Positions 1 through 64,000 of a stretch of DNA of 64,000 nt are shown here, piece by piece. The position numbers and the translations under genes were made by a program. Position 1 is the stretch's first letter; each line of letters starts with the position of its first letter. The stretch is taken from contig NC_086097.1 of the NCBI RefSeq assembly GCF_963921235.1, positions 10,726,001 to 10,790,000 of the forward strand, read 5' to 3'. A model generated the notes under the pieces. That model had not been told where the DNA came from. It worked only from the letters and a program-made list of their open reading frames with translations, and searched no databases. The DNA is from Mobula hypostoma. Its lineage: Eukaryota.

Positions 1-68
1 GTGTCATCAGCAAACTTGGAGATGCTGCATTTAATTCCCTCATCCAAGTCATTAATATATATTGTAAA
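1..68 (-). mobile_element. CR1 LINE RT fragment (KFADDT region), cut by the window edge
   Basis: Nearly identical to 28541-28608 inside the CR1 RT ORF; the reverse complement encodes ...ISKFADDT. Confidence 0.85.
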
Positions 69-132
69 CGACTGTATGTATAACACTATGCTGAATGAGA
101 TATTAAATGGAATATAACCAATGCAAATAACA

Positions 133-1180
133 TACAAGAGAAAATCTGCAGTTGCTGGAAATCCAAGCAACACACACAAAATGCTGGAGGAACTCAGCAG
201 GCCAGGTAGCATTTATAGAAAGGAGTAGGTCAATTTTTCAGGCCAAGACCCTTAATCAGGACTGGAGAAAAAAAGATGAGGAGTCAAGTTAGAAGGTGCG
301 GGGGGGGGGGCAGGGAGAGGGGAGGGAAAGAAGAAACAAAAGGTGAAGGGTGTAAATGGAGAGGGGGGAGGGATGAAGTAAAGAGCTGGGAAGTTGATTA
401 GTGAAAGAGATACAGGGCTGGAGAAGGGGGAATCTGATAGGAGAGGACAGAAGGCCATGGAAGAAAGAAAAGGATCAGGAGCATCAGAGGGACGTGATCG
501 GAAGGCAGGAGGATAAGGTGAGAGAAGGAAATGGGAATAGGATTGGTGAAGGGGGTGGGGCATTATCGGAAGGTTGAGAAATCAATGTTCTTGCCTTCAG
601 GTTGGAGGCTACCCAGACGGAATGCAAGGTGTTGCTCCTCCAGCCTGAACGTGACCTCCATTCCAACATGTCAGTCCAGTGCCTCCTCTACCATCCTGAT
701 GAGACGATACTCAGGCAGGGGGAGCAACACCTTATATTCCGTCTGGTTAGCCTCCAACCCGGTGGCATTAGCATCGATTTCTTGAACTTCCAGTAATTCC
801 CCCTCCCCTTCACCAGTCCCCATTCCCTTTTCCCTCTCTTTTTATCTCCTTATCTGCCCATCACCCCCCTCTGGTGCTCCTCCCCCCTTTTCTTTCTTCA
901 ATGGTCATCTGTCCTCTCTTACCAGATTCCCCTTCTCCAGTCCTGTATCTCTTTCACCAACCAACTTCCCAGCTCTTTACTTCACCCCTTCCCCACCACC
1001 TCCCGGTTTCACCTCTCACCTTGTGTTTCTCCCTCCCCTCCCCCACCTTCTAACTCTGACTCCTCATCTCTTATTCTTCAGTCCTGATGAAGGGTCTCAG
1101 CCCGAAACATCGACTGTTTACTCCTTTCTATGGACGCTACTTGGCTTGTGGAGTTCCTCCTGCATTTTGCGTGTGTTGGA
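133..1180. mobile_element. Two Penelope-like 3' modules in inverted arrangement (minus copy ~133-660, plus copy ~655-1180)
   Basis: 133-270 is the reverse complement of ~1070-1180; both have pyrimidine/purine-rich tracts and the terminal hammerhead-bearing module also found after the GIY-YIG fragment at 10887. Confidence 0.75.
1079..1116 (+). ncRNA. Minimal type I hammerhead ribozyme motif in a Penelope-like repeat
   Basis: CAGTC-CTGATGA-A-GGG TCTCAG CCC-GAAAC-ATC-GACTG: stem I CAGTC/GACTG, intact CUGAUGA and GAAA cores, stem II GGG/CCC, NUH triplet AUC. Confidence 0.75.
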
Positions 1181-1269
1181 CGTAAATAATATATTATCAT
1201 TTATTATTTAATTGAAGTTTATTAATCAGAATCACCGAAATATTTGTTTGTTAATTCATTTATTGATAT

Positions 1270-1545
1270 ACAGCACGGAACATGCCATTCCAGCCCTTCA
1301 AGCCACACCGCCTAGTAACCCTGATTTAATCCTACCCAATCACAGGACAATTTACAGTGACCAATCAACCTACCAACTGGTAAGCCTTTGGACTGTGGGA
1401 AGAAACGGGAGCGCCCATAGGAAGCCAATACGATCACGGGGAGAACATACAAGCTCCTTCCAGGCAGCTGTGAGAATTGAACCTGGGCCAGGGGGACTGT
1501 ACCACATACTGCTAACCACTACACTACCATGCTGCCCCATATGGT
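1270..1545 (-). repeat. V-SINE/HE1-like SINE. Related copies at ~11945-12150(-), 12775-13070(+), 13950-14270(-), 21780-22050(+), 29070-29310(-), 49430-49680(+), 51995-52285(+), 54355-54660(+), 56845-57130(+)
   Basis: Shared core GGTTTCCTCCGGGTGCTCCGGTTTCCTCCCACAGTCCAAAGAC-like motif, tRNA box-B-like GGTTCAATTC head and TAAATAAA tails. Confidence 0.7.
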
Positions 1546-2229
1546 AGGATATCATATGGAATTTGTTGTTTTGCAAGGCATAGAAATTTGCTTAAGTTTC
1601 TAAAATAAGTAGACAGTGAAAAAAAAACAGTGGAGTTCAAAGTTCAAAGTAAATGTATTATCACAGTACGTATATGTCACCATATACAATCCTGAGATTT
1701 GTATTCTCATGGGCACATTAAGTAAATTCAATAATTGTAACATATTGATTTAGTGTTCATGACAAAACTTAAGGAATACGAGGAGAGCCAACATCTTCAG
1801 ATGTGTGAAACTCCATCCCCTTAATGGTGTTAATGCTGGAAGATTACTAATTTTAAGGAATGGGATAGTTTATTTTTAACTTGAGATTATCAAGTGATAT
1901 AGGACTAATGTGGGGAATAGAGTTAAGGTGGAGGTCAGCCATGATTGACTTGGAAAGGAGAACAGGATAGCCTTCTCTTTTCCCTTAAGCTCTTGAAATA
2001 GATCCATGTTATTAAGATGACAAAATTTGCCTCTCGGTTGCAGTAAGCAAAGTGCAAAACAGTGTTAACATGTACAAAAGACGGAGATTCACAAACTACA
2101 AACCATTAAGGAGCAGAGTTTGGTATCTTGACTTGACTTTGGAGCATAAAAGATTTATTCTACAGCAAGGAATAAAAGAAAACTTATCAGGTAGAAATCT
2201 CTGGAGTCATCGAGTCAGAGAGATACAAC

Positions 2230-4290
2230 GCTGATCTGATTATTGACTACAGCAGGAGGAAACTGGAGGTCCATGAGCCAGTTCCCTACAGGGGATCAGA
2301 TGTGGAGACGGTCAGCGACTTTAAGTTCCTCAGCATTAACATTGCAGAGGATCTGTCCTGGTTCTAACACATAAGTGCTATTACAAAGAAGTCATGGCAG
2401 TGACTCTATTTACCTGGAAGTTTGTGCGAATTTGACATACCATCTAAAACTTTAACAAATTTCTGTAGATACGCAGTGGAGAGTATAGTGATTGGTTGCA
2501 TTACAGCCTAGTATGGGGACACCAGGTACAAAGGTATAAGAAACACAATATTGATGTTAAGGATACTATCAGAATGAGCTATCCAAGTGCAAAAAGATTT
2601 GTTTGTTTTATTGACTACACAAAAGCATTTGATAAAGTGAAGCACAATAAGTTATTTGAAATATTACAGAAAACTCTAGATCTAAGTTCGAAAGACCTCC
2701 GCCTAATCAGAAATCTGTACTGGGAACAAACTGCCGTTGTAAGAATAGATGGAGAAGTGAGTCAGTTTACAAAAATCAAGAGAGGCGTTAGACAAGGCTG
2801 TGTTTTCTCCCCTGATTTATTTAATGTGTACAGTGAAACAATATTACAAAAAATAACAGACATCTTGGGAATCAAAGTTGGCGGTGAAAACATCAATAAT
2901 TTCAGATATGCAGATGACATTGTGTTAATTGCAAGTACGGAGGAAGAACTACAAAACTTAATTGATATAATTGTTGAAGAAAGTGCAAAAATGGGTCTAT
3001 CTATCAATTGCAAAAAGACAGAATGTATGGTGATATCCAAAAAGAAGGAGAATCCTATCTGCAGGCTGAGAATAAATGGGGAAGACATAAAAAAAGTAAA
3101 GAACCTTTCCTACTTAGTAAACTGAGTGGCATCAGATGGCAGGTGCGACTTGGACATCAAAAGAAGAATAGGGATAGCAAAAGACACCTTTACCAGAATG
3201 AAGAGTATACTGACCAATACTAAACTAGGCATGACAACCCACCTCAGAGTACTGAAATGTTATGTTTATCCAGTTATGTTATATGGCTCAGAATGTTGGA
3301 CAATATTTAGTAACATGAGGAAATGAACTGTAGCAGCAAAAATGTGGTTTTTGAGGAGGATGCAAAGAATATCATGGACGAAAGGAATATCTAATGAGGA
3401 TGTCATGAACAGAGCAAACGCAAAAAGAAAAATAATATATGAGATCATGAAAAGGCAACGTAACTTCATTGGACATGTAATTAGGAAAGAGGAGTTAGAA
3501 TGCACAGTAATTATGTGAAAGATCGAAGGGAAGAAAGCAAGAGGAAGACAAAAACAAATGATGGTGGAGACAGCAGTCAGAGAATTTTGAAAATGAATAC
3601 CAATGAATTGATCAACTTGACCCGAAACAGGAGTGTGTGGGCCATGGTAGTCAGAGCTCAAACTGGCCATGGCACCTGATGATGATGATGATGGGGACAC
3701 CAATGCCCTTGAGCAGAAAAGCCTACAGAAAGTAGTGGATACAATGCAGTCCATCACAGGTAAAGCCCACCACAGGTAAGCACATCTACATGGAGCAGTA
3801 TCACAGGAAAGCATCATCCATCATCATGGACACCCACTAACCAAACCATGCTTTCTCTTCATTGCTATCATCAGGAAGGAGGTGCAGGAGTCTCATATCC
3901 CACACCATGAGGTTCGGGAAAAATTATTGCCCCTGAACCATCAGGCTCTTGAACCAGAAGGGATAAATTCACTCACTGCAACGCTGAACTGACTCTACAA
4001 TCTTAGGTTATAGGCTCACTTTTAAGAAATCTGCAACTTGTGTTCTCGATATTTGTTGCTTTTTTATTTACTATTATTATCATTATTTTCTTTGTTTGCA
4101 TTTGCACAGTTTGATGGCTTTTGCACATTGGATGTTAGTTTGTCTTTGTATTGTGTATGGTTTTTCATTGATTCTATTGTGTTTCTTTGTTTGTATTTAC
4201 TGTGAATACCTGAAGCAAAATGAATCTCAGGGTAGTATATAGTGACATAGATGTGCTTTGATAATAATTTCACTTTGAACTTTGAAACAT
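2230..4290 (+). mobile_element. Rex1/Babar-type LINE 3' fragment interrupted by an RTE insertion
   Basis: Colinear with the RT/3' region at 50780-51566 (GAGCTGATT.. CTGTCCTGG.. ACTCTATT.. GCATCATCCATCATC); ends in AATAA..ACTTTGAACTTTGA tail. Confidence 0.7.
2525..3690 (+). mobile_element. 5'-truncated RTE-clade LINE (RT, decayed)
   Basis: Motifs FIDYTKAFD, GVRQGCVFSP, RYADD, YGSECWT; (GAT)n 3' tail; 12-bp TSD ATGGGGACACCA at 2513-2524 and 3691-3702. Confidence 0.9.
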
Positions 4291-5166
4291 ACTCTTCATC
4301 CCACTAAGTCCGTGCTGACCATTGATCATCCATTTACACTGAATCTACCAGATTGTAGTGCTCACCCACACACTGGGACTGATTTACAGTGGCCAATCAA
4401 CCTACAGAGCTGAGTACTTTTAGGTACGCTACTCAGTCTTTTCATGGTTATAAGATATGGATACTATCCACTCACAACCCCTCAGGCTCTTAAACTAAAG
4501 GGGTTAACCTTACTCAACTTTTCTTCGTCATTGAAATGTTCCCACAATCTATGGATTCACTTTCAAGGACTCTTCTCATGTTCTCGATATTTATTGCTTG
4601 TTTATTTGTTATTGTTATTTCTTATTTTATGTATTTGCGCAGTTTGCCTTTTGCACACTGGCTGAAAGCCCAAGTTGGTAAAATCTTTCATTGATTTGAT
4701 TATGGTTACTATTCAATTATAGATATATTGAGTATCCCCGCAAGAAAATAAATTTCAGGGTTGTAGTCCAGTTCTGTGAAAGCACTTCAGATTTTCTCTC
4801 TCAAGTAACAGAGAACTTCCTCCACAAATGTTACAAGATATCACTTTTTAGAAATGTAAATTTTCTGAAAAGCACCAATGAAATATTGAATCACATTCAG
4901 GATGTAAGAGGAAGAATAAAACTTAAAAGGCTTAAACTGAATAAGATTAAATACTTCTATCTCAAACTATGCGAACTACAGACAAATGTATAAATCCTCA
5001 GACCAATGTGTTAAATATGTAATGTTATTGCTGACTGAACATTAAATCTATTGAAAATCAGTTTAAAATCTGAAGTTTTCTGGTAGGATAATGCCAACTT
5101 TACTGCTTCAACTGTTGGGATCCTGAGATTTTATTCATTTTGCAGAGAGATCCTGGTTTACATAGT

Positions 5167-5740
5167 TCCTTAAGGTTGTTATAGCTGGGGGTGGTAATGG
5201 GGATAAGTTTTCACTACCTATTAAATGCTCCCAAAGGCGTGTGTCTCAAATAGCCTCTGACAACCAAGTCCAGATCCCGGCCTTCACACGTGGCTTTACT
5301 GCTAGGCCCAGCAGAACCATTTCTACTGACAGAAGAAAGGGCAAAGGTGGGTTACTGGTGCCTTAAAACCAGTCACTTTGAGTAGATGGGGCTTGTCAAT
5401 CATAGTTGGCAGCTCATCGAGGAGAGGAAAGACTCTGATCTCAAACCTCCACTGCCTTACTGCTATACCCAATCATGGGAAAGACTATGGGAGTAAGCCC
5501 AGAGCTGGAGTCCCTAAGGTAGTCCTGTGTTGAGTTCAACATAGACTGGCAACCCCTGCGACTCTGTTGATGCCAAACTGTGTCAGTCTCTGCCATTCCT
5601 TTGGGTTCATCAGCTGTGAGGAGAGGGGGAGACTGCAGCATGGTCTCCATATCATACTGTCCTGGCTTGCGTAATGTCTGGTGCATCACGTAGACAGCTA
5701 GGATGCAACATCCTTGATCGAACTCAACCAACAAAGGGCC
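5167..5740 (+). repeat. ~570-bp non-autonomous RTE-related repeat. Other copies at ~11300-11680(+), 41580-42235(-), 47995-48565(+), 53820-54285(+)
   Basis: Copies align by eye (TTCTTAAGGTTGTTATAGCTGGGGG...AGGAGAAGGAAAACTCTGA...GGAGTCCCTAAGG). The RTE affinity is inferred from the AGGAGAAGGAAAACTCTGA motif. Confidence 0.6.
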
Positions 5741-8700
5741 TTCTCCTGGCATCCTCCTCCTCCCTAGTGTATGCAATGATGTTCGTGTGCTTGCTTTCAT
5801 TCCCACAATCGCTTCCCACCTGCTGCTAATCTTTAGGTGTGTTGATTTTTTTAGTCTGATAAAAATTGAACCTGCAATTAGCTATCTGCCTAGTTGACAC
5901 TTCAGTGGATGGCTGATACCAGAACCCAGCATCCTTACCCTCCCTCAATGCTCACAACCACTGATGTTCTCAATCCCGTTAATCCACAATACTATTGAGC
6001 ACTCTAGTGCATTCCTGGCCTTCGACTTGGTTCTAAGGTACAGTGGAAATTCACAGCTATGAAACTATATACAGCACTCACACAGATTCCCCTTAATATC
6101 ACCATTTTGATGCAGCTGTAGTAGTGTCCCACTAATGGCTACAGCATTCTGGCCCTTGTGATCCATCCAGAAAGTGACAACTGGGTTGTTGGGAGTAGGC
6201 AGTAGGTCAATGGAAGCAGACATTTTAAATGGTTTGGCATGGACTAGATGGGCCAATGGGCTTGTTTCTCTGCTGTACTTTTCTATAATTCTATGGGTTC
6301 CAACTAAAGTAGCGCCATTTTTTCCTCCAACTCACCTTTCATAGTGCCTCACATTGTTTATATAACTATATATTTATAATAAAACAGCTTTAGTTTTACA
6401 ACATATTTTAGTCAGAACATTTGTCTCAACCTGAAATAAATCCTTTTTTTTTTATTGTACTCATAAACAGAGAGTCTCCTTTGAGTAGGAAGTGTAAACA
6501 TTTATTGCTGTGGAGCATTTTAGTGCATTCAGTATGTAATCCCATTGGAGAGTTTGGTCTTTTAAGTACCAAACTTATTTGTAGAATAGCATTTGTATTG
6601 TCTATATAGGCTCTGAAAAACTTATAAAAGCTATTACTAGCCAAATGTACAAAAATTCATCTGGGAAATATTACAAAATCAGGACATTTCTCCTTTGGTT
6701 CAGTAGTTCTTATGAAATTGCTTTAAGATTATAAATTAAAGATTTATGTTTATTTTCCTCCAGAATCATTGTCTTGGGTAACATTGTGTACATATTCTTT
6801 AAGATTACAGATGATTTTGGCAACCTCTGTTATTTTCAGAGGTGATTTCTATAGTTCTGTATTTTCAGAATTTGTCAGAAATATATTAATGTTACAGATA
6901 ACAAAAAATATGCATTCCTTTGGACATTTTAACATTTACAACATAGGTATTCATGGGATAAATGTACACAGGGTTCTACATCTCTTACTAAACTTTGACA
7001 GAAACCTCTTAGGAAAAGACAAATTTTCAACATTTATGCAATTTCTCTGATCTTGTGCTGCAGTCTGGCAAATAATCTGGAGAATCCCCACTGAACTAAC
7101 AAGCAATCTTATATTCCATTTTAACTGGAACAGCATTTTTGAGGTTGGGAACTTGAAAGGACTCATGAGAAATCTTGAAATTAAACCGTGCGACGTTATT
7201 GGTACAACACATTTATGTGAGTTTTTGTACATGCTAATTAAAAATAAGCAAGCCAACATTTCTATTTGAAATTGTTTACAAAGAATTCATCAAAGAATTT
7301 ATCAAGCATTCATAATAATAGCACTGCAGAGCATTACATTAAGGAATTTACTGCAGTTTACTATTGGGTAAATTCAATATATAGTCAAGATTAAAGTGTC
7401 GAGGATCAAAAGTGGAAAATAACCCTGTGTTCATACCACTTCTCCATGCCAGCCAAGATCCCCTACCTGAGCCCATCCTGTCTGCATTTGGCTGGTTTTC
7501 CTCCCTTCTCACTACTACCATTGGACGAGAGGTAAAGGAGTCCTGGGTCCAATACCTTCAGTTTCAGGAGCAGCGTAGCCCTGCAGCCAATGGGCTGATG
7601 GACCGGATTCACTCGCCTCAGCACCCAACTCTCTCCGCAACCTGTAGACTTACTACTGGGAACTCGGCAGTTCATGTTATAATATATTATTTATTTACAT
7701 TTTTATTATTTGCACAGTTTGTTCTTTTTGAACATTGGATGTTTGTTATTCTTTGGTGTGTGTGGTTTGTTGTTGATTCCATTGCATTTTTTTGTTTTGT
7801 GGCTGCCTGCAAGAAGGTGAATTTCAAGTTTGTATATTGTATAAATATATTGATTATAAATGAACTCTCCAATGAGTTTTAAATTCAATGATATAGTCTT
7901 ATTTGCACTGTTAATTTCATTGAATTGTTACCATTAGTTCTTAACAAAACTTATACTATTTGGGCTTGTGCTTCATATCATAGATTTAAAACTCAAAGAC
8001 TAAATTTTATTCTGGTGTAACTTTATATTTACTGTGAATTCTCACAGAATACATGGATGGGATTTTTAACCAACCCCGGCCGGCTAAGCTGTTCGATCAA
8101 TTAAATATAACGTGTACCCTTATTCTTGATGTGAATCTTGTGTTTATCGGAGTTATGCTACAACTGTGAAAGGATAATTTGGAATGATGATACAAGAAGT
8201 GGCCCTAATGCTGTAGATGCCAGTTCACCTGAAACTGATATTAGTATTTCAAATTGATTCCAAATTAAGTCAGTCCAGCAAAGAGGCATTTTCTCTACCT
8301 CAGTTTTACCTCAAGCCAGTTTTCAGAGTCGACTGCTTTCAGTCCGTGAAAATTGACTTTATTTCTAACATGTGGAAGTTAAATACCTGTAGCATAATTT
8401 TCTCTCATGTCCCAGACCCTTGGAAATACACTCTAACATTCCAATATCCTTTAAATTATTTTCTCTGTGCCTGCCTACTGATTTCTAATCATTCATGAAT
8501 ATGGATCTCTAATTCTTTCTTTCACCTTCCACGCTTCACAGTCTCTCAGCATTTGGAAAGCACTCCCAAGTGAAATACACAAATTCCTTATTGTCCATGA
8601 GGTATAGGGGCAAGGAACTTCCCAGATTGAGAAAAAGCACAAAAATTATGCTGAAGTGCTTCTCATTGGAATCAAATATATTCCTAATAAACAAAATTAA

Positions 8701-9859
8701 GTTCAAATTTATTGTCAATCAACCATACACATGTATACCTCCAAATGAAACATTGTTCCTTCGGACCAAGATGCGCAACAGAGGACATATAACTCATACA
8801 CGTAACATGAAGTAATATTATCACACTTATGTTAACAAATAATAAGGTGCATTTACCACAGGAGAGCAGCCAACATAATTAAATACCCACATTTCTGTTC
8901 TAAAGGGAAGTCCTTCTATCCTGAGGAGGTGCCCACTGATCCTAGACTCTCCCACAATTAGAAACACCTACCCCACACACACTCTATCTAGGCCTTTCAA
9001 TATTCAGTGGGTTTTAATGAGATCTTCCCCCCCCCCGCCCCCATTCTTCTTAACTCCATCAATTCAGTTCATTCACAAAATAATTATCATAAACCTTCTC
9101 TGGCCCCTCTGCAATACCAACACATCCCTATTTAGATAAGGGGCCCAAAGCGGCGCACAATACTCCAAATGTGGTCTGACCAATGCCTTATAAAGTCTCA
9201 GCTATTTCATTATCTTTCTCCAATAAAATCTATGTATTCAATAAATTTTCTTGGCTATAGGCTGTATCTTTATTTCATCAGTAATGCAGACCAGTTCCTT
9301 GAAGTCACTCAGCTTCAGTTCATAATGTTCTCCAACTTTCTTCTCAAACAATTTAATTATCGTTGTCTTTCTTTTAATCAATTATTGCTGTTTCTTTCCT
9401 TGGCAATTTGTGAGTTTCTGCCACACTTATGAAATCAATTTCTTCTTCTATTTGGCCAAGCTTTCATATCCCCTAATCTTTCCCAACTGCCATGGTCTGG
9501 TCTTTTAATCAATTTCTCCCATCGTTTTGCAAATAGTAGAGGCAAGGGGTTGTCTAAGAGTATATTGGAAGAGTTATTGCAGTATTTGTCTCAGTTATTG
9601 CCATCATATGGGAATAATATTTAATTCATGAGGTTTATAAAAATCATGCAGCATAGAGGGAAGGCAATTAACCTCCCTTGCCTGTATCGACTCTTTGAAA
9701 GATCTAACCAATTAATCTCAGTGTCCAGTTCTTGGCTCACAGTTCTGTTAGTTCTTTTTCATTCCAAGACCAATTGTTATTCACCTTGAAAAGTTGCTGT
9801 TAAGTTTGTTATCTTGATAGTTTATTGTCAAGATAGCTGAGTTATCTTGACTATATCTC

Positions 9860-10990
9860 TTCCCACCCCGTCTCCTGTAAAAATTTCTCCTTTTCTCAAT
9901 TTCTTAGTCTCCATTTCATCTGTTCCCAGTATGAGGCTTTCCTTTCCAGAACATCAGAGATGTCTTCCTTCTTCAAAGAATGAGACGTTCCTTCCTCCAC
10001 CATTAGTGCTGTGCTCACCCGCATCTCCGCCATTTCCTGGACATCCATGGTCACTCCATCTTTCCGTCACCTTTACATTGATAGAGTTTCTCTTGCCTTA
10101 CCTACCTCTCCATGAGCCTCTGCATTTTACGCATCATTCTGCACAACTTCTGCCATCTCCAAAGGGATCCTACCACCAAACATATCTTCCCACCTTCCAC
10201 AGGGATTGCTGTCTCAGTGACTCCCTTATCCAGTCGTCCCTCCCCGCTAATCTCTCTCCTGGCACATCCCTGCAAGCAGCCAAAATGCTACACCTGGCCA
10301 TTCACCTCCTACTTCACCTCCGTTCAGAGCTCCAAACAGTCCTTCCAGGTGAGATGCACCTGTAAATCTTCTGAGGTCATCTATTGCATATGATGCCCCT
10401 GATGCGGCTACCTCTATATTGGTGAGAACAGTTGTAAATTGGGGGAGCCTTTTGTTGAGCATCTCCACTCCATTTGCCAAAAGCGGAACTTCCTTGTGCC
10501 TAAACATTTTAATTCCAATTCCTATTTCTGTTCTGAATGTTGGTCCATGGCCTCCTCATGCCCCTCAGGATGGGTAGTGTTTGGGTAGCTCCAATCTTTT
10601 GGAATAAATATTGATTTCTCCTTCTGGGAAATTTTTCCCTCCCCCTCCTCTCTTCTGTTCCCCATTCGGACCTTACCTTACCTTTTCTCACCTGCCTATC
10701 ACCTCTCACCTCTCACTGGGTCCCCTCCTTCTTCCTTTCCTTCTATGGTCTACTCTCCTCTCCTATCAGATTCCTTCCCCTCCAGCCCTTGAACTTTCCC
10801 AACCAACTGGCTTCATCTATTCCATTCTTCTTCCCCTCTCTCACCCCCTCCACCTGCTTATTCTGGCATCTTCCCCTCTTGCTTTCCAGTCCTGAAAAAG
10901 GGTCTCAGCCCGAAACATCAACTGTTTGTTCATTTCCAGGGATGCGGACTGACCTGCTGAGCTCCTCCAGCATTTTGTGTATGTTGCTGT
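9860..10990 (+). mobile_element. Penelope-like element 3' part with decayed GIY-YIG endonuclease and terminal repeat
   Basis: 10370-10465 reads VIYCI*CP*CGYLYIGENSCKLGEPFVEH (GIY-YIG signature); followed by a pyrimidine tract and a degenerate hammerhead module at 10887-10924. Confidence 0.8.
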
Positions 10991-12351
10991 TGAGATCATT
11001 GTTACTTTTAGTTAGTGTATACCACATCTGTCCTAGAGGCTCTTTGACCTCCTGCCATCAGGCAGAAGGTATCACAGCATAGGAACAAGGACTGCTAGGC
11101 TGAGTAATGGCTCCTTCCCCCAGGCTGTGAGACTTTTGAACATCCTGCTACCACTAGTACACATTATTTATGACAGTGCCAGTAGCAGCAATACAGTTGT
11201 ATATTTAACTATATGTTATATATGCACTCTATGTCAAATTGTACACCTACAGATGTTTTAGAAAATTAATTACCCGTTAATGTTATTGTGTTAATATTAT
11301 TTCTTAAAACCAATTACTTCAGGCGGATGGGGCTCATCAGCTGTGGTTGGCAGCTCATCTAAGAGAAGGAAAACTGTTCTCAAACTTCCGCTGCCTTGTG
11401 GTTACACCCACTCATGGAGAGGACTTCAGGAGTAAACTCTGAGGCAAAATCCAGAGCTGGAGTCCCTAAGGCAGTCCTACATTGAGTTCAACGCTGACTG
11501 GCAACTCCTGCAATGCCACTGGTTCAAACTGTATCGGTCTCCACTATTCCTTTGGATTCATCAGCTGTGTGGAGCTGTGTGCTACACGGGCAACAGCTTG
11601 TGCTCCAGATTGTACTGCCCTGGCGAGTATGGCAAGGATGCAATATCCAAGGTCAACCACGACCAACGGAGGGCCTCAATATTATTTAATTTGCTGTATG
11701 TGAGACACGTATTGTGTTTTATACCTTGGTCCCTGAGGAACGCTGTTTCGTCTATCTGTATACATGTGTATAGTTGAATGACAGTAAACTTGAATGTGAA
11801 CTTGGCTATTTGCTGAGACAGAAAGAGTGGGTTTAGCATCTCATCAGTTTAGCTCGCAATATGCGATAATAGATTGATATAGGTTTTATTTATTGTCCTT
11901 TTATTAGGATTTTAAATTCTGTTTGTTTGTCTATTTACTTATTTGAGATACAGCGCAGAATAAGCCCTTTCGGTCCTTTGAGCCACACTGCCCAGCAACC
12001 CCCGATTTAACTCTAGCCTAACCACAGTACAATTTACAATGACCAATTAACCTACCAAATGCTACGTCTTTGGACAGTGGGAGGAAACCAGAGCACCTGG
12101 AGGAAACCCAACTAGTCACGGGGTGAACTTACAGGTCCCTTACAGACAGATTTGTTCTTTTATTGGATTTCAAATCTCAATCTTCAGATCAAAAATCAAA
12201 GGAATTTTTATTCTGAAGAAGGTGGTCATATGTTTATATATTATTGGTTCTGGTGGTACAAGTGGGAAAGGAAGGTGGGGAGATCAATTTGCTGGCTTAA
12301 GGAAAAATAAAAAAGAACACTTACTTGATGGAAACGCATTAAAATGAATCA

Positions 12352-12597
12352 TTTTATTACCCAAAGCTAGTGTCTGACATCCAACTAGACTGCAGCCCAA
12401 TCTCTTGCTAAGGTTTGAGATACGGGCAACTCTGCAGTCAGCAAATATCCATCTTAGACTGGCTTGTTAAAACTTCTCCATAGGACAATTTTAAAGATGG
12501 ATATTTGCTGACTGCAGAGTTGCCCGTATCTCAAACCTTAGCAAGAGATTGGGCTGCAGTCTAGTTGGATGTCAGACACTAGCTTTGGGTAATAAAA
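12352..12597. repeat. Perfect inverted repeat: 104-bp arms (12352-12455, 12494-12597) with a 38-nt spacer
   Basis: Arms compared base by base; no mismatch found. Confidence 0.95.
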
Positions 12598-13726
12598 CTT
12601 TATGGGTATTAGGATGTCAAATACAACTACATCTAAAATATTAATTCAACAAAAATGAAACTAATGAAGAAAACCCCTTTTCTTTATCTAAATTCCAATG
12701 GAAGTAACAATTTTGAAAGTAGATGTTGTCATAAGAATAGAAACCAAAAGCAGACAATAAGATCATCGGAACCTGGGTGCCACTGTAATGTAACGGTTAG
12801 GGTACCAATATTACAGCTCACCGTGTCAGGGTTCAGAGTTCAATCATGCTGTCCTCTGTAAGGACTTTGTATGTCCTCCCCATGGAACGTGTGGGCTTCC
12901 TCCGGGTGCTCTGCTTTCCTTCCGCAGTCCAAAGAAATATTGGTTAGTAGGTGAAGTGGTCATTGTAAATTGTCCCGTGATTAGGTTAACTCGTTGGGTT
13001 GGTTGCTGGGTGGCGTGGCTCAAAGTGCCAGAAGAGTATATTCCATGCTGAATCTCTAAAAAATATAAATATTTTCAAATCATGTGAAGAAAACTTAATA
13101 AATAAACAACTAGCTTCTCTCTAACATAACCATTCTTGTCTAAGTAATTGAAATACTTTGGTGGATTGGATAATAACTAAGGTTAAAGTACAAAAATAAA
13201 ATTACAGTCAGAAAAGTCCCACTGCATTTAATTGAATTTTTATTCCTTTCAAGAACATAAAATCCCAGCAGGACTCATCAACTCTACAGCTTTATTAGGA
13301 ACGGAGATCAAGAAGGTGAATTGAATTAGAGCTATCCTCTAATACCCATGATCTCTATTCCAGTCTGAGCAAGGCTAATCGAAGAATTAGCTCCTTTCTG
13401 AGCTATTTGCTTTTAACTCCGGAGTGAGTTAGATCAGCTGGACAATTAAGATAGTTTCTTAATTGACAGCCAGATTTAGAGAAGAGAAAAGGACACATTA
13501 AGTAGGATTGGAAAGGTTGAACATGGAGAATATTTTCTGAACTGGGGTAAGAAAGCCATTTGACTTATTGTCAGTTCTTTATTGTTATGAATACAACTCC
13601 TTTAAATTAGCACAGCTTCTCAATTTAATGATCAATTCTTACCCTTTCATTTTCACCAGGACCTTTGCTCAAATGGTAGACTGTGCAGACACTAAGTTGC
13701 AATTTAAAACTACAGGAGCACAGATC

Positions 13727-13952
13727 TAACACAAGATGCTGGGGAGCTCAGGAGGCCAGACAGCATCTACGGAAAAAAGTGAACATTCGACATTTCGGGC
13801 TGAGACACTTCATCAGGACCGATAAAAGTTCTCAGCCGAAACATCGACTGTACACTCTTTTCCATGGATGCTGCCTGGCCTGTGAGCTCCTCCAGCATTT
13901 TCTGTGTGTTGCTTTGGATTTCCAGTACCTGCAGATTTTCTCATGTTTGTGA
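13727..13952. repeat. Mini inverted pair of Penelope terminal modules; hammerhead motif on the minus strand at 13784-13821
   Basis: The reverse complement of 13784-13821 is CGGTC-CTGATGA-AGTGTCTCAGCCC-GAAAT-GTC-GAATG; it abuts a plus-strand copy. Confidence 0.65.
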
Positions 13953-15189
13953 ATAAAGATAAAGATTAGCTTTATTTCTCAGATTTACATCAAAACATAC
14001 AGTGAAATGTGTCGCTTGTGTCAACTAATGCAGTCTGAGGATGGGCTGGGAGCATTGTGCAATTGTTGCCATGATCCCTGCATCAACACAGCATGTCAGT
14101 AACTTATTAACAATAACCTGCACACCTTTGAAATGTGGGAGAAACTGGAGCACCGGGGGAAACCTACATGGCCATGGGGAGAACGCACAAACTCCTTACA
14201 GACAGTGGCAGGAATTGAACCCCAATCACTGATCGCTGGCACTGTAATACATTGCTCTAACCACTGTAGTATTACTTAAAATTAACTTCTGGGCTGTGGA
14301 CTATGCTGGCAAGTGGATCCTGCACCTGCTTTCTTCTGGTGACAAAACTCATTTATTTTCAGAATCAGAATTAGATTTATTATCACTGGTTTAGGTGATG
14401 TGAAATTTGTTGTTTTGCTGCAGCAGTATAGTGCAAAGACATAAAATTATGATAATTTACAAACATAAATAAAGCATGCAAAGGAAAAGTACGATGAGAT
14501 AATGTTCATGGGTTCGACCTTAAGATTGTAAGATGTAGCAGAAGTAGGCCATTTGGCCCATAGAGTCTGGGCCCACCAATTCATCATGGCTGATCCATTT
14601 CTCCCTCAGCCCCAATCTCCTGCCTTCATCCCCGTGATGTCCTGACTAATCAAAAATCCAATGACTTGGCCTCCACAAATTCACCAATCTCTGGCTAAAG
14701 TAATCCCCCCTCATCTCTGTTCCAAAAGGACGTCTCTCTATTCTGAGGCTGTGTCCTCTGGTCTACAACTCCACCACCATCGGAAACTTCCTCGCCACAT
14801 CCACTCTATCAAGGCCTTTCAACGTTCAATAGGTTTCAATGAGATCCCTCCTTATTATTCTGAATTTCGGTAAGTACAGGCCTAGAGCCATCAAATGCTC
14901 CTCATATGATAAACCTATCAATCCCAGATTCATTTCTGTGAATGTCCTTTGAACCCTCTCCAAACTCTGCACATCCTTTCTCAGAGAAGGGGCCTAAAAT
15001 TGCTCACAATACTCCAAAGGAGGCCTCACTAGTGTTTTATCAAGCCTCAACATAATAGCCTTGCATTTATATTCTTGTCAATGAACAATTCATGGGCTGT
15101 TCTGAAATCTGATGGCAGAGGGAAAGAAGCTGTTCCTGAATCACTAAATTGGGATTATGAGGCTCCTGTACTTGATAGTAATAATATGA

Positions 15190-15900
15190 GGAATAGTGAG
15201 AGTCCATAGTCCCTAATGGTGAAGCAGTGGAAAGGGCCTCCAGTTTCATGTTTTTGGGGATGAACATCACCAAGGAGCTCTCTTGGTCTGTCCATGTAAC
15301 CTCGATACTAGGGAAAGCACAACAGTTACTATACTACCGGAGGTGCCTAAGGAGAGCTAATCTGCCTCAAAAATTGCTGGCCAGCTTTTAGTGGTGTGCA
15401 ATAGAATGCATACTGACATACGGAATGACAGTGTGGTACTCTAGCTGCAGCAAGACAGATCACAAAGCATTCCAACGGGTGATTAGGACAGCTCAGCACA
15501 TCACTGAGACTCAACGACCAGACCTGGAGACAATCTACAACTCTTGATGCCTACTGCACGCTCGTAAAATCATTAAAGATCCATCCCATCTCAGACATTG
15601 CCTGTACAATCTCCTGCCATCTGGTAGGAGATGCAGGAACATCTTAGCCAAGAGAGTAAAACTGAAAAAAACAGCTTCTTCCAGAGGGTAGTTGTGCAGC
15701 TGAATAATGCTACTCCAGCCTGCTCGTAGCTTTTGAGTGTTAAGAACTATCAAAGTCACTTATTGAATATAAATATGGGAGTTTTTTAAATTAAGCTATT
15801 CCACATGCTGTGTAAATATCTGTTTTGCACGGATTGGAATAGCTTCACAATCTCGTTGTCTTGAGCAATCACAATAAAGTTCTAATCTATTCTATTCTAA
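15190..15900 (+). mobile_element. Rex1/Babar-like LINE 3' fragment (distinct subfamily)
   Basis: Decayed RT C-terminal coding (EAVERASSFMFLGMNITKELSWS..; DPSH..LLPSGRR) and a TCTAATCTATTCTATTCTA tail. Confidence 0.65.
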
Positions 15901-18517
15901 TGGTGATGGTCCTTAGTGGTGGATGCTGCCTTCTTGAGATGCCTTTTGAGGATGGCCTACAATTCTTGAGATGGACTAAACCAGAAATATATAGGTAATT
16001 ATGTCTACCTCTTCTGTTGCTTCGTTACAGCTTTTCCTGTTTCTGTTTCAGATTACCAGATTTCCTTTTCCATTTTATTGTTTGTCCATGACAAACTGTG
16101 CAAAGAATAGAAGATTCTGCTTTTCCTAATTTTATTTGTTATATGTTTATTTAGAGATACAATGGGAATCTGGTCTTCTGGCCCAATGAGCCTCATCACC
16201 CAGCGACCCACCTAATTAACCCCAGCTTAATGACAGGACCGTTAGACCATAAGACTATAAGATATGGGAGCAGAAGTAGGCCATTCGGCCCCTTGAGTCT
16301 GCTCTGCCATACAATCATGGGATGATCCAATTCCTCTTGTCATACCCACTCTCCTACCTTCTCCCCATACCCTTTGATGCCCTGGCTACTCAAGAACCTA
16401 TCTATATCTGCCTTAAATGCATCTAATGACTTGGCCTCTAAAGCCTCTCGTGGCAACAAATTCCACAGATTTACCACCCTCTGACTAAAATAATTTCTCC
16501 ACATCTCTATTCTAAATGGACATCCTTCAATCCTGAAGTCATGCCCTCTTGTCCTAGACTCCCCTACCATGGGAAATAACTTTGCCATATCTAATCTGTT
16601 CAGGCCTTTTAACATTCAGAATGTTTCTATTACATCCCCCCTCATTCTCCTGAACTCCAGGGAATACAGACCAAGAGCTGCCAGATGTTCCTCATATGGT
16701 AACCCTTTCATTCCTGGAATCGTTCTCCTGAATCTTCACTGAACCCTCTCCAATATCAGTTTATCCTTTCTAAAATAAGGAGCCCAAAACTGCACACAAT
16801 ACTCCGTGTGATCTTACGAGTGCCATATACAGCCTCAACATCACATCCCTCTAGAAATGAATGCCAACATTTAATTCACCTTCTTCACCATCGACTCAAC
16901 CTGGAAGTTAACTTTTTAGGGTATCCTGCACAAGGACTCCCAAGTCCCTTTGCATCTCTGCATTTTGAATTCTCTCCCCATCTAAATAATAGTCTGCCAC
17001 TTATTTCTTCCATCAAAGTGCATGACCATACTCTTTCCAACATTATATTTCATTTGCCACTTCTTTGCCCATTCTCCTAAACTATCTAACCTTCTCTGTG
17101 TTGTGGATGAAATTACCAGAGAGACAAAGTCACTCACTGGTAGATACAAAGCAGCTTCTTTATTCGACACAACAAGGTACAGCAGGCATCTTAACGGATG
17201 GAGACGCTTTTTGCAGAAAGGTCTGCTAGCTAAATGTGGGCTCAATATTTATATGCTAAACACAAAGGCAATCGGTACTTAAAAAGTTACAAACAATGCA
17301 TAAACAATGCTTCCTATTGAAGCTACATACAAAATGTCACATCATCCTTTCCTCCCGATGCCAACATGTCTGGGTTGGTATCTACAGCCTTTAGGAATGT
17401 AAGTTAAGTCTACGATACATTTATTTGGCATTTCCTGTGCTAACATAGAAGACAATTAATGTTTATAATGTATAGGTGATACTGCCTTCGAAACTACAGT
17501 ATCAGGTCAAACTACCAGAAGTATCTGGTATTCACACCTTTTAGGAAGCCCACTGTGGTGGACTCAATCCACAGTCCTTTGTCAAACAGTTAAAATAGAA
17601 GTCTGGTGGCCAAAGTCATTTAAGTGTAAACAAATCATCTTCCCAAAACGAAATCCACTCTAACAGTTCCTCCTCTTGGCCCTCCTGGACAAATTAAATT
17701 TGTATCAGGAAAGGCCAACCTAGGAGGATCTGCTCAAATAGGGCAGCAAAAATGCCCTGTCTCGAAATTCCCCCCCAATTTTATGTACCTCGATATCTAT
17801 CCTAGCATTACCTACCAAATGTTAAGCAGAGAGGCTGTTCCAAGTCTTTATGAATGCAGCTCCTTTCGTGTACCTGCAGGCTGACTGCATCTTAATCACA
17901 TTCCTTTGTCTTCAGCCCTTTATCCTCTGGTCGCTGAAACTCTCCTTCCAGGAGCGCCCACAGGCCCTCTCATCGATGCAGAGGAAGGGGTTGGGGTGGC
18001 CTCTACGTAAACGTCTGCAAGGACCTCTCCCCGGTGGCACCCCCTTCCAAAGTGTTCCGTTGATCACTGACTCAACCGCTGAAAGGGCCCAGCTCCTCAG
18101 ACTCGGGGTGACTGCTTTCAGATGCCGAGTGCAGTCTGAAATGCCATCGAAGTGGTGGGACTTCCCGTCTCTGCTTTAACTCAAAAATCCCTCCCCATCT
18201 ATTTCCCAATAATTTTCTATACTATGCTTATAAAATTAATCATCTACCTTCAGCAACCAGCCTTCTTTACAAAGTACCATCATCATCACACTTTAGCAGG
18301 TTAGTCATGGTTTTCCAACATGTTGGTAGTGTCTTCTACCACGCTCTCAGCGTTTTCTGCCTTTGCGTTTTCTCCGGGCATGTTTTCATCAGCTGTGGTC
18401 AAGTCTGCCATGGCCGGCTGGTTTTCCTCTCTTAGGTTCTCTGTAATTACATGGTTACTGGGTACACTTGGTTCCCCACTCTGTCTGTGAGAGCAACAAG
18501 AGGGTGAGTTGTATGCT

Positions 18518-19141
18518 TTAACACTGGCTGCCTCGCCGAGTCTGTACACAGACACATGTATCATTCGTTAAGAGTACCATCTGTGGTCCTATCCACCTGC
18601 GGGCAAACCCTGGCCTTTCTGGCAGCACCCTCACCATAACTTGGTCGCCGGGCTGTGGAAGAACTATCCCCCTTCCCTCTGGCTGTTTCTGATCAGCGAT
18701 TCGCTGCTGTTGCTTCGCTCGGCCCTTTAATACTTTAAGCTGACAGTAACTTTTCCCCCTGCTACTCTCGCCTCCCCCCAGCCGCTGCCTCACTTCCCCT
18801 TTAAAGAAGCGATATCTTTCTTCATTACTGGCGCTTCCGGTAGTTGCCCATGTACCATCCCGCACCCCCTGGGCCATCCTGTCCCACATATTCCTCGGGC
18901 AGTTCGCTTTCACTAACACATGTATATCTTTAGGGTGCATCTGGTGAATTTCAACCATTTCCTCGAGTTTGCGCCAGAATTCTGAATTCCCACAGGCGAC
19001 TTTAAGTGAGGGCAACTCAGACAAAATGCTCTGTTTCTCTCCTGGGGTGAAGGGCTTATGAATAGTCGTAAACAAGGTCAAGGGCTGGCTCGGATCGTCA
19101 GTGTTCTCAACTTGACGTTGCCTGACCTCAACAGGTGCCAT
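18518..19141 (-). CDS. 207-aa in-frame fusion of a Gag/capsid-like N-part and the integrase C-terminal domain
   Basis: C-part PQPGDQVMVRV..RRWIGPQMVLLTNDTCVCV matches the class-I retroviral IN C-terminal consensus (PGD.V.V..PRW.GPY.VLLTT.TA). N-part HKPFTPGEKQSILSELP resembles a capsid start (weaker). Confidence 0.65.
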   Translation of the reverse strand: MAPVEVRQRQVENTDDPSQPLTLFTTIHKPFTPGEKQSILSELPSLKVACGNSEFWRKLEEMVEIHQMHPKDIHVLVKANCPRNMWDRMAQGVRDGTWATTGSASNEERYRFFKGEVRQRLGGGESSRGKSYCQLKVLKGRAKQQQRIADQKQPEGRGIVLPQPGDQVMVRVLPERPGFARRWIGPQMVLLTNDTCVCVQTRRGSQC

Positions 19142-19610
19142 TCTGGTAGATCAATCTGGGTAAAACCTCTCCCTGAGATATCTCCATATTAATTCCCAAA
19201 CTACGCAAAATATAAAACCGTAGAGTATGTATTCCACAATCTGCCACTTTTGAGTACCCGAACTCATGATGCCTACTGTATTCCTTTGCATCACACTTGC
19301 ACACGCATACACTAAAATGCAGCTCCCCGAACGAGTATACACGCCCCTCTGGCGTCCCGAATCGTACCACTGGTTACCACCTTTCGCAACTGGTGGTCCA
19401 ACTCTCACAAGTTAACATGCATAGATTCCTCACTTACATAAACACACATGCACACGCACACACTACCTTAATATCTACCAGTTCAGCTCTCCTCGTTCGT
19501 GGTACCTCATGTTCCCGTGTGTCCACCGACCGAACAGATCCAAGAGTGAGTGTTATTTTAGAAAAACTTAGACTGCTAGGAACGCTGGCCACACGACGGG
19601 TCACGAAGGT

Positions 19611-19628
19611 ATCCCACTCCTGACACCA
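19611..19628 (-). promoter_or_regulatory. Primer-binding site complementary to tRNA-Leu(CAG)
   Basis: TGGTGTCAGGAGTGGGAT lies 2 nt inside the 5' LTR and is complementary to the recalled vertebrate tRNA-Leu(CAG) 3' end ...ATCCCACTCCTGACACCA. Confidence 0.85.
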
Positions 19629-22195
19629 AATGTTGTAGCGTGGATGAAATTACCGGAGAGACAGAGTCACTGGTAGATACAAAGCAGCTTCTTTATTCGA
19701 CACAACAAGGTACAGCAGGCATCTTAACGGATGGAGACGCTTTCCGCAGAAAGGTCTGCTAGCTAAATGTGGGCTTGATATTTATATGCTAAACACAAAG
19801 GCAATCCCTACTTAAAAAGTTACAGACAATGCATAGACAATGCTTCCTATTGAAGCTACATACAAAATCTCACACCATCCTTCCCTCCCGACGCCAACAT
19901 GTCTGGGTTGGTATCTACAGCCTTTAGGAATCTAAGTTAAGTCTATGATACATTTTATTTGGCATTTCCCGTGCTAACATAGAAGACAATTAATACAATT
20001 AATATTTATAATGTATAGGTGAACCTACCTTTGAAACTACAGTATCAGGTCAAACTACCAGAAGTATCTGGTATTCACACCTTTTAGGAAGCCCATTGTG
20101 GTGGACTCAATCCACAGTCCTTTGACAAACAGTTAAAATAGATGTCTGATGGCCAAAGTCATTTAAGTGTAAACAAATCATCCACCCCAAAAAAAAATCC
20201 ACTATAATAATCTGCAGGCTCTCTGTTTCCTTAGCGTTACCTGCTCCTCAACCTATCTTGTATCATCAGCAAATTTAGCCACAGATCCATTAATCCCACA
20301 GTCCAAATCATTGATATACATTGTAAAAAGCAGCGGTCCTAACACCAACCCCCGTGGAACTCCACTGGTAACCGGCAGCCAGCCAGGATAGCATCCCTTT
20401 ATTCCCACTCTCTGTTTTCTGTCGATCAGCCAATACTCTACCTTTGCTAGTAACTTTCCTGTAATTCCATGGGCTCTTACCTTGCTAAGCAGCCTCATGT
20501 GTGGCACCTTGTCAAAGGCCTTCTGAAAATCCAAGTACACCACATCTACCGCATCTCCTTTGTCAATCCTCAAAGAATTGCAATAGGTCAGTCAGGCAGA
20601 ATTTTCCTTTCAGGAAACCATGCTGGCTTTGGCCTACCTTGTCATGTACCTCCAGGTTTTCCGTAATCTGATCCCTAACAATCGATTCCAACAACTTCCC
20701 AACCACTGATGTCAGGCCAACAGATCCATAGTTTCCTTTCTGCTGCCTCCCACCCTTCTTAAATAGCGGAGTAACATTGCTAATTTTCCAGTCATCCAGT
20801 ACAATGCCAGAATCTATTGATTCTTGGAAGATCATAGTTAATGTTTCCGCAGTCTCTTCAGCTACTTCCTTCAGAACCCAAGGGTGCATTTCATCAGGTC
20901 CAGGAGAGTTATCCACCCTCAGACCATTAAGCTTCCTGAGCACCTTCTCAGTCGTAATTTTCACTGCACATACTTCACTTCCCTGACACTCTTGAATGTC
21001 AGGACAATTTATAATGGCCAACTAACCTACAAACTGCTACTTGTTCAGACTGTAAGAGGAAACTGGAGCATCGAGATCATACAAACTTCTTACAAATAGT
21101 ACCAGAACTGAACCCCGAACTGCAGAATGCCCCGGGCTGTAAACAGTGTTACCGTGGCCCACTCTGCCGCCTCATTCTCAAGGCTGAGACTCCAGTGCAT
21201 TCCTGGTTTCTTTGGAAAGAGATATTAAACTACCTTAGGTTGCATGCAGAAGAAGTCACTGATTCAAAGGAAAATTATCCAGCAGGCCGGGTTACTTCTT
21301 CAATGTTAGTAGAATAAATTATCTGCACAATATCACCCTTTCCATCTGTAGCGTTTTGATGGAAGTGAGATAATGTGCAGATAATTACAAAATGGGCCAC
21401 AATTCAAAAAGTACTTCGCTGGCTGTAAAGGGCTTGGTAATATCTTGACGGAAACATGAATGGCACTGTAGTAATATAAGTCTTCATTTCCTTTCATCGG
21501 GTGACAGTTAACGTTTAGTCTCAAGCTCACGGTTACTTTTCAGATAAGAGTCTGAGGATTTGTGGTTATTGAATCACAGAAGATGATTCTGGCTCAGCTT
21601 TTCCACAGCTGTTCAATCATTATATCTCAAGGGTTGATGAAGAGCGATTGTGAAGGAAGTGGATACTTATTGTCACTAATCTCACAACTGATACTGTCCA
21701 CAATAGTGACAGATAGTATCTACCTACTTTGTGGACAGCCCCAGCACAACCTTTTGATCAAGGCTTGATCTTTTGAGGCAATGGAGTTCAGTGTTCGTTC
21801 TCAGCGTCCACTGTAAGGAGCCTACATGTCCTCCCCAAGGAATGTGTGGGCTTTCTCTGGGTGCTCCAGTTTCTTCCTACAGTCCAAAGGTGTACCAGTT
21901 GGTAGGTTAGTTGGTCGTTGTAAATTCTCCTGTGATTAGGTTAGGGTTAAATTGGAGGTTGTCAGCAGTTGCTGGGCAGTGTTGCTCACTGGGCTAGAAG
22001 GGCCTGTTCCATGCTGTAAACCAAATAAATAAAATAAAAATAAATAAATTTAGACTCTCATGACTGATGCCATGGCCACACTTGGTTGTAACCTTTAATA
22101 TTCTTTAGTAGCAAAGGGAAACAGGAATTAGATCAATATGTGAAGATTTATGAAGCCATGAACATGACCTCACTATTGTGCTTTCTTATTGAACT

Positions 22196-22691
22196 TATTT
22201 ATTTCTTATCGTCATAAAATATTTTTATGTATTGCACTGTACTGCTATTGCAAAACACAATTTCAGACATATGTCAGTGATAATAAATTTCCACTTCCCA
22301 TTTCTATTCCAAAATGGCCTTCTCTGTTACCACGGTGAGGCCACTCTCAAGTTGACAAAGCGAGACCCCATATTCAGTCTGGTGGATGGACTCTAACCTA
22401 ACAGCATGAACACTGATTTCTCTAACTTCTACTAATTTATTTCCCTCACCCTTCTCTCCTTTCCCATTCTCTATTCTGGCTACCCCTTTACCCCTTCTCT
22501 TTTCCTCAGCTGACCAACACCTCCCTATGGGAACTTTTTTTCATATTTATTTCTTATCGTCACATAAAATATTTTTATGTATTGCACTGTACTGCTATTG
22601 CAAAACACAATTTCAGACATATGTCAGTGATAATAAATTTCCATTTCCCATTTCTATTCCAAAATGGCCTTCTCTGTTACCACGGTGAGGC
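22196..22691 (+). repeat. Local direct duplication of ~146 bp (22196-22341 and 22544-22691)
   Basis: The copies differ only by a 2-nt indel and one substitution; the unit spans a junction between two unrelated repeats. Confidence 0.9.
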
Positions 22692-23629
22692 ATCCATATA
22701 CAACTCTGAGAGTCATCTTCTCCAGTTAGCCAGGAAACAAAGAGAGAACATGAAAGTCATTCAGAGAGAAACATCAAACCCAACCCCCCCACAATACAAA
22801 AAAAGAACGGCATCCTGGTCATCAACCCCCAGACCCCGTTCCCCCACACAAAACGGAACAAAACATCGACACCAAATCCCAGTCCCCTCACACAACAAAA
22901 CAGAAAGAAAAGGGTGAAAAACAGAATATAAAATCCATAAGCCTGAGGAAGTCCACAGTCCATAAATGCAATAGTCCGATCCTCAAAGCAGAACCACGGT
23001 AACATCTTCTTTTGTCAATGAAGAGAGGGATATCTCATGAACGCAGAGGCCTACCCACGTGCCACAGCAAGTCCCACAGCGATAGGCTGCTCACATGCTC
23101 CTTCTCAACAGCGATCAAAAGGAAGGTAGTCGGCACTGTAGCTCCAGGAAAGAAGCTTCAGAGATGACGTGTAGTCCTGGTGGTGGTGGACTTGTAGTGT
23201 CTCCTGATGACAGTTTTGTGAATAGGTGACTGCTAGTGTGGATGGAGTCTCGACACTTTTTCCAAATCGGGACTGCCAAATCAAAGCCAAGCCTTGATCT
23301 TACACCTTATTGGCTATCTGTTCAGCATTTTCTCTGAAGATGTTATATTTTATTCTGCACGGTTATGGTTTTATCTTACTCTACCTCAACGCACTGTGTA
23401 ATGATCTGCTCTGTGTGAGGCAAGCTGTATCTTGGCACTTGTGACAATAATAAATCAATTCCAATTTAAATTTCAATTCCAATCCCTATCCTATGAAGCA
23501 ACAATTCACAACCTCAACTTTCCTACAGGGCATAGGCTATGAGTTAGTTATGAACACTGCCATGGTTCTGAATGTCTTCTTTTCTGGTTACACAGATCCC
23601 TTGGAATGCCCAATGGCCTAATAAGTTCT

Positions 23630-25130
23630 TAAGACCCTAATACTTAGGAGTATAATTAGGCCATTTGGCCCATCAAGTCTGATCTGCTATTAAATCATGG
23701 CTGATTTATTATTCTTCTCAACCCATTTTCCTGCCTTCTCCCCGTGGCCTTGACATCCTTACTAATTAAGAACCTATCAACTTCTGCTTTGTCAGGAAAT
23801 TAAATGTATAGGAGGTTTGACTCAAAAGCAGAGTAGCTGAGATGATTTAGCAGTAAATGATACTTTACTAATAAACTGCAAGGTAACAAGCCACGAAGGG
23901 CCACAAAACAAGAGAAAACAGGAACTAAGCACAACAAGGTTATTGAAGACTGGGGGCAACTGATTGAGGTTGGCTGTTTCAGTGGGTGAACAAAAGGCTG
24001 TGGCTGAGATCTACGTTAAAAGAGGCTGCAGGTGATGAACTGGAAGCAAGTGGCGGGCGACTCCTGTTATCTGAGTGGAGACTGGGAGGTGCCTGCCTGT
24101 GCAGGACAGGCAGACTTGACCTCCATGACCATCTGTAGCAATGAATTCCACAGATTCTCCACCCTCTGGTTAAAGAAATTCCTTCTTATCTCTGTTCTAA
24201 AGGGATATCCTTATATTCTGAGGCTGAGCCCTTTGGTCTCCGACTCTCCTCGCTATAGGAAACATCCTCTCTACTTCCACTCTATCTAGGCCATTCAATA
24301 TTTGATAATTTTCAGTGAGATCCCCCTAATTCTTCTAAACTTTAGCGAGTACAGGGCCAGAGCCATCAAGAACTCCTCACACATAAACCTTTTTCTTCCT
24401 GGGATCATTCATATGAGCCTCCTCTGGACCCGCTCCAATGCTAGCACATATTTTCTTAGCTAATGGGCCTAACACTGCTCACAATATGCAAAGTGTGGTC
24501 TGACCAATGCTTTATAAAGCCTTAGCATTACATCTTTGATTTTATATTCTAGTCCTCTCGAAATAAATACTGTCATTGCTTTTGCTTTTCTTACCGCCAA
24601 CTCAACCTGCAAGATAATCTTTAGGGAATCCTGCATGAGTCCTTTATACCTCAGATTTTTTAATTTTCTCTCCATTTAGATAATATTCCATGCTTTTATT
24701 TTTATTCTTCTTCTCCCAAATAGTAATACAAATATGAACTTTGCACACAGAGTGGTTGAGCCAAATTGTGGAGACTAATAAAGTATATGAGGGGAACCTG
24801 ATTTTCCCAATATTGCATATTAAACTCCCCCATGACTTCAACATTGTCCTTTTTACATGCCTTTTCTATCTCCCATTGCAATATGTACCCTGCATCCTCG
24901 CTACTGTTCGAGGGCCTGTATATTTCACCCATTAGGGTCTTTTTACCCTTGTAGTTTCTCCAACCACAAGGATTCTACATCTTCTGGTCCTATGTCACCT
25001 CTTTCTAAGGATTTGATTTCATTTTTTTACCAACAAAGCCACCCCACCTCCTCTGTCAACCTGACTGTCCTTTTGATAGAATGTGTACCCTTGGATGTTA
25101 AGCTCCCAACTATGATTCTTTCAGCCACAA
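23630..25130 (-). mobile_element. Decayed CR1 fragments (3' end, RT, and endonuclease piece at ~24790-25130)
   Basis: [13 protein letters not shown] and IYRPSNS..VMGEFN motifs; CR1-type tail. Confidence 0.7.
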
Positions 25131-27617
25131 AGTCAGGGAGCCATTGCTTTCAGGGTGACTTTGACTGAGCTTGAGTTGACTGTAAACTGTTGGAATTAGA
25201 ATGCATTAGCAGCAGTAATTAACAGGAAAAACTGCACAAGGAGTATTTATTGCGATACTAATTACACAATCATACTCCCAAATGTATGAGTTTTCTGACA
25301 CTATACTATGCAGTAAGGTTTAGAGCAGACACAAAGATGACGAGGAACAATTAGACTCTGTGTAAATCCCCATGCTAAAACAAATTAAGTCAAAACCTGA
25401 ATGTAAATGATCCATTGCATTAAGGTAAACGGTTTTACCATGCTGTCTGAATGCCTCATCAGAACAAAACTAGGTGCATTGGAGAATCTCATTAGTTTTT
25501 TCCCAAAAGGAAGTTAATAGCATATTCACTTAGTCCGAGCCAGTGGAAGTTAGAATGTGACAGCATTCTTTAATGTATTAATTCGATAATGACCTGCCTT
25601 ACACGTGCTATGCTTGGTAGGAGGCATTGTCAGCAGAAAGTAGCTAACACATTTCAGCAATGCTCTGTCTCAGGAACACAAAGGGGTAGCTGTACACTTT
25701 GCGTGTCAATGTTAGGTGTTTCAGCCACGTGTCATGTAAATGTGGGGCCTTAAGGCCATAAGACCATATGATAAAGGAGCAGAATTAGGTCATTTGGCCC
25801 ATCACGTCTGCTCTGCCATTTCATCATGGCTGACCCATTTTCCCTCTCAACCCCAATCTCCGGTCTTCTTCCGTATCCCTTCATGCCCTGACTAATCAAC
25901 CTCTGCCTTAAATATACCGAATGACTTGGCCTCCACAGCCACTTGTGGCAACAAATTCCACAGATTCACCACCCTCTGGCTAAAGAAATTCCTCCTCATC
26001 TCTGTTCTAAATGGGCACCCCTCTATTCTAAGACCTCTGGTTTTGTATCTCCACAGAAGCTGCTTGACCCTACAAGTATTTCGAGCTCGTATTTACTTTT
26101 TTTTCATGTTTCAGCTCTTCTTGTGTTCTGCCACTCACAGTTCAAGCATAATCCTTTGCTTATTTCTATTGTCACTTTAGCTACCTTTCCCATCTATGAA
26201 CTGATGGCATTAAAGGCATCCTCTTCACCTTCACTTATTTGTTTATTTCTTTTCGACTTAAAATGCAAAAAAACCATTCAGGCCTCTTGAACCACATTGC
26301 TTTCCATCCCACCTACTTAACACTAGCCTAATTATAGGTGGGGTGGCAGGGTGGAGATATATCTCTGCCAAAGGAGATACAAGGCGCTTTTTCCCTCCTC
26401 TAGCCTGCAGGTTACCTTTCAGCAAGGTGTAGTGTCTGCTTAGTTTCCATGGGGGGTGGGGGGGGGGACATACAAACTTCCTTACAGAGGATTCTGGGAT
26501 TGAACTCTGAACTCCAACACCTCAAGCTATAAAAGCATTGCACTGACCGCTAAGATACCGTGGCACCAAACTCCATCCTGCCCATGCATCACCAACTCTG
26601 CGAGTCACTTTTTCATATTTCCAACAATGCTTTAATTTTGTTTTAATTCCCACAGGGGACAAGGCCATATTCCAGAGGTGCAGTCGTAGCACACTACATG
26701 CCAGACAACAGCTGGTACTCCCTCACAGTTTTACTCATTGTGAAATTTTGTGCCATGAAATAGACTTCCTAAGTTCAACCCCATCTGCGTTGGCAAAAGA
26801 TCAATGAACGGGATCAAAGCCAGGAATGTTCAAGTTCAGCTTTAATTGTCATTCCACCATATATGAATACCCAAATGACCAAACGAAACACTGTGACTCT
26901 GGGCCAGTGTGCCAAACACGTTACCAAAAGTTGGGCATAAAACAAAGCACATATAGCACATTTAAGACAGTTGTAAATTATAGTCACACAAAAAATATAT
27001 ATAGTCCAAGCTCCAGAGTCCATGAATGATGCAGCAGCCTGCAATCAAACACAATACAGCTTTGTATTTTGCCAAGTGAACACAGGAGGGCAGCTCTGAT
27101 GCCAGCCTCGATGCTGCACCACATCGCCTCCAAAACTGACTCACCTGGACTGCTGCAAACAGGCGATACATACGGCTTCAGGCCTAGTCCTTACTATGGC
27201 CCAGGACACGCAGCTCTCCCACCATCTGTCTCTCCAATAAATCAGTGACTTGCAATATACCACATTACCAATGTCCAAAAGGGTCTTGCAGTCACAAGAA
27301 AAGCAACTAAGATAATAGCTTCTGTTAGACTGCACAGTGCCTTCGCACACTGATGCCTCTCTGTAGCAGACAACAGCACGTTGGTGTGCAAAGGTAGTTG
27401 ATCTATAGATGAGATTGGATGAAATCAAATGGGAGCACAAGCTGTGGGATCAGTAGCCTATTTCTGCTCTTGTGCAATAGGTTAGAGTTAGAGCTAGAGT
27501 CAGAGAGCACTACAGCACAGAAACAGGCCCTTCAGCTCATCTCATCCATGCTGAACCTGCTAAATCTCACTGCTTTGCACCCAGACTATAGCATTCCATA
27601 TAGTAAGTGCTTGTTTT

Positions 27618-28952
27618 AGAAACATAGAAACATAGAAAATAGGTGCAGGAGTAGGCCATTTGGCCCTTCGAGCCTGCACCGCCATTCAGTATGATCATGG
27701 CTAATCATCCAACTCTGTACCCTGTACCTGCCTTCCCTCCATACCCCCTGATCCCTTTAGTCACAAGGGCCACATCTAACTCCCTCTTAAATATAGCCAA
27801 TGAATGTGCCTCAACTGTTTCCTGTGGCAGAGAATTCCACAGATTCACCACTCTCTGTGTGAAGAAGTTTTTCCTAATCTCGGTCCTAAAAGGCTTCCCC
27901 TTTATCCTCAAACTGTGACCCCTCGCTCTGGACTTCCCCAACATCGGGAACAATCTTCCTGCATCCAGCCTGTCCAATCTCTTTAGGATTTTATACGTTT
28001 CAATAAGATCCCCCCTCAATCTTCTAAATTTCAACGAGTACAAGCCTAGTTGATCCAGTCTTTCATCATATGAAAGTCCTGCCATCCCAGGAATCAATCT
28101 GGTGAACCTTCTTTGTACTCCCTCTATGGCAATGATGTCTTTCTTCAGATTAGGGGACCAAAACTGCACACAATACTCCAGGTGTGGTCTCACCAAGGCC
28201 TTGTACAACTGCAGCTGTACCTCCCTGCTCCTGTACTCGAACCCTCTTGCTATGAATGCCAGCATACCATTCGCCTTTTTCACCACCTGCTGCACCTGCA
28301 TGCCCACTTTCAATGACTGGTGTATAATGACACCCAGGTCTCGTTGCACCTCCCCTTTTCCTAATCGGCCACCATTCAGATAATAATCTGTTTTCCTGTT
28401 CTTGCCACCAAAGTGGATAACCTCACATTTATCCACATTAAATTGCATCTGCCATGAATATGCCCACTCACCTAACCTATCCAAGTCACCCTGCATCCTC
28501 TTAGCATCCTCTTCACAGCTAACACTGCCGCCCAGCTTCGTGTCATCTGCAAACTTGGAGATGCTGCATTTAGTTCCCTCATCTAAGTCATTAATATATA
28601 TTGTAAACAACTGGGGTCCCAGCACTGAGCCTTGCGGCACCCCACTAGTCACCGCCTGCCATTCTGAAAAGGTCCCGTTTATTCCCACTCTTTGCTTCCT
28701 GTCTGCCAACCAATTCTCTATCCACATCAATACCATACCCCCAATACCGTGTGCTTTAAGTTTGCACACTAATCTCCTGTGTGGGACCTTGACAAAAGTC
28801 TTTTGAAAATCCAAACATACCACATCCACTGGTTCTCCCCTATCCACTCTACTAGTTACATCCTCAAAAAATTCTATGAGATTCGTCAGACATGATTTTC
28901 CTTTCACAAATCCATGCTGACTCTGTCCAATGATTTCACTGCTTTTCAAATG
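27618..28952 (-). mobile_element. Young 5'-truncated CR1 LINE with uninterrupted 414-aa RT C-terminal ORF (27705-28949)
   Basis: [36 protein letters not shown]; (TTTCTATG)n tail at 27618-27640. Confidence 0.95.
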
Positions 28953-30668
28953 TGAAATTTTCTAAAAGTTGATGTAATCCATCATCTGTTAAATTCCACT
29001 ATTTTTTTCTTTCTGGACTTCTCATTATTCCCTCAGGCTTGTTCAGCTGTTGGGCTCCATTTTATTTAGAGATAGAATGCAGAACGTGCCTTTCTGGCCC
29101 AATGAGTTGCGCCGCCCAGCAACACTAGCCTGATCACCAGGCAGTTTACAATGACTAATTAACCTACTAACTGGTAAGTCTTTGGACTGTGCTAAGAAAC
29201 TGGAGCATCCAGAGGAAACCCATGCAGTTAATGGGAACGACAGCAACGGAACTGAACTACGAACTTCAATGCCCTGAGCTGTAATAACGTTATGCTAACA
29301 GCTATGTTACCATGACTCCTCTATGGTTTACTGTTGTGGATGCTTTCCCCAAAACTCTCTCACAATTAAAGCAAACGGTAATAGCCCATGGATCAACCAT
29401 AATTTTACCAGGGTCTGCACAAAGGCTGCCACTTTGAACTATTAAAGGCTCATTCTGATTTCTCTGTCTCTTGCTTTCTTCCTCCCTTTCTCTTTCACTC
29501 TCTCTCTGTCTCTCTTGCCCTCTCATTCACCTTTTTTCTCTTGAGAGAGAAGAGATAGATAGAGATCGAGACACTTAAAACCCATTAAAATCCACAATTT
29601 TCAGCAAGGAGAAGGGTTTTGCAAGCAGTCAACGATTATGTATAATATCTATCTATCTATCTATATATCTGTTGGTTGTCTGTTGATTTCGACAATGACG
29701 ATAGGAACCTGTGCTAAAATGGGAAAGTCCTTGCACTGGGGCATTTCCACTCTCTCGATCTCCGAAGCCCTATTCCAATGATACAGGAGATCATCAGAAC
29801 TGGGGACCTTCTTAGTTGCAGATGATGACTGTGACATCTTCTATGCCTTGCCATGCCCTTTGCTTTCCACAAAGCACTGTAGAACTACAGGTGATCTCAT
29901 CCACCCAGTCCACCAGAGCTGGCTCCGCATGCTAGGACAAGCATGTCACTATCTCACCTGGGTATGAGGCCTACATGCTACCCTCACCTGGTTTAGCCCA
30001 CCTATTGAAGCAGCGTACTGGCATGGGTCCCCTGTCACATTCAAAGAGCTACTTGGAACCACAGGGGAGAGCTGAGTGTCTGGTGGGGACCAAAGGTGGA
30101 TGAACTGTCCCAAGGGGGACACAACAAGCTCCTTCACAGAGGTGTTACCCTCCCTGAACACCCCATACACTGGTACACTATAGTACCATGCACAGGCCTT
30201 AGAGACATATATGTATGTAGCTAAGGTGCCTAAGGCTTCTGCACACTACTGGATTTGTCAATGAGAAGGGGAGAGTGAGTTTATAAATCTGGCAGGAGCA
30301 AATGATGTTGGGAATGTCGAGGGTAGGCGGCATGGGAGGGTGTGGGACAGGTGGCAGCAAAGGAGCGCCAGAGGCAGGGATGGAGGAGGTGGTGCAGGTG
30401 TAGACACACACAGTTCTGAAACACCAGGCAAGGATATTTGATTCCAAACAATTGGTTTATTGATCAATACAGAATGTTTCTCTGGTTCTTCCCACTCCCT
30501 CCCCTTTCTCTTCCCCTTTTCCCGACCATGATAACTTCTCCCTGTCCCCTTCCCACTCTCAGTCCACAACAAAGACCCATATCAGAATCAGGTTTGTCAT
30601 CACTCACGTATGTCATGACATTTGCATTTTTTTTGATGTAGCAGTACAGTGCAATACGTAAAATTACT

Positions 30669-30741
30669 ACAGTACTATGCAAAAGTCTTAGGTACTCCAG
30701 CTATATACTGTATACGTACCTAAGACTTTAGCAGAGTACTA
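30669..30741. repeat. Tiny palindromic Tc1/mariner-like MITE (a more decayed copy at ~30180-30251)
   Basis: TA-flanked CAGTACTATGCAAAAGTCTTAGG ... CCTAAGACTTTAGCAGAGTACTA inverted ends. Confidence 0.55.
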
Positions 30742-31171
30742 TTAATATGTGTATATATATAAAATGTGTTAAGAAAATAAAACAAAAATCAAAGCTAACG
30801 CAGTTACAAATTATTCAAAACATTAACCTGAGCGTTTGGAATTCACTATGGTAAAGCACATGTCAATTAACCAGTTGATAAAAAGCCCATGGAAAATAAA
30901 ACAGAATGAATGAAGTAGTAGAGTTTAAAAGGAATTTTATTTACTATGTACAGTGAAACAACCCCCATTAAAATCACTGGATTTGTGAATCTGCAACAAG
31001 TTGATCCTGGTGCAGGATATGAGAAGTGATGCTACAGCATAAATCATGGCAAATGTCACCAATACTGCACTCAGCATGAGGCCTATGCTTCTCAACATAT
31101 GCATTGAAGTCTGAGCTACACTGTTGTTTGAAAGACTATAAATATCAGCCGTTCCAGCATCAGCCAGCAAG

Positions 31172-31447
31172 TTAGTTACTTACTTAAACCCAATTCCCAC
31201 TGCAGGGGCGGAGGCCACAAACAGTTGCTCACCAGAGTCCTTTATCCTGGGCCAGTCTTTCAAGTTGTCCACAGGCGTAGCCCATCTTCTTGTTGGCAGA
31301 TCCTTTCTCTCCCAGGGATGAGGTCTTTGGGGCTTCTGTTAGCAGTTCTGTAGCTCTTTAGTTTTTAATGGGATGGGGTTGTTAACCCCATGTCCAGCCC
31401 TCCCCCTTTTGCAACTGGGCTTGGGTCCACCCATTGTGGAGTTAATT
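31172..31447 (-). mobile_element. Short retroposon with (TAAG)n tail inserted in the RNF213-like pseudogene
   Basis: 10-bp TSD AGCCAGCAAG at 31162-31171 and 31448-31457. Confidence 0.75.
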
Positions 31448-31707
31448 AGCCAGCAAGAACAGACTCAAAATAATCAGAAGCAGCTGAGGAAATACTTCTG
31501 CGTTAATGAATGAAAATATATTTGTAAATTTAATCATGAAATATACATTTTGGAAATAGGAGTAATTTTAACCATACTTCACTGGAGTTAAAGGAGGAAT
31601 GGTCCAACATTGCTTTTGTTGTCATGACACAATAAAAGATTTGCAGATTTATCTGTGGATTTCCACTTTGTACCATATAGTCTACTGTACAATATAGGAC
31701 TACTTTA

Positions 31708-31867
31708 TGTTGTAATAATACATCGTATTAAGCATGCACTATTAGGCACATATTGATCTGTACGTGGTCAGTTCGGGTTCTGTAAGTAAAAAGCCCCGTT
31801 AAGCTAGCTCCAGTCTCTAGCATTTTTATTTATAGTTTTGTTGTGTAACCCAGCCACATACACAACA
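31708..31867 (+). repeat. 5' LTR (160 bp) of a Gypsy-type element
   Basis: TGTTGT...ACAACA inverted termini; followed 3 nt later by PBS-like TGGTGACGAGG (31871-31881, resembling the complement of the tRNA-Ser(GCT) 3' end). Confidence 0.8.
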
Positions 31868-32253
31868 AATTGGTGACGAGGTTAATGAACCTGCATCGAA
31901 TCGGAACGCCGTGTTTTAATTGATAACGGCACTCAGAAGAGGCAGAGTGAGGCCACGAGTTTGAAAAGAAGCAGGAGTTCAGCCGAAGTCGGGAACGTTG
32001 GGAGACTAAAAGACACGGTTGGAGCCGCGGCGCGTCCAGGCGAGACCACAGCCGGCGCTGAACCCCAGGGTTGAGGGTCTGCCTGCCTCAGAAGGGAGAT
32101 TTAAAAAAAGAGCGACACACGCATCTAGCCAGAGTACGCTCGCGATGTTAGCGGAAAAAAAGGTCTTGTGAGTTGAAAAGAAAACAGGGGACCAGGGTTA
32201 AATTAATGAGGGACTGGGGCTAAATTAAACAAGGATAAATTAACACAACAAGG

Positions 32254-33672
32254 ATGGGGTTAATAGGAACCATTACAGCATTTGATAGTGGCATTGAAGA
32301 CTGGGAAAGAATAGAGTTATATTGTGATGCTAACAATGTTAATGAAGAAAAGAAAGCCAGTGTCATACTTACTGTAATGGGCGCGAAAATATACTGCCTG
32401 CTACGGAGCTTGTTAGCCCCTGAAAAGCCAGCTGACAAAGTGTTCAAGCAAATAGTAGACCCTCTCCAACAGCATTTAAACCCCAAACCACTGATCATTG
32501 CTGAAAGATTTAAATTCTATGATCGGAATCAGAGCAAAAATGAAAGCATTTCTGAATATTGTGCTGAATTGCGCAAATTATCAGAATATTGCCAATTTTT
32601 AGCCACAGGGTGGTGAATCTATGGAATTTGTTGCCACGGGCCAAGTCATTGGGTGTATTTAAGACAGAGATTGATAGGTATCTGAGTAGCCAGGGCAGCA
32701 AAGGTTATGGTGAGAAGGCGGGGGAGTGGCACAAAATGTGAGAATGGATCAGCTCATGATAAAATGGCAGAGCAGACTCGATGGGCCGAATGGCCGACTT
32801 CTGCTCCTTTGTCTTATGGTCTAATTTGGAGCTGGTTTATCAGACGCATTGAGGGATAGGTTAGTGTGTGGCATGCACTGTGAAACCACACAGAAGAAGC
32901 TCCTATGTGAAAAAGACCTTGGGTTCGAGGAAGCGCTAAACATCTCAATATCATTAGAAACAGCCCCACCAGGTACTTTAGAGATACAACAAAAATCTCT
33001 GGAATATGCTACGAATAAAATATCACTGAGCAGAAATGAAGGAGGGAAATGTTACCGTTTTGGAACAGGTCACATGACCCTGATGGTTGTTGGTTTAATG
33101 ACAAAGAATGCAGAAACTGTGGCAAACAAGGCCACGCTGGCAGAGTGTGCAAAGCTAGTAAACAGCAGGAAAAGGGCAAAATCCAGGGAAACAATAAACC
33201 CCAGGAAGGAAAATACAAGGTACACAAAATGAAAGAAGGCAGTTCTGATGAAAGCAGTTCCAATGAAAATGACTGAGATGAAACTGAGTTGTTTTGTCTG
33301 CAACTTTACAGCGTGAAAGAGACAGATGATCGAAGAATAATATGGATCACTCCACAAGTGGCAGGCGTGAGACTGAAAATGGAGTTGGATACAGGCTCAG
33401 CTTTAACAGTGATCTCTGTACATGACTACAAACAACTGTTTTCTCACATACCTCTGAAACGAACTAAACTACTGCTAAAGACTTACACAGGACAGAAAGT
33501 GCGCCCCGAAGGTAAAATTAAAGTGACAGTGACCTACAGAGACAAAACACAGCAGCTGAACCTCTATATACTGAAAAATGGAGGACCACCATTGCTGGGA
33601 CGTGAATGGCTCAGGAAAATCCAGTTGGATTGGCACACCATCAAGGCACTAGATGTGTCAACAAAGGAGTGA
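32254..33672 (+). pseudogene. Gypsy (Mag/K02A2.6-like) gag with zinc knuckles and aspartic protease; frameshifted and interrupted by a CR1 fragment
   Basis: ..PKPLIIAERFKFYDRNQ..ESISEYCAELRKLSEYCQF|GAGLSDALRDRLVCG; CRNCGKQGHAGRVC (CCHC); MELDTGSALTVIS..LLGREWL. Confidence 0.9.
32599..32822 (+). mobile_element. CR1 3' end inserted into gag
   Basis: CR1 3' consensus (GTGGTGAATCTATGGAAT..CTTATGGTCT) with TSD AATTT at 32594-32598 and 32823-32827; removing it restores CQFGAGLSDALRDR. Confidence 0.88.
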
Positions 33673-34065
33673 AGCTCGGCTGGGAAGATATCTGCAGCTC
33701 TCCTCTCACCCATTGTCGACTATTGCAATGACGAGGAGGAGCTAGACAGCATTGACAATGAAGCCGAGCACAGTATCCGTGGCCGCGACTCGGATGAGGA
33801 TTCGGAGGATGCAAGGGAGACAGATATTGCCAATAAGCAGGATGATGAAGACTACCTAGAAGTAAAAGAGCAGATGTACCAGGAGAAATTGACATCTCTG
33901 AAAAGACAGCTACAGCAGTTACAGGAAGGCACTTAGCAGGAGGATCAGAGAAGGATGAAGGAACTAAATCAACAGTACAAGGAAGGAATACGAATTGCAG
34001 AGCTTTTTCTGCAACTGGAGACAGAAAAAGTGGAAAGGAATTATATTAGAGAGAAGAAAGAAGTG
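33669..34065 (+). pseudogene. SUDS3: Processed (intronless) 5' fragment of SUDS3, Sin3-HDAC complex subunit
   Basis: From 33688: (I/M)[95 protein letters not shown]. Recalled human SUDS3: [92 protein letters not shown] has become ATA; TAG at 33934. Confidence 0.93.
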
Positions 34066-34772
34066 GAGAGAGCACAGGAGCGCCCACCTCAGACCGGCCT
34101 GAGCCGCAACCACCTCACGCAGCCCGTCAACAGCATGAGTGAGACCGAGACGGAGCAGCAATCCAAACAGCAGCGGCAGCAACAGCCAGACAAACCCAAA
34201 CCCCCGGGGAGAAGACAGTCATCGCAGCAAAGGTTCTTGGAACTGTAAAGTGGTTCAACGTATGGAATAGATATGGATTCATCAACAAGAATGATACAAA
34301 GGAAGATGTGCTTGTACATCGGACTGCTATAAAAAAGAATAATCCATGGAAATACCTCCGCAGTGTTGGAGACGGTGAAACTGTGGAGTTCGACGTAGCG
34401 GAAGGCGAGAAGGGTGCAGAAGCAGCAAACGTAACTGGTCCCGGAGGAGTTCCAGTCCAAGGAAGCCGATATGCTGTGGATAGAAATCATTATCATCATC
34501 ACAACCCTTGCTGCCCAGGTCCACTACGTAATTACCAACAGGACATTGAAGGTGGAGAGAAAGGAGATAGATCAGAGACAGCAACAGGTGGAGAAAACCA
34601 AGATGATCAAAATCAGCAACATCGCCCTGCTTACAGAAGACAGCGTTACTCACCTTACTTTGTTCATCGTCGCTATGGTCGCTGCCCACAATATAGCAAC
34701 CAGCCTCAGGGAGAAATTACTGAGGGTGGTGAAATAAATGAAAACCAGGTTGCTGGGGAAGAAGGTAAACCT
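34066..34772 (+). pseudogene. YBX1: Processed (intronless) 5' part of YBX1: 5' UTR, cold-shock domain and part of the basic/acidic tail
   Basis: ATG at 34135; after a 1-nt frameshift at ~34205: [110 protein letters not shown]. Confidence 0.93.
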
Positions 34773-35640
34773 AACAGAGGACAAAATCAATTCCATGCAA
34801 ACAGAACAGCTTTTGCTCAAGGTAAATTTTGAACCAATCATTTCCACCATTGAGAATCATACACTTAATCCTTTGCCGGAAAGTTCCTTTTGCATGTACA
34901 TATTTTAAATCCTCAGCCAATGTGTCTTGTTTTTCACAAAGTTGGGAAACAGCATCAAAACAGAGGCGAATTCTGGCAACAAATTGTAAGGTTTCTATTG
35001 TTGTATTTTCACACTTGTGCTGAATGTGCACCTGAAGGAATTCTCCCTCTTGAGTCCGACAGATGGCACTGCAGGTGATCCTTAATATCAGCAAAACTGT
35101 ACTTTAACAGCAGCTTAAGAACAATGGTACGAACAACATGATTTTGATCAACTGTGAAATCAAATGGTGAAGGATTAATGGTAAAGTACTGATCTTTCTG
35201 CGAGTCATTGGATTGCCCCGACTTTTAGACAATAGACAATAGGTGCAGGAGTAGGCCATTCAGCCCTTCGAGCCAGCACCACCATTCACTGTGATCATGG
35301 CTGATCATCCACAATCAGTACCCTTTTCCTGCCTTTTCCCCATATCCCTTGACTCCGCTATTTTTAAGAGCTGTATCTAACTCTTTCATGAAAGAATCCA
35401 GAGAATTGGCCTCCACTGCCTTCTGAGGCAGAGCATTCCACAGAACCACAACCCTATGTGTGAAAAAGTTTTTCCTCAACTCCATTCTAAATGGTCTACC
35501 CCTTATTCTTAAACTGTGGCCTCTGGTTCTGGACTCCCCCAATAACTAGCAGAGACTTCAGATCACCAACCACTTCTTTTGTTGGTGACAAGTCACCTTT
35601 GAAGTAGACATTTGCAAAGATTCAGCATGTCATCTAAATC
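34773..35640 (-). pseudogene. RNF213: RNF213-like E3-module fragment (best-conserved block), split by a CR1 3' end
   Basis: VYFKGDLSPTKEVVGDLKSLLV | SPFDFTVDQNHVVRTIVLKLLLKYSFADIKDHLQ | [43 protein letters not shown]. Recalled human RNF213: ICFKDNAPPEKEVIESLLSLLF..SPFNDVVDKTPVIRSVILKLLLKYSFHDVKDYIQ..SVEYLQEVARIRLCLD..NDWHRVYLVRKLSSQRGMEFV. Confidence 0.88.
35226..35542 (-). mobile_element. CR1 3' end inserted in the RNF213-like sequence
   Basis: GESRTRGHSLRIRGRPFR..NFFTHRVV..WNALP; (ATTGTCT)n tail. Confidence 0.88.
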
Positions 35641-35649
35641 TTTAACAAA

Positions 35650-36248
35650 CTTCTATAGATGAGCAGTGTAGAGTTGCAAAATTACCTGGTATGAAAACAC
35701 CGGAATGGAAAAGCTTACAAAAGGTAAAGGATACAGACCATTCCATCACAGCTAAAGTCTCCCCACTATTGATCATTTCTACACAGAGTGCTGTCGTAGG
35801 AAAGCAGCATCCATCATCAAGGATTCCCACCACTCAGGCCATGCTCTCTTCTCACTGCTGCCATCAGGAGGAAAGTATAGAAGTCTCAGGACCCCACCAC
35901 CAGGTTCTGGAACAGTTATTACCCCTCAACCATCAGCCCCTTGAACCAAAGGAGATAATACTACTCAACTTCACTTGCCCCATCACTGAACTGTTCCCAC
36001 GTACTATGGATTCACTTTCAAAGACTTCACATCCTATGTTATTGATATTTATTGTTTACTTTTATATTTACTAATCTTATCTTTTTGTACTTGCACATTC
36101 GTTGTTTGTTTGTCTCGTGTGTAGTTTTTCATTGATTCTATTGTTTTTCTTTGTATTTACTGAGAGTGCCTGCTAAAAAGAATCTCAGGAGTGTATATAG
36201 TAATATAAATGTACTTTGATAATAAATTAACTTTGAACTTTGAACTTT
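35650..36248 (+). repeat. Rex/Babar-derived 3' fragments. Similar copies at ~36945-37345(-), 42690-43090(-), 4470-4765(+), 7690-7880(+)
   Basis: Same GCAGCATCCATCATCAAGG..CTGCCATCAGG..AATAAA..ACTTTGAACTTTGA architecture as 3700-4290. Confidence 0.6.
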
Positions 36249-38221
36249 GTTCTGGGGTGGGAGGTCCATATGTGGATGTGAGTGGGTAGAAAGGGGTTTC
36301 TTTTGCTGTTATTTTATTTTATTGACGTTGCTGTGTTATTCTGATAAATATTGTGGACATACGACGTTAGCACCAGAATGTGTGGTGACACCTGTGGGCT
36401 GCCCCCAGCACATTCTTAAGTTGTGATGCAAACAATACATTTCACTGTTTTGATTAGTCGGAACCTGAATCTGCACAATCAGAGCTGCTCGTTTTGTGTT
36501 TGTGCATGTACTAGGCAGTTAAAATAAAAACTAAAGACACTGGAAAAGCTCAACAGGTCAGGCAGCATCTATGGAAAAAGAAACTAAATTAACATTACAA
36601 ACTTTACAGGACGAAGGCTTTTCACCACTTCAATTTCTCTTCCCTCTGGTGCAACCAGACTTGTTGAGTATTTCGAGTATTTTGTGGTTTTATCTTAAAT
36701 ATCACACATGCCTCTGAGGTAACCTCAGATACTCAGGATGGGTGGAGCTTTTCAGCCTGCCTGGATCTGTGGATGTCGTTAAAGACAAGTCGAAGAAATG
36801 CTCTTCATATCACTCAGTTCTTGTAGTCCAAGATATGAGACCTCTCAGCTGTTCTATCATTGCTGCTGTTACATAAATGTTCAATAAAACACACAAAAAT
36901 TGTGTTGCTCAGATAACAAATGTGTATTCCAGTATATTTCAATGTTCAAAACTCAAACTAAATTCATTAACAAAGGACATATGTCAACAGATACAACCCT
37001 GAGATTTATTTTCTTGTGAGCATACTCAACAAATCTATAGAATAATAATAACAGAATTAATAAAAGACCACCCAACTAGTGCGTTCAACCAGAGTGCAGA
37101 AGACAACAAACTGTGCAAACTGGAAAAGATTAAACAATAATAATAGATAAATAAACAGTAAATAATGAGAACGTGAGATGAAGAGTCCTTGAAAGTGAGT
37201 CCGTTGGTTGTCGGAACTTCTCAATAATGAGGTAAGTAAAGTTATCCCCTTTGGTTCAAGAGTCTGATGGTTGAGGGGTAGTAACCGTTTCTGAACCAAT
37301 TGCTGTGAGTCCTGAGGCTCCTATATCTTCTTCCTCATGGCAGCAGCATCATTTTGATTGTTGCAAAAGAGCAAATAGTGAAACTTGACATTGAGATCTA
37401 AATTTATTCAGCCTTTATTCCAACTCGGTTCTTAAACTGTTATCCAGTTCCCAATAGTATGGTAGACAAAACTACAAAGACCTCCATTAAGGATTAATGA
37501 CATCTGCCTCAGCAAAGCTAATAGTGTTATGCCCTTTCTTCAGTTTTCATCAATTCATTTTGAACATTTCATTCTAAGCTGCCAAACATCCTTTTTTTTT
37601 GATATTGTTGTGGTTGCTGAGCTTGGCAGTTAGCTTGCAGACATTTCATCACCAGTCGAGGTGACATCCTCAGTGCGCAGTCTTTTACTCTGGGAGTGCT
37701 CACATCTATTTAGGCCCCTGTTCACTTGCGTCAGTCCTGATTGGCTGCCCCTTCAGTTGACCTTTGAATTCTCTTTGGTCTATGAACTCTTAAGAGCCAA
37801 AGAAATGTGTGTCAATGGAATGCAAACGCTGCAACGTCAAACGCCTCAACCCGAGTTACCAATATGCATCATCATCCTTTCTTTAATAATCAGACAAGCA
37901 ATTGAAGGGACAACTAACCGGCTCATTAGTTCACTGCCAGAGATATCACTGAGGATGTGTTTTACCTCATGAATTAATAAATGATCTTGACCTTGAGTAT
38001 GAGTGTGCTCACAAGGAAACAGAATTTTGAAAGCGAACAAAAAAACTTTGGAGAATAATGCATATTGAAAGCCCATGTGTTGAGTGGATCAGTATTGTAA
38101 TGGGTAAGGCCACCAAAGGGAAAAGGCTGTTGCTAATCTGGAGTGAGAACAGCCATGATGGTATTACAGGCTTTTTGCCCAGCTCTTGCTAGTCGTTTAC
38201 TAAAATATTCCAGAAACCGTT

Positions 38222-38545
38222 AGCAACACACACAAAATGCTAGAGGAACTCAGCAGGTCCGGCAGCATCCATTCAGGGGAATAACCAGAAAATGTCTCAA
38301 GATGAGACCCTCCATCCGGACTGGAAGAGAAGTGGGAAGAAGCCAAAATAAGAAGCTGGGGGGAGCGGAAGGGTAATGAAATGAGAAAAATAGGAGATGA
38401 CAGTTGGGAGAGTTAAAAGGATAAAGAAGAAAGAATCTGTGAGGAGAGGACAGTGGACCGTGGGAGAAAAGGGAAGGGGAATGGACACCAGGGGGAGGTG
38501 ATGGACAGGTGAAGAGAAATAAAGGAGTTAGACCATTCACTCTTG
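38222..38545 (-). repeat. Penelope-like terminal module
   Basis: GCAACACACACAAAATGCTAGAGGAACTCAGCAGG.. matches 166-270; purine-rich tract follows. Confidence 0.7.
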
Positions 38546-41500
38546 ATACAGGGATGCTCTCTTCCCTGATGCTCTGGGCTCCCAACCAAAGGTTTGAGCA
38601 TTCCACTCTCACGACCTCGCAGAGCAAAATGCCTGCTGTGGTTGGCCAAATTTTAAATTCCAGTGAACAGTATATTTTACAAATGTGAGTAGATTTACCT
38701 CTGGAGCGAGCGAAAGAGCATGTTCAGACATGAAAATTAGGAACAAGTGCAGGGCAAACTCCGACTCCAGCTTGCTCTATCAGTTGATAAGCCATGATGA
38801 AATGGTGGAGTAGACTCGATGAGCCAAATGGCCTAATTCTGCTTCTATGTCTTATGGTCTGATAAGATCATGGCTGATCTGACTGTAAACTCAATGCCAG
38901 ATTGCTAATTATCTGTGGTAACTTGTAATTTTTCTTATCTACCCACACTTCAAAATTATTCAAAGACTCTGCTTCTACTGTGCTTAAAGAGAATTCTAAA
39001 GGCTTGAGATCATCTAAGAGCAATAAGAAATCACCACGCCTATATGTCCTAAATCTAAACCCTCTTGTTTTTAAATGATGACTTCTTAATTCTGCATTCT
39101 CCCACTAAAGAAAACATCCTGTCCATATTCACCCTATTAAGACCTTGGAGAGTTTCAATCAAGTTCACTCTCAGGTTTTTGACCCACAGAAGCCCAGCCT
39201 CTCTATACTTCAAAATACAAGCTGCCTACTCAGGGTGTCAATCTTCACTGAACTGTTTCCAGTGCATTTCCCTCCTTCCTTGAATAAAGAGCCCAATATT
39301 ATAGAAAGTACTCCTTGTGGCCTCAACAATACCCTATAGAGCAGGAAAATACTTCTCCACTTCTGTGTTCACTTCCTGCAGCAAAGAAATAATAATATTC
39401 TACTATTTCTTTATCTAGCTTCAGCTGAATATCATGAGCCTTGTACACCTCTGCGGCAAGCCATAGAGCATTGGACTTCTAGGTTTCTCAGGCACCTGTA
39501 TTTACCTATCGTTGTCATTAAGCCCTTGTGCTTGCTGTTTACTCTTGTCCAGTTAATTGTGACTGGCACAGGTTTTCAGTATTTCATGATTATGTAAAGC
39601 GGGCACCTGTTTAGCACTCATTGCGGGGTCCTTGTGTTGAGAATAATTTGTCTTGCAGTGTCACTCAGTCATGCCACCAATATTATATTGGAATTCCTAT
39701 GTATAACCTCTTTTTCCTGTTCCTACATGGGAGTCTGCAGTTCCTCCACATCAGAGTTCAGTTGTTGCCAGCGCTCACCATGACACTGAATGTTTACCTT
39801 TCTGAAACATACCCACATTTCTCTATCTAAATAAAATCCAGCATCCTCTCCCCAACCGCTGAGTAACTGAGTCCCAATATGCCCAACAGTTCTTATGAGC
39901 TCTAATTTCATGGCAGTTTCTCAAAAAATGTACGAAGAGTCAACCACGTCTGTTGTATGGGGTTCACCCAATATTTGAACATTCAATGCTGAGCAAAGGC
40001 TTTACCTGAAAACACTGAAATTATTTGCAAAGTACTCACTTCTGAGTGTGAGAATTAAGCAAGTGAGTGCAAGTAGCAGGCATAATTATCGTCCCTGACG
40101 ATGCACAGGCTGCTAAGTACCTGCCGCTCTCACAGTGTGTTGTGTACAGTGCAAGGCAGGGAGCTAAATACCTTCTCAACAATCCCCTGAACTGGAAGCT
40201 TTCTTCAAGGCTTTGAATGAGAAAACTTCATGAAACTGCAGAAAGATAAGTAAAACACATATTTTCATGATCAGCATTAAACAAGATAAAGCACGCATGC
40301 AACGTTCTATAGCTATGCTGTGGAGTGAACTTGTGGTGCAATGATAGCTTAAGAGTGATGAAGGAGGGAAAGATGGCGCAGAGGTTTTTGTGGACCTGGG
40401 CGACTTCTTCCAATTCATTTGTGCCACCATTTAAATCTCCTCTTCTCATGTCTTTTTTCCTTCTCAAGGTGGCTGGAGTCCTGTCAGACAGCTGCGCTCA
40501 AACTACATTCTTCATGGGTGGTGGTTCTCACTCTCAGAACTTGCTGAACGGCCCGGGGTTTCAGTATCTTTAAGAGCGGCCTGGAAGATGGGTGTCTTTG
40601 GCATGCGACCCTGTGAACGACCCAATTCCTCGCTGATGTCACAGCGGATTAAGACATTGGGACAGCAGGCGCACCTGTTGGAGGCCTCTCACGCTGGTGA
40701 ATGAGAGTCTGCTGGATCTTGAGTCGGGGAACTCAAACAAATGATGCTGCAGATTGTAACATCGAAACAGTCAACTGTTGGCCTCCCCGCTCGCTGTGGT
40801 AGAGTGATATCTCTCTGTCCTTCACTAATGAGAGAGAGATTCTAACTGAGATATTGAAGTGTTGGAATGAACAATAATTTCTGATGGGCTCTATATCACG
40901 GTCTCTGGGGGCTTTGCTATTGCTGGCATGGTGGGTGGTGGGGTTGAAGAGTTTCCTGGAGCAAGTGGGGGGAGGGGAAGGGGGGAGGATTGATGCTTTT
41001 GCAGCTACTTGTGCATGGGAAGGGGAGGGGGCTTTAGGGTTCTAACGTTTTTCTGTCATTCATTATTTGGGTTTTTTTTTCGCTGTTTCATGGATATATG
41101 TGAAGAGTAAGAATTTCAGGCTGTATACTATATACATTCTCTGAGAATAAATTGCATCATTGAACCATTAATCCATTGAACAATAAACATAATACTTCCT
41201 TCAGAGTACGTCTACTAATTGCTTATCAATGTTAGGAAGGCTTAAGACCCACAGATATTGCTGTTTCAAGGGCAAATAGAGTGGATAGAGATGGATGTGT
41301 TTCAACCATGTTTGCTCCAAGTTAAAGTCCAAACTAATCTGTGCAGGAACATAGAACATAGAATAGTACAGCACAGTACAGGCCCTTCGGCCCACATTGT
41401 TGTGCCGACCCTCAAACCCTGCCTCCCATATAACCCCCCACCTTAAATTCCTCCATATACCTGTGATGTAATACCTTCCTTATATACCTGTGAGGAAGTG

Positions 41501-43876
41501 ATGTAAAATAGAGTTTATGAACAGGAAATGATGTCTGTACAAAAAGAACTACTACAAAACTAACAGTGTCTTAGTCAGTCACAGTTAACCATGGATATTG
41601 CATCCTAGCTGTCTGGATATACAAGCCAGGGCAGTACCACATGGAGAGCTAGTTGTTGCCCATCTGATGAACTCAAAGGAATGACAGAGTTTGGAACAGT
41701 TTGGTGCCAGCAGTATTCCAGGAGTTCCCAGTCAGTGTTGAATTCAACTTGGGACTACCTCAGGGACTCCAGCTCTAGATTTTTTTCCCATAGTGTTTTA
41801 CTCCAGAAAGACCTTGCCATGAGTGGAGAGAGCTGGAAGGCAGCGGAGGGTTGAGGTTCGGTCCTGCCAAAAGGTCTCAGCCTGAAACGTCGACTGTACT
41901 CTTTTCCATAGCTGCTGCCTGGCCTGCTGAGTTTCTCCGGAAATTTGTGCGCGTTGGAGGTTTGAGATCAGAGGTTTCCTTCTCCTAGATGAGCTGCCAA
42001 CCATGGCTGACGAGCCCCATCTGCTCAAAGCGAGTGCTTTTAAAGTGCCAGTAACCTGCATTTGCCCTTCTCCTGTCAGTAGAAATAGTTCTGCTGGGCT
42101 TTGTAGCTGAGGCACACGGGAAGGACTAGAGTTAGACTTGTTTGTCAAAAGCTATTTGAGATGCACGCTATTGAGAGTATTTAATAGGTAGTGGGAGTTT
42201 GTCTTCATTACCACCCCCAGCTATAACAACCTTACGGATCCATCAGGGATAGACAGCTTATGCACTTCTGATGAAAAGATCAAAACAAAAAGCTGTCACC
42301 CAGATTTCAGAACAGGAAGTGAGTATTGTACAAAACAAATTGCATACAGAATGAACAGTGCCTCTAGAGGTAGAACAGAGAATCGCCAGCATTATCAATA
42401 TACAGTGGAGAACAATGGGAATTCCAGATGAATGAAATTGCACCAAATGCACCCCCTGAGTTATGCCTGCACTCTACATTACAAAACCAATTTAGAATCA
42501 GAATCAGGTTAAATATCATTGTGCATGCTGTGAAATAGTCGTGAGTCCCGATGAACGGTTTCAGCCTGAACGTAGATTGTTTATTCATTTCCATAGATGC
42601 TGCCTGACCTGCTGTGTTCCTCCAGCATTTTGTGTGTGCTGTCATGAAATTTGTTCATTTGTAGCAGTACAGTGCAATGCATAACAAAAAAGCTATAAAT
42701 TACAGTAAGAAATATATATAAAAATTAAATGAATGAAGCAGTGCAAAAAGAGATTAAAAAAATAATGAGGGAGTGTACATTGTCCATTCAGAAATCTGAT
42801 GGCAGAGGGGAAGAAGCTGTTCCTAAAATGTTGAGTGGGTGTCTTCAGGCTCCTTGATGGTAGCAATGAGAAGAGGGCATGCCGTGGGTGAGAGTCCTTA
42901 ATGATGGATGCCACCTTTTTGAGGCAAATGGATAGCAGATGTTTCAAGTAAATTCCTACATCAGTTTCTTAATTAAATTAAACAAGTGGTGCAAAAAAAG
43001 TCAGCAGAAAAAAATTAGCAAGAGGGCATGCCCTGGGTGTTGGGGGTACTTAATGCTGGATGCTGCCTTCTTGAGGTACCGCCTTTTGAAGATGTGTCAC
43101 ATGCAGTCAAAGCTAAAATTTAACCCCTTTTACTGTTCATAGGTATTCTGCTATAGCAGCTCACTTCACTTACTTCCACCAGTAGATTCCCTAATCCTGG
43201 CTTCGACATTCAGTTCCCTCCAATTATAGAGATATTGTAGTAATCCTATAGACAATTGTATAATAAATATATCCTACGTGCTAACATCACTGCAACAATT
43301 TACAATTTTGCAATTTTCATTTATGTTCATTCTTGGAAGTTCAAGATTAACAATCAGAAATATTCTGTGTATTTCAATTAATTGGTAAGGAGCTACATAA
43401 TTTTGCATGTTCAACTTTCAATTATTGTAGCAGTGAAACAAATTATTTTTAATTATCTGTCACGGGCACTTGATGCAAAATAATAGCTGGCACTGTGTAG
43501 ATTCATTTTCACCACTAGGGTTGGCAAGCTGGTTTTCTTTGTGCTATTTTCAGTCAGTAAGGTATGTGCGTTTTTTGAAGCAGGATACATCTGTCACTTC
43601 AAGAATCTTTATTTGAGGTGGCATTATGAAATGAAAGCAAAGTTGGAATCAATGTTTCCACTAAAGTTTTTTTTAGAGCTGTGCAGACCAACTGTTGCTC
43701 TGAGCAGGAAATTTTTACACAGCCTGAAAATTGCATAGCACTTTAAATATTTGTCTTTCTATTCTAACAGTTTTTTAAATTAAAAGTTCTTACTAGATTA
43801 TGACATTTTTGAAAGATTACTTAACAAAAAAAATCAGAATATGGATATTTTTCACATCAAACCAACACAAAGATTT

Positions 43877-46362
43877 TGGAAAGGTGAAAAAATAACAGGG
43901 TTGTTATCATGGGTGACTTTAACTTCCCTAATATTGATTGGCACCTGATTAGTTCCAAGGGTTTAGATGGGGCAGAATTTGTTAAGTGTGTCTAGGATGG
44001 ATTCCTGTCACAGTATGTGGACAGGCCGACCAGGGGGAATGCCATACTAGATCTAGCACTAGGTAATGAACCGGGTCAGGTCACAGATCTCTCAGTGGGT
44101 GAGCATCTAGGGGACAGTGACCACTGCTCCCTGGCCTTTATAATTATCATGGAAAAGGATAGGACCAAAGAGGACAGGAAAATTTTTAATTGGGGAAAGG
44201 CAAATTATGAGGCTATAAGGCTAGAACTTGCGGGTGTGAATTGGGATGATGTTTTTGCGGGGAAATGTACTATGGACATGTGGTCGATGTTTAGAGATCT
44301 CTTGCGGGATATAAGGGATAAATTTGTCCCGGTGAGGAAGATAAAGAATGGTAGGGTGAAGGAACAATGGGTGACAAGTGAGGTGGAAAATCTACTCAGG
44401 AGGAAGAAGGCAGCATGCATGAGGTTTAGGAAGCAAGGATCAGATGGGTCTATTGAGGAATATAGGGAAGCAAGAAAGGAGCTTAAGAAGAGGCTGAGAA
44501 GAGCAAGAAGGGGGCATGAGAAGGCCTTGGCGAGTAGGGTAAAGGAAAACCCCAAGGCATTCTTCAATTATGTGAAGAAAAAAAGGATGACAGGAGTGAA
44601 GGTAGGACCGATTAGAAATAAAGGTGGAAAGATGTGCCTGGAGGCTGTGGAAGTGAGCGAGGTCCTCAATGAATACTTCTCTTCGGTATTCAACAATGAG
44701 AGGGAACTTGATGATGGTGAGGACAATATGAGTGAGGTTGATGTTATGGAGCATGTTGATATTAAGGGAGAGGAGGTGTTGGAGTTGTTAAAATACATTA
44801 GGACAGATAAGTCCCCGGGGCCTGATGGAATATTCCCCAGGCTGCTCCACGAGGCGAGAGAAGAGATTGCTGAGCCTCTGGCTGGGATCTTTATGTCCTC
44901 GTTGTCCACGGGAATGGTACCGGAGGATTGGAGGGAGGTGAATGTTGTTCCCTTGTTCAAAAAAGGTAGTAGGGATAGTCCGGGTAATTATAGACCAGTG
45001 AGCCTTATGTCTGTGGTGGGAAAGCTGTTGGAAAAGATTCTTAGAGATAGGATCTATAGGCATTTAGAGAATCATGGTCTGATCAGGGACAGTCAGCATG
45101 GCTTTGTGAAGGGCAGATCGTGTCTAACAAGCCTGATAGAGTTCTTTGAGGAGGTGACCAGGCATATAGATGAGGGTAGTGCGGTGGATGTGATCTATAT
45201 GGATTTTAGTAAGGCATTTGACAAGGTTCCACAGGGTAGGCTTATTCAGAAAGTTAGAAGGCACGGGATCCAGGGAAGTTTGACCAGGTGGATTCAGAAT
45301 TCACTTGCCTGCAGAAGGCAGAGGGTGGTGGTGGAGGGAGTACATTCAGATTGGAGGATAGTGACTAGTGGTGTCCCACAAGGATCTCTTCTGGGACCTC
45401 TACTTTTCGTGATTTTTATTAACGACCTCGATGTGGGGGTAGAAGGGTGGGTTGGCAAGTTTGCAGACGACACAAAGGTTGGTGGTGTTGTAGATAGTGC
45501 AGAGGATTGTCAAAGATTGCAGAGAGACATTGGTAGGATGCAGAAGTGGGCTGAGAAGTGGCAGATGGAGTTCAACCCGGAGAAGTGTGAGGTGGTACAC
45601 TTTGGAAGGACAAACTTCAAGGCAGAGTACAAAGTAAATGGCAGGATACTTAGTAGTGTGGAGGAGCAGAGGGATCTCGGGGTACATGTCCACAGATCCC
45701 TGAAAGTTGCCTCACAGGTGGATAGGGTAGTTAAGAAAGCTTATGGGGTGTTAGCTTTCATAAGTCAAGGGATAGATTTTAAGAGTCGCAATGTAATGAT
45801 GCAGCTCTATAAAACTCTGGTTAGGCCACACTTGGAGTATTGTGTCCAGTTCTGGTCACCTCACTATAGGAAGGATGTGGAAGCATTGGAAAGGGTACAG
45901 AGGAGATTTACCAGGATGCTGCCTGGTTTAGAAAGTATGCATTATGATCAGAGATTAAGGGAGCTAGGGCTTTACTCTTTGGAGAGAAGGAGGATGAGAG
46001 GAGACATGATAGAGGTGTACAAGATAATAAGAGGAATAGATAGAGTGGATAGCCAGCGCCTCTTCCCCAGGGCACCACTGCTCAATACAAGAGGACATGG
46101 CTTTAAGGTAAGGGGTGGGAAGTTCAAGGGGGATATTAGAGGAAGGTTTTTTATTCAGAGAGTGGTTGGTGCGTGGAATGCACTGCCTGAGATAGCGGTG
46201 GAGGCAGATACACTAGTGAAGTTTAAGAGACTACTAGACAGGAATATGGAGGAATCTAAGGTGGGGGCTTATATGGGAGGCAGGGTTTGAGGGTCGGCAC
46301 AACATTGTGGGCCGAAGGGCCTGTACTGTGCTGTACTATTCTATGTTCTATGTTCTATGTTC
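43877..46362 (+). mobile_element. Young CR1 LINE, 5'-truncated within the endonuclease; 757-aa open ORF2 portion (44017-46290)
   Basis: VVIMGDFN (43900), SDH, KSPGPDG, NYRPVSL, YMDFSKAFDKVP, GVPQGSLLGP, KFADDT; one stop at ~43993; (TTCTATG)n tail 46339-46362. Confidence 0.95.
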
Positions 46363-49300
46363 AAACCACAACTCACTCACAGGTAAACAGTGTCAGGGAG
46401 TCAAACAACTGATAGGCACAATTGCAACAGTAAAATGTTATAACTAGATGGCACTGACATTTAGCAGACCAGCGGTATATTTACAATGAACAATCGACTT
46501 CCATTCTGTGTTTGCTGTTGCAATTTGTAACAGTATTGTAACTTGAAACATTGACAATGTAAATACATTGAAGCTTTAAAATGTTTCAAAGTAAAGTTTG
46601 TGGCAAGTTTGTTATTTGAGAAATTTATGGATTAGATTCCTTAACATAATTAATTTGAGGATATTTCACAATGGTATTCACATAGATTTCAAAATTATTT
46701 AGCATTGCATAAAAGAAAATTCCATCTGCACAGCACCAAAGACTATGTGCAGGAGGTGGGGGTCATTTCAGTTACTGAGTCGTCCTGTCTCTGCGCAGCT
46801 GAAAAGAAACAGTGGTTCAGCTCATTGTCTTCTGTACTGTGTGCCAATATGAGTAATAAAGATACAATGGAGTATAAAGAATTCAATTCAATGTAGATCA
46901 ATGTGTCTACCCATGCTGTGACACAGAGATTCTCGGGTTATATAGGATCATTGATACACTACCATGTCTGCATAATATCTGCCATTCAGTTAGTTACCTT
47001 AAATAAATCGCCATATCTTATACTTGACACTCAATTAATCACCTTCTACATTGTACTCGTAGCTGAGTAGAAATGACACAGCATCAGAGATTTATTTTTA
47101 GCATCAGAGATGTAGATGTTTCCAGGTTCATTCCACTACTTGATGAATTGCTTTATATTGTTTTATCAACATGGCTTGCTTTGGACAAGAAAGAACATGA
47201 GGTAAAAAAAACTGAATGTATCTCTTGACATTCACTTCAGAAAACTGACTTTCAAACTGCGATTTGCATGCATATTATGTTGCAAGTTTATCAAACATTG
47301 GTTAGAGTGAAACTGGACTCTTACATTTTTTTCTAATTGTCACATTTCAAGAAGTTGCCAGAGGAGATACAGAAGGATTTACTAGAAAGGCTGCAGAGTC
47401 TTGGGAATTCAATTGTGAGTCCCAAGCAATGCTTTTCCTCTCCTATTCTCACCACTTTCTAATGAAGCACCATTGAAACTGTCCTGGCCAGCTGGATAGG
47501 GAGGACTGCTGAAAGAATCATTGGGGTCTCTCCCCCCTCCAACATCTTCCAGAAGCACTGCAAATGTAGTGCCATCAGTAATGTCAAAGACCCCTCCATT
47601 CCTCCCCACAATCTTTTTGACCTCCTGCCATCAAGCAGAAGGTACTGCAGCATTAGAACCAGAACTCTTAGGCTGCATAGCAGCTTTCTCAACCAGGCTA
47701 TGAGACTTCTTAACACCTGCTGCTATCCAGTATACATGTACATCCTGAACGCCCTGCTACCCCTACTCTCCAACTCGCAGACACACTCTCACCCTTCACA
47801 GGACTCATTCCATCTTTTTTTGCTGCCGTTTCACATATTTATATCACTGCTTGTTTTATTATAATAGTGTCAGTAACAATACACTGACTCACAGAAAAAT
47901 GCACCTCACACTTAGGTCAACCTGTCAATCTTCAGACCATGCCACTAAGGAACTTGTGCTGATTATTATTTTGCGACTCTGTGTGCTGGATAATTTTCTT
48001 AAGGTTGTTGTAGCTGGGGTTGGTAATGGGGACAAGCTCCCACGACCTATTAAACGCTCCCATTGGTGGGTGCCTCAAATAGCCTCTGACAAGAAGTCTG
48101 GCTTAGCTACCAAACTCAGTGGAAGTGTTTCTACTGACAGGAAAAGGGGCAAATGTGGGTTACTGGCACCTTAAAACCAATTGCTTCAGACATCATCATC
48201 ATCAGTCGTGGCTGGCAGCTCATTTAGAAGAAGGAAAACTCTGATCTCAAACCTCTGCTGCCGTGCGACTATACTCACTCATGGGGAAGGTTTCGGAAGT
48301 AAACCCCGAAGGAAAAATCCGGAAGTGGAGTCCCTAAGGCGTTGAGTTCAACATTGGCTGGCAACTCCTGCAACGCTGCTGGTGCAGAACGGTATCAGTC
48401 TCTGCCTTTCCTTTGGGTTCATCAGCTGTGTGGAGAGAGGGAGCTTGCTACATTGGCAACAGCTTGCTCTCCATATTGTACTAACAACCAGGTCCAGTTG
48501 CTGGACTTATATATCTGCATATCTAGACAGGCAGGACACAACAACCCTGACCAACAGAGGCTTCATCATGCTCTGGATGCAACTGAGTGTGGTCAGATGT
48601 AGTGTGTTTTACACCTTTGCCCCAGAGGAATGATGTTCATACAGCTGTATACAAGTGCATGTTTGAATGGCAATAAATTTGAACTTGAACTTATAAGGTT
48701 CATTTGGCTTGTTCTTCTTGGATTAAGAAGGATTGAGGAGAAATGTAAATGATTTTCATGGTTGATGGAGGGAAGCTGTTTCCTGTAGTGTGTGATTCTC
48801 TGACCTAGCAACACAGGTGTAAAATGTTTGACAAAATATGGAGGAGAGAAGACATGAGAGAAAATCTTTTTAACTCAAAAACAGTTTGAGTATCCGGAAC
48901 TCACTGCCTATAAGAGTAATGGACATAATCTTTAGTGTGATAGGAATACTCTTTCCCCACAGAGCTTTGGGTTGGTATAGTGTCTTTAATGTAGAAAACT
49001 ATTCAGCATTAAACAGCTCCATCATCTTCTGCTCTGGGAATTGCAAAGCATCAGATTGCTAGATCCTGCAATGGATGGTGAGGGAAACAGTCGATGAAGG
49101 GTCTTGACCCGAAACGTCAACTGTACCTCTTCCTATAGATGCAGCATGGATAGTGAGAACTGTCTTTGGCAACCTTCTGCTGGAATCTGTTGCTGTGAAA
49201 AGTTTCCCTGTCCTCTAACACGAGTAAAATGCCTCATGAGACTACTGCTCTTTATTGCCTGACTAAGTCCATGCTTTTATCTACAATCAGCCCTCCCATT

Positions 49301-50374
49301 CTCTTTCTCTCACCACAGTATCCATCCATTTGGTCGCAAAACAAGCTCTATTGCTGAATGAGTATTGCTTGTATCATTGTGTGTCTGTTTGAGAGCTGGC
49401 AGATTGTACCACAAGAGCTAGGAGCTTCATGATAATGTAGCAGTTAGTACGACACTATTACAGCTCAGGGCATGAGAGCTGAGAGTTCAATTCTGACGTG
49501 ACCTATCTCCTTCCGGTGTGCATGTGGGTTTCCTCCCACAGTCCAAAGGTGTACTGGTCTGTAGGTTAATTGGTCATTGTAAGTTGTCCTGTGATTAGGC
49601 TAGGGTTAATTAAGAGATTTGCTGCCCAGTGTGGCTCATTGGGCTGAAGGGGCTGTCCTGCACCGTATCCTTAAGCCCTTTCTATGCCATGGTCCTTTAC
49701 CGTTAACCGAGAGGACCATCAACCCCAGGTTGGAAACCACTGGTTTAATTAAATAAACTAGAAGGCATAGGTTTAAGGTGAGGGGGAGAATTTTAATTGA
49801 AACATGAGGGGCAATGTTTTCACCTAGACAGTGGTCTAAAGTGGAACAAGCTACCAGAAGACACATTGACAACATTTAAAAGGTACTTGGATAGGAAAGT
49901 TTTAGAGCAGGGGTTCCCAAACTGGGGTCCACTGACCCCCCCCTTGGTTAATAGTTGGGCTCCTTGGGCTTAAAAAAGTCGGAGGGATATGGGATTATCT
50001 TAGATGGGTATCTCAGTCAATATTAACCAGTTGGGCCATATGGCTTGTTTCTGTCCTGTATAGATCCATAAACCAGAGGGAGACCTTCACTCAGAGGGCG
50101 GTGTGAGTATGGAACCAGCTGACATCGGGAGTGGTGGATGTGGGTTTGATTGCAACATTTAAGAGTAGATTGGATGTACATGGATGTGAGGAGCATGGAG
50201 GTCTATGGTCCAGGTACGGGTCAACGGGTTTAGGCAGAACGGTTTTGCATGGCTGAAGTGCCGTTTCATTGATCTCATACTCTATGAAAAGCAAACAGCA
50301 AATAACCTGGAGACATAGGAACGTATGTTGGAACACATGCTGGACTCTGGAACAACACTAAAAGATTGGAGGAT

Positions 50375-51566
50375 CTCAGTGCTGTTCATCGACTATAGCT
50401 CAGCATTTAATACCATCATTCCCACAATCCTGATTGAGAAGTTGCAGGACCTGGGCCTTTGTACCTCCCTCTGCAATTGGATCCTCAACTTCCCAACTGG
50501 AAGATCACAATCTGTGCGGATTGGTGATAACATATCCTTTTCGTTGACGATCAACACTGGCGCACCTCAGGGTGTGTGCTTAGCCCACTGCTCTACTCTC
50601 TATATACACATGACTGTGTGACTAGGCATAGCTCAAATACCATCTATAAATTTGCTGATGATACAACCAATGTTGGTAGAATCTCAGCTGGTGATGAGAG
50701 GGCGTACAGGAGTGAGATATGCCAACCAGTGGAATGGTGCCGCAGCAACAACCTGGCACTCAGTGTCAGTAAGACGAAAGAGCTGATTGTAGACTTCGGG
50801 AAGGCTAAGATGAAGGAACACGTACCAATCCTCATAGAAGGATTAAAAGTGGAGAGAGTGAGCAGTTTCAATTTCCTGGTTGTCAAGATTTCTGAGGAAC
50901 TAACCTGGTCCCAACATATCGATGTAGTCATAAAGAAGGCAAGACAGCGGTTATACTTTATTAAGAGTTTGAAGCAATTTGGCATGTCAACAAATACATT
51001 CAAAAACTTCTATAGTTGTACCATGGAGAGCATTCTGACAGGCCGCATCACTGTCTGGCATGGAGGGGCTACTGCACAGGACTGAAAGAAGTTGCAGAAG
51101 GTTGTAAATCTAGTCAGCTCCATCTTGGGTACTAGCCTACAAATTATCCAGGACGTCTTTAGGGAGCGGTGTCTCTGAAAGGCAGCGTCCATTATTAAGG
51201 ACCTCTAGCACCCAGGGCATGCCCTTTTCTCACTGTTACCATCAGGTAGGAGATACAGAAGCCTGAAGGCACACACTCAGCGATTCAGGAACAGCTTCTT
51301 CCCCTCTGCCATCCGATTCCTGAATGGACTTTGAAGATTTGGACACTACCGCACTTTTTTAATATACAGTATTTCTGTTTTTGCACATTTTTAATAATCT
51401 ATTCAATATGTGTAATTTACTTGTTTATTTATTATTATGTTTTATTTTATTTATTATTGCTATTTTTTTTTCTGTCTCTACTAGATTTTGTATCGCATTG
51501 AATTGCTGCTGCTAAGTTAACAAATTTTGCGTCACATGCCAGTGATAATAAACCTGATTCTGATTC
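50375..51566 (+). mobile_element. Rex1/Babar LINE, 5'-truncated RT with frameshift and stops
   Basis: [48 protein letters not shown]; (CTGATT)n tail. Confidence 0.9.
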
Positions 51567-53269
51567 TCATTCTGAGTCAGGCAGCATCAATGTAGGGAAA
51601 TGAACAGTTGACGTTCCAGGCCAATTCCCCTCATCTGGACATTTTGGATCCGATCCATATATTCCTAATGTTCCCCTAGGAGTCTTCGGTTGTTCCAGAA
51701 ACCTTTGAAATGAAAACATGTGCACGTGAAGAACATGTTTGTGCGCACTGGTTACGCAGAATGGAAACTGTTTCACTCAATGTCTTCTGCACTACAGCAG
51801 GCCCAATTTATCCATGCAGTCCAGATCAAAGACAATGATCCAAGATGTAATTGTCTATTACCTTCCATAAATGCTGCCTAACCCTCTGATCTCCTCCAGT
51901 TCTTTCTGTGTGGTATCAAATAATCTGGATTCCTTTAGTTTCTGCATTGTTTAGCCTGTAGTAGGGTCATGCTAACTGCTATATTATCATGGGGAACCAC
52001 AGCAGCATAGCCATTAGTGCAATATGATAACAGCTGGCAGTGTAGGAGGTCAAAGTTCAATTCCAGCACCATCTGTGAGGGGTTTCTACTTACTCCTAGT
52101 GAATGTGTGGATTTCCTCAGGGTGTTCTGGTTCCCTCCCACATTGCAAAGACGTACCGAGTAGTAAGTTGATTGGTGATTGTAAATTGTCCCGTGATTAG
52201 CCCAGAGTTAAATAAGTGGGTTAATGAGCAGTCAGCTCATTGAGCCACAGGACCTGCTGTACACTGTATCTCTAAATAAATAAATATTAGTTAGTCTGGA
52301 ATAAAGCAAGGGCCAGAAAGGCCTATCCCCCTCTGTATCTCAATCAATCAAACTTCCATCATTAATGCCGGCTTTAAAATAGCGGGACTATCCCTCAAAT
52401 CGAACATCTCTGAGGATGGGTTATTGGCCATTTTTATTTGTTATGGATGATCCCAGCTACCCCTTCAATTTGACCAGTCAGTCACCAATTAAAGGACAAT
52501 TGGGAGACATTACAGCCTCTCAAAGCCCAACCCTCCATCCCGGTCATGAGAGGTGGAAAAGAGTGAGGCTGGCCAACAGGGCTCTGGTGTACGTTGTAGA
52601 GGCCAATCCCCCATACAGTGGATGTAATGGATTGCTGAAGTGCTGAGGAACTCCAACCATTCTATCGACTTCGGAGGACAATGGAGACGGGAAATTATCA
52701 ATGGTCTACGCTTCACTGGGAGCTAAGGGCCCAAAGAAAGGAGGAAGAGAATACAAATGCCAGCTCTGCAAGTAATATCCACATCTCACAGAAGACTTTT
52801 TCATAAAGCTCCTCAGTACCATGAAAGCTCTGCTTTATTTTCCAACTCCCATCCAAAGAAGACTTTTGTTATTTTACGAAGAGTTTGACAGCAAAAGGAA
52901 TATAAAGCACACAATAAATTTCATGTATCTTCCCATGACAGTCACATAAAACAGTATTTACACACTACAGAGCTGTAAGCAAGGTTATAAATTATACAGG
53001 ACATTTCTTATTGGTTTGCATCTCTGCCTTGCTGGTTTTGACATATTTTGTGACCTGGAGCAGAGAAAAATATTGAGAGACTTAAAATCTAATTGCATCT
53101 GTAGATGGCCATTTGTAACAGTCAGACTTACTTCCTCTCCAGTTCCTCAGCTATTAATGAGACCAAGGTTTATTCCACATAAATACAGATTGAAACAAGT
53201 GAAGCATATGCTGATATCTTTTAACATATTACTTATACAGGTAGATTTAATGGAGAGGTTTACCAGCTT

Positions 53270-53610
53270 TCATCATCATTATTATGTGCAGTATCGTATG
53301 ACATGGACGATTGTTCTATGCAAATTTTTCTGCAGAAGTGGTTTGCCATTGCTGCCTTCTGGGCAGTGTCTTTACATGACGGGTGATCCCAGCCATTATC
53401 AATTCTCTTCAGAGGTAGTCTGCCAGGCATCAGTGGTCACATAACCAGGACTTGTGATATGCATAAGCTGCTCATATGACCATCCACCATCCGCTCCCAT
53501 GACTTCACGTGACCCTGATCATGGGGCTAAGCAGGTGCTACAAGGCTAGAGGAGGGAAGGAGCACATTACACCTCTTTTGGTGGAGACATATCTCCACCC
53601 CACCACCCAA
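53270..53610 (-). repeat. RTE-associated SINE-like repeat. Copies at 57303-57660(+) and 26338-26445(+, partial)
   Basis: Copies align by eye; AGAAG(AAG)GCAATGGCAAACCAC motif and (ATG)n tail typical of RTE/BovB partners. Confidence 0.6.
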
Positions 53611-56384
53611 ATACCAGCTTAAACCTCATGAAAACTGCATTGTTTCTAATCTTTAATTCTACAACACACTACATGAATTTTGAAATACATTTTATTAACT
53701 TATTTGTGGTAAGAATTTGTTTTGTGTTCTGTACATGATATATGATTTGTGGGTCCAGAAAAACATTGATTAACTTGTTTGTATATATACAAACAAATTA
53801 ATCTATGTGTGAGGGTCACGTGAGGTTTAGCTGCTAAGCCCAGCGGAACTGTTTCTACTGACAGAAGAACAGAAGAAGGGGCAAAGGTGGATTACTGGCC
53901 CCTTAAAACCAGTTGCTTCGGGCAGATTGGGCTTGTCAGACATGGTTCATCCAGGAGAAGGAAAACTCTGACTTCAAACCTTTGCTGCTTTGTGGCTATA
54001 TCCACTCGTGGGGGAGGCTTCAGGAGTAAACCCTGAGGGAAAATACTGGAGCTGGGGTCCTTAAGGTAATCCTACATTGAACTCAATGCTGACTGGCAAC
54101 TCCTGCGGTGCTGCTGGTACCCAAATGTATCAGGCTCTGCTATTCCTTTGGGTTCATCAGCTGTGTGGAGAGGGGGAGCTTGCTACATGGGCAACAGCTT
54201 GCTCTCCATATTGTACTGCCCAGGCTTGTGTATCTAGACAGTCACGATGCAATATCCATGGTCTCTCTGACTGACGGAGGCCTCAGTTCTCAGTTATATA
54301 TATGTACAGTCGGATAAGAATAAACTTGAATTTCATCTTGAACTTGAGCATTATTGTGGGCCACACGGTAGCATAATGGTTAGTGCAATCTTGTTAAAGT
54401 GCCGGCGATCACTGATCAGGGTTCAATTCCCACTGGGGAGTTTGTACGTTCTCCCTCTGATCACGAGAATTTCCTCTGGCCTCTCCAGTTCCAAGACATA
54501 ATCCCAAAGGTCTACGAATTGGGGGCATTCTATCTTGGTTACAGAAGCATGGCAGAATTGTAGGCTGTTTTCAGCAACTGCAAAAGATTACACAATCAAT
54601 GCTTTTCACTGTATGTTTTGACATTTCAACAATATATGATAAATAAAACTAATTTTTATATTTCACTAATTATCAGCCTGGCTCAACCTTATTGGATTGC
54701 TTTGGATTGATACTTCTGTGCATTTTTTAACATATTTTCAGTGCTAACGTGCCACTAAAGAAGCTTCCCCCACAACACACACGAGAAATTGTTAGCAGAG
54801 GTACCATGGACGTCACTTCTCAGCAGGCAAACTACACTCAGTGGCCACTTTACTAAGTACACCTGTACACCTGCTTGTTAATGCAAATATCTAATCAGCC
54901 AGTCATGTGGCACCAACCCAACGCATAAAAGCATGCTGACGTGGTCAAGGGGTTCAGCTGGTGTTCAAACCAAACATCAGAATGGGGAAGAAAGGTGATC
55001 TAAGGGACTTTGTCTGTGGAATGATTTCTGGTGTCAGACAGGGTGGTTTGAGTATCTCAGAAATTGCTGATCTCCTGGGCTTATCATGCACAACAGTCTC
55101 TTACAGAGAATAGTGTGAGAAACAAAACATCCAGTGAGCAGCAGTTCTGTGGGTGAAAATGCCTCATTACTGAGAGAGGTTAGAGGAGAATGGCTAGACT
55201 GGTTCAAGCTGACAGGAAGCTGACAGTAACTCAAATAACCATGCATTGCAACAGTGGCGTGCAGAACAGCATCTTTGAACACACAACACATTGAAGCTTG
55301 AAGTAGATAGGCTACAATGGCAGAAGACTACACTGGGGTCTACTCCTGTACTTAATAAAGTAACCACTGAGAGCATGTTTCAAGAAATACTGAGGGCATC
55401 TATTGTACATCATTGCAAGGAAGAGTCGTTGGTTGTTCCATGAAAAATTGAAATGCCACATATGTGTTGTAACAAAGGTTTCAAAGGTACATTTAAAGTC
55501 AGAGAAATGTATACAATATACATCCTGAAATGCTTTTTCTTCGCAACCATCACATCCACGAAAACAGAGGAGTGCTCCCAAACAATGAATAACAGCTGAA
55601 TGTTAGAACCCCAAAGTCCCCCCCAGTTCCCCTCCCTCCCATGCGTGAGCGGCCGCAAGCAACGATCCCCCCTCCCCCCACCTGCAAAAAAAAGCATCAG
55701 CACCCGCCACCGAGCACTCAAATGTGAGCAAAGCAACAGCAAAGACACAGACTTGCAGTACCCCAAAGACTACGCGTTCACCCGGTATACAACATACCAC
55801 AGGCTCTCTCTCTCCCTAATAAGGGAGAAAGAGGTGTTTTCGCTTCACAGTGAGAGAGGAGACATAACAAACAACTCGCTGATTTATGATGTTAAAAGTC
55901 TGTTGCATCGCTTTTTCCGAGCTCTGTGCCCAAAGATCTCGGATCTCTGGGCACACAGCCTTAGATCTTCCATCTTCCACAACACACCAATCTCCTGCCC
56001 AGACACTGACCTCCAATCCCCCCATCTCCAAAGCCACGAAATTTCAAAACTCTGAAGGCAAACAAAGCTCTTAGGCTGCGATTTTGGAGTGCCGAATAAC
56101 AACCAGTCATGAAACCCCGAGATCGGGCCCTTTCCCGCAAAGAACCATAGTCAGCGTGTAACTCCAGGTCCGGGTCTTCAAAAGAACGCTGAAAGGGAAA
56201 AATAGAGATATTAAAGACAGAAATAGAGCTGTTTCTGAAGATGCAGGCAAAGGAGTTGCTGTTAGGTGCCATTGTCTCCTCCTAAGCTAAGCTCCCCCTC
56301 CTTCCATTGTAACATCTAGTTACAATGATGCTTTAGAACCAAGTGGAAGGAAAATAAGAGAACTCTCATTTAAAATAAGGGAGG

Positions 56385-56695
56385 GGGGGGGAATAGAGGC
56401 ATGCTATGGTGATAGGGGATTTGTTAGTCAGGGGAATGGACAGAAAGTTTTTCATGGGCAAAAATGAGATCCCTGGATGGTGTGTTGCTTCCTGGGTGTC
56501 TGGGTCTGGGATATCTCAGAGTGAGTCCTCAGCATTCTTAAACGGGATGGTGAACAACCAGAAGTTGTGGTCCATGTAGGTACCAATGTCATGGGTATGA
56601 CGAGTGACCAGGTTCTGCGTAAGGAGTTCAGGGAGTTAGGTGCTGTGTTAAAGGGCAGGACCTCCAGGTTTGTGATCTCAGGATTGCTACCCATT
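56385..56695 (+). mobile_element. CR1 ORF1 esterase (SGNH-like) fragment
   Basis: AMVIGDLLVRG..VCCFLGVWV.DISE..ILKRDGEQPEVVVHVGTN..VISGLLP. Confidence 0.75.
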
Positions 56696-59018
56696 CTAAG
56701 TACGTCCGAGGCATTGGGTTAATTAATCACATTGGCATAATTGAATGGCACACTCATTGGCCCGAATGGGCCCGTGTCCACGTTATCTCTCTAAATAAAC
56801 AAATCTCTTGGATTGAAAATGATAGAATATTCTATTAATTGTTCGCCACAGTGGCGAAACAGCTAGTGTAACACTATTACAGATTGAGGTGTCAGAGGTC
56901 CAAGTTCAATTCCAGCATCCTCTGTAAGAAAGTTTGCATGTTCTTTTCGTGAGCATGTGGGTTTCCTCCAGTTTCCTCCCATAGTCCAAAGACATACTGG
57001 TTAGTAGATTAATTGTCCATTATAAATTGTCCTGTGATTAGGCTAATGATAAATAGGTGGGTTGCTGGATGGCCCGGCTCTTTGGCCAGAAGGGCCTGTT
57101 CCACTCTGTATCTCTAAATATAAATAAAATGATATTGGTGGTACATGCTTTTCATCACTTCCAACACAACACAAAGACCTGAAATGTAACTCGCTTTCCT
57201 CTTCATGAATGCCCCTGGCCTTTTTTCAGATCTCCACCCTTTTCTGGTTAATATCAGATTTCCAGAATCACACGTATTTTCCTTCTGTAATATAGTCACG
57301 TGAGTGATGGTGTGGAGATACGTCTCTACCAAAGGAGGTGTAAGGCACTCCTTCCCTCTGCTAACCTCCAGGTCACCCTTGGGCAAGGAGTAGCACCTGC
57401 GTAGCCCCCGATCAGGGTCACATGAGCTATGGGACCAGGTGGTGGATGATCGTATAAGTAGTTGGTACACATCACAAGTCCTGGTCATGTGTCCAGGCAG
57501 ACAATCTCTGACGAATATTGGTAATGGCTGGGGTCACCTGTCTTGTAAAACCACTGCCCAGAAGAAGGCAATGTCAAACCACCTCTGTAGAATCTGCCAA
57601 GAATAAGTATGACCCTGGAAAGACCATGATCACCCATGTCATATGACATTGCACATAACGAATTATCAAACTCCTTATAGACTCTTCTATTATACAATGA
57701 GATTTGTGTACACACAAATGGTGGCCCAGTAAAGCAGCCATCAAAGACCGCAGCCACCCTGGACCTCCTCTTTTTGCCCATCTCTCATTGGGCAAATGTT
57801 ACAGAATCCTGAAATTGTATACCACCAGGCTCAAGGATATTCACACAGCATTGTTATAAGATTTTTGAATGGTTCCCGAATTTTAGAATGATCACCTAGC
57901 CTCACTATCAACCACACTATGCTCTTGCATCTGATTGTTAAAGTTTAAAGTCTCCTTACCTGCAGCCACAACTCAAAGAAACACAATGGAACCCATAAAA
58001 AAAATATGGCATATAATGAATGAATGAATATATTCAGTTTTGTCTCATTTAAAATTGCTTTCATATATGCTTTCATCAATTATCCTGGCAGCATATTCCA
58101 GGCACAAACCATAGGGTTATACAGCACTGAATCAGGCTCTTCTGCCCAACTGATACATGTTGAATAAGATGTCCCAAAACCATTCCAGACCAGATACCAC
58201 ACTTTTAGTCAAATACTTGGCTCATAAATCTCCTTTCTACTTTCTTCCTCTCACCTTAAAGCTCTGCCCTCTAGTAATTAAAATTTCCACCTCAGGAAAA
58301 AAGACTCTGACTATGCACCCTTCTTATGTCTCATGCCATTCACGTATTTTTACATATATCCTGTAATAAATTATACAAATAAAAAAGTATGCTTAATCAT
58401 AAGACCATAAGATATAGGAGCAGAAGTAGGCCATTCGGCCCTATGAGTCTGCTCCGCCATTCAATCCTATTCTTCCAGTCATCCCCACTCCCCTGCTTGT
58501 CTCAGGTACCCCCTCAGCCTCCAACACTTCAGAGAAAACAATCCAAATTGATGCTTTCCAGTACTTTCTGAAGTTACTTCAAATTTCCAGCAGCTGCAAT
58601 ATTTGAATTTTTTAACTTGGTGCCTCCAGGCCAATGACCTATATGTCAGAATATAATATTTGTTTCTGTCAATTTTGAAAAATTTGCATTAGATCTTGAA
58701 AATTACTCATAAATCTCCACTTCCTCACAAGGCACTGTGTCGCTCCACACTGCCCCCAACACAATCAGTAAAATATCAGACGTCACCTCTCTCTTGACAG
58801 CTCACGTTGATCACATAGCTCTGCCAATGTCCCCCAGTTGCAGGCTATTTACACTGATGTTTGATCAATTCCATTGGGAGACAAACAAGGAGTAACAGAA
58901 GGTGGAGAGTGTTATGTTTTATAAATCCAGAGCATAAAACTAATTGTAAGAAAAGCATGGAACTGGGAGATATGTGCGCTTAGTGTCATTTTACTTTTAG
59001 CAAGTCATGCACAGAGGA

Positions 59019-60556
59019 TAGAAACATAGAAACATAGAAAATAGGTGCAGGAGTAGGCCATTCGGCCCTTCGAGCCTGCACCGCCATTTATTATGATCAT
59101 GGCTGATCATCCAACTCAGAACCCTGCACCAGCCTTCCCTCCATACCCCCTGATCCCCTGTAGCCACAAGGGCCATATCTAACTTCCTTTTAAACATAGC
59201 TAATGAACTGGCCTCAACTGTTTCCTGTGGCAGAGAATTCCACAGATTCACCACTCTCTGTGTGAAGAAGTTTTTCCTAACCTCGGTCCTAAGAGGCTTC
59301 CCCTTTATCCTCAAACTGTGACCCCTCGTTCTAGACCTCCCCAACATCGGGAACAATCTTCCCGCATCCAGCCTGTCCAATCCCTTTAGGATCTTATACG
59401 TTTCAATCAGATCCCCCCTCAATCTTCTAAATTCCAACGAGTACAAGCCCAGTTCATCCAGTCTTTCTTCATATGAAAGTCCTGCCATCCCAGGAATCAG
59501 GATGTGGTGGCATGATGACATATGCCATTCATGTACCTTTACATATATCCTGTAATAAATTATATAAACAACAAAGTATGCTTAATCATAAGACCATAAG
59601 CCCATAAGATATAGGAGCAGAAGTAGGCCATTCAGCCCATCGAGTCTGCTCCGCCATTCAATCCTGGGCTGACCCAATTCTTCCAGTCATCCCTACTCCC
59701 CTGCCTTCACCCCATAACTCTCGGTTAACCCTGGTTAATCAAGAACCTTTCTATCTCTGCCTTAAATGCACCCAGCGACTTGGCCTCCACAGCAATCCGT
59801 GGCAAGAAATTCCACAGATTTACCACGCTCTGACTAAAGTAATTTCTCCACATATCAGTTCTAAAAGGACGTCCATCAATCCTGAAGTTGTGCCCTCTTG
59901 TTCTAGACTCCCCTACCACAGGAAAAAACTTTGCCATATCTAATCTATTCAGGCCTTTTAACATTTGGAATGTTTCTAAGAGAACCCCTTCATTCGAGGG
60001 GGGAATCTGATTGAAACGTATAAGATCCTAAAGGGATTGGACAGGCTAGATGCAGGAAGATTGTTCCCGATGTTGGGGAAGTCTGGAACGAGGGGTCACA
60101 GTTTGAGGATAGAGGGGAAGCCTTTTAGGACCGAGATTAGGGAAAACTTCTTCACACAGAGAGTGGTGAATCTGTGGAATTCTCTGCCACAGCAAACTGT
60201 TGAGGCCAGTTCATTGGCTATGTTTAAGAGGGAGTTAGATATGGCCCTTGTGGCTATGGGGGTCAGGGGGTATGGAGGGAAGGCTGGGGCGGGGTTCTGA
60301 GTTGGATGATCAGCCATGATCATAATAAATGGCGGTGCAGGCTCGAAGGGCCGAATGGCCTACTCCTGCACCTATTTTCTATGTTTCTATGTCTATTCTC
60401 TGGAACTCCAGGGAATACAGCACAAGAACTGCCAGACTTTCCTCATACAGTAACCTTATATTCCTGGAATCATTCTTGTGAATATTCTCTGAACCCTCTT
60501 CAAAGTCAGTATATCCTTCCTAAAATAAGGACCCCAAAACTGCACACAATACTCGA
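59019..60556. mobile_element. Nested CR1 3' fragments: 59019-59498(-), 59588-60556(-) and 59996-60392(+) inserted in the latter
   Basis: ORFs 58997-59521, 59725-59964 and 60037-60300 are all CR1 ORF2 C-termini; the first and third match the 27618-28952 subfamily. Confidence 0.88.
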
Positions 60557-62290
60557 AGTGCCTGTGAAAAAGGAGGGTTCGCCACCAGAGGACTCATCCA
60601 GAATCACGGGGGTGGGAAAAGACCACTTGCCTACTATTCTACGGCCCTCCCCACAGTGGTATTGGGAATGCCTGCTTGTCTCCGCGCAGTGGCAGCAACA
60701 GCCATTATGGTTGAGAAGTCTTTACTGCTGGTTCTCAACTATCCTTGCAAAGTACGGGTACCTCACACTGTCATGTTGCTCTTGAACTCAGCTGCGACAC
60801 AACATTTCACTGCCTCCTGACGTACAGGATACGAGGTGATTCCGTTGTCACACCCCAACTATACTTACCGCCGATCACCCGTAGTCAATCCTGCCACTTT
60901 CATCCCAGAGCCAATGGAGGAGGACGAACATGACTGCGTGGCAGTCGTACAGCACTCCACTCCTCCCCGAGTGGATCTGCGAACGAACCCTTTGCCGAAT
61001 CCTCTTTACAGATGGGTCCTCACATAAGCCAAGAGATGACCTACTCCTGGCCGGCTATGCTGCAGTAGATCCGCACCAGGCAGTAGAGGCCTATGCACAG
61101 GCAGCCGAACTTTCGCACTTACTCGAGCCTGTACACTGGCCAAGAATCAGACGGCCAATATATACACCGACTCTTGTTACGCCTTTGGAGTGGTCCATGA
61201 CTTTGGCCAAATATGGAAGAATAGGGACACATTACATCCACGGAAAAATCCCTCAAACATTCCCAGCTAGTGTTAAACCTGCTCGAGGCAATTCAGCTGC
61301 CCAAGCAACTAGCAATTGTTAAGTGTGAAGCACATACCAGTGCAACAGATGAAATCTCCCAGGGGAATGCCAGCACTGACTAGGAAGCCAAAAGGGTGCC
61401 CATCGCACAGAAGCCAGTTCTGCAAGCTCTCTGTGCCTCAAATGACCCTCCCCTCCCTGTTTTAGAGCGTTCTGAATACAGGCAGCACAGCAAAACTCTA
61501 GTCCACAGGAAAACGGACATGGGAGAAGGCACAATGCCACTATAAGGATGGATTTTGGTTTCACCCAGTTGGGTGGGTGGTACGTCCGAGAAACCTGTTT
61601 TTGCCCCTGTGTCGTCTAGTGCATGCACAGGCACACGGGGGCAAAGGAGGGTGCAACACGCAATTGATCAACAATGGTATGCACCCGGCATAACCCGAAC
61701 CATACAGAAAATCACTTGTTCCTGTCTGATTTGTCAGCAAAACAACCAAGGACCGGGGGCAGCCAAGTATGATCACCTTCCAATGCCCCAAATGCCCTTA
61801 AAAATTTGCAAATTGATTTTGTACATACGCCCCCAGCCTCGGGGTATTATATGTTGTTAATTGTAGACATGTTCACCCGATGGGTGGAAACCTACCCCAG
61901 ACGAAAAGATGATGTTCAGACGGTGGTAAAAATATTGTGGAAGGAAATAATAACTAGGTATGGAATACCCTTGGGAATAAACATTCTTCCGGTAAAGTAC
62001 TCACTTTACCGGCAGGATAGTGAAAGATTTAGTGCAGGCCATGGGGTTTCAATGGAAATTGCATATCCCCTACCAGTCTCAGTCCTCAGGTATGGTGGAA
62101 AGGGGAAATAAAAGCAGCTTTGACAAAAGTTTGTCAGCAAAACAATCTCGGACGGCCAGAGGCAATGCCCTTAGTAATGTACACTCTCTGAGATCAGAAG
62201 AATTGAAACACAGGATTTACCCCTCATGAAATTTTGATAGGGTGGCCGATGACAACAGGAACTAAGCCTCCATGACTCCAGAAAAGCAAC
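60557..62290 (+). pseudogene. Class-I (epsilon/gamma-like) ERV pol remnant: RT connection, RNase H, integrase
   Basis: KRPLAYYS..GMPACLRAVAA; NPATFIP..HDC; LFTDGSS..AGYA..AQAAEL; NIYTDSCYAFGVVHDFG; CLICQQNN; QIDFVH..IVDMFTRWVETYP; HIPYQSQSSGMVER. Confidence 0.9.
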
Positions 62291-62294
62291 ACCT

Positions 62295-62725
62295 CATATA
62301 CCGTCTAGGTAGTCTCCAGCCCCTTGGTATGAACATAGAATTCTCCAACTTCCGATAATTCCCTCCCCCTCCCTTCCTCTATCCCTATGTCACTCTGCCC
62401 CCTCCCCCAGCCGCCTACCACCTCCCTCTTGGTTCCACCTCCTTCTACTACCCATTGTATTCCTGCCTATCACCACCCTGCTTCCCCTCCCCCACCCCTT
62501 TGTCTTTCAAATTACTGGTTTTTCAACTGGACCTACCAGCCTTCTCCTTCCCACCCTCCCCCACCTTCCTTATAGGGCCTCTGCCCCTTCCCTCTTCAGT
62601 CCTGACGAAGGGTTCCGGCCCGAAATGTCGACTCATCGTTTCAACGGATGCTGCCCGACCTGCTGAGTTCCTCCAGCGTGTTGTGAGTGTTACTTCGATC
62701 CCAGCATCTGCAGATTATTTTGTGT
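62295..62725 (+). mobile_element. Penelope-like 3' module inserted in the ERV
   Basis: Same layout as 720-1180 (CACCTCATA..CTCCAGCCC..AACTTCCG, pyrimidine tract, terminal module). Confidence 0.75.
62597..62634 (+). ncRNA. Minimal type I hammerhead ribozyme motif
   Basis: CAGTC-CTGACGA-A-GGG TTCCGG CCC-GAAAT-GTC-GACT: intact CUGANGA and GAAA cores, GUC triplet, stem I AGTC/GACT. Confidence 0.75.
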
Positions 62726-63149
62726 TCCCAGTAAAGGTAGTGCTAATATAGAATGATGAGAAGAGACGCACAAGCATTGTGTCAGGAGGCAGGGAAATTG
62801 TATGAGAGGGTCCAGCAAGCCCAGGCACCTTTAACTGAAGGTAACATGCATCCGTTAAGCTGGCAGATAGAATAAATGTGAGATCAACGAATAAAGATTC
62901 TTTCTCTCCCAGGCCGTTAAGGTGAACAAGAAACCTGATTGAATACATGCCAGCAGGCGCAAGTTGCACCACCACGAGGACGAAATAAAACACTGAACAA
63001 GTGACATCTTCCCCGAGAGAGAGAGGAATGGCACTGAGAACCAAGAACGAAGTGTTACGGAGAGACAGGAGCATAAATCTATTTTAACCTGCGCCTCATG
63101 TTATATACATAGTGACTGATTATTAACAAAGTATATACTCAATAGAGGA

Positions 63150-63633
63150 CAGACATGAAGGAAGTAGTGGTAATAATCATATTGGGGTGGGATTGATTGA
63201 TTACCTAACAGCGTCAGAGGAAAGTGGAGAAGAAGTATTAGCCTCAGAAGGAAGGGTCTGTGCGTTATTAGGGAGAGAATGTGGCACCTACATATCCGAT
63301 GCTTCAGAAAATATGACCCATGTGTTAGAACATGTGACCCAGATGCAAGATGAAATACACAGACTGAACTCTCAAGTCCCTCCAGAAGGCTGGGATTTCT
63401 TTAAGTGGGTTAAATCAGTGTTAGAAGGAGTATTTTCCTGGCTACAGCCCCTCTTTTACAGCCTCATTGCCCTGGTCTGATTAGCGGTGGTAGTTCATTG
63501 TGTCACACAACTATGCATTTGCTGGGCCTGCGCCCGTACAAAGTCAAAGTCAGGGGAGACGGTAGCATTACTCTATGCGCAATCTCACAATCACGGGAGG
63601 GAAAAGATTGAGGAAGATAGGGAAACAGTTTAA
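63150..63633 (+). pseudogene. Retroviral env TM subunit remnant (gamma-type)
   Basis: IDYL..LASEGRVCALLGRECGTYI resembles the immunosuppressive domain plus CX6CC motif, followed by a heptad region, W-rich juxtamembrane segment and hydrophobic anchor broken by TGA at 63478. Confidence 0.82.
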
Positions 63634-63987
63634 GAATTTTGATTCAGGAACAGAATGGTGGGAAATAATAGAGGGATGGTTTTCCAGCTCGGGAAGCTGG
63701 ATCACGCATGGGATTATAATAGTGGCCATGATATGTGTTCTGGGGTGTTATGTATGTGGATCATTGTGGTTGTGCTGTTATCAATTACAGAAACGAGACT
63801 TGTCTGGCCCTGAAGGTATCCCTAATCTATGATACCCCAAATGATGAAAGATAAACCTGGCAAGGAACACTGGTGGGGCGAAGAGGTGTACCCAAAGAAA
63901 GAAAGACCCTTCCCCTATGGCTATGTACCCTGTTATGAGGAGGTAGAAGAAATACCCCAGTGAAAAATGTTAATCTAGAAGATTAAC

Positions 63988-64000
63988 AAGGAGGGAACTG
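63988..64000 (+). promoter_or_regulatory. Polypurine tract and apparent first TG of the ERV 3' LTR
   Basis: AAGGAGGGAAC|TG downstream of env, nearly the same as the AAGAGGAGGAAC|TG junction of the 17099-20209 ERV. Confidence 0.65.

What the first reader, a model, noticed from the sequence alone, without database searches (positions are those of the whole stretch)
31708..34772. Gypsy LTR element carrying two captured host mRNAs (SUDS3 + YBX1) in place of pol
Seen: LTR-PBS-gag-protease runs directly into an intronless SUDS3 5' segment, then an intronless YBX1 5' segment. Both are sense to the element and both start in the 5' UTR. There is no poly(A), TSD or LINE tail between the parts. Known: SUDS3 and YBX1 are multi-exon genes, and LTR retrotransposons can acquire mRNAs by template switching during reverse transcription. 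Inference: two successive captures by one non-autonomous Gypsy lineage, i.e. a gene-shuttling LTR family, rather than independent LINE-made retrocopies.
Basis: partly seen in the sequence, partly recalled or inferred. Interest (0 to 1): 0.9.

Follow-up and report, generated by a model that had tools for sequence, protein, structure and literature searches.

The report
Jumping gene carrying three host genes
A defective gypsy-type jumping gene in a cartilaginous-fish genome lost its copying enzymes, picked up spliced copies of three host genes one after another, and then spread them to hundreds of places, which explains why this genome seems to hold so many SUDS3 and YBX1 'pseudogenes'.

Summary
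Window 31669-35609 is a 3'-truncated, non-autonomous Ty3/gypsy element: LTR, PBS, gag, protease, then SUDS3 cDNA and YBX1 cDNA, both in sense, with no poly(A) between them.

It also missed two later repeat insertions, and the LTR starts at 31669, not 31708.

- The same protease/SUDS3 junction occurs 327 times in the genome (reversed-pattern control 0).
- Copies have two LTRs and a polypurine tract; 7 of 17 have perfect 5-bp target duplications.
- An autonomous relative is 92% identical in gag-protease. It carries RT-RNaseH-integrase exactly where SUDS3 sits.
- Most copies hold a near-complete SUDS3 coding sequence, in frame with protease.
- The window belongs to a subfamily of about 31 loci in which YBX1 replaced the SUDS3 3' half.
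- The intron-bearing parents were found: YBX1 has lost six GT-AG introns, and SUDS3 at least three, one of them AT-AC.
- Both YBX1 junctions show 10-11 nt of microhomology, the mark of reverse-transcriptase template switching.

The mechanism is known (LTR-mediated retroposition; maize Bs1). New here are this family, its scale and its serial captures. The scan had not found it before on other DNA.

The parts
31669..31867 (+). 5' LTR (199 bp, TG...CA)
   Evidence: Matches both LTRs of 17 other copies. It is the only LTR hit in the 64-kb window.
31871..31887 (+). Primer-binding-site-like TGGTGACGAGGTTAATG, 3 nt after the LTR
   Evidence: Read directly. Other copies read TGGCGACGAGG at the same place. 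The tRNA partner was not tested.
32254..32598 (+). gag, N-terminal part (ATG at 32254)
   Evidence: ORF. It is colinear with the Ty3/gypsy polyprotein P0001 through a sister copy.
32599..32822 (.). Later insertion of an unrelated short repeat into gag, flanked by AATTT
   Evidence: Absent from all 29 other loci; their alignments jump from 32598 to 32823 with a 5-nt overlap. A similar repeat lies at 38793-38883.
32823..33276 (+). gag, C-terminal part with CCHC zinc knuckle
   Evidence: ORFs; 87-91% identical to other copies.
33277..33669 (+). Aspartic protease (LDTGSA). The frame is closed by a private TGA at 33670-33672.
   Evidence: Pfam RVP, gag-asp_proteas and Asp_protease_2. 88.8% identical to the autonomous copy L058 up to 33675.
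33670..33675 (+). Protease/SUDS3 crossover. Homology to the autonomous element ends here.
   Evidence: Three-way comparison of L058, L008 and the window. The junction pattern has 327 genome matches, control 0.
33676..34060 (+). SUDS3 (SDS3) cDNA segment: 12 nt of 5' UTR plus about 125 codons; the start codon has decayed to ATA
   Evidence: Pfam Sds3. PDB 4zqa SDS3 at 6e-30 through sister copy L051. The parent gene on C78 has introns.
34050..34060 (+). 11-nt microhomology AGAGAAGAAAG shared by the SUDS3 coding sequence and the YBX1 5' UTR
   Evidence: Comparison of L008 or L051 SUDS3, the window and the C75 parent.
34048..34788 (+). YBX1 cDNA: 87 nt of 5' UTR, ATG at 34135, exons 1-6 and part of exon 7; six introns are missing; a 1-nt gap near 34200 breaks the frame
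   Evidence: Seven exon matches on C75 at 90-100% identity, with GT-AG borders. Pfam CSD 3.9e-21. PDB YB-1 3.4e-49.
34779..34788 (+). 10-nt microhomology GGACAAAATC shared by YBX1 exon 7 and the RNF213-fragment-bearing progenitor
   Evidence: Comparison of the C75 parent, the window and L022.
34789..35226 (-). RNF213-like gene fragment, antisense to the element
   Evidence: The longer version in L051 has a RING finger (Pfam 6e-10). It matches RNF213 chains around residues 3500-4330 (E 6e-15 and 3e-7). 201 genome candidates; all 10 examined lie inside this element.
35227..35540 (.). Second later insertion of an unrelated repeat
   Evidence: Absent from the other copies; their alignments jump from 35226 to 35541.
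35541..35609 (-). RNF213-like fragment, continued. Element homology ends at 35609, so the copy is 3'-truncated.
   Evidence: In complete copies a SUDS3 3'-UTR remnant, the polypurine tract and the 3' LTR follow.

Best explanation
The window holds one decayed, 3'-truncated copy of a non-autonomous Ty3/gypsy LTR retrotransposon family.

Shown: the founder kept LTR, PBS, gag, protease, polypurine tract and LTR. It lost reverse transcriptase, RNase H and integrase (about 2.7 kb). In their place it gained a spliced SUDS3 mRNA copy of about 1.29 kb, with 12 nt of 5' UTR, a near-complete coding sequence and about 350 nt of 3' UTR. This copy is in frame with protease.

Inferred: the chimera was copied and inserted by the enzymes of autonomous relatives, which are still present in the genome. 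It reached several hundred copies.

Shown: one lineage then gained an antisense RNF213-like fragment inside SUDS3. A sub-lineage of that one replaced the SUDS3 3' half with the 5' 741 nt of spliced YBX1 mRNA and spread to about 31 loci. The window copy is one of these.

Inferred: the SUDS3 and YBX1 acquisitions arose when reverse transcriptase switched between the element RNA and co-packaged host mRNAs at short stretches of identity. After insertion the copies decayed neutrally, by about 4-7% each.
For: Family and mobility:
- 39 other places matched gag-protease-SUDS3 at 87-91% (40 of 5502 first-look candidates were scored). All 29 fetched loci hold the segment.
- The junction pattern has 327 matches, control 0.
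- 17 loci have LTR pairs 86-94% identical, with the tract AAAATAAAAGGGGAGGAG before the 3' LTR. Target duplications of 5 bp are perfect in 7, one mismatch off in 3, and unresolved in 7.

Pol replaced:
- The autonomous copy L058 has an 858-aa protease-RT-RNaseH-integrase frame. It is 91.6-92.1% identical to L008 in gag and protease.
- Its homology stops at the SUDS3 junction and resumes about 60 nt before the polypurine tract.
- gag-protease is 60% identical over 403 aa to the 1311-aa gypsy polyprotein P0001.

Spliced origin:
- YBX1 matches seven exons on C75 with GT-AG borders.
- A pattern made of the SUDS3 exon end plus GTR had one perfect hit, on C78. The other 59 hits read the spliced form.
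- C78 holds four exons at 94.5-96.8% identity, separated by three introns. One exon is a 22-nt micro-exon and one intron is AT-AC.

Single YBX1 capture:
- All 15 examined YBX1 copies lie in the element and end at parent positions 738-742.
- Each differs from the parent by 4.3-7.2%, yet they share only 2 differences from it.
- 15 of the 16 other loci lie beside an RNF213-fragment hit.
- 11 YBX1 rows plus one other row form a clade with support 0.992 in a gag-protease tree.
- The flanks of 10 copies are unrelated.

Mechanism: microhomology of 11 and 10 nt at the two YBX1 junctions, and no poly(A).

Independent data: contigs from three coded organisms bridge the protease/SUDS3 and YBX1/RNF213 junctions.
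Against: - Template switching was not observed. Microhomology fits equally well with microhomology-mediated joining of a cDNA into a genomic copy.
- Microhomology at the two original SUDS3 junctions could not be measured. I did not obtain the parent's exon 1 or its 3'-UTR end; a 39-nt exon-1 pattern gave 86 matches, none on C78.
- The RNF213-like fragment is antisense. In L051 it is flanked by an imperfect 8-12-nt duplication. Simple minus-strand template switching onto an mRNA does not predict this. Its parent and its intron status were not examined.
- Only one autonomous copy was fetched, so trans-mobilisation by that lineage is inferred from 92% identity.
- Copy numbers come from capped searches or from patterns that decayed copies escape.
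- The window copy itself lacks a 3' LTR, so its own insertion cannot be checked.
Confidence: 0.82

Rival explanations
1. A cDNA (or other DNA fragment) was captured at a double-strand break or by microhomology-mediated repair inside a genomic copy of the element. That copy stayed transcribed and was then mobilised. The chimera would have formed at the DNA level and not inside a virus-like particle.
For: Microhomology of 10-11 nt is also typical of repair joins. The antisense RNF213-like piece, with a short imperfect flanking duplication in L051, fits an insertion event better than a simple template switch.
Against: Each acquisition replaced element sequence and did not merely interrupt it. SUDS3 replaced about 2.7 kb of pol. 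YBX1 replaced about 290 nt of SUDS3. This is the pattern reported for LTR-mediated retroposition (passages of PMC5131818). Three such events in one lineage fit a process tied to its replication.
Confidence: 0.1
2. Retrovirus-style transduction: an element inserted upstream of or within the host gene, read-through or spliced chimeric transcripts formed, and a later recombination restored the 3' end.
For: Both sense passengers start in their 5' UTRs, as expected if transcription or splicing ran into the gene from upstream.
Against: No promoter or intron sequence of the parents is retained. Only 12 nt of SUDS3 5' UTR follow protease. No element copy was seen beside the exons fetched at the C75 and C78 loci, but only 30 kb and 8 kb were examined.
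Confidence: 0.04
3. Independent LINE-made processed pseudogenes of SUDS3 and YBX1 landed in a dead gypsy copy. The block was then multiplied by segmental duplication, or is an assembly artefact.
For: LINE-type reverse-transcriptase ORFs exist in the window and in the flanks. Retrocopies are usually LINE-made in vertebrates (passages of the preprint 10.64898/2026.06.26.734816).
Against: There is no poly(A) and no target duplication around either segment. YBX1 is 3'-truncated with an intact 5' end, the opposite of the LINE bias. Copies end precisely at their own LTRs, with 5-bp duplications and unrelated flanks. The junctions are bridged by contigs of other runs.
Confidence: 0.02

Closest known systems
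LTR-mediated retroposition chimeras of animals (Tan et al. 2016, Genome Res, PMC5131818; abstract and passages read)
   Same: A retrocopy sits between discontinuous parts of an LTR retrotransposon and replaces internal ORF sequence. Junctions show microsimilarity, introns are lost, there is no poly(A), and multi-gene chimeras occur. There are signs that the locus acts as a non-autonomous element and is retroposed again.
   Different: [quoted passage not shown] Here one chimera reached at least 327 junction-sharing copies and went through at least three dated, nested acquisitions. The host is a cartilaginous fish, which is not among the taxa named in the abstract.
Maize Bs1 retroelement (described in the review PMC13317346, passages read; primary papers not read)
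   Same: A non-autonomous LTR element carries segments of three different host genes, and the captured pieces form a hybrid reading frame.
   Different: Bs1 is from a plant. Here the first passenger is a near-complete coding sequence fused in frame to gag-protease. One passenger is antisense. Copy number is in the hundreds.
Bird endogenous retroviruses carrying cold-shock domains (He et al. 2025, Mol Biol Evol, PMC12287698; abstract and section 11 read)
   Same: A Y-box-type cold-shock domain of cellular origin sits inside a reverse-transcribing element. That paper reports 46 ERVs with a cold-shock domain and several independent captures.
   Different: Those are true retroviruses (ERV-A/B, ERV-G). 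Here the carrier is a pol-less Ty3/gypsy element, the capture is a single event, and the parental locus and junctions are resolved.
Acutely transforming retroviruses with captured cellular genes (recalled from general knowledge, not checked here)
   Same: A replication-defective element carries spliced host coding sequence, is often fused to gag, and depends on a helper.
   Different: No infectious cycle and no oncogene are implied. The copies here are germline insertions that decayed neutrally.
LINE-made processed pseudogenes
   Same: Intronless copies of highly expressed host genes, dispersed in the genome.
   Different: There is no poly(A), no flanking duplication of the segment, and the 5' end is retained with a truncated 3' end. 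Every examined copy is bounded by the element's own LTR structure.

Membership tests
Ty3/gypsy (Metaviridae-type) LTR retrotransposon | Direct LTRs ending TG...CA, with a PBS after the 5' LTR and a polypurine tract before the 3' LTR | tested here: met
   Met in 17 sister copies. The window copy has only the 5' LTR and PBS.
Ty3/gypsy (Metaviridae-type) LTR retrotransposon | gag with CCHC knuckle and a DTG aspartic protease | tested here: met
Ty3/gypsy (Metaviridae-type) LTR retrotransposon | pol order protease, RT, RNase H, integrase (RT before integrase) | tested here: met
   Met in the relatives only. P0001 has YLDD near residue 600 and its integrase core near residue 1030. L058 has an 858-aa frame that continues from protease. 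The window copy and its family lack pol altogether, so they are non-autonomous members.
Ty3/gypsy (Metaviridae-type) LTR retrotransposon | Short target-site duplication made by integrase | tested here: met
   Of 17 copies, 5-bp duplications are perfect in 7, one mismatch off in 3 and unresolved in 7. This cannot be tested for the window copy.
LTR-mediated retroposition (template-switch chimera) | The host cDNA replaces internal element sequence and does not merely interrupt it | tested here: met
   SUDS3 replaces L058 2386-5100. YBX1 replaces L008 about 2740-3029.
LTR-mediated retroposition (template-switch chimera) | Microsimilarity at the switch points | tested here: met
   11 nt and 10 nt at the two YBX1 junctions. 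The two original SUDS3 junctions were not testable because the parental UTR ends were not obtained.
LTR-mediated retroposition (template-switch chimera) | Intron loss relative to a multi-exon parent | tested here: met
   YBX1 has lost 6 introns. SUDS3 has lost 3 introns within the 8 kb fetched. RNF213-like fragment: not tested.
LTR-mediated retroposition (template-switch chimera) | The switch happens during reverse transcription in the particle | not testable with these tools
   Inference only.
LINE-made processed pseudogene | 3' poly(A) tail and flanking target duplication of the retrocopy | tested here: not met
   Junction sequences. All 15 YBX1 copies stop inside exon 7, at parent positions 738-742.

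The most novel reading that the evidence does not exclude
The host modules may not have been inert cargo. The founder encoded one continuous Gag-protease-SDS3 polyprotein. The YBX1 subfamily encoded Gag-protease-SDS3(1-125)-linker-YB-1(1-218), with both junctions in frame.

On this reading, a Sin3/HDAC corepressor subunit and an RNA-chaperone cold-shock domain helped the defective element. They might have blunted silencing or aided RNA packaging. That would explain why it outnumbered its helpers, and would parallel the repeated capture of cold-shock domains by bird retroviruses.

For:
- 27 of 38 copies are still open and in frame across protease to SUDS3.
- The SUDS3-to-YBX1 reading frame is shared by the copies that lack private frameshifts.
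- By my rough estimate, two in-frame, stop-free junctions would arise by chance about 3-10% of the time.

Against:
- The SUDS3 part shows no clear purifying selection. Pairwise dN/dS is 0.54 against shifted-frame controls of 0.60 and 0.84, and third codon positions are not more variable.
Probability: 0.12. Interest if true: 0.85.

Novelty: new member of a known kind. Interest (0 to 1): 0.6.

Why it matters
The finding gives a fully resolved vertebrate example of an LTR retrotransposon acting as a serial gene shuttle. The parents, the helper, the junctions and the order of events are all identified, and the scale is hundreds of copies.

It also has a practical consequence. All but possibly one of the roughly 31 intronless YBX1 copies, and hundreds of SUDS3 copies, descend from single capture events that an element then amplified. 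Retrocopy censuses that count each copy as an independent, LINE-driven and possibly selected event will misread such genomes.

A 2026 preprint lists SUDS3 among the top retrocopy parents of cartilaginous fishes. In the passages I read it discusses transcription bias and selective retention. This family offers a simpler cause, at least for this genome.

Public annotation already names some element-borne copies 'SDS3-like' proteins. They lack the same 8 residues as the element copies.

Tried and rejected
- Second LTR in the window: none.
- Minus-strand ORF 34771-35103: no Pfam family and no usable ESM Atlas hit. It was identified only through the longer version in L051.
- I first took the RNF213-like fragment for a separate abundant repeat. 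All 10 loci examined were copies of this same element.
- Searching the genome with the whole P0001 protein gave no answer twice. A 302-aa part worked.
- I tried to find the SUDS3 parent through the odd C-terminal tail of an annotated isoform. This failed because that tail is the next exon read out of frame, so the copies match it too.
- The exon-1 pattern gave 86 matches, none at the parental contig. The 5' end of the parent was therefore not obtained.
- Search for annotated Gag-protease-SDS3 fusion proteins: none of the best 120 carries the Sds3 domain. This is weak evidence.
- Rfam: no family in 31000-36500.
- Earlier notes of this scan: nothing on this family or this genome.
- Literature: 'SUDS3' with 'LTR retrotransposon' gave 3 papers, none describing this. 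'Cartilaginous fish' with 'retrocopies' and 'LTR retrotransposon' gave only the preprint.
- Run X15 is only guessed to be RNA. Depth is 20,000-68,000 on YBX1 and 120-720 on element parts. This hints at transcription of the family, but no silent control stretch was laid.
Full report
**What is in the window**

- A TG...CA repeat is followed by TGGTGACGAGG.
- Next comes a gag frame with a CCHC knuckle.
- Then an aspartic protease with LDTGSA (Pfam RVP, gag-asp_proteas and Asp_protease_2, E 1e-5 to 1e-3).
- Then an Sds3-like stretch (E 1.5e-4).
- Then a cold-shock domain (E 3.9e-21).

PDB sequence searches name the two passengers. SDS3 matches 4zqa at E 6e-30 through sister copy L051. Y-box protein 1 matches zebrafish YB-1 at E 3.4e-49.

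**The genome holds a large family**

The window's assembly (3.48 Gb) could be searched. A DNA search with 31708-34830 scored 40 of 5502 first-look candidates. It returned 39 other places that carry gag-protease-SUDS3 at 87-91% identity, and five of them also carry YBX1. The high candidate count probably reflects the unrelated repeat inside the query.

Local BLAST of the window against the 29 non-self loci gave four results.
- The LTR is 31669-31867.
- 32599-32822 and 35227-35540 are private later insertions of another repeat.
- Element homology runs on to 35609.
- The window has no 3' LTR; one search found one LTR hit in 64 kb.

**The copies are transposed elements**

Seventeen loci have two LTRs, 86.4-94.4% identical, with AAAATAAAAGGGGAGGAG directly before the 3' LTR. 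From the printed flanks I read:
- perfect 5-bp target duplications in 7 (L008, L009, L012, L015, L016, L017, L029);
- one-mismatch duplications in 3 (L004, L005, L021);
- no clear duplication in the other 7.

**SUDS3 replaces pol, and most copies hold almost the whole gene**

In L008 (3339 bp, LTR to LTR) the SDS3 frame runs from its ATG to the natural C-terminus, followed by about 350 nt of 3' UTR.

gag-protease of a sister copy is 60% identical over 403 residues to P0001. P0001 is a 1311-aa polyprotein with protease, RT, RNase H and integrase domains, and sources name its relatives gypsy-integrase-like.

A 302-aa piece of P0001 spanning the protease end and the RT found 131 matches at 59-75% identity in this genome (130 of 34,433 candidates scored). 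I fetched one, L058. It has an 858-aa open frame from protease through integrase and is 91.6-92.1% identical in DNA to L008 across gag and protease.
- Homology stops at ...AAGGAGGGCAGC, where L008 continues with 12 nt of SUDS3 5' UTR and the ATG.
- It resumes at AGAGAAGACC, about 60 nt before the polypurine tract.
- So about 2.7 kb of pol was exchanged for about 1.29 kb of SUDS3 cDNA.

The junction is in frame. 27 of 38 copies with the full 308-nt junction segment are still open across it. A 34-place junction pattern with up to 3 mismatches matches 327 times, and the reversed control matches 0 times.

Capped searches give first-look counts of 619 for a mid-SDS3 peptide and 343 for the 3' part.

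**A third passenger**

Downstream of YBX1 the window shares 34779-35609 with a subfamily that lacks YBX1. In L051 this insert is 932 bp long, and its minus strand encodes a RING finger (Pfam zf-C3HC4, 6e-10). It also encodes two stretches that match RNF213 chains around residues 3500-4330 (E 6e-15 and 3e-7). It is therefore an antisense RNF213-like fragment.

It has 201 first-look candidates in the genome, and all 10 loci I examined are copies of this element. In L051 it is flanked by an imperfect 8-12-nt duplication of SUDS3 sequence. Other copies have different left borders and have lost the SUDS3 C-terminal part. I did not look for its parent.

**YBX1: one capture, then spread**

A protein search gave 64 rows (99 of 99 candidates scored). 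I group them as follows:
- about 31 intronless loci;
- one multi-exon gene on C75;
- one paralogue on C12.

All 15 intronless loci examined at the DNA level have the same SUDS3-YBX1-RNF213 arrangement. Of the other 16, 15 lie within a few hundred bases of an RNF213-fragment hit. Five of those 16 also match the 44-nt junction pattern, which has 10 matches in all and 0 for the control.

Against C75 the window segment 34048-34788 falls into seven exon matches of 90-100% identity, each with GT-AG borders. Six introns are therefore gone.

All 15 copies end at parent positions 738-742. Each differs from the parent by 4.3-7.2%, but they share only two differences from it. This is a star pattern: a single capture followed quickly by amplification.

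In a gag-protease tree, 11 YBX1-type rows plus one other row form a clade with local support 0.992. The tree had 41 rows. Six copies were dropped for under 70% coverage, and there was one autonomous outgroup.

Nine YBX1-type copies end exactly at ...ACACAACA, and the flanks of 10 copies show no similarity to each other.

**SUDS3 parent**

Database SDS3 proteins of rays carry LKENLIAE, which every element copy lacks. Several annotated 'SDS3-like' proteins lack it too. Isoform differences in that alignment suggested exon borders.

A pattern made of one exon end plus GTR had a single perfect hit, on C78. The other 59 hits read the spliced continuation.

The 8 kb fetched there holds four exons at 94.5-96.8% identity to L008. 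They are separated by introns of about 3.1 kb, 1.0 kb and 0.15 kb. One exon is a 22-nt micro-exon. One intron has ATATCC...AC ends, which are U12-type by my knowledge of that class.

**Mechanism**

- At the SUDS3/YBX1 junction both parents share AGAGAAGAAAG (11 nt).
- At the YBX1/RNF213 junction both share GGACAAAATC (10 nt).
- There is no poly(A) and no filler.
- Replacement of element sequence together with microsimilarity is what Tan et al. 2016 describe for LTR-mediated retroposition (passages read).

I therefore infer that reverse transcriptase switched between co-packaged RNAs. This step is not shown, and a repair-type join of cDNA into a genomic copy remains possible. It is the more likely route for the antisense fragment.

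**Selection**

Crude pairwise Nei-Gojobori ratios over 46 copies are as follows.

| Region | In-frame ratio | Shifted-frame controls |
|---|---|---|
| gag | 0.46 | 0.68, 0.64 |
| protease | 0.49 | 0.60, 0.77 |
| SUDS3 | 0.54 | 0.60, 0.84 |

Third codon positions are the most variable in gag and protease, but not in SUDS3. This gives weak evidence of constraint on gag and protease in the active lineage, and none that is clear for SUDS3.

The SUDS3-to-YBX1 junction is also in frame in those copies that lack private frameshifts. Only 1 of 12 complete segments is still open.

**Other data**

No run held half or more of the sampled words of 33400-35000. Shares were 0.22-0.35 for the 14 best runs, from seven coded organisms. 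When four runs were laid at 88% likeness, contigs of organisms B and C bridged the protease/SUDS3 and YBX1/RNF213 junctions. The possible RNA run of organism A bridged the protease/SUDS3 junction. Loose ends showed the autonomous form, the YBX1-less form and the true YBX1 mRNA. The best holder may be the source sample, so it is not independent.

**Comparison and verdict**

The kind is known.
- Animal LTR-mediated retroposition includes multi-gene chimeras and a few secondary insertions (PMC5131818, passages).
- Maize Bs1 has three captured segments (review PMC13317346, passages).
- Bird ERVs carry cold-shock domains (PMC12287698, section 11).

I found no description of this family. A 2026 preprint names SUDS3 among the top retrocopy parents in cartilaginous fishes, without an LTR explanation in the passages I read.

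This is a new member of a known kind. It is unusually large and unusually well resolved. It also cautions against counting element-amplified passengers as independent retrocopies.

Noticed in passing
L059 (G000:C78:8391001-8399000), minus strand: The host SUDS3 gene has a 22-nt micro-exon (CTTAAATC...GACCAG). It also has an intron with ATATCCTT...AC ends, which look like a U12-type AT-AC intron. Skipping the micro-exon explains the frame-shifted tail of one annotated isoform (P0127).
   Followed up: partly
window 32599-32822, 35227-35540 and 38793-38883: Copies of an unrelated short repeat inserted into the element after it landed; the first is flanked by AATTT. One reading frame gives a conserved peptide (…RVVNLWNSLP-like). 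There is no Rfam match.
   Followed up: partly
window 43996-46287 (+) and 27708-28961 (-): Long open frames of 764 and 418 aa with reverse-transcriptase-like text (for example ...GKSCLTNLIEFFEDV...). They are probably LINE-type elements and show that the region is repeat-rich.
   Followed up: no
all element SUDS3 copies, e.g. L051 800-1339: Every element-borne SDS3 lacks the 8 residues LKENLIAE that the true SDS3 of rays and mouse has. The captured mRNA was probably an alternative splice form, or the loss happened at capture. Public annotation calls several such copies 'SDS3-like'.
   Followed up: partly
window 31669-32598 against other loci: The LTR, leader and gag start of the window copy are only about 71-77% identical to most copies (84% to L005), while the rest is 87-91% identical. 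The family therefore looks like a mosaic made by recombination between subfamilies.
   Followed up: no
L005 3' flank; L028: In L005 the 3' LTR is followed by sequence resembling the PBS region. In L028 the LTR alignment extends into extra sequence. These may be tandem or nested arrangements.
   Followed up: no
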